DNA of 32,000 nucleotides from Candidatus Saccharimonadota bacterium. GTDB lineage: Bacteria; Bacteroidota; Bacteroidia; Cytophagales; Amoebophilaceae. The number at the start of each line of letters is the position of its first letter. Position 1 is the first letter of the stretch. The position numbers and the translations under genes were made by a program. Of this stretch, positions 1-32,000 are shown piece by piece. The stretch lies in assembly GCF_964030745.1 (NCBI RefSeq), contig NZ_OZ034918.1:1-32000 (forward strand), in the 5' to 3' direction. Under the pieces are notes generated by a model that saw only the letters and a list, made by a program, of their open reading frames with translations, made no database searches and was not told where the DNA came from.

Positions 1-7322: not shown

Positions 7323-7607
7323 TTATCCTTGTTCAAAATAGGCTAAACAAATATCTATCTCTTTGATATATTTATTAATCTGATCTACCAAATGGTTATC
7401 GAATGGCAAGGGTTTATTGTGTTTTCCAGTTGCGCTACTAAGGTTTGTTTTAGATGTTTCCAATAGGGACTTTAATGTTTTATTTTCTTCTCTTAACTGA
7501 ATGATTTGTTTTTGATAACCTGCATGAGCCTCTAGCAGCTTCATAAGCATTTTTTCAAAGCGCTCTATGATGCTTTGATCCTCTTGATTATCGTCTAATA
7601 ATGCCAT
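7323..7607 (-). CDS. Small coiled-coil hypothetical protein between pheT and zapA
   Basis: 94-aa ORF with heptad-like IIERFEKMLMKLLEAHAGYQKQIIQLREENKTLKSLLE. Its ATG overlaps the pheT 3' end by 20 nt, and it is packed tightly against zapA, which suggests translational coupling. Confidence 0.6.
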   Translation of the reverse strand: MALLDDNQEDQSIIERFEKMLMKLLEAHAGYQKQIIQLREENKTLKSLLETSKTNLSSATGKHNKPLPFDNHLVDQINKYIKEIDICLAYFEQG

Positions 7608-9987
7608 TTAAATCACCTTCAAAAGTTTGAATCAGCTGATGCATGATTTGGTCAATCCTTTTGTCATCTAGTGTTTTTTCTTTATCCTGTAAGGTAAAAC
7701 GAATCGCATAAGACTTCTTATCTGCTGGTAAATGTGGCCCTTCGTAGACGTCAAAAAGATGGATCTCTTGAATATGTTTATGCCTCTGTTTTAGAATGAG
7801 CTCTTTTATGTTTTGGAATAAAACAGCCTTATCTACAATCAAAGAGAGATCTCTTTTAACAGCAGGAAATTTAGAAATAGGTTCATAAATTTTATCGAAT
7901 CTGCTCGCTTTTAATAGATGACTCCAACTAATATCTGCAAAGAAAACAGATTGTTCAAGGGAAAAGTCATCTATAATAGATGGTTGAACTTGGCCAAAAG
8001 TCATGACCACTTCTCCTTTATATAACCCTTGAACACCCTGCGTGTAGAATGGGTGGGTTGCTGGGCGATAAGATAGCGCCATAATGCCCAATTTTTGGAC
8101 AAGTTGCTCTATGGTAGTCCGCACATTTTGTAGGGTTACAGCTCCCAGTTGACGTACCCAATTGGGAGATTCTATTTGACCGGTAAGCCAAAGGGCTAAT
8201 CTTTTTTCTTCCTTATAGGATGTATGGTCTTGGCTATAGATGGTACCCCATTCAAATAATTTCAAGTCATACTGACGACGTGCCAGGTTGTAGGCGATCA
8301 CTTCTAGACCACTAAAAAGTAGCGTAGGACGCAATATATTGGTAGATCCGCTCAGGGGGTTCAAAATAGGGATTGCTTTGTACGTAGGTGCTATAGCTCC
8401 ATAAGCCTCTTTGGTTAAAGAATTTGTGTATATTTCATAATAGCCATTGGCTACCAATACTTTACTAATTTCTTCTACTACCTTGTACGTTTTGTCGAGC
8501 TTATTTTCAGGAGAAAGGTAAGGAGCAGTTAAGCGGTTGGGTATGCGATCATAGCCATATATGCGTGCAATTTCCTCAACTAGATCAGCTTTTCTGGTTA
8601 CATCTACTCTGTAGGGTGGTACCTTGGCTGTAAAACCCTTATCGGTTTCTGCTTCAATATCTATTTCTAAATCTGTTATAATTTGTTTAATAAGGACTGG
8701 ATCAATCGTTGTACCTAAGCATCGGTTAATATCTGCATAAGCAATAGGAATGGTAAAGTGCTCCAATGGGGTTGGGTAGTATTCTATAACTTGGCATGCT
8801 TGTGCAGATGGGAGCAGCTCTTGTAACAATAGTACCGCTCTTTTTAATGCATAAAGGGGCAGGTTGGGGTCTGTGCCACGCTCAAATCGAAAAGAGGCAT
8901 CTGTTTTAAGGTTATGGTGCTGAGCGGCATGACGTATGGCAGCTGGATTAAAATAACCACTTTCTATAAAAATATGTTGGGTGGTATCTGTAATACGTGT
9001 CCTATTTCCACCTAAAATGCCAGCCATTGCTATGGGACCTACTCCATCGCAAATCATCAATTCATGACCGGCTAATCTTCGTTCTATACCATCTAATCCT
9101 GTAAATAGAGTGGCTGAAGGGCATAGCTGAACACTAAGTGACTTATCCACGATGGTGTCATAGTCAAAAGCATGTAATGGTTGCCCCAATTCATGTAATA
9201 CAAAGTTGGTTACATCGACCACATTATTAATCGGTTTGACGCCAATGTTCGATAACCTGGTGCGCAGCCATTCGGGAGAAGGCTGAATGGAAATGTTTTT
9301 AAGCAATAGCCCAGTATAGCGGGGACATCGTCTGCCATCTATGTTGCCTATTTTTAATGGAGTGGCAGATGGTAGGGGATGAAAGGCCTTAATGGAAGGT
9401 GGCGTAGTGGGAAGATGCAAAATGGCTTTAAGCTCCCTGGCTATACCTAGGTGTGAACAGGCATCTGCTCTATTGGGTGTAATCTCAATTTCTAAGATCT
9501 CATCTAATAGATCTTTGAAGTAGTCCTTAGCAGGGGTTCCAGCAGGTAATGTAGTGTCCAATACTAGAATGCCATCATGTGCTGGACCAATGCCAATCTC
9601 ATCTTCTGCACAAATCATTCCTTCAGATAATACTCCCCTAATTTTAGCTTTTTTAATTTCAAAAGGGGATTGATCGACATAATGATAGATGGTGCTGCCT
9701 ACTGGTGCAACCACTACTTTTTGCCCAACTGCTACATTAGACGCACCACAAACAATCGTACATGGACTACCTGTTCCAATATCTACTAAGGTTTGCTTTA
9801 ACCTATCTGCGTTAGGATGGGGTAGGCAAGAGCGTATCTCACCTATTATAAGTCCCTCTAAACCACCTTTAATAGTAGGATAGATGTGGGCTACTTCTAA
9901 GCCTCGTTGGGTTAAAAGAGGAGCCAAATCAGCAGCCTTTACAGAAAGGTTGATATAGGACTTGAGCCAATTTAATGATATTTTCAT
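7588..9987 (-). CDS. pheT: Phenylalanine--tRNA ligase beta subunit
   Basis: MKISLNWLKSYI.. is the canonical PheT N-terminus (ATG at 9987; the ORF-track start at 10023 lies 12 codons upstream). The tRNA-binding domain has ..HPNADRL.., and the ~800-aa length with B3/4, B5 and C-terminal FDX-ACB-like regions is consistent. Confidence 0.97.
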   Translation of the reverse strand: MKISLNWLKSYINLSVKAADLAPLLTQRGLEVAHIYPTIKGGLEGLIIGEIRSCLPHPNADRLKQTLVDIGTGSPCTIVCGASNVAVGQKVVVAPVGSTIYHYVDQSPFEIKKAKIRGVLSEGMICAEDEIGIGPAHDGILVLDTTLPAGTPAKDYFKDLLDEILEIEITPNRADACSHLGIARELKAILHLPTTPPSIKAFHPLPSATPLKIGNIDGRRCPRYTGLLLKNISIQPSPEWLRTRLSNIGVKPINNVVDVTNFVLHELGQPLHAFDYDTIVDKSLSVQLCPSATLFTGLDGIERRLAGHELMICDGVGPIAMAGILGGNRTRITDTTQHIFIESGYFNPAAIRHAAQHHNLKTDASFRFERGTDPNLPLYALKRAVLLLQELLPSAQACQVIEYYPTPLEHFTIPIAYADINRCLGTTIDPVLIKQIITDLEIDIEAETDKGFTAKVPPYRVDVTRKADLVEEIARIYGYDRIPNRLTAPYLSPENKLDKTYKVVEEISKVLVANGYYEIYTNSLTKEAYGAIAPTYKAIPILNPLSGSTNILRPTLLFSGLEVIAYNLARRQYDLKLFEWGTIYSQDHTSYKEEKRLALWLTGQIESPNWVRQLGAVTLQNVRTTIEQLVQKLGIMALSYRPATHPFYTQGVQGLYKGEVVMTFGQVQPSIIDDFSLEQSVFFADISWSHLLKASRFDKIYEPISKFPAVKRDLSLIVDKAVLFQNIKELILKQRHKHIQEIHLFDVYEGPHLPADKKSYAIRFTLQDKEKTLDDKRIDQIMHQLIQTFEGDLNGIIRR

Positions 9988-10303
9988 AGTAAGGAGTTTG
10001 TGTCTTACTTTGTGTTTGACCAAAAAATAGAAAAAAACAGTATCCGCTCATCCAATGGCGTCAACTTAAGGAATTTATCTTATTTTTTTACTCAGCACTG
10101 TGGTTGAAAACGCATTTTTTCTAGTGTTTTAAGGAACTTCATTACACGCCTGTAGCTGGTCCTCTTATCTCCTTCGATAAAAAGTCTGGCCCGATAGTAA
10201 ATAGCTGAACAATAGATTGTTTCATTGCCTTTACTACGCGCCAAATCTTTTATCGGTGGCCACAAGTGCTGTGTATACCAATACTCTATTAAAGCGTTTG
10301 ATA

Positions 10304-11587
10304 TTAATTGTGCGCTCCTATGCGTTCTAATAATTGCATGCTATAACCATCCCAGTCATGAATAACATTTCTAGCTACACCAGAATCAATAGCAGCTTGC
10401 GCAACGGCTACAGAAACGGTAGCGAGCAAACGTCTATCCATCGGCTTAGGGAGTAGGTATTCTTTTCCAAAATGCATGGTTCCCCCATAGTATTTACGCA
10501 CATCAACGGGTACCTCTTCTTGTGCCAGTTGTTGAATGGCTTGTACTGCAGCGCGTTGCATTGCTCCATTGATGACAGCAGCACGTACGTCTAAGGCCCC
10601 CCTAAAAATGTAAGGAAAAGCCAGTAAGTTATTGACTTGGTTGGGGTAATCACCACGTCCTGTGGCAAAGATTACATCTGGTCTAGCAGCCATAACATCT
10701 CGATAAGAAATTTCTGGAACAGGGTTGGCTAACCCAAAGATAATAGGATCTTTGGCCATTCGTTCCACACTCTGACTCATTAATAGGTTACCAGAAGAAA
10801 GGCCTATAAAAACATCTGACCCAACCACTGCATCATGTAGGGTATGTACAGAACGGTCTGTGGCAAAGGGTGCTTTAATAGGGTCTAGGTCATCTCTATC
10901 CTTACGAATTACCCCTTTTCGATCACACATAACGATATGGGCCGGATTGGCACCTAAGGCGATCAACAGCTTGGCTGTAGCGATTGCGCTTGCACCAGCT
11001 CCACTAAAGACGATTTGTGCCTGGGCAATATCCTTATTGACGATTAATAAAGCATTTAATAAAGCAGCTGCTGCCACAATAGCTGTAGCATGCTGGTCAT
11101 CATGCATAATAGGTATATCCAATTGAGCCATCAATGTTTCTTCAATTTCGAAGCATTCAGGTGCTTTAATGTCTTCTAGGTTCAGCGCACCAAAGGTAGG
11201 GGCTAATGCTTTAATGACCTGTATGACCTCTTGCGGAGTAGTGGCATCAATTTCAATATCAAAAGCATCTACGCCAGCAAACTTTTTTAAGATCATTGCC
11301 TTGGCTTCCATAACTGGTTTGGCCGCTAAAGGGCCAATAGCACCGTACCCTAATACGGCTGTACCATTGGATATAACAGCTACCAAGTTCCCCTTATTGG
11401 TATATTGATACACCTTTTCCGCAGATGCAGCAATTTCTTCGCAAATAACACCCATGCCAGGGGTATAAGCGGTAATGATATCACGAGGTGTATGGAGTGG
11501 CTTGGTAACATAGGTACCTATTTTCCCAGCAGGAAATTTAGCGTGATAGGCCAAAACTTCTTCTTTAGTAACAACTGTTTTATTCAT
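10304..11587 (-). CDS. NAD(P)-dependent malic enzyme (short form, no PTA domain)
   Basis: MNKTVVTKEEVLAYHAKFPAGKIG.., ISNGTAVLGYGAIGP, MHDDQHATAIV, and the dinucleotide-binding FSGAGASAIA. ATG at 11587; the ORF-track start at 11674 is probably too far upstream. Confidence 0.93.
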   Translation of the reverse strand: MNKTVVTKEEVLAYHAKFPAGKIGTYVTKPLHTPRDIITAYTPGMGVICEEIAASAEKVYQYTNKGNLVAVISNGTAVLGYGAIGPLAAKPVMEAKAMILKKFAGVDAFDIEIDATTPQEVIQVIKALAPTFGALNLEDIKAPECFEIEETLMAQLDIPIMHDDQHATAIVAAAALLNALLIVNKDIAQAQIVFSGAGASAIATAKLLIALGANPAHIVMCDRKGVIRKDRDDLDPIKAPFATDRSVHTLHDAVVGSDVFIGLSSGNLLMSQSVERMAKDPIIFGLANPVPEISYRDVMAARPDVIFATGRGDYPNQVNNLLAFPYIFRGALDVRAAVINGAMQRAAVQAIQQLAQEEVPVDVRKYYGGTMHFGKEYLLPKPMDRRLLATVSVAVAQAAIDSGVARNVIHDWDGYSMQLLERIGAHN

Positions 11588-11719
11588 GGTATTGGAACGT
11601 TTTATTGGTAAATATTGAATACTTTGATGCCTTTTTGTTTTAAGGAAAAGCTGAGCCAAGTTACTATTTTTCAACCATTTATACCAAAGGTAGCGGTGTG
11701 AATCAGCTGCCTAATTTAT

Positions 11720-11864
11720 AGCCTTCTTTTGAAACGCTAACTTCTACTGGTAATTTGCACGTCGATCCGGTGCTCAAATCCTCACGTACATCTAGTACGC
11801 TGCGGTTTTGCGCGCCGTGTCTCCTACAAATTCCTCAGCATAAGCGGGTTTCAAAATGAAGCCT
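11720..11864. mobile_element. Diverged third copy of the 142-bp MITE-like element (see 14454 and 15014)
   Basis: Left end agccttcttttgaaacgcta; the right end reverse-complements to aggcttcattttgaaacccgctta. Internal blocks match copies 1 and 2: ttctactggtaattt vs ttctaatggcaatttt, and acatctagtacgctgcggt vs acatctagtattctgcggt. It overlaps the last 14 nt of rlmN. Confidence 0.6.
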
Positions 11865-12939
11865 GTTGTAAGTGTTTGCTGCGCAATTGTCCACAAGCGG
11901 CATCAATATCTGTACCATGTTCTGCACGAACGGCTGCATGAATCCCCTGTGCGCGCAGGGTAGCCACAAAATGGCGAATGGCTTTAGGTGTACTCCGTTT
12001 GTAGTGGTCTAATTCATCTACAGGGTTATAGGGAATAAGGTTGACATGAATTAGATGACGTTGACTACGTGCCAAAATTAAATTTGCTAGCTCAAAAGCA
12101 GCTATTTCTGAGTCATTTACATCTTTGAGTAGAATGTATTCAAAGGTCACGCGTCTGTTTGTTTGCGCTAAATAGTAATCAACGGCTTCCATAAGTTTTT
12201 CTATGGGAATGGCCTTATTGAGCTTCATGATTTGTGTACGTAGTACATTATTGGCTGCATGTAAAGAAAGGGCAAGGTTTACCTGTAGTCCCTCATGTGC
12301 AAAGGCTTTGATTTTGCGGTCTAGGCCGCTGGTAGAAACGGTAATATGCCGTGCACCAATTGCAAGCCCTTGGGTATGGTTAACGATACGTATAAAGCGT
12401 AAAACATGATCATAGTTGTCAAATGGTTCTCCAATACCCATGACTACTATATGGCTAATTCTTTTTTGCGAGATATCCAACTTTTTCTGCATATGGAGCA
12501 GTTGTTCTACTATTTCGCCTGCCGTTAAATCTCTTTTTTTGGTCAAAAGACCACTGGCACAAAACGTACAGCCAATATTACAGCCCACTTGTGTAGTGAC
12601 ACAAATGGATAGGCCATAGCTATGTTCCATTAAAACGGTTTCAATTAAATTGCCATCCGTTAATTTTAGCAAACATTTGATGGTACCATCTTTTGCATAT
12701 TGCACCTTATCTTCTACCATAGAGGCCAATGCAAAGTGATCCTCTAAGAGCGACCGAGTTGTTAAGCTGAGGTCACTCATTTCACTAAAGCTATTGACCC
12801 GTTTTTGGTAAAGCCATTTCCAAATTTGGCTACAACGGAAGGGCTTTTCACCCCGTTCTTCTAGCCAAAGCATTAGCTCTTTTTCGGTTAAGTTATAAAT
12901 GGATGGCTTTGGTAAACAATTTACTGAGTGGTTTAACAT
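11851..12939 (-). CDS. rlmN: 23S rRNA/tRNA (adenine-C2)-methyltransferase RlmN (radical SAM)
   Basis: Radical-SAM [17 protein letters not shown], and C-terminal DIDAACGQL. 362 aa. Confidence 0.95.
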
Positions 12940-12959
12940 TTGAGTTAATGGAACAAATC

Positions 12960-14051
12960 CTATACATTAAAACGAAAAAGCATGACATCCCCATCTTGCA
13001 CAAGATACTCTTTACCTTCTATACGCAGCTTTCCTGCTTCACGACAGCCACTTTCACTTTTGTAGGTCTTATAGTCCTCAAAAGAAATAACCTCTGCTTT
13101 AATAAATCCTCGTTGAAAGTCTGTATGAATAACTCCGGCTGCTTGAGGGGCTTTGGTGCCATTTTGAATAGTCCATGCCCGAACTTCTTGTGGGCCTACC
13201 GTAAAATAAGTAATCAGATCAAGCAAGGAATAAGCCGATTGAATCAACTTGTCTAATGCAGACTCCATCAGGTTATACTCCTTTAAGAAAAAATCCTTCT
13301 CCTCACCATTTAATGCATTGATTTGTGCTTCCAATGCAGTAGAGCCAATAATCATTTTGCTATTTTCTGTAACTTCTTTCAGTGCAGCCAAGTGAGGATT
13401 GGCGCTTCCAAGTATGGTTGCTTCATCTACATTGGCAAAATAAATAACTGGTTTTGAGGTTAATAACTGCCACTCATCTATCAGTGGTTGATCTGCTGCT
13501 GCTACTGGAATGGCGCGTGCATCACGTCCCTGTTTGAGTGCTGTTAAAAATAGATTCAAGAGTTCGTAGGTATGTTGCTGCGCTTTGGGACCCTGTTTGG
13601 CCAGCTTCTCTATTTTCTCTAACCTTTTGGTTAAGGTATCGATATCCTTACACCGTAGCTCATGATCAATGATTTGTTTGTCAAAAACAGGGTCTACACT
13701 ACCCGCCACATGTACGACATCCTCATCTTCAAAACACCTGATTACATGTACAATCGCATCTACTTCTCGAATATGGTTCAGGAACTTATTACCCAGCCCC
13801 TCTCCTTGATGGGCATCCTTGACCAACCCAGCTATATCTACAAACTCTATAGCAGTAGGTATGATGTTTTTAGAATCTGCCAATGTGGCAAGCAGTTGCA
13901 TACGTGAATCTGGTACAGCTACTACACCTACATTAGGCTCTATGGTACAAAAAGGGAAATTGGCAGAGGCCGCATTGCCATTGGATAAGCCGTTAAATAA
14001 CATGGATTTGCCCACATTGGGCAAACCAACAAGGCCACATCTTAAAGCCAT
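12960..14051 (-). CDS. ychF: Ribosome-binding ATPase YchF
   Basis: G1 [24 protein letters not shown], and C-terminal [13 protein letters not shown].. plus [13 protein letters not shown]. 363 aa. Confidence 0.97.
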
Positions 14052-14100
14052 GAATCAAATGTATAGAATAAAAAAATATACGCAGCTAGCGCTAGGTCGC

Positions 14101-14406
14101 TTATTTGCTTGAATGCTCCTCTGCATTGCGATCAAATTGATCAAATGCATAGTCAGCCATTAGGGTCGTTTTAAGGTGATCAATTACTTCATTAAGCGCA
14201 CGAATGAACTTATTGACATCTTCCTTATATAGGAAGATTTTATGTTTTTCATAAGCCATGCCATCCATTTCTGCTCTTTTCTTACTTTCTGTGATGGTTA
14301 GGTAATAATCTTTACCTCTGGTTGACTTTATATCAAAGAAATAAACCCTTTTTCCTGCATTTACCCTTTTGGAATAAACCTCATCTAATCCTCTCTGTAA
14401 TTCCAC
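14101..14406 (-). CDS. PUR-like (DUF3276) nucleic-acid-binding protein typical of Bacteroidota
   Basis: VYSKRVNAGKRVYFFDIKSTRGKDYYLTITESKKR.. plus KIFLYKEDVNKFIRAL matches the PUR-repeat/DUF3276 pattern. GTG start per the ORF track. Confidence 0.8.
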   Translation of the reverse strand: MELQRGLDEVYSKRVNAGKRVYFFDIKSTRGKDYYLTITESKKRAEMDGMAYEKHKIFLYKEDVNKFIRALNEVIDHLKTTLMADYAFDQFDRNAEEHSSK

Positions 14407-14453
14407 TGTATAATTAATTTTATATATGTTCTGGTAACGCCTTTAACATCCAT

Positions 14454-14595
14454 AGACCTTCTGCAAAAGCTATTTCTAATGGCAATTTTGGTGTCGAAGC
14501 TTGTCTATGTTCCTCAAATACATCTAGTATTCTGCGGTACTCGACTGCGTTTCTCCCAAAAATTGCTGATCACAAATAGCTTTTTCAGAAGGTCT
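14454..14595. mobile_element. 142-bp MITE/Correia-like element, copy 1 (long terminal inverted repeats)
   Basis: agaccttctgcaaaagctatttctaatggcaattttgg... ...ccaaaaattgctgatcacaaatagctttttcagaaggtct. The outer 22 nt are a near-perfect inverted repeat, and the arms pair imperfectly over ~38 nt. 134/142 nt are identical to copy 2 in the same orientation. It overlaps the last 11 nt of the ferredoxin gene. Confidence 0.85.
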
Positions 14596-14932
14596 TATGT
14601 AAAAATTGCTTTTTTGCTAGCAATGCTTCTTTTGATTCTGGGTGATCTAGGTCCAATACACAACAATCTACCGGGCAAACTGCTGCACATTGTGGCTCTT
14701 CATGAAAGCCTACACATTCGGTGCATTTATCTGTAACAATATAAAACGTGTCATCTGCATAAGGTGCTTGTGGCAAGGTTGCATCCAATATTTCCCCTTT
14801 TGCCTCTACTGTTTTCAATTGTGTACCTTCAGCCCACTGCCAATCTGTTCCACCCTCATATATTGCAGTATTGGGGCATTCCACCGCGCACGCACCACAA
14901 TTGATACATGCTTCTGTTATCCGTAAGGCCAT
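14585..14932 (-). CDS. 2[4Fe-4S] ferredoxin (Alvin/YfhL-like spacing)
   Basis: CINCGACAVECP (CxxCxxCxxxCP) plus CTECVGFHEEPQCAAVCP (CxxCx8CxxxCP). The last residues ..KTF* are encoded by the MITE terminal repeat. Confidence 0.93.
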   Translation of the reverse strand: MALRITEACINCGACAVECPNTAIYEGGTDWQWAEGTQLKTVEAKGEILDATLPQAPYADDTFYIVTDKCTECVGFHEEPQCAAVCPVDCCVLDLDHPESKEALLAKKQFLHKTF

Positions 14933-15013
14933 AACTTCTAAAATTGTTCTATCTGCCAGCTAAGTTAATAGAAATAAAAGACTACAGCAAATCTTTGGTT
15001 TGGGTGGATCATT

Positions 15014-15155
15014 AGACCTTCTGCAAAACCTATTTCTAATGGCAATTTTGGTGTCGAAGCTTGTCTATGCTCCTCAAATACATCTAGTATTCTGCGGTGC
15101 TCGACTGTGCTTCTCCTAAAAATTGCTGATCACAAATAGCTTGTGCAGAAGGTCT
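15014..15155. mobile_element. 142-bp MITE/Correia-like element, copy 2
   Basis: Same length and orientation as copy 1, with 8 mismatches counted by hand. Terminal repeats are agaccttctgcaaaacctattt / aaatagcttgtgcagaaggtct. Flanked by ta...ta if the element is taken as gacc..ggtc. It ends 4 nt before the greA stop codon. Confidence 0.85.
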
Positions 15156-15159
15156 ATTA

Positions 15160-15630
15160 TCAAAGATCTAACCCGATTTTTAAAATTTCCAGTTCAATGA
15201 TACCAGATGGGGTATTTACTTGCGCAACCTCTGATACCTTTTTGCCTAATAATCCCTTGCCCATAGGGGAGTCAACAGATATTTTACCCTGCTTTAAGTC
15301 GGCTTCTCCTTGTGAGACAAGCATGAAAACAGATTCTGTACCTGTTTTTTTATTCCTAACGCGCGTTTTAGAAAGAATGGAAACCCGAGATAAGTCAATT
15401 TCACTTTCCTTTAATACTCTAGCATTAGCTACTAAAGTTTCTAAGGCAGCAATCTTTGCTTCTAACAAGCCTTGCGCATCCCTTGCGGCATCGTATTCCG
15501 CATTTTCACTTAAATCCCCTTTTTTATGCGCTTCTGCCAGATCATTGGCTACTCGAATACGTCCTTCGCTTTTTAACCAACTGAGTTCTTTCTTCATGCG
15601 CTCTAGCCCTTCTTCTGTATAATAGGTCAT
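15160..15630 (-). CDS. greA: Transcription elongation factor GreA
   Basis: MTYYTEEGLERMKKEL.., GDLSENAEYDAARD, and C-terminal ..VDSPMGKGLLGKKVSEV... ATG at 15630; the ORF-track start at 15693 lies 21 codons upstream. Confidence 0.95.
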   Translation of the reverse strand: MTYYTEEGLERMKKELSWLKSEGRIRVANDLAEAHKKGDLSENAEYDAARDAQGLLEAKIAALETLVANARVLKESEIDLSRVSILSKTRVRNKKTGTESVFMLVSQGEADLKQGKISVDSPMGKGLLGKKVSEVAQVNTPSGIIELEILKIGLDL

Positions 15631-15733
15631 TGATATTCTATGGTTTATAGTTTTAATTATTTTTTTACGATACTTGTTGTTCCATTGCCTCAAGAATAGT
15701 GCTTGCTAAACAGATGTTAGATTTGCTTAGCTA

Positions 15734-15898
15734 CTAAAGCAGTATGGATACAAATAGAAGTAAGAAGGCAATAAATAGCATGCTAAACTTATACCCAGCC
15801 AGTATGGGTATGACTACAACGCCCCCATGCATACCTATAGAAAGCAGGGCAATAAGCACTGCTAAAAATCTTGCAATGGCTTTCATATTACCTTTCAT
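15734..15898 (-). CDS. Possible 54-aa two-helix small membrane protein (below the ORF-track size cutoff)
   Basis: Hand translation: MKGNMKAIARFLAVLIALLSIGMHGGVVVIPILAGYKFSMLFIAFLLLFVSILL*. It has two hydrophobic segments and no homology evidence. It competes with a plus-strand 76-aa ORF over the same DNA. Confidence 0.3.
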   Translation of the reverse strand: MKGNMKAIARFLAVLIALLSIGMHGGVVVIPILAGYKFSMLFIAFLLLFVSILL

Positions 15899-16420
15899 GT
15901 TAATTAAATTGTGTTTACAAAAATTATGCTTTCAGCTGCTATCTAAGCATTTTGTTGCATGCAAACCAACCTAAAAAATAAGGACATTTTTCGTTGTTTG
16001 CTAACTAGTGATGCCATGAAGTTGGCTTGGTTTTAAACCAAAACTATCTGATGTTGGCATGGACAAAAGGCTAATATAAAAAAATAAAAGACGAAAATAA
16101 TGCATAACCTGTAGTTAGATCTAGATCCTATGGGATGTTAGTGATGCATGGGGGCGTAGGAAACGTAATACAGTAAAAATGTGGGGGATATATCATACAG
16201 CTATTTAGGACTATCAAATATATTTCTTAGATTCGCGTAAATGTTTCCAAGTGATCAATAGACATTTTGCAAGGAGATATCTTTGCCCTATGGGGATATT
16301 GCTATAAACTGGATTATCCCACCCAGTTGAACGATATGCTAGAGCATATTAATAGCAAACTGGCATTGGATTTGTAAACAACTTAGCGAGCATCGAGTAG
16401 TCCATTGTAATATATTTTTT

Positions 16421-17602
16421 ATGATTGGTATTCAAGGAGTTTCTTTTAAAGACAAAAAAGTACTCATACGGGTTGATTTTAATGTCCCTATAACAGACGA
16501 GGGTGTCATTACTGATGACTGGCGTATTCGAAGGAGTTTGCCAACGATTCAAAAAGTAACACAGGATCGAGGCATAGCCATTTTACTCTCTCATTTTGGA
16601 AGACCTAAAGATGGGTATGAACGACGTTATTCGCTAAGCAGACTCTTACCTGTATTATCTAATTTATTGCAACAACCTATTCGGTTTGCATCCAGTTGTA
16701 TAGGCGCAGCGGTGCAAGAACAGATAGGCATGCTAGAACCAGGCCATATCTTATTACTGGAGAATGTTCGTTTCCATGCAGAAGAAACATTAGAGGATAG
16801 TAACTTTGCGCGGGGCTTGGCTGCATTGGCAGATGTCTATATCAATGAAGCCTTTGGAGCCATTCATAGAAATCATGCCTCTACTAGTTTATTGCCTACT
16901 TATTTTAAAGAACGTTATGCTGGCTATTTATTACAGCAAGAAATAGCGGCTATTGATAGGCTTTTTTCAAAGGAAGAAGCTCCTGTGGTTGCTATTATGG
17001 GCGGGAGTAAATTGGTAGATAAAGCCAAACCTATTGAAGGTTTAATGCGTTATGTAGACCATATATTGATTGGTGGAGGGCTTGTGTTGCCTTTTTACCA
17101 TGCGGGGCAGGCTAAACAGCTGGTCTATACTGAAACAGAGGCAATTGCTAGCAGGTTGTTTGGCGTGTTGCGCAACAGCCACTGTCAATTATGGTTGCCT
17201 ACAGATGTCTTAACTGCCCCTGAAATGGATAAGCAGGCTATGCTATCTACCGCATCACTTGCGCATATGCCATGTAACGCCAATATTGTAGATATTGGGC
17301 CAGCCGCGCAAGCCCACTTTGCTGCACAGATCCTACAGGCTAAGACCATCTTATGGGCCGGTCCTATGGGCGTATTTGAGTGGGAGCAGTGTGTTGCTGG
17401 TACTGTGGCTATTGCACAGGCCATTGCACAAGCTACTGCGCAGGGTGCCTACAGCATAGTGGGAGGGGGAGATACCGCTGCTGCTGTTAAGCAAATAGGA
17501 TATGAAAATCAGGTTTCCTATATTTCCACAGGAGGAGGAGCGTTGCTGGCCTATATTGCAGCAGATAGAAAACTACCAAGTTTAGAGGCACTTAAGGAAT
17601 AG
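16421..17602 (+). CDS. pgk: Phosphoglycerate kinase
   Basis: VLIRVDFNVP, FGRPKDG, and GGGDTAAAV near the C-terminus. 393 aa. Confidence 0.96.
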   Translation: MIGIQGVSFKDKKVLIRVDFNVPITDEGVITDDWRIRRSLPTIQKVTQDRGIAILLSHFGRPKDGYERRYSLSRLLPVLSNLLQQPIRFASSCIGAAVQEQIGMLEPGHILLLENVRFHAEETLEDSNFARGLAALADVYINEAFGAIHRNHASTSLLPTYFKERYAGYLLQQEIAAIDRLFSKEEAPVVAIMGGSKLVDKAKPIEGLMRYVDHILIGGGLVLPFYHAGQAKQLVYTETEAIASRLFGVLRNSHCQLWLPTDVLTAPEMDKQAMLSTASLAHMPCNANIVDIGPAAQAHFAAQILQAKTILWAGPMGVFEWEQCVAGTVAIAQAIAQATAQGAYSIVGGGDTAAAVKQIGYENQVSYISTGGGALLAYIAADRKLPSLEALKE

Positions 17603-17643
17603 TTTAGTGATGAGCTATAACTGAGCCATTTAATAAAAACAAA

Positions 17644-19863
17644 ATGAATATGTTGCGTAAAAAAATCTTGCTGTCTGGAATATATATAGGGTTGTATATG
17701 GGCGTTATATACCCTATTTATGGCACTAGCCAACAAGCGATCCCGTCAGTTGATCAGATTATAATAGCAAAACCAATACCTATAGAAAAGCATATAACAC
17801 CTATAGAGGTGCACCTAGCAGCTGCCAAGGGAAATGCAACCCATATTCGTTCTTTAATTGCTGCTGGCAAAAACGTGCAGGTATTGGACAAAAATAAAAT
17901 TAGTGCACTCCATATTGCCGCTGCTAAAGGTTATTTACTTTGTGTACAAGAACTTATTAATGTAGGTGTGCCAGTTAATATAGTAGATTACTTAGGTAGA
18001 ACACCACTCTATCTTGCGGCTCAAAATGGACACCTGGCCATTGTTCGAGAGCTGATTGCGGTTGGTGCGACCAATCGGCTCTCCGATGGCCACGGTAGGA
18101 CACCCTTGCATGTTGCTGCAGGAGCTGGCCAAGCCTCATGCGTGCAATACTTAATTCAAAAGGGTGCGCATGTACATGTAAATGGATTTGATCAAGATGG
18201 TTTTACACCCTTACATTATGCTGCTTTGTCAGGTTCATTTGCATCTGTTCAAGCTTTAGTAAATGCCGGTGCAAAGGTGCAGCTGTTTACCAAACAGCAT
18301 ATCACCCCTTTACATGCTGCTGCGCAAAGTGGTGATGTTGCTTCTATACGGCTATTAATCCATCACCATGCTCCTGTAAATGCCATTACACCAAATGGTA
18401 TTTCACCTCTTTACCTAGCGGCTCAATATGGTAAAATAGCTGCGTGCAAAGAACTGTTACATTCTAAAGCAGATATTCATGCAGTAGAAGGGCTCAATAC
18501 GCCTTTACATGCTGCTGTTTTAGGTGGCCATTTAGATTGCGTAAATCTATTATTAAAGGCAGGTAGCGATCCATCTGCGTGTAATAAGGAAAAAAATACC
18601 CCTCTGCATATAGCAGCTCGGGATGGTAAAAGCGATTGCTTGAAAGCATTAATAGCCGTAAATGAAGCATATGTACAGTTAGTAGGTGAAAAGCAGCGAA
18701 CCCCTTTGCATTGGGCAGCTCGATCAGGCCATCTTGCTTGTATAGAGCAACTTATTGAGGCAGGGGCGACTATCAATGTTACAGATTTCCATAACAAAAC
18801 CCCTCTGCATCTAAGCGCTTTCTATGGACACGATCGTTGCCTAGATAGGTTGCTACAAGCTGGTGCCAACCCACGTGCTGCCACTCATATAGGATTTACA
18901 CCATTGCATATGGCTACCAAAAGCAGCAATATAAGGTGCTTACAAGCGTTGTTAGAAGCTGGTGCCGAGCCTTCTATTGTCGACAGTTTTAAAAATACCC
19001 CCCTTCATTTATCTACTGCCTTTCAAAATATAGATGCTAGCTTGGAGCTTATAAAAGCTGATGCATCATGCGTAAACATGGCCAATGAATGGGGGGTAAT
19101 ACCACTACATCTAGCTGCAAAAGCAGGGGACTTGATTGCTTTGCAAGCACTTATCGAAGCAAAATCTAAAGTGAATGCTGCAAAAAAAACAGATGCTACC
19201 GCTTTGCATATAGTGGCACAAAGAGGCTACATAGCTTGTTTAAAAGCATTGATACAAGCAGGTGGAAAGGTTAGGGTCTACAATAAGGCTAAGGAAACCC
19301 CACTCTACCTAGCTGCTGCTAATGGCCATTTGGATTGTGTAGAGGCATTGATTGAAGCCGATCAAAATCAGCACTCTATAACCAAAAAGCTCAAAAGCAA
19401 GCTAGAGGGGCAACCACTTCTCAACAAGGTTATGAAAAACAAGCCTAAATTAGATATGGCCAATAAATTTAATGAAACCCCTTTATATGCTGCAGTCAAA
19501 AATGGGCATACTGATTGTGTGGTATTCCTGACACGTTCTGGTGCAAAAGTAAATATTAAAAATAAGCAAGGAGAATCCCTCTTACATCTTGCTGCACAAC
19601 ATGGTTGTGAAGTCTGTGTAAGGGCTATTCTAGGTGCAAAAGGTGCAAAAGCAGGTATTAATGCACTAGACTCCTATAAAAATACACCGTTACATCTTGC
19701 TGCTCAGAATGGTCATATTAAAGTGGTGCAAGAACTCATAAGAGCAGGTGCGTTATCAAAGAAAAATAAGTTTAATAAGACGCCTGCTTATTTGGCACTA
19801 CAGAATGGGCATGAAAAGTGCCATCAATTGTTGAATATTTACTTTGAGCATCAATCAAAATAA
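17644..19863 (+). CDS. Ankyrin-repeat protein, 20 tandem ANK repeats, N-terminal signal peptide or membrane anchor
   Basis: N-terminus MNMLRKKILLSGIYIGLYMGVIYPIYGTSQQ. This is followed by 20 units of the type xTPLHxAAxxGHxxCVxxLIxAGAxVN, counted by hand. One ~40-aa Lys-rich non-ANK insert (DQNQHSITKKLKSKLEGQPLLNKVMKNKPKLD) lies between repeats 16 and 17. Confidence 0.95.
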   Translation: MNMLRKKILLSGIYIGLYMGVIYPIYGTSQQAIPSVDQIIIAKPIPIEKHITPIEVHLAAAKGNATHIRSLIAAGKNVQVLDKNKISALHIAAAKGYLLCVQELINVGVPVNIVDYLGRTPLYLAAQNGHLAIVRELIAVGATNRLSDGHGRTPLHVAAGAGQASCVQYLIQKGAHVHVNGFDQDGFTPLHYAALSGSFASVQALVNAGAKVQLFTKQHITPLHAAAQSGDVASIRLLIHHHAPVNAITPNGISPLYLAAQYGKIAACKELLHSKADIHAVEGLNTPLHAAVLGGHLDCVNLLLKAGSDPSACNKEKNTPLHIAARDGKSDCLKALIAVNEAYVQLVGEKQRTPLHWAARSGHLACIEQLIEAGATINVTDFHNKTPLHLSAFYGHDRCLDRLLQAGANPRAATHIGFTPLHMATKSSNIRCLQALLEAGAEPSIVDSFKNTPLHLSTAFQNIDASLELIKADASCVNMANEWGVIPLHLAAKAGDLIALQALIEAKSKVNAAKKTDATALHIVAQRGYIACLKALIQAGGKVRVYNKAKETPLYLAAANGHLDCVEALIEADQNQHSITKKLKSKLEGQPLLNKVMKNKPKLDMANKFNETPLYAAVKNGHTDCVVFLTRSGAKVNIKNKQGESLLHLAAQHGCEVCVRAILGAKGAKAGINALDSYKNTPLHLAAQNGHIKVVQELIRAGALSKKNKFNKTPAYLALQNGHEKCHQLLNIYFEHQSK

Positions 19864-20334
19864 TAGTTTTTTTATACAATTATTATTAGGGATGGGTGTA
19901 TATACACTTGTTATACTGTAAGATTTTAATGGACCATCCACCATATAAACCACACTAAATCTATCCGCTTCAAAAATGTACTTTGACACATATCGATCTT
20001 GAATACATAGATGTGCTCCATTGATTTGACCATCTAGTAGATTGAATCTATACAATAGCCTTCCGTCATAAAAGTGTTTAGATAAAGATGCGTTAGCCAT
20101 ATCATAGATATATTGATATTGCTGTTTACCTATATGCGTAGTATGTGATTGTAAAGTGTGTAGCGTAACTTTTTCTGAATATAAAATTAAACAGGGGTTT
20201 TCTTTGGATACTGTAAAAAGTCCGTAGCCATGCGCTATAGCATTTTGTGCTGGAATCTCTGCGGTTACCCACCTAGCTATTTTCCATACACCGGGAAAAA
20301 AATCAAATATTTGCTTTGCGCTATTTGGCTGCAT
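19855..20334 (-). CDS. DUF6314-like hypothetical protein
   Basis: FPGVWKIAR..GYGLF..ILYSEKV..YQYIY..FYDGRLLYRF..HLCIQDRYVSKYIF..VDGPLKSYSITSVY fits the G-W..R / Y-E / DGR / H-C..D-Y / GP-K-Y pattern recalled for this family. The ATG at 20334 avoids overlap with accA. The 3' end overlaps the ANK gene stop by 9 nt (convergent). Confidence 0.6.
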   Translation of the reverse strand: MQPNSAKQIFDFFPGVWKIARWVTAEIPAQNAIAHGYGLFTVSKENPCLILYSEKVTLHTLQSHTTHIGKQQYQYIYDMANASLSKHFYDGRLLYRFNLLDGQINGAHLCIQDRYVSKYIFEADRFSVVYMVDGPLKSYSITSVYTPIPNNNCIKKLLF

Positions 20335-20339
20335 ACAGA

Positions 20340-21287
20340 TCAGCTGATGCTGCCCATTGCACAAAACTTCTCTGTTCGTTCTTGGAGTAGGGTGTCAATA
20401 GGCTTACTGGATAATTTTTCTAAATGATTGAGAATACTTTCCTTAATAAGTGCTGCGGCGGTTGGTAAGTCTCTATGTGCCCCCCCCATTGGCTCTTTGA
20501 TAAGGCCATCTATTAAACGAAATTTAGACATATCCTTAGCAGTTACTTGCAGCATTTCTGCAGCCTGCTCCTTGTAGTCCCAACTTTTCCAGAGGATAGC
20601 AGAACAAGACTCAGGCGTAATAACGGAATACCAGGTATGTTCTAACATGAGTACATAGTCACCTATTCCAATGCCTAAAGCCCCACCTGATGCGCCCTCA
20701 CCAATCACAATGGCTATAATAGGCACACGTAAGCCAAACATTGCTTGAATATTGTTGGCAATGGCTTCTGCTTGACCGCGTTCTTCTGCTTCCAGTCCTG
20801 GATAGGCACCAGGTGTATCTATAAAGGTAATAATGGGTTTGTTAAATTTTTCTGCCAAACGCATCAAACGAAGCGCTTTACGGTAGCCTTCTGGATTCGG
20901 CATGCCAAAGTTCCGCATTTGACGTTCTTTGGTCGTTCTTCCTTTTTGGTGGCCAATGAACATCATCGTTTGCCCATTTATTGTACCAAATCCACCTACC
21001 ATTGCTTGATCATCTCCTGCAAGACGGTCTCCATGTAATTCGACAAAGTTTTCTGTAATCTGTTGGAGGTAATCGAGTGTATAGGGCCTATCTGGATGGC
21101 GCGCCAGTTGAACCCGCTGCCACCTGGTTAGATTTTGAAAAGTTCTTTGTTGTAATGCCTGTATATCATCAGCTAATTTAGCAACCGAAGCCATAAGCGC
21201 TGGTGCATTTTGCGCTTTAGCAGCTGCTTGCATTCTGGCAAGCTTTTCTTCAAGTTTAACAATCGGTTTTTCAAAATCTAATAGCAT
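20340..21287 (-). CDS. accA: Acetyl-CoA carboxylase carboxyltransferase alpha subunit
   Basis: LDFEKPIVKLEEK.., RHPDRPYTLDY, FIDTPGAYPG, and GEGASGGALG. Confidence 0.96.
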   Translation of the reverse strand: MLLDFEKPIVKLEEKLARMQAAAKAQNAPALMASVAKLADDIQALQQRTFQNLTRWQRVQLARHPDRPYTLDYLQQITENFVELHGDRLAGDDQAMVGGFGTINGQTMMFIGHQKGRTTKERQMRNFGMPNPEGYRKALRLMRLAEKFNKPIITFIDTPGAYPGLEAEERGQAEAIANNIQAMFGLRVPIIAIVIGEGASGGALGIGIGDYVLMLEHTWYSVITPESCSAILWKSWDYKEQAAEMLQVTAKDMSKFRLIDGLIKEPMGGAHRDLPTAAALIKESILNHLEKLSSKPIDTLLQERTEKFCAMGSIS

Positions 21288-21518
21288 ACAATAGCAGTTT
21301 GTTACAGTTCCAGGGAAGGGCTCGTTATGAAGATAGGCCTATTTGCCAATATTCTTCCTATTTTCATAGGCAAATCTAAGGCTTTTTTAGCATAACCTAA
21401 CGGATATATGGTCTTGTATCATTTTTATAGGTAAAGGTGCATCTATTCCCTATAACTTTTTCACTAAATTGCAACTTGTAGTGTTTTAAAATTATAGGTC
21501 TTATTTAGGTAGGTATAG

Positions 21519-24500
21519 ATGAAAAAGTACAAAACCCAATCGCAGCTCAATTTGTTAGAAATTGCAAAAGAAATCAACCTTTTTTGGGAAGAACAAAAAA
21601 CATTTGAGCGCTCTATGCAACAGCGTGAAGGCAGCACGCCTTTTGTTTTTTTTGAAGGTCCCCCTTCAGCAAATGGTGCACCTGGAGTACACCATATTTT
21701 GGCCATGACAGTAAAAGATCTTTTTACGCGGTATAAGACCATGCAAGGCTATTATGTGTCTCGCAAAAGTGGTTGGGATACCCATGGTTTACCGGTAGAG
21801 CTCCAAGTAGAAAAGAAACTAGGTATTACCAAGGAAGATATCGGTAAAAAAATTAGCATTATTGATTACAATCAAGCATGCAGGGAAACGGTTATGGCCT
21901 ATAAAAGTGAATGGGAAACGCTCAACAAGCTGCTAGGCTATTGGAAAGACAACCTGAATCCTTATATCACCTATGAACGTGATTATATTGAGTCTGTTTG
22001 GTACTTACTAAAAGCACTGTACAATAAAGAATTGCTCTATAAAGGCCATACCATACAACCTTACTCACCGAGTACTGGCACAGGGTTGAGTTCCCATGAA
22101 TTAAACCAGCCTGGCTGTTATAAGTTGGTTAAAGACCTTTCTATTGTGGCACAATTTAAGCACAGGGAAAATGAATATTTTCTAGCATGGACAACCACCC
22201 CATGGACCCTCCCTGCAAATAGTGCCTTAGCGGTAGGGGCTGCGATTAACTATGTTAAGGTCGCGACCATCAACCCCTATACCTACCTTCCTGTTCATGT
22301 GATCTTAGCGGAAGATGCTGTAAAACGTTTTTTTACAGGTGAGCAAGCTAGTTGTGATGGCTATCAGCCTGGTCATAAGGCTGATCGTGCTACATTACCT
22401 TGGAAGATCGTGGCGCGTTATACAGGGGCCGATTTAGTAGGCTTGCGTTACGAACAGCTTTTGCCCTATGTCCAGCCTCAAGGAGATGCTTTTAAGGTAG
22501 TTGCAGCTGATTTTGTGACTACTACAGAAGGTACCGGTATTGTGCACATTGCGCCTACCTTTGGTGCAGATGACTACCGCCTTGCTCAAAAAGAAAATAT
22601 TGCTGCTATTATGGTGACCAATTCAGCAGGCGAATCGGTTCCAATTGTAGATAGGAAAGGTCGTTTTGTACCAGAAATTACTGATTTTGCTGGGCGTTAT
22701 GTTAAAGCTGCCTATGAAGCAGATGCCACTTTACCTGCTGTAGACTTACTGATCGCTACTAAACTAAAGCAAGAAAATAAGGTCTTTAAGGTAGAAAAGT
22801 ATGAGCACAGTTATCCCCATTGCTGGCGTACCCATAAACCTATTCTCTACTATCCACTAGATGCCTGGTTTATTAAAACAACCGCTTATAAGGAATTATT
22901 GATTGAGTTAAACGATACCATTCAATGGAAACCTGCTGCTGTGGGCAAAGGACGATTTGGTAATTGGTTAGAAAATCTGGTAGACTGGAACTTAAGCCGT
23001 GAACGCTACTGGGGTATTCCGCTCCCTATCTGGCGTACTGCTGATCAAAAAGAGGAAAAATGCATCAGTTCTATAGCTGAACTGATGTTTGAAGTAGAGC
23101 AAGCAGTCTTGGCTGGCTATATGAAAGCGCAATTGCCGGCAGATATCGATTTACACCGTCCTTATGTAGATGATATTGTACTGGTCAGTAGTAATGGCCT
23201 CCCTATGTATCGAGAAACCGCTGTAATAGATGTTTGGTTCGATTCCGGTGCAATGCCTTGTGCACAATGGCATTATCCATTTGAAAATCAAGAGCTATTT
23301 GAAAAAGGTTTTCCTGCTGATTTTATTGCAGAAGGGGTAGACCAAACCAGAGGGTGGTTTTTTACCTTACACGCTATTTCTACATTGCTTTTTGAAATGC
23401 CTGCCTTTAAAAGTGTAGTAGTTAATGGACTAGTACTTGATAAACATGGCAATAAAATGTCTAAAAGCGTTGGTAATACCATTGATCCCATGGCACTATT
23501 GGCTCAATATGGGCCAGATGCCATACGTTGGTATATGATTGGTAATGCCAATCCGTGGGATAATTTAAAGTTTGACACAACAGGTGTAGCGGAAGCAGCA
23601 CGTAAGTTTTTTATTACGCTTAATAGCACCTATAACTTTTTTGCCCTTTATGCCAATCTAGATCAGTTCTACTTTCAGAAAAGTGTAATGGCCAGTAGTG
23701 ATTTAGATAAAAGTGATAGGTGGATCATTTCCCGTTCTCATACCCTGATTAAAACTGTAACAGAGGCCTATGAGCACTATGAACCTACACTAGTGGCTAG
23801 AATGATTCAAGATTTTGTAGTAGATGATTTAAGCAACTGGTATGTACGGCTGAATAGAAAAAGGTTTTGGAAAAATAGCCAGGATAAAGATAAAGAAGCT
23901 GCTTATCAGACCCTTTATCATTGTCTTATAACAGTTGCTAAACTCATGGCACCTATAGCGCCTTTTTATGCAGATTATCTCTACCAAGCATTGAACCATG
24001 TTACTGAAAAAGAAAAACATCAATCTGTACATTTATCAGATTTTCCAGTAGTAGCAGCAGAAGCTATAGATTCAGCTCTAGAAACAGATATGGGTCAAGT
24101 ACAAAAAATTGTTTCTTTAGCGCATGCTTTGCGCAAGAAGCATAAAATTAAGGTTCGTCAACCTTTGCCTAGTATCCGTATTGCAGGCCTCTTTGTTTCA
24201 GCTGGGTGGTTTCGGTTAGAAGAGTTGATTAAAGCGGAAATTAATGTCAAGCAAGTCCATTATTTAGATGATGCCCATCAGCTTAAAAAAGCAAAACCCA
24301 ACTTTCCCCTTTTAGGTAAACGGTATGGCCCTAAGATGAAAGAGCTTGGTGCAGCTATTTTAGCTTTAACACCTGCTGAAATTTATGCTTTAGAGCAGGG
24401 AAATACCCATCTATTGCACTTGCAAGGCGAGGCGATTCCCCTGACACTGGCAGATGTATCAATTGTTACAGAAGATATACCGGGATGGTGTGTGGCCACA

Positions 24501-24824
24501 GAGGGAGAAATAACGATTGCACTCGATACAACATTAGATGATGCGTTGCAAGAAGAGGGGGTAGCACGTGAATTTGTGCACCGTATTCAGCAATTGCGTA
24601 AAGCACTGAATTTTGACATTCAAGACAAAATATTAATTGATATCCAGGAAGATATAAAATATCTGGTTCAGGCTCTAGCTACTTATAAAGCGTATATTTG
24701 CACGGAAACACAAGCAGTCCAATTGCGCTTTGTGGCTGAATTAGAAGGAACTGAAATTGATATAGAAGGTCTAATGGTAGTTGTTCGGCTGACCAAACTA
24801 ACCCATTCCGATTGCAAAGTATAA
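21519..24824 (+). CDS. ileS: Isoleucine--tRNA ligase (long, type-2-like form)
   Basis: FFEGPPSANGAPGVHHIL (HIGH region), the CP1 editing region, and GNKMSKSVGN (KMSKS). 1101 aa. Confidence 0.97.
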   Translation: MKKYKTQSQLNLLEIAKEINLFWEEQKTFERSMQQREGSTPFVFFEGPPSANGAPGVHHILAMTVKDLFTRYKTMQGYYVSRKSGWDTHGLPVELQVEKKLGITKEDIGKKISIIDYNQACRETVMAYKSEWETLNKLLGYWKDNLNPYITYERDYIESVWYLLKALYNKELLYKGHTIQPYSPSTGTGLSSHELNQPGCYKLVKDLSIVAQFKHRENEYFLAWTTTPWTLPANSALAVGAAINYVKVATINPYTYLPVHVILAEDAVKRFFTGEQASCDGYQPGHKADRATLPWKIVARYTGADLVGLRYEQLLPYVQPQGDAFKVVAADFVTTTEGTGIVHIAPTFGADDYRLAQKENIAAIMVTNSAGESVPIVDRKGRFVPEITDFAGRYVKAAYEADATLPAVDLLIATKLKQENKVFKVEKYEHSYPHCWRTHKPILYYPLDAWFIKTTAYKELLIELNDTIQWKPAAVGKGRFGNWLENLVDWNLSRERYWGIPLPIWRTADQKEEKCISSIAELMFEVEQAVLAGYMKAQLPADIDLHRPYVDDIVLVSSNGLPMYRETAVIDVWFDSGAMPCAQWHYPFENQELFEKGFPADFIAEGVDQTRGWFFTLHAISTLLFEMPAFKSVVVNGLVLDKHGNKMSKSVGNTIDPMALLAQYGPDAIRWYMIGNANPWDNLKFDTTGVAEAARKFFITLNSTYNFFALYANLDQFYFQKSVMASSDLDKSDRWIISRSHTLIKTVTEAYEHYEPTLVARMIQDFVVDDLSNWYVRLNRKRFWKNSQDKDKEAAYQTLYHCLITVAKLMAPIAPFYADYLYQALNHVTEKEKHQSVHLSDFPVVAAEAIDSALETDMGQVQKIVSLAHALRKKHKIKVRQPLPSIRIAGLFVSAGWFRLEELIKAEINVKQVHYLDDAHQLKKAKPNFPLLGKRYGPKMKELGAAILALTPAEIYALEQGNTHLLHLQGEAIPLTLADVSIVTEDIPGWCVATEGEITIALDTTLDDALQEEGVAREFVHRIQQLRKALNFDIQDKILIDIQEDIKYLVQALATYKAYICTETQAVQLRFVAELEGTEIDIEGLMVVVRLTKLTHSDCKV

Positions 24825-24857
24825 TAAATTTTATGGCAGTATATTTTGGTAATCAAG

Positions 24858-25910
24858 TTAAGCATGGACAACGTCCATGATTTTTCTATCAAAAGCTTCT
24901 TTCGCTTCTTGCGCAAAGCCGATCTCTATAGGAATGTAAAATATAGGCAATACGCATAATAACTTACGCCAATGGTGGTTTATTAATCTTACATAATCTT
25001 TTTCTGTTGTAACAATCGCTTTATCTGGATGGCCCAGTCTATGAAATAAATGGATAATAGTATGTACGTCACCATCACTGAACCAGTGATGATCTGGAAA
25101 ATCCAAGTGTGTAACTTTATGTCCATTGTTTTCTAAGTGGTTCTGTAAGGGTAGGGGGTCTGCAATACCGGTAACCAGCAATAGTACAGTAGGTAGTTTA
25201 GCCCCTTTGAAACTTCCCACTGCAATAGGATCATGGTAAATGGTATGTGTAAAAAAAATTGATACTGAATTGGTATGATAGGTTTGTATGGCTGTTTTTA
25301 TTGGATCCATTGTTGCTTGGGTTAAGTTTGGTGAACTTTTGGTTACCAGCACTATATCGGCACGTGAAACCCCCTTACGTGGCTCACGCAATCGCCCAAA
25401 TGGTAAGAGGTGGTCTTTAAAAAAAGGCTGATGAAAACTGGTCAATACAATATTTAAATGAGGCGTAAGACTAAGGTGTTGAAAAGCATCATCTAAAAGT
25501 ACTACCTCAACTTCAGGTCTATATTCCATAATTTGGGCTATCCCTTTCACCCTATTTTCGCACACTGCAATCAACACATTAGGATTGTTTCCAAAGCGTT
25601 GATACAAAAGGTAAGGCTCATCACCTGCTGTGCAAACAGATTCTAGCGCATTGATTATTTTAAAGCCTATCGATTTGCGCTTATATCCCCTACTAAGCAC
25701 CGCTATAACGTGGCGCTTAGCAAGTAATGTAACCAAATAGACCACCAAAGGTGTTTTGCCAGTACCACCCAATGAAAGATTGCCTATACCAATCACTTTT
25801 GGTTTTTTTGGAAAAAAACTTTTTTTAATTTGCTTCTTGTAAAGATAATTGCGTAATGAAACCAACCTGCCATATACCCAACTTAATCCTTGTAAACATA
25901 GCGAAAACAT
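24858..25910 (-). CDS. lpxK: Tetraacyldisaccharide 4'-kinase
   Basis: P-loop GNLSLGGTGKTP, then SRGYKRKS and LDDAFQH. Confidence 0.93.
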   Translation of the reverse strand: MFSLCLQGLSWVYGRLVSLRNYLYKKQIKKSFFPKKPKVIGIGNLSLGGTGKTPLVVYLVTLLAKRHVIAVLSRGYKRKSIGFKIINALESVCTAGDEPYLLYQRFGNNPNVLIAVCENRVKGIAQIMEYRPEVEVVLLDDAFQHLSLTPHLNIVLTSFHQPFFKDHLLPFGRLREPRKGVSRADIVLVTKSSPNLTQATMDPIKTAIQTYHTNSVSIFFTHTIYHDPIAVGSFKGAKLPTVLLLVTGIADPLPLQNHLENNGHKVTHLDFPDHHWFSDGDVHTIIHLFHRLGHPDKAIVTTEKDYVRLINHHWRKLLCVLPIFYIPIEIGFAQEAKEAFDRKIMDVVHA

Positions 25911-26040
25911 AGCCCCTAGCTTTTAATAAAAAATAATTGATTGTATTACACAAATAACGATATATTTCTTATCTTAACTATAATATAATGCCAATCCAAT
26001 TGATTAACCTTGTGTTATATATTGTCTATTGAACACCACG

Positions 26041-32000: not shown

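Follow-up and report, generated by a model that had tools for sequence, protein, structure and literature searches.

Probable RPE-1-family palindromic insertions on both sides of a ferredoxin gene in a Cardinium-clade endosymbiont

Rickettsia palindromic elements (RPEs) are a textbook oddity, selfish palindromes inside Rickettsia proteins, and their classic behaviour is in-frame residence inside genes. RPE-1 was reportedly described by Ogata and co-workers in 2000 and 2002, and to our knowledge the mode of movement of RPEs has never been established since the 2000 description. The Correia (NEMIS) elements of Neisseria and the ERIC elements of enterobacteria are palindromic intergenic repeats of 100–155 bp that are transcribed into hairpin RNAs, can alter the expression of neighbouring genes and show TA as target duplication. 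REPIN-RAYT systems are inherited mainly vertically, and we know of no target duplications for REPINs.

RPEs have been called Rickettsia-specific, with relatives in Wolbachia (PMC3767692), and a search of the limited open-access literature turned up no account of RPEs in Cardinium or Holosporales. The genome of Cardinium cOegib carries MITECca01 and MITECca02, non-autonomous elements with terminal inverted repeats (Halter et al. 2022, PMC9769881). The first of them is ~240 bp long, with inverted repeats of the IS982 (ISCca4) type and an identified parent IS, and was reported only in cOegib (PMC9769881).

The window analysed here, a stretch of 32,000 nucleotides, contains three copies of a palindromic element, two of which (copies 1 and 2) lie on either side of the ferredoxin gene fdx. 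The reading that we favour, with a probability of about 0.85, is that a ~142-bp non-autonomous RPE-1-family element inserted twice, independently and fairly recently, in an endosymbiont of the Cardinium clade (Bacteroidota, Amoebophilaceae), giving copies 1 and 2. The family itself is already known; what is new is its presence in an unexpected phylum (Bacteroidota). Like RPE-1, the element measures ~140–150 bp, is an imperfect palindrome as a whole, has the same apical core and internal-loop architecture with a peptide match to TIGR01045 (copy 3), and is present as dispersed copies in the genome fragments compared, with no known transposase. Unlike RPE-1, it is hosted by a Bacteroidota symbiont and not by Rickettsia, its window copies are not protein-coding (one loop nucleotide is missing and the sense frames contain stops), and its insertions on both sides of fdx are shown to be recent by empty sites and a 3-bp target duplication. 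With MITECca01/02 it has in common that it is non-autonomous, bears terminal inverted repeats and has increased in number within a Cardinium genome, for the most part between genes. Identity with MITECca01, compared by description, was rejected, as the length (142 bp vs ~240 bp), the ends (here AGACC...GGTCT) and the distribution differ; unlike MITECca01, the window element has no parent IS in the loci searched and is shared with Alphaproteobacteria.

Copies in the window and their hairpins

All genes in this region are encoded on the minus strand. The features are the following:

11720..11864, minus strand: copy 3, an older RPE-1 element of the canonical (Rickettsia-like) subfamily, covering the last 4 rlmN codons and the stop
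14101..14406, minus strand: DUF3276 (PUR-like) gene, downstream of copy 1
14451..14453, no strand: downstream duplicate, in gene direction, of the copy 1 target, ATG (plus strand CAT)
14454..14595, minus strand: copy 1, RPE-1-type palindromic element of the Cardinium subfamily, within the last fdx codons
14585..14932, minus strand: fdx, 115-aa 2x[4Fe-4S] ferredoxin with an element-derived C-terminal KTF-stop
14596..14598, no strand: target-site duplication of copy 1, upstream on the gene strand, ATA (TAT on the plus strand)
15011..15013, no strand: duplicate of the copy 2 target, AAT in gene direction (plus strand ATT)
15014..15155, minus strand: copy 2, RPE-1-type element, 4 nt past the greA stop
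15156..15158, no strand: second copy of the copy 2 target-site duplication, AAT on the gene strand
15160..15693, minus strand: greA, ORF as found; the orthologues have 156 aa

A preliminary description of the window had pointed to copies 1 and 2 as a MITE- or Correia-like pair and had alluded to a third copy. The pair is as it was described, with 142 bp in each copy, the same orientation and 8 mismatches (94.4% identity), which include one compensated pair (positions 56 and 85). The terminal 22-mer AGACCTTCTGCAAAAGCTATTT occurs four times at ≤1 mismatch, against 0 occurrences expected from shuffles. The arms are indeed complementary, but the limit of ~38 nt set for them was wrong, the pairing running along the entire element. 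The long hairpin anticipated from these arms folds with an MFE of −50 to −58 kcal/mol (z vs shuffles of −7 to −8.6 for the pair and of −5 to −8.6 over all copies of 142–145 bp), and no transposase ORF was seen in the element copies, also as proposed. The third copy was located at 11720–11864, at a distance of 2.6 kb and with ~58% identity to copies 1 and 2, and it overlaps the rlmN stop codon. Both members of the pair had been placed exactly between genes. This holds for copy 2, which lies upstream of a conserved fdx leader/promoter-like motif, but not for copy 1, whose positions 14585–14595 are the last 11 nt of fdx including the stop. A scan of 11000–16500 against Rfam at E≤1 gave no match.

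Filled and empty insertion sites

The order greA-fdx-DUF3276-ychF-rlmN is kept in the five related loci of the Cardinium clade (L015–L019), and the fdx protein of the window is 80–88% identical to Cardinium proteins, which together with this synteny assigns the genes to that clade. The comparison with relatives that the preliminary description had proposed showed that both insertion sites are empty in all five loci, with the alignment breaking precisely at the element ends. For copy 1, the BLAST alignment is interrupted at 14453|14597, a point at which the L015 sequence runs on without a gap (2514|2515), and the empty site of L015 reads tttttacATGggtgttaa. For copy 2, the HSPs break at 15013|15156 and the L015 segments share a 3-nt overlap (2098–2100). 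The spacers have grown in the window to 227 bp between greA and fdx (83–131 bp in L015–L019) and to 178 bp between fdx and DUF3276 (35–66 bp), each insertion adding 142 bp and a 3-bp target duplication, AAT for copy 2 and ATG for copy 1. The upstream duplication of copy 1 (ATA) is one substitution away from ATG.

Perfect 3-bp duplications flank copy 2, four copies (a, b, c and d) of the Cardinium locus L022 and both copies of L027, and duplications matching at two of three positions flank copy 1 and copy e of L022. The duplications seen are AAT, ATA, ATT, CTA and ATG; those of the copies in the alphaproteobacterial PG1894 MAGs are ATG (three times) and TAA (once). For the Cardinium copies, neither a TA nor a 5-bp duplication agreed with the empty sites and the flanks, and both models were rejected. 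Copy 2 departs from the subfamily consensus by 4 substitutions and copy 1 by 8, and the DNA flanking both is only 81–84% identical to the nearest relative. Read from the sequence, copies 1 and 2 are two separate insertion events, because their flanks and their target duplications differ.

These duplications bear directly on the proposed Correia-like identity. A MITE of the Correia/ERIC type, moved by an IS630/Tc1-like transposase with TA as target duplication, would resemble the window element in size, terminal inverted repeats, intergenic location, absence of an ORF and AT-rich target. At the site of copy 2, however, the TA model works only with an indel of 3 bp, where a 3-bp duplication fits gap-free, the set of duplications is the variable one given above, and the peptide and DNA matches point to RPE-1 (TIGR01045); in sequence and host, too, the window element is unrelated to Correia and ERIC. 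A scan for the core pattern in one genome for each of 185,579 species returned only Cardinium and three alphaproteobacterial MAGs, with no Neisseria or enterobacteria, which is weak evidence against Correia as the pattern was built from the core of this same family, and which understates the distribution, having missed Rickettsia (canonical RPE-1 reads TACTTAGATGTA) and most Cardinium copies (TAAATG). A Correia/ERIC origin is accordingly regarded as very improbable, and the Correia-like label is replaced here by RPE-1.

The element is dispersed, with three copies in the 32-kb window, five in 20 kb of Cardinium CP101107 (L022), two in 8 kb of L013, two in L027 and many in the PG1894 MAGs. Copies 1 and 2 are 92–95% identical to the five L022 copies, which lie at unrelated loci (95% between copy 2 and L022:7601–7742). 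The other half of the initial label, MITE-like, therefore stood: the element has terminal inverted repeats, less than 300 bp and no transposase, it is non-autonomous, forms hairpins and is multi-copy within and across genomes, and its sites are empty in relatives. A local segmental duplication of conserved intergenic DNA had been named beforehand as the outcome that would speak against a mobile family. Such a duplication, or immobile intergenic DNA conserved for regulation, could be suspected from the window, where only two near-identical copies are visible, 560 bp apart, but the empty sites in 5/5 orthologous loci, the different flanks and target duplications and the dispersed copies of 92–95% identity in another Cardinium genome leave this reading with a negligible probability.

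The direct copies around fdx had also been pointed out as a recombination substrate that could delete or mobilise the gene. They might form a composite unit that brought the gene to this place or is able to excise it, and a single gene flanked by direct repeats is indeed what such a unit would look like. The order greA-fdx-DUF3276 is nevertheless ancestral and element-free in L015–L020 and L024, the two copies have separate target duplications and different flanks, and fdx is present, in its ancestral position, in all relatives, so that its deletion is probably selected against. We give this composite unit very little credence. With separate insertions of an RPE-1-family element, the bracketing would be a coincidence, as the compact operon has only two spacers and each received one insertion.

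The ends of fdx and rlmN are altered. Through copy 1 the C-terminus of fdx changes from ...LHGC-stop to ...LHKTF-stop, with the Thr and Phe codons, the TGA stop and part of the preceding Lys codon coming from the element. At copy 3 the end of rlmN reads ...HLQQASF-stop, as compared with ...QLKARAAIRPIAIGINS-stop in L019. The true start of greA is probably internal to the listed ORF, because the orthologues have 156 aa. For the fdx locus the outcome is modest, with two residues changed at a C-terminus that is not conserved and a pair of large hairpins added to the operon.

RPE-1 membership and conservation of the fold

The RPE1 domain is described by the NCBIfam model TIGR01045, with a cut-off of 30 bits. 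Copy 3 reaches 66.9 bits (E 1e-18) once a 1-nt loop deletion is restored, and 27.4 bits over half the element when uncorrected. With the same one-nucleotide correction copy 1 scores 29.9 bits and copy 2 26.8 bits, both under the cut-off (13 bits uncorrected), and Cardinium P0127 scores 29.7 bits. At the DNA level, copy 3 is 87% identical over 107 nt (E 3e-29) to L021:4050–4156 of a Rickettsia endosymbiont, annotated with an RPE1 domain, and 74% identical over 142 nt to the Rickettsia RPE1 DNA in that locus. The Rickettsia RPE1 protein P0129, whose encoding DNA lies in L021, matches with 70% identity, and a Holosporaceae protein match carries the name 'palindromic element RPE1 domain-containing'. 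Copies 1 and 2 have only 56–57% DNA identity to the Rickettsia copy, yet they align with it from end to end and share the invariant core, and the hairpin architecture of the window copies is also present in the Rickettsia copy. We thus assign copies 1 and 2 to a diverged RPE-1 subfamily placed just below the curated TIGR01045 cut-off, an assignment drawn from sequence comparison because of the shared architecture and core, copy 3 and intermediate Cardinium copies.

The window copies, lacking one loop nucleotide with respect to canonical protein-coding RPE-1, have stop codons in all three sense frames and are sited only between genes or at gene 3' ends. In the alphaproteobacterial PG1894 MAGs the copies are found in frame inside the housekeeping genes for PmbA/TldD, Mur ligase and PGI, as is classic for RPEs. 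In the window, copies would persist only between genes or in dispensable last codons because of the missing nucleotide and the stops in every sense frame, and this restriction would be the reason why all three hug gene 3' ends.

Across Cardinium, Rickettsia, Holosporaceae and other alphaproteobacterial copies the long hairpin, with its invariant apical motif (ACCGCAG..TAC-TAGAT-GTA..TGAGGA), is kept by compensatory changes. Pair cells are paired in 79% of cases across 21 copies, vs 64% when shuffled and 38–44% when slid, and double-sided changes occur in 38 of 59 pairs, a covariation that among related mobile copies may partly reflect shared descent. Such a long hairpin-forming doublet, whose pairing is maintained through compensatory change, is also what characterizes REPIN/RAYT systems, in which two inverted REP units are moved as single-stranded DNA by a RAYT (Y1/HUH) transposase. 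The long imperfect palindrome, the compensatory pairing and the termini that are variable in sequence but paired would suit such a REPIN-like element. Unlike REPINs, however, the window element has clear 3-bp target duplications and belongs to a family spread across phyla, and the Pfam labels of the compared loci include neither a RAYT nor any other Y1 transposase. A REPIN-like origin is thus highly unlikely.

Transcription, mobilisation and spread

Both copies would be co-transcribed with greA-fdx-DUF3276 and appear in the RNA as imperfect hairpins of ~70 bp. The preliminary description had raised the possibility that they act as promoters or terminators, but no signature of either emerged: counts in a generic sigma-70 consensus scan equal those of shuffles, with no excess of promoters or terminators, and no U-tract was seen. 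An alternative is that these RPE insertions have been co-opted, their long sense-strand RNA hairpins serving as signals between the cistrons, for processing, stabilisation or attenuation, by which greA, fdx and DUF3276 are expressed at different relative levels. It draws on the folding of the sense strand, more stable than the antisense in 18/21 copies of the family, on the orientation of the Cardinium copies, ~9/10 of which are co-oriented with the adjacent gene, and on the compensatory changes that keep the hairpin, pair 56/85 between copies 1 and 2 included. The closest relatives, though, run the same operon without the elements, promoter and U-tract signatures are absent, and the orientation bias and strand asymmetry may come from the family founder or from the mobilisation mechanism. 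Co-option is therefore considered unlikely, although less remote than the other alternatives. For insertions that simply persist, the RNA hairpins would most likely have no effect, or a mild one on the processing or stability of the mRNA, and would not be promoters or intrinsic terminators.

The element would be moved in trans by an enzyme encoded elsewhere, making 3-bp staggered cuts and needing paired termini and a conserved apex but not a fixed terminal sequence. A search of ~250 kb of loci for the termini, with mismatches allowed, brought up no mobilising enzyme or parental IS, and no extra or solo termini flanked a transposase in the window or the compared loci, which are genome fragments. 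An extra right end in L004 was rejected as the parent IS, being a 40-nt mini-hairpin beside a methyltransferase-like ORF and not a transposase. The ISRpe1 transposase, common to Rickettsia and Cardinium, was considered as a candidate mobiliser.

The 87% identity between copy 3 and the Rickettsia RPE1 exceeds that of Cardinium housekeeping DNA between lineages (72–84%), which points to a horizontal spread of the non-autonomous element between phyla with shared arthropod hosts. Gene exchange between Rickettsia and Cardinium is known (PMC4316617), and a horizontal spread of RPE-1 fits with it. A wider and tentative reading, to which we give somewhat less than even odds, is that RPE-1 is a mobile hairpin, defined by its structure, which passes from one phylum to another between intracellular symbionts living together (Rickettsia, Holosporales-like Alphaproteobacteria and Cardinium), and whose activity in Cardinium continues or ended only very recently. 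If so, the pairs of filled and empty sites, the 3-bp duplication, the paired variable termini and the apical motif would define the recognition needs of the mobiliser, constraining its mechanism to a 3-bp staggered cut with dependence on paired ends and a conserved apex, and a comparison of gene content across RPE-bearing genomes could identify the enzyme. For annotation, the TIGR01045 cut-off narrowly misses the Cardinium subfamily, and elements of this kind yield spurious ORFs and altered gene ends, as seen at fdx and rlmN.

Element copies in the window and their predicted hairpins

Three element copies and their neighbouring genes are located as follows.

11720–11864: copy 3, diverged, recovered by low-stringency self-BLAST, with limits set by reading the sequence
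14101–14406, minus strand: DUF3276 gene
14454–14595: copy 1, 142 bp, in direct orientation relative to copy 2
14585–14932, minus strand: fdx, the 2x[4Fe-4S] ferredoxin gene
15014–15155: copy 2, 142 bp, in direct orientation relative to copy 1
15160–15693, minus strand: greA

The minus-strand order is greA, copy 2, fdx, copy 1, DUF3276, ychF, rlmN, copy 3 and the malic enzyme gene. Copies 1 and 2 differ at 8 positions (94.4% identity), in agreement with the two direct 142-bp copies of about 94% identity and 8 mismatches reported in the preliminary description. Allowing one mismatch, their 22-nt terminal sequence is found at four places, and nowhere in shuffled sequence. The hairpin proposed earlier is predicted (-50 to -58 kcal/mol, z-scores of -7 to -8.6), but self-complementarity in both copies spans the entire element and not only the 38 nt or so then assigned to the arms. 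The neighbours are all on the minus strand. Copy 1 does not sit exactly in the gap between two of them, as was claimed: the fdx reading frame ends 11 nt within this copy, which is therefore not strictly intergenic. Stop codons are present in the sense frame of the window copies. An 85-aa ORF (14479–14736, plus strand) begins within copy 1 and continues antisense into fdx; as the palindrome has open reverse frames, this is probably one of the spurious ORFs that such elements create. Elsewhere in the window, a protein of 739 aa that consists almost wholly of ankyrin repeats (17644–19863, plus strand), typical of intracellular symbionts, supports the endosymbiont origin of this DNA.

Filled and empty sites

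The closest relatives of the fdx protein are Cardinium proteins (77–88% identity), and the order greA-fdx-DUF3276-ychF(-rlmN) is kept in the Cardinium-clade loci L015–L020 and L024. The greA-fdx spacer measures 83–131 bp in L015–L019 versus 227 bp in the window, and the fdx-DUF3276 spacer 35–66 bp versus 178 bp. Related loci thus provide the empty sites, lacking either copy, and both the multiple alignment and the BLAST breakpoints place the end of homology precisely at the element boundaries: window 14453|14597 is contiguous in L015 (2514|2515), and window 15013|15156 corresponds to L015 2098–2100 with a 3-nt overlap. At the copy 2 site the window reads ctttgatAAT[element]AATgatcc and L015 ctttaaaaattatcc; at the copy 1 site, tttttacATA[element]ATGgatgttaa and tttttacatgggtgttaa. 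The match to the empty sites is gap-free once the element and one flanking triplet are taken out, so each event lengthened the locus by 142 bp and a 3-bp target duplication, instead of the TA duplication suggested before.

Perfect 3-bp duplications also flank copies a (ATA), b (AAT), c (ATT) and d (CTA) of L022, from Cardinium sp. CP101107, and both copies of locus L027 (AAT), while that of L022 copy e matches at two of three positions. In the alphaproteobacterial PG1894 MAGs the duplication is ATG (n=3) or TAA (n=1). AAT recurs in four independent insertions spanning Cardinium and Holosporaceae (window 15014–15155; L022 10064–10205; L027 3761–3906 and 6004–6151), and the ATG of the three PG1894 copies sometimes lies at a gene start codon; these recurrences hint at a target preference.

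Copies 1 and 2 are two independent insertions, since fdx occupies its ancestral place and the copies differ in flanks and duplications. The same observations rule out a composite unit around fdx and a segmental duplication. The flanking DNA is 81–84% identical to that of the nearest relative, which has neither copy, so the insertions postdate that split. Copy 2 shows 4 substitutions from the subfamily consensus and copy 1 shows 8. Copy 3, between rlmN and the malic-enzyme gene, is older and of the canonical RPE-1 (Rickettsia palindromic element 1) type.

The insertions reshaped gene ends. Copy 1 landed in the last three codons of fdx, and the protein, which ends in ...FLHGC or ...FLHGE in relatives, ends here in ...FLHKTF from element sequence. 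The last four codons and stop codon of rlmN are copy 3 sequence; its C-terminus (...QQASF) lies inside the element, and the tail of the cCpun orthologue is longer and unrelated. Copy 2 starts 4 nt past the greA stop codon. Frame-broken copies would persist only where read-through is of no consequence, which would explain positions after the greA stop, in the last fdx codons and across the rlmN stop. Copy 2 was inserted just upstream of a motif, GAYTTGYTGYARTCTTTTATTTCTRTTAA (14940–14990), left intact in the multiple alignment. This motif, a probable promoter or leader of fdx, is conserved in all Cardinium-clade loci, at the equivalent places of L015–L019 and L024. In L024 the greA-fdx spacer reaches 471 nt and holds a distinct hairpin element, about 190 nt long (3553–3745, ends TTGAGGCCGTTGCA...TGCAACGGCCTTAA, fold z = -4.2), to which the RPE profile gave no match; the same spacer was thus invaded independently.

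Relationship to RPE-1

When one genome per species was scanned for the core pattern common to the three window copies (CCGCAGnnTACTAGATGTAnnTGAG), 14 hits were obtained, one in a Cardinium endosymbiont (L013) and 13 in three alphaproteobacterial MAGs, although the pattern is over-specific and its hits do not delimit the family. All hits are palindromes of about 140–185 nt with ends of the AGAC...GTCT type. The encoded-peptide profile matches a Holosporaceae protein named by NCBI 'palindromic element RPE1 domain-containing protein' and two unnamed Cardinium ORFs. The apex reads TACTTAGATGTA in Rickettsia and TACTAGATGTA in the window, where one T is missing; this single difference creates the stop codon of the window copies and accounts for the absence of Rickettsia from the core-scan hits.

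Scores against the NCBIfam model TIGR01045 (RPE1; cut-off 30 bits)
Copy 3, second half, unaltered: 27.4 bits
Copy 3, one apex nucleotide restored: 66.9 bits, E 1e-18, profile positions 5–45 of 48
Copy 1, one apex nucleotide restored: 29.9 bits
Copy 2, one apex nucleotide restored: 26.8 bits
Cardinium ORF P0127, same subfamily as copies 1 and 2, frame intact: 29.7 bits

The corrected copy 3 peptide retrieved RPE1-annotated proteins of a Rickettsia endosymbiont (70–81% identity). The DNA of one of these proteins (L021:4033–4167) matches copy 3 with 87% identity across 107 nt and 74% across 142 nt. Copy 3 is assigned firmly to the RPE-1 family. Copies 1 and 2 align with it end to end (57–58% identity) with the core in common, and would represent a diverged RPE-1 subfamily, judging from the conceptual frameshift correction and the intermediates. 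Their identity to copies of Cardinium sp. CP101107 is 92–95%; in that genome five copies and a half copy lie within 20 kb, none at a locus related to the window. Together with the empty sites, this bears out the mobile family proposed earlier.

The Correia-like identity was rejected, as Correia elements duplicate TA and the window elements 3 bp; the family is RPE-1. MITECca01 of Cardinium cOegib, IS982-derived, was discarded on its size (about 240 bp, against 142 bp) and strain-specificity, and REPINs because target duplications are present. RPEs are described as peculiar to Rickettsia, with related elements in Wolbachia (PMC3767692). In a limited literature search, neither Cardinium nor Holosporales turned up as a reported host; one Holosporaceae ORF does already carry the RPE1 name in the NCBI pipeline. 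Since Rickettsia-Cardinium gene exchange is documented (PMC4316617), an element common to both is plausible rather than revolutionary. What is added here is clean filled and empty sites, which constrain the mechanism of RPE mobilisation.

In-frame residence in proteins is a hallmark of Rickettsia palindromic elements (PMC10969869, PMC4316617, PMC3767692). In the PG1894 MAGs, copies are dense (up to three per 8 kb), one sense frame is open end to end, and several lie in frame between Pfam domains of housekeeping proteins (PmbA/TldD, a Mur ligase, PGI). In some, an arm contains one or two additional hairpin modules, nested and 13–15 nt in length (GACACTTGTGTC) (L003 242–429, L004 6458–6630, L006 2319–2517, L011 2367–2538), so that these copies reach 160–185 nt with the sense frame still open. 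A 40-nt mini-hairpin at L004 7545–7588, just both termini of a PG1894-type element (AGAGACTGCCGCATAATGGATCCATTATGCAGCAGTCTCT), looks like an internal-deletion derivative.

Folding, expression and mobilisation

The MFE layout is the same in a window copy, a Rickettsia copy and a PG1894 copy: a long terminal stem, small internal loops in series, a 6-bp apical stem and a 5–6-nt loop. With the Rickettsia structure imposed on a 21-copy alignment, 79% of the cells are paired, versus 64% when shuffled and 38–44% with slid partners, and 38 of 59 pairs have changed on both sides. Near-identical PG1894 copies have differing yet perfectly complementary termini (e.g. GAGACCGCTGCA, GAGACAGCTGCA, GAGACTGCTGCA, GAGATCGCTGCA, GAGGCCTTTGCA), so pairing of the ends outweighs their exact sequence; the apex, unlike the termini, is invariant. 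Of the 21 copies, 18 have the more stable fold on the ACCGCAG...TGAGGA strand, which is the mRNA-sense strand of each of the three window copies; as the copies are related by descent, these counts exaggerate their independence.

The copies would be transcribed within the operon. A promoter or terminator role, as initially proposed, found no support: a consensus scan gave no excess of such sites and none tied to the elements, and reading the sequence revealed no U-tract after the hairpin of copy 1 or copy 2. The elements may plausibly affect the processing or stability of the mRNA. The element would be mobilised in trans by a separately encoded enzyme; no parental IS or candidate enzyme with its termini was found in the DNA of the examined loci. 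In L022, one RPE copy extends over the 5' end of a PF04754 gene (Transposase_31, PD-(D/E)XK; 17876–18547), and the half copy (4515–4583) directly adjoins copy d.
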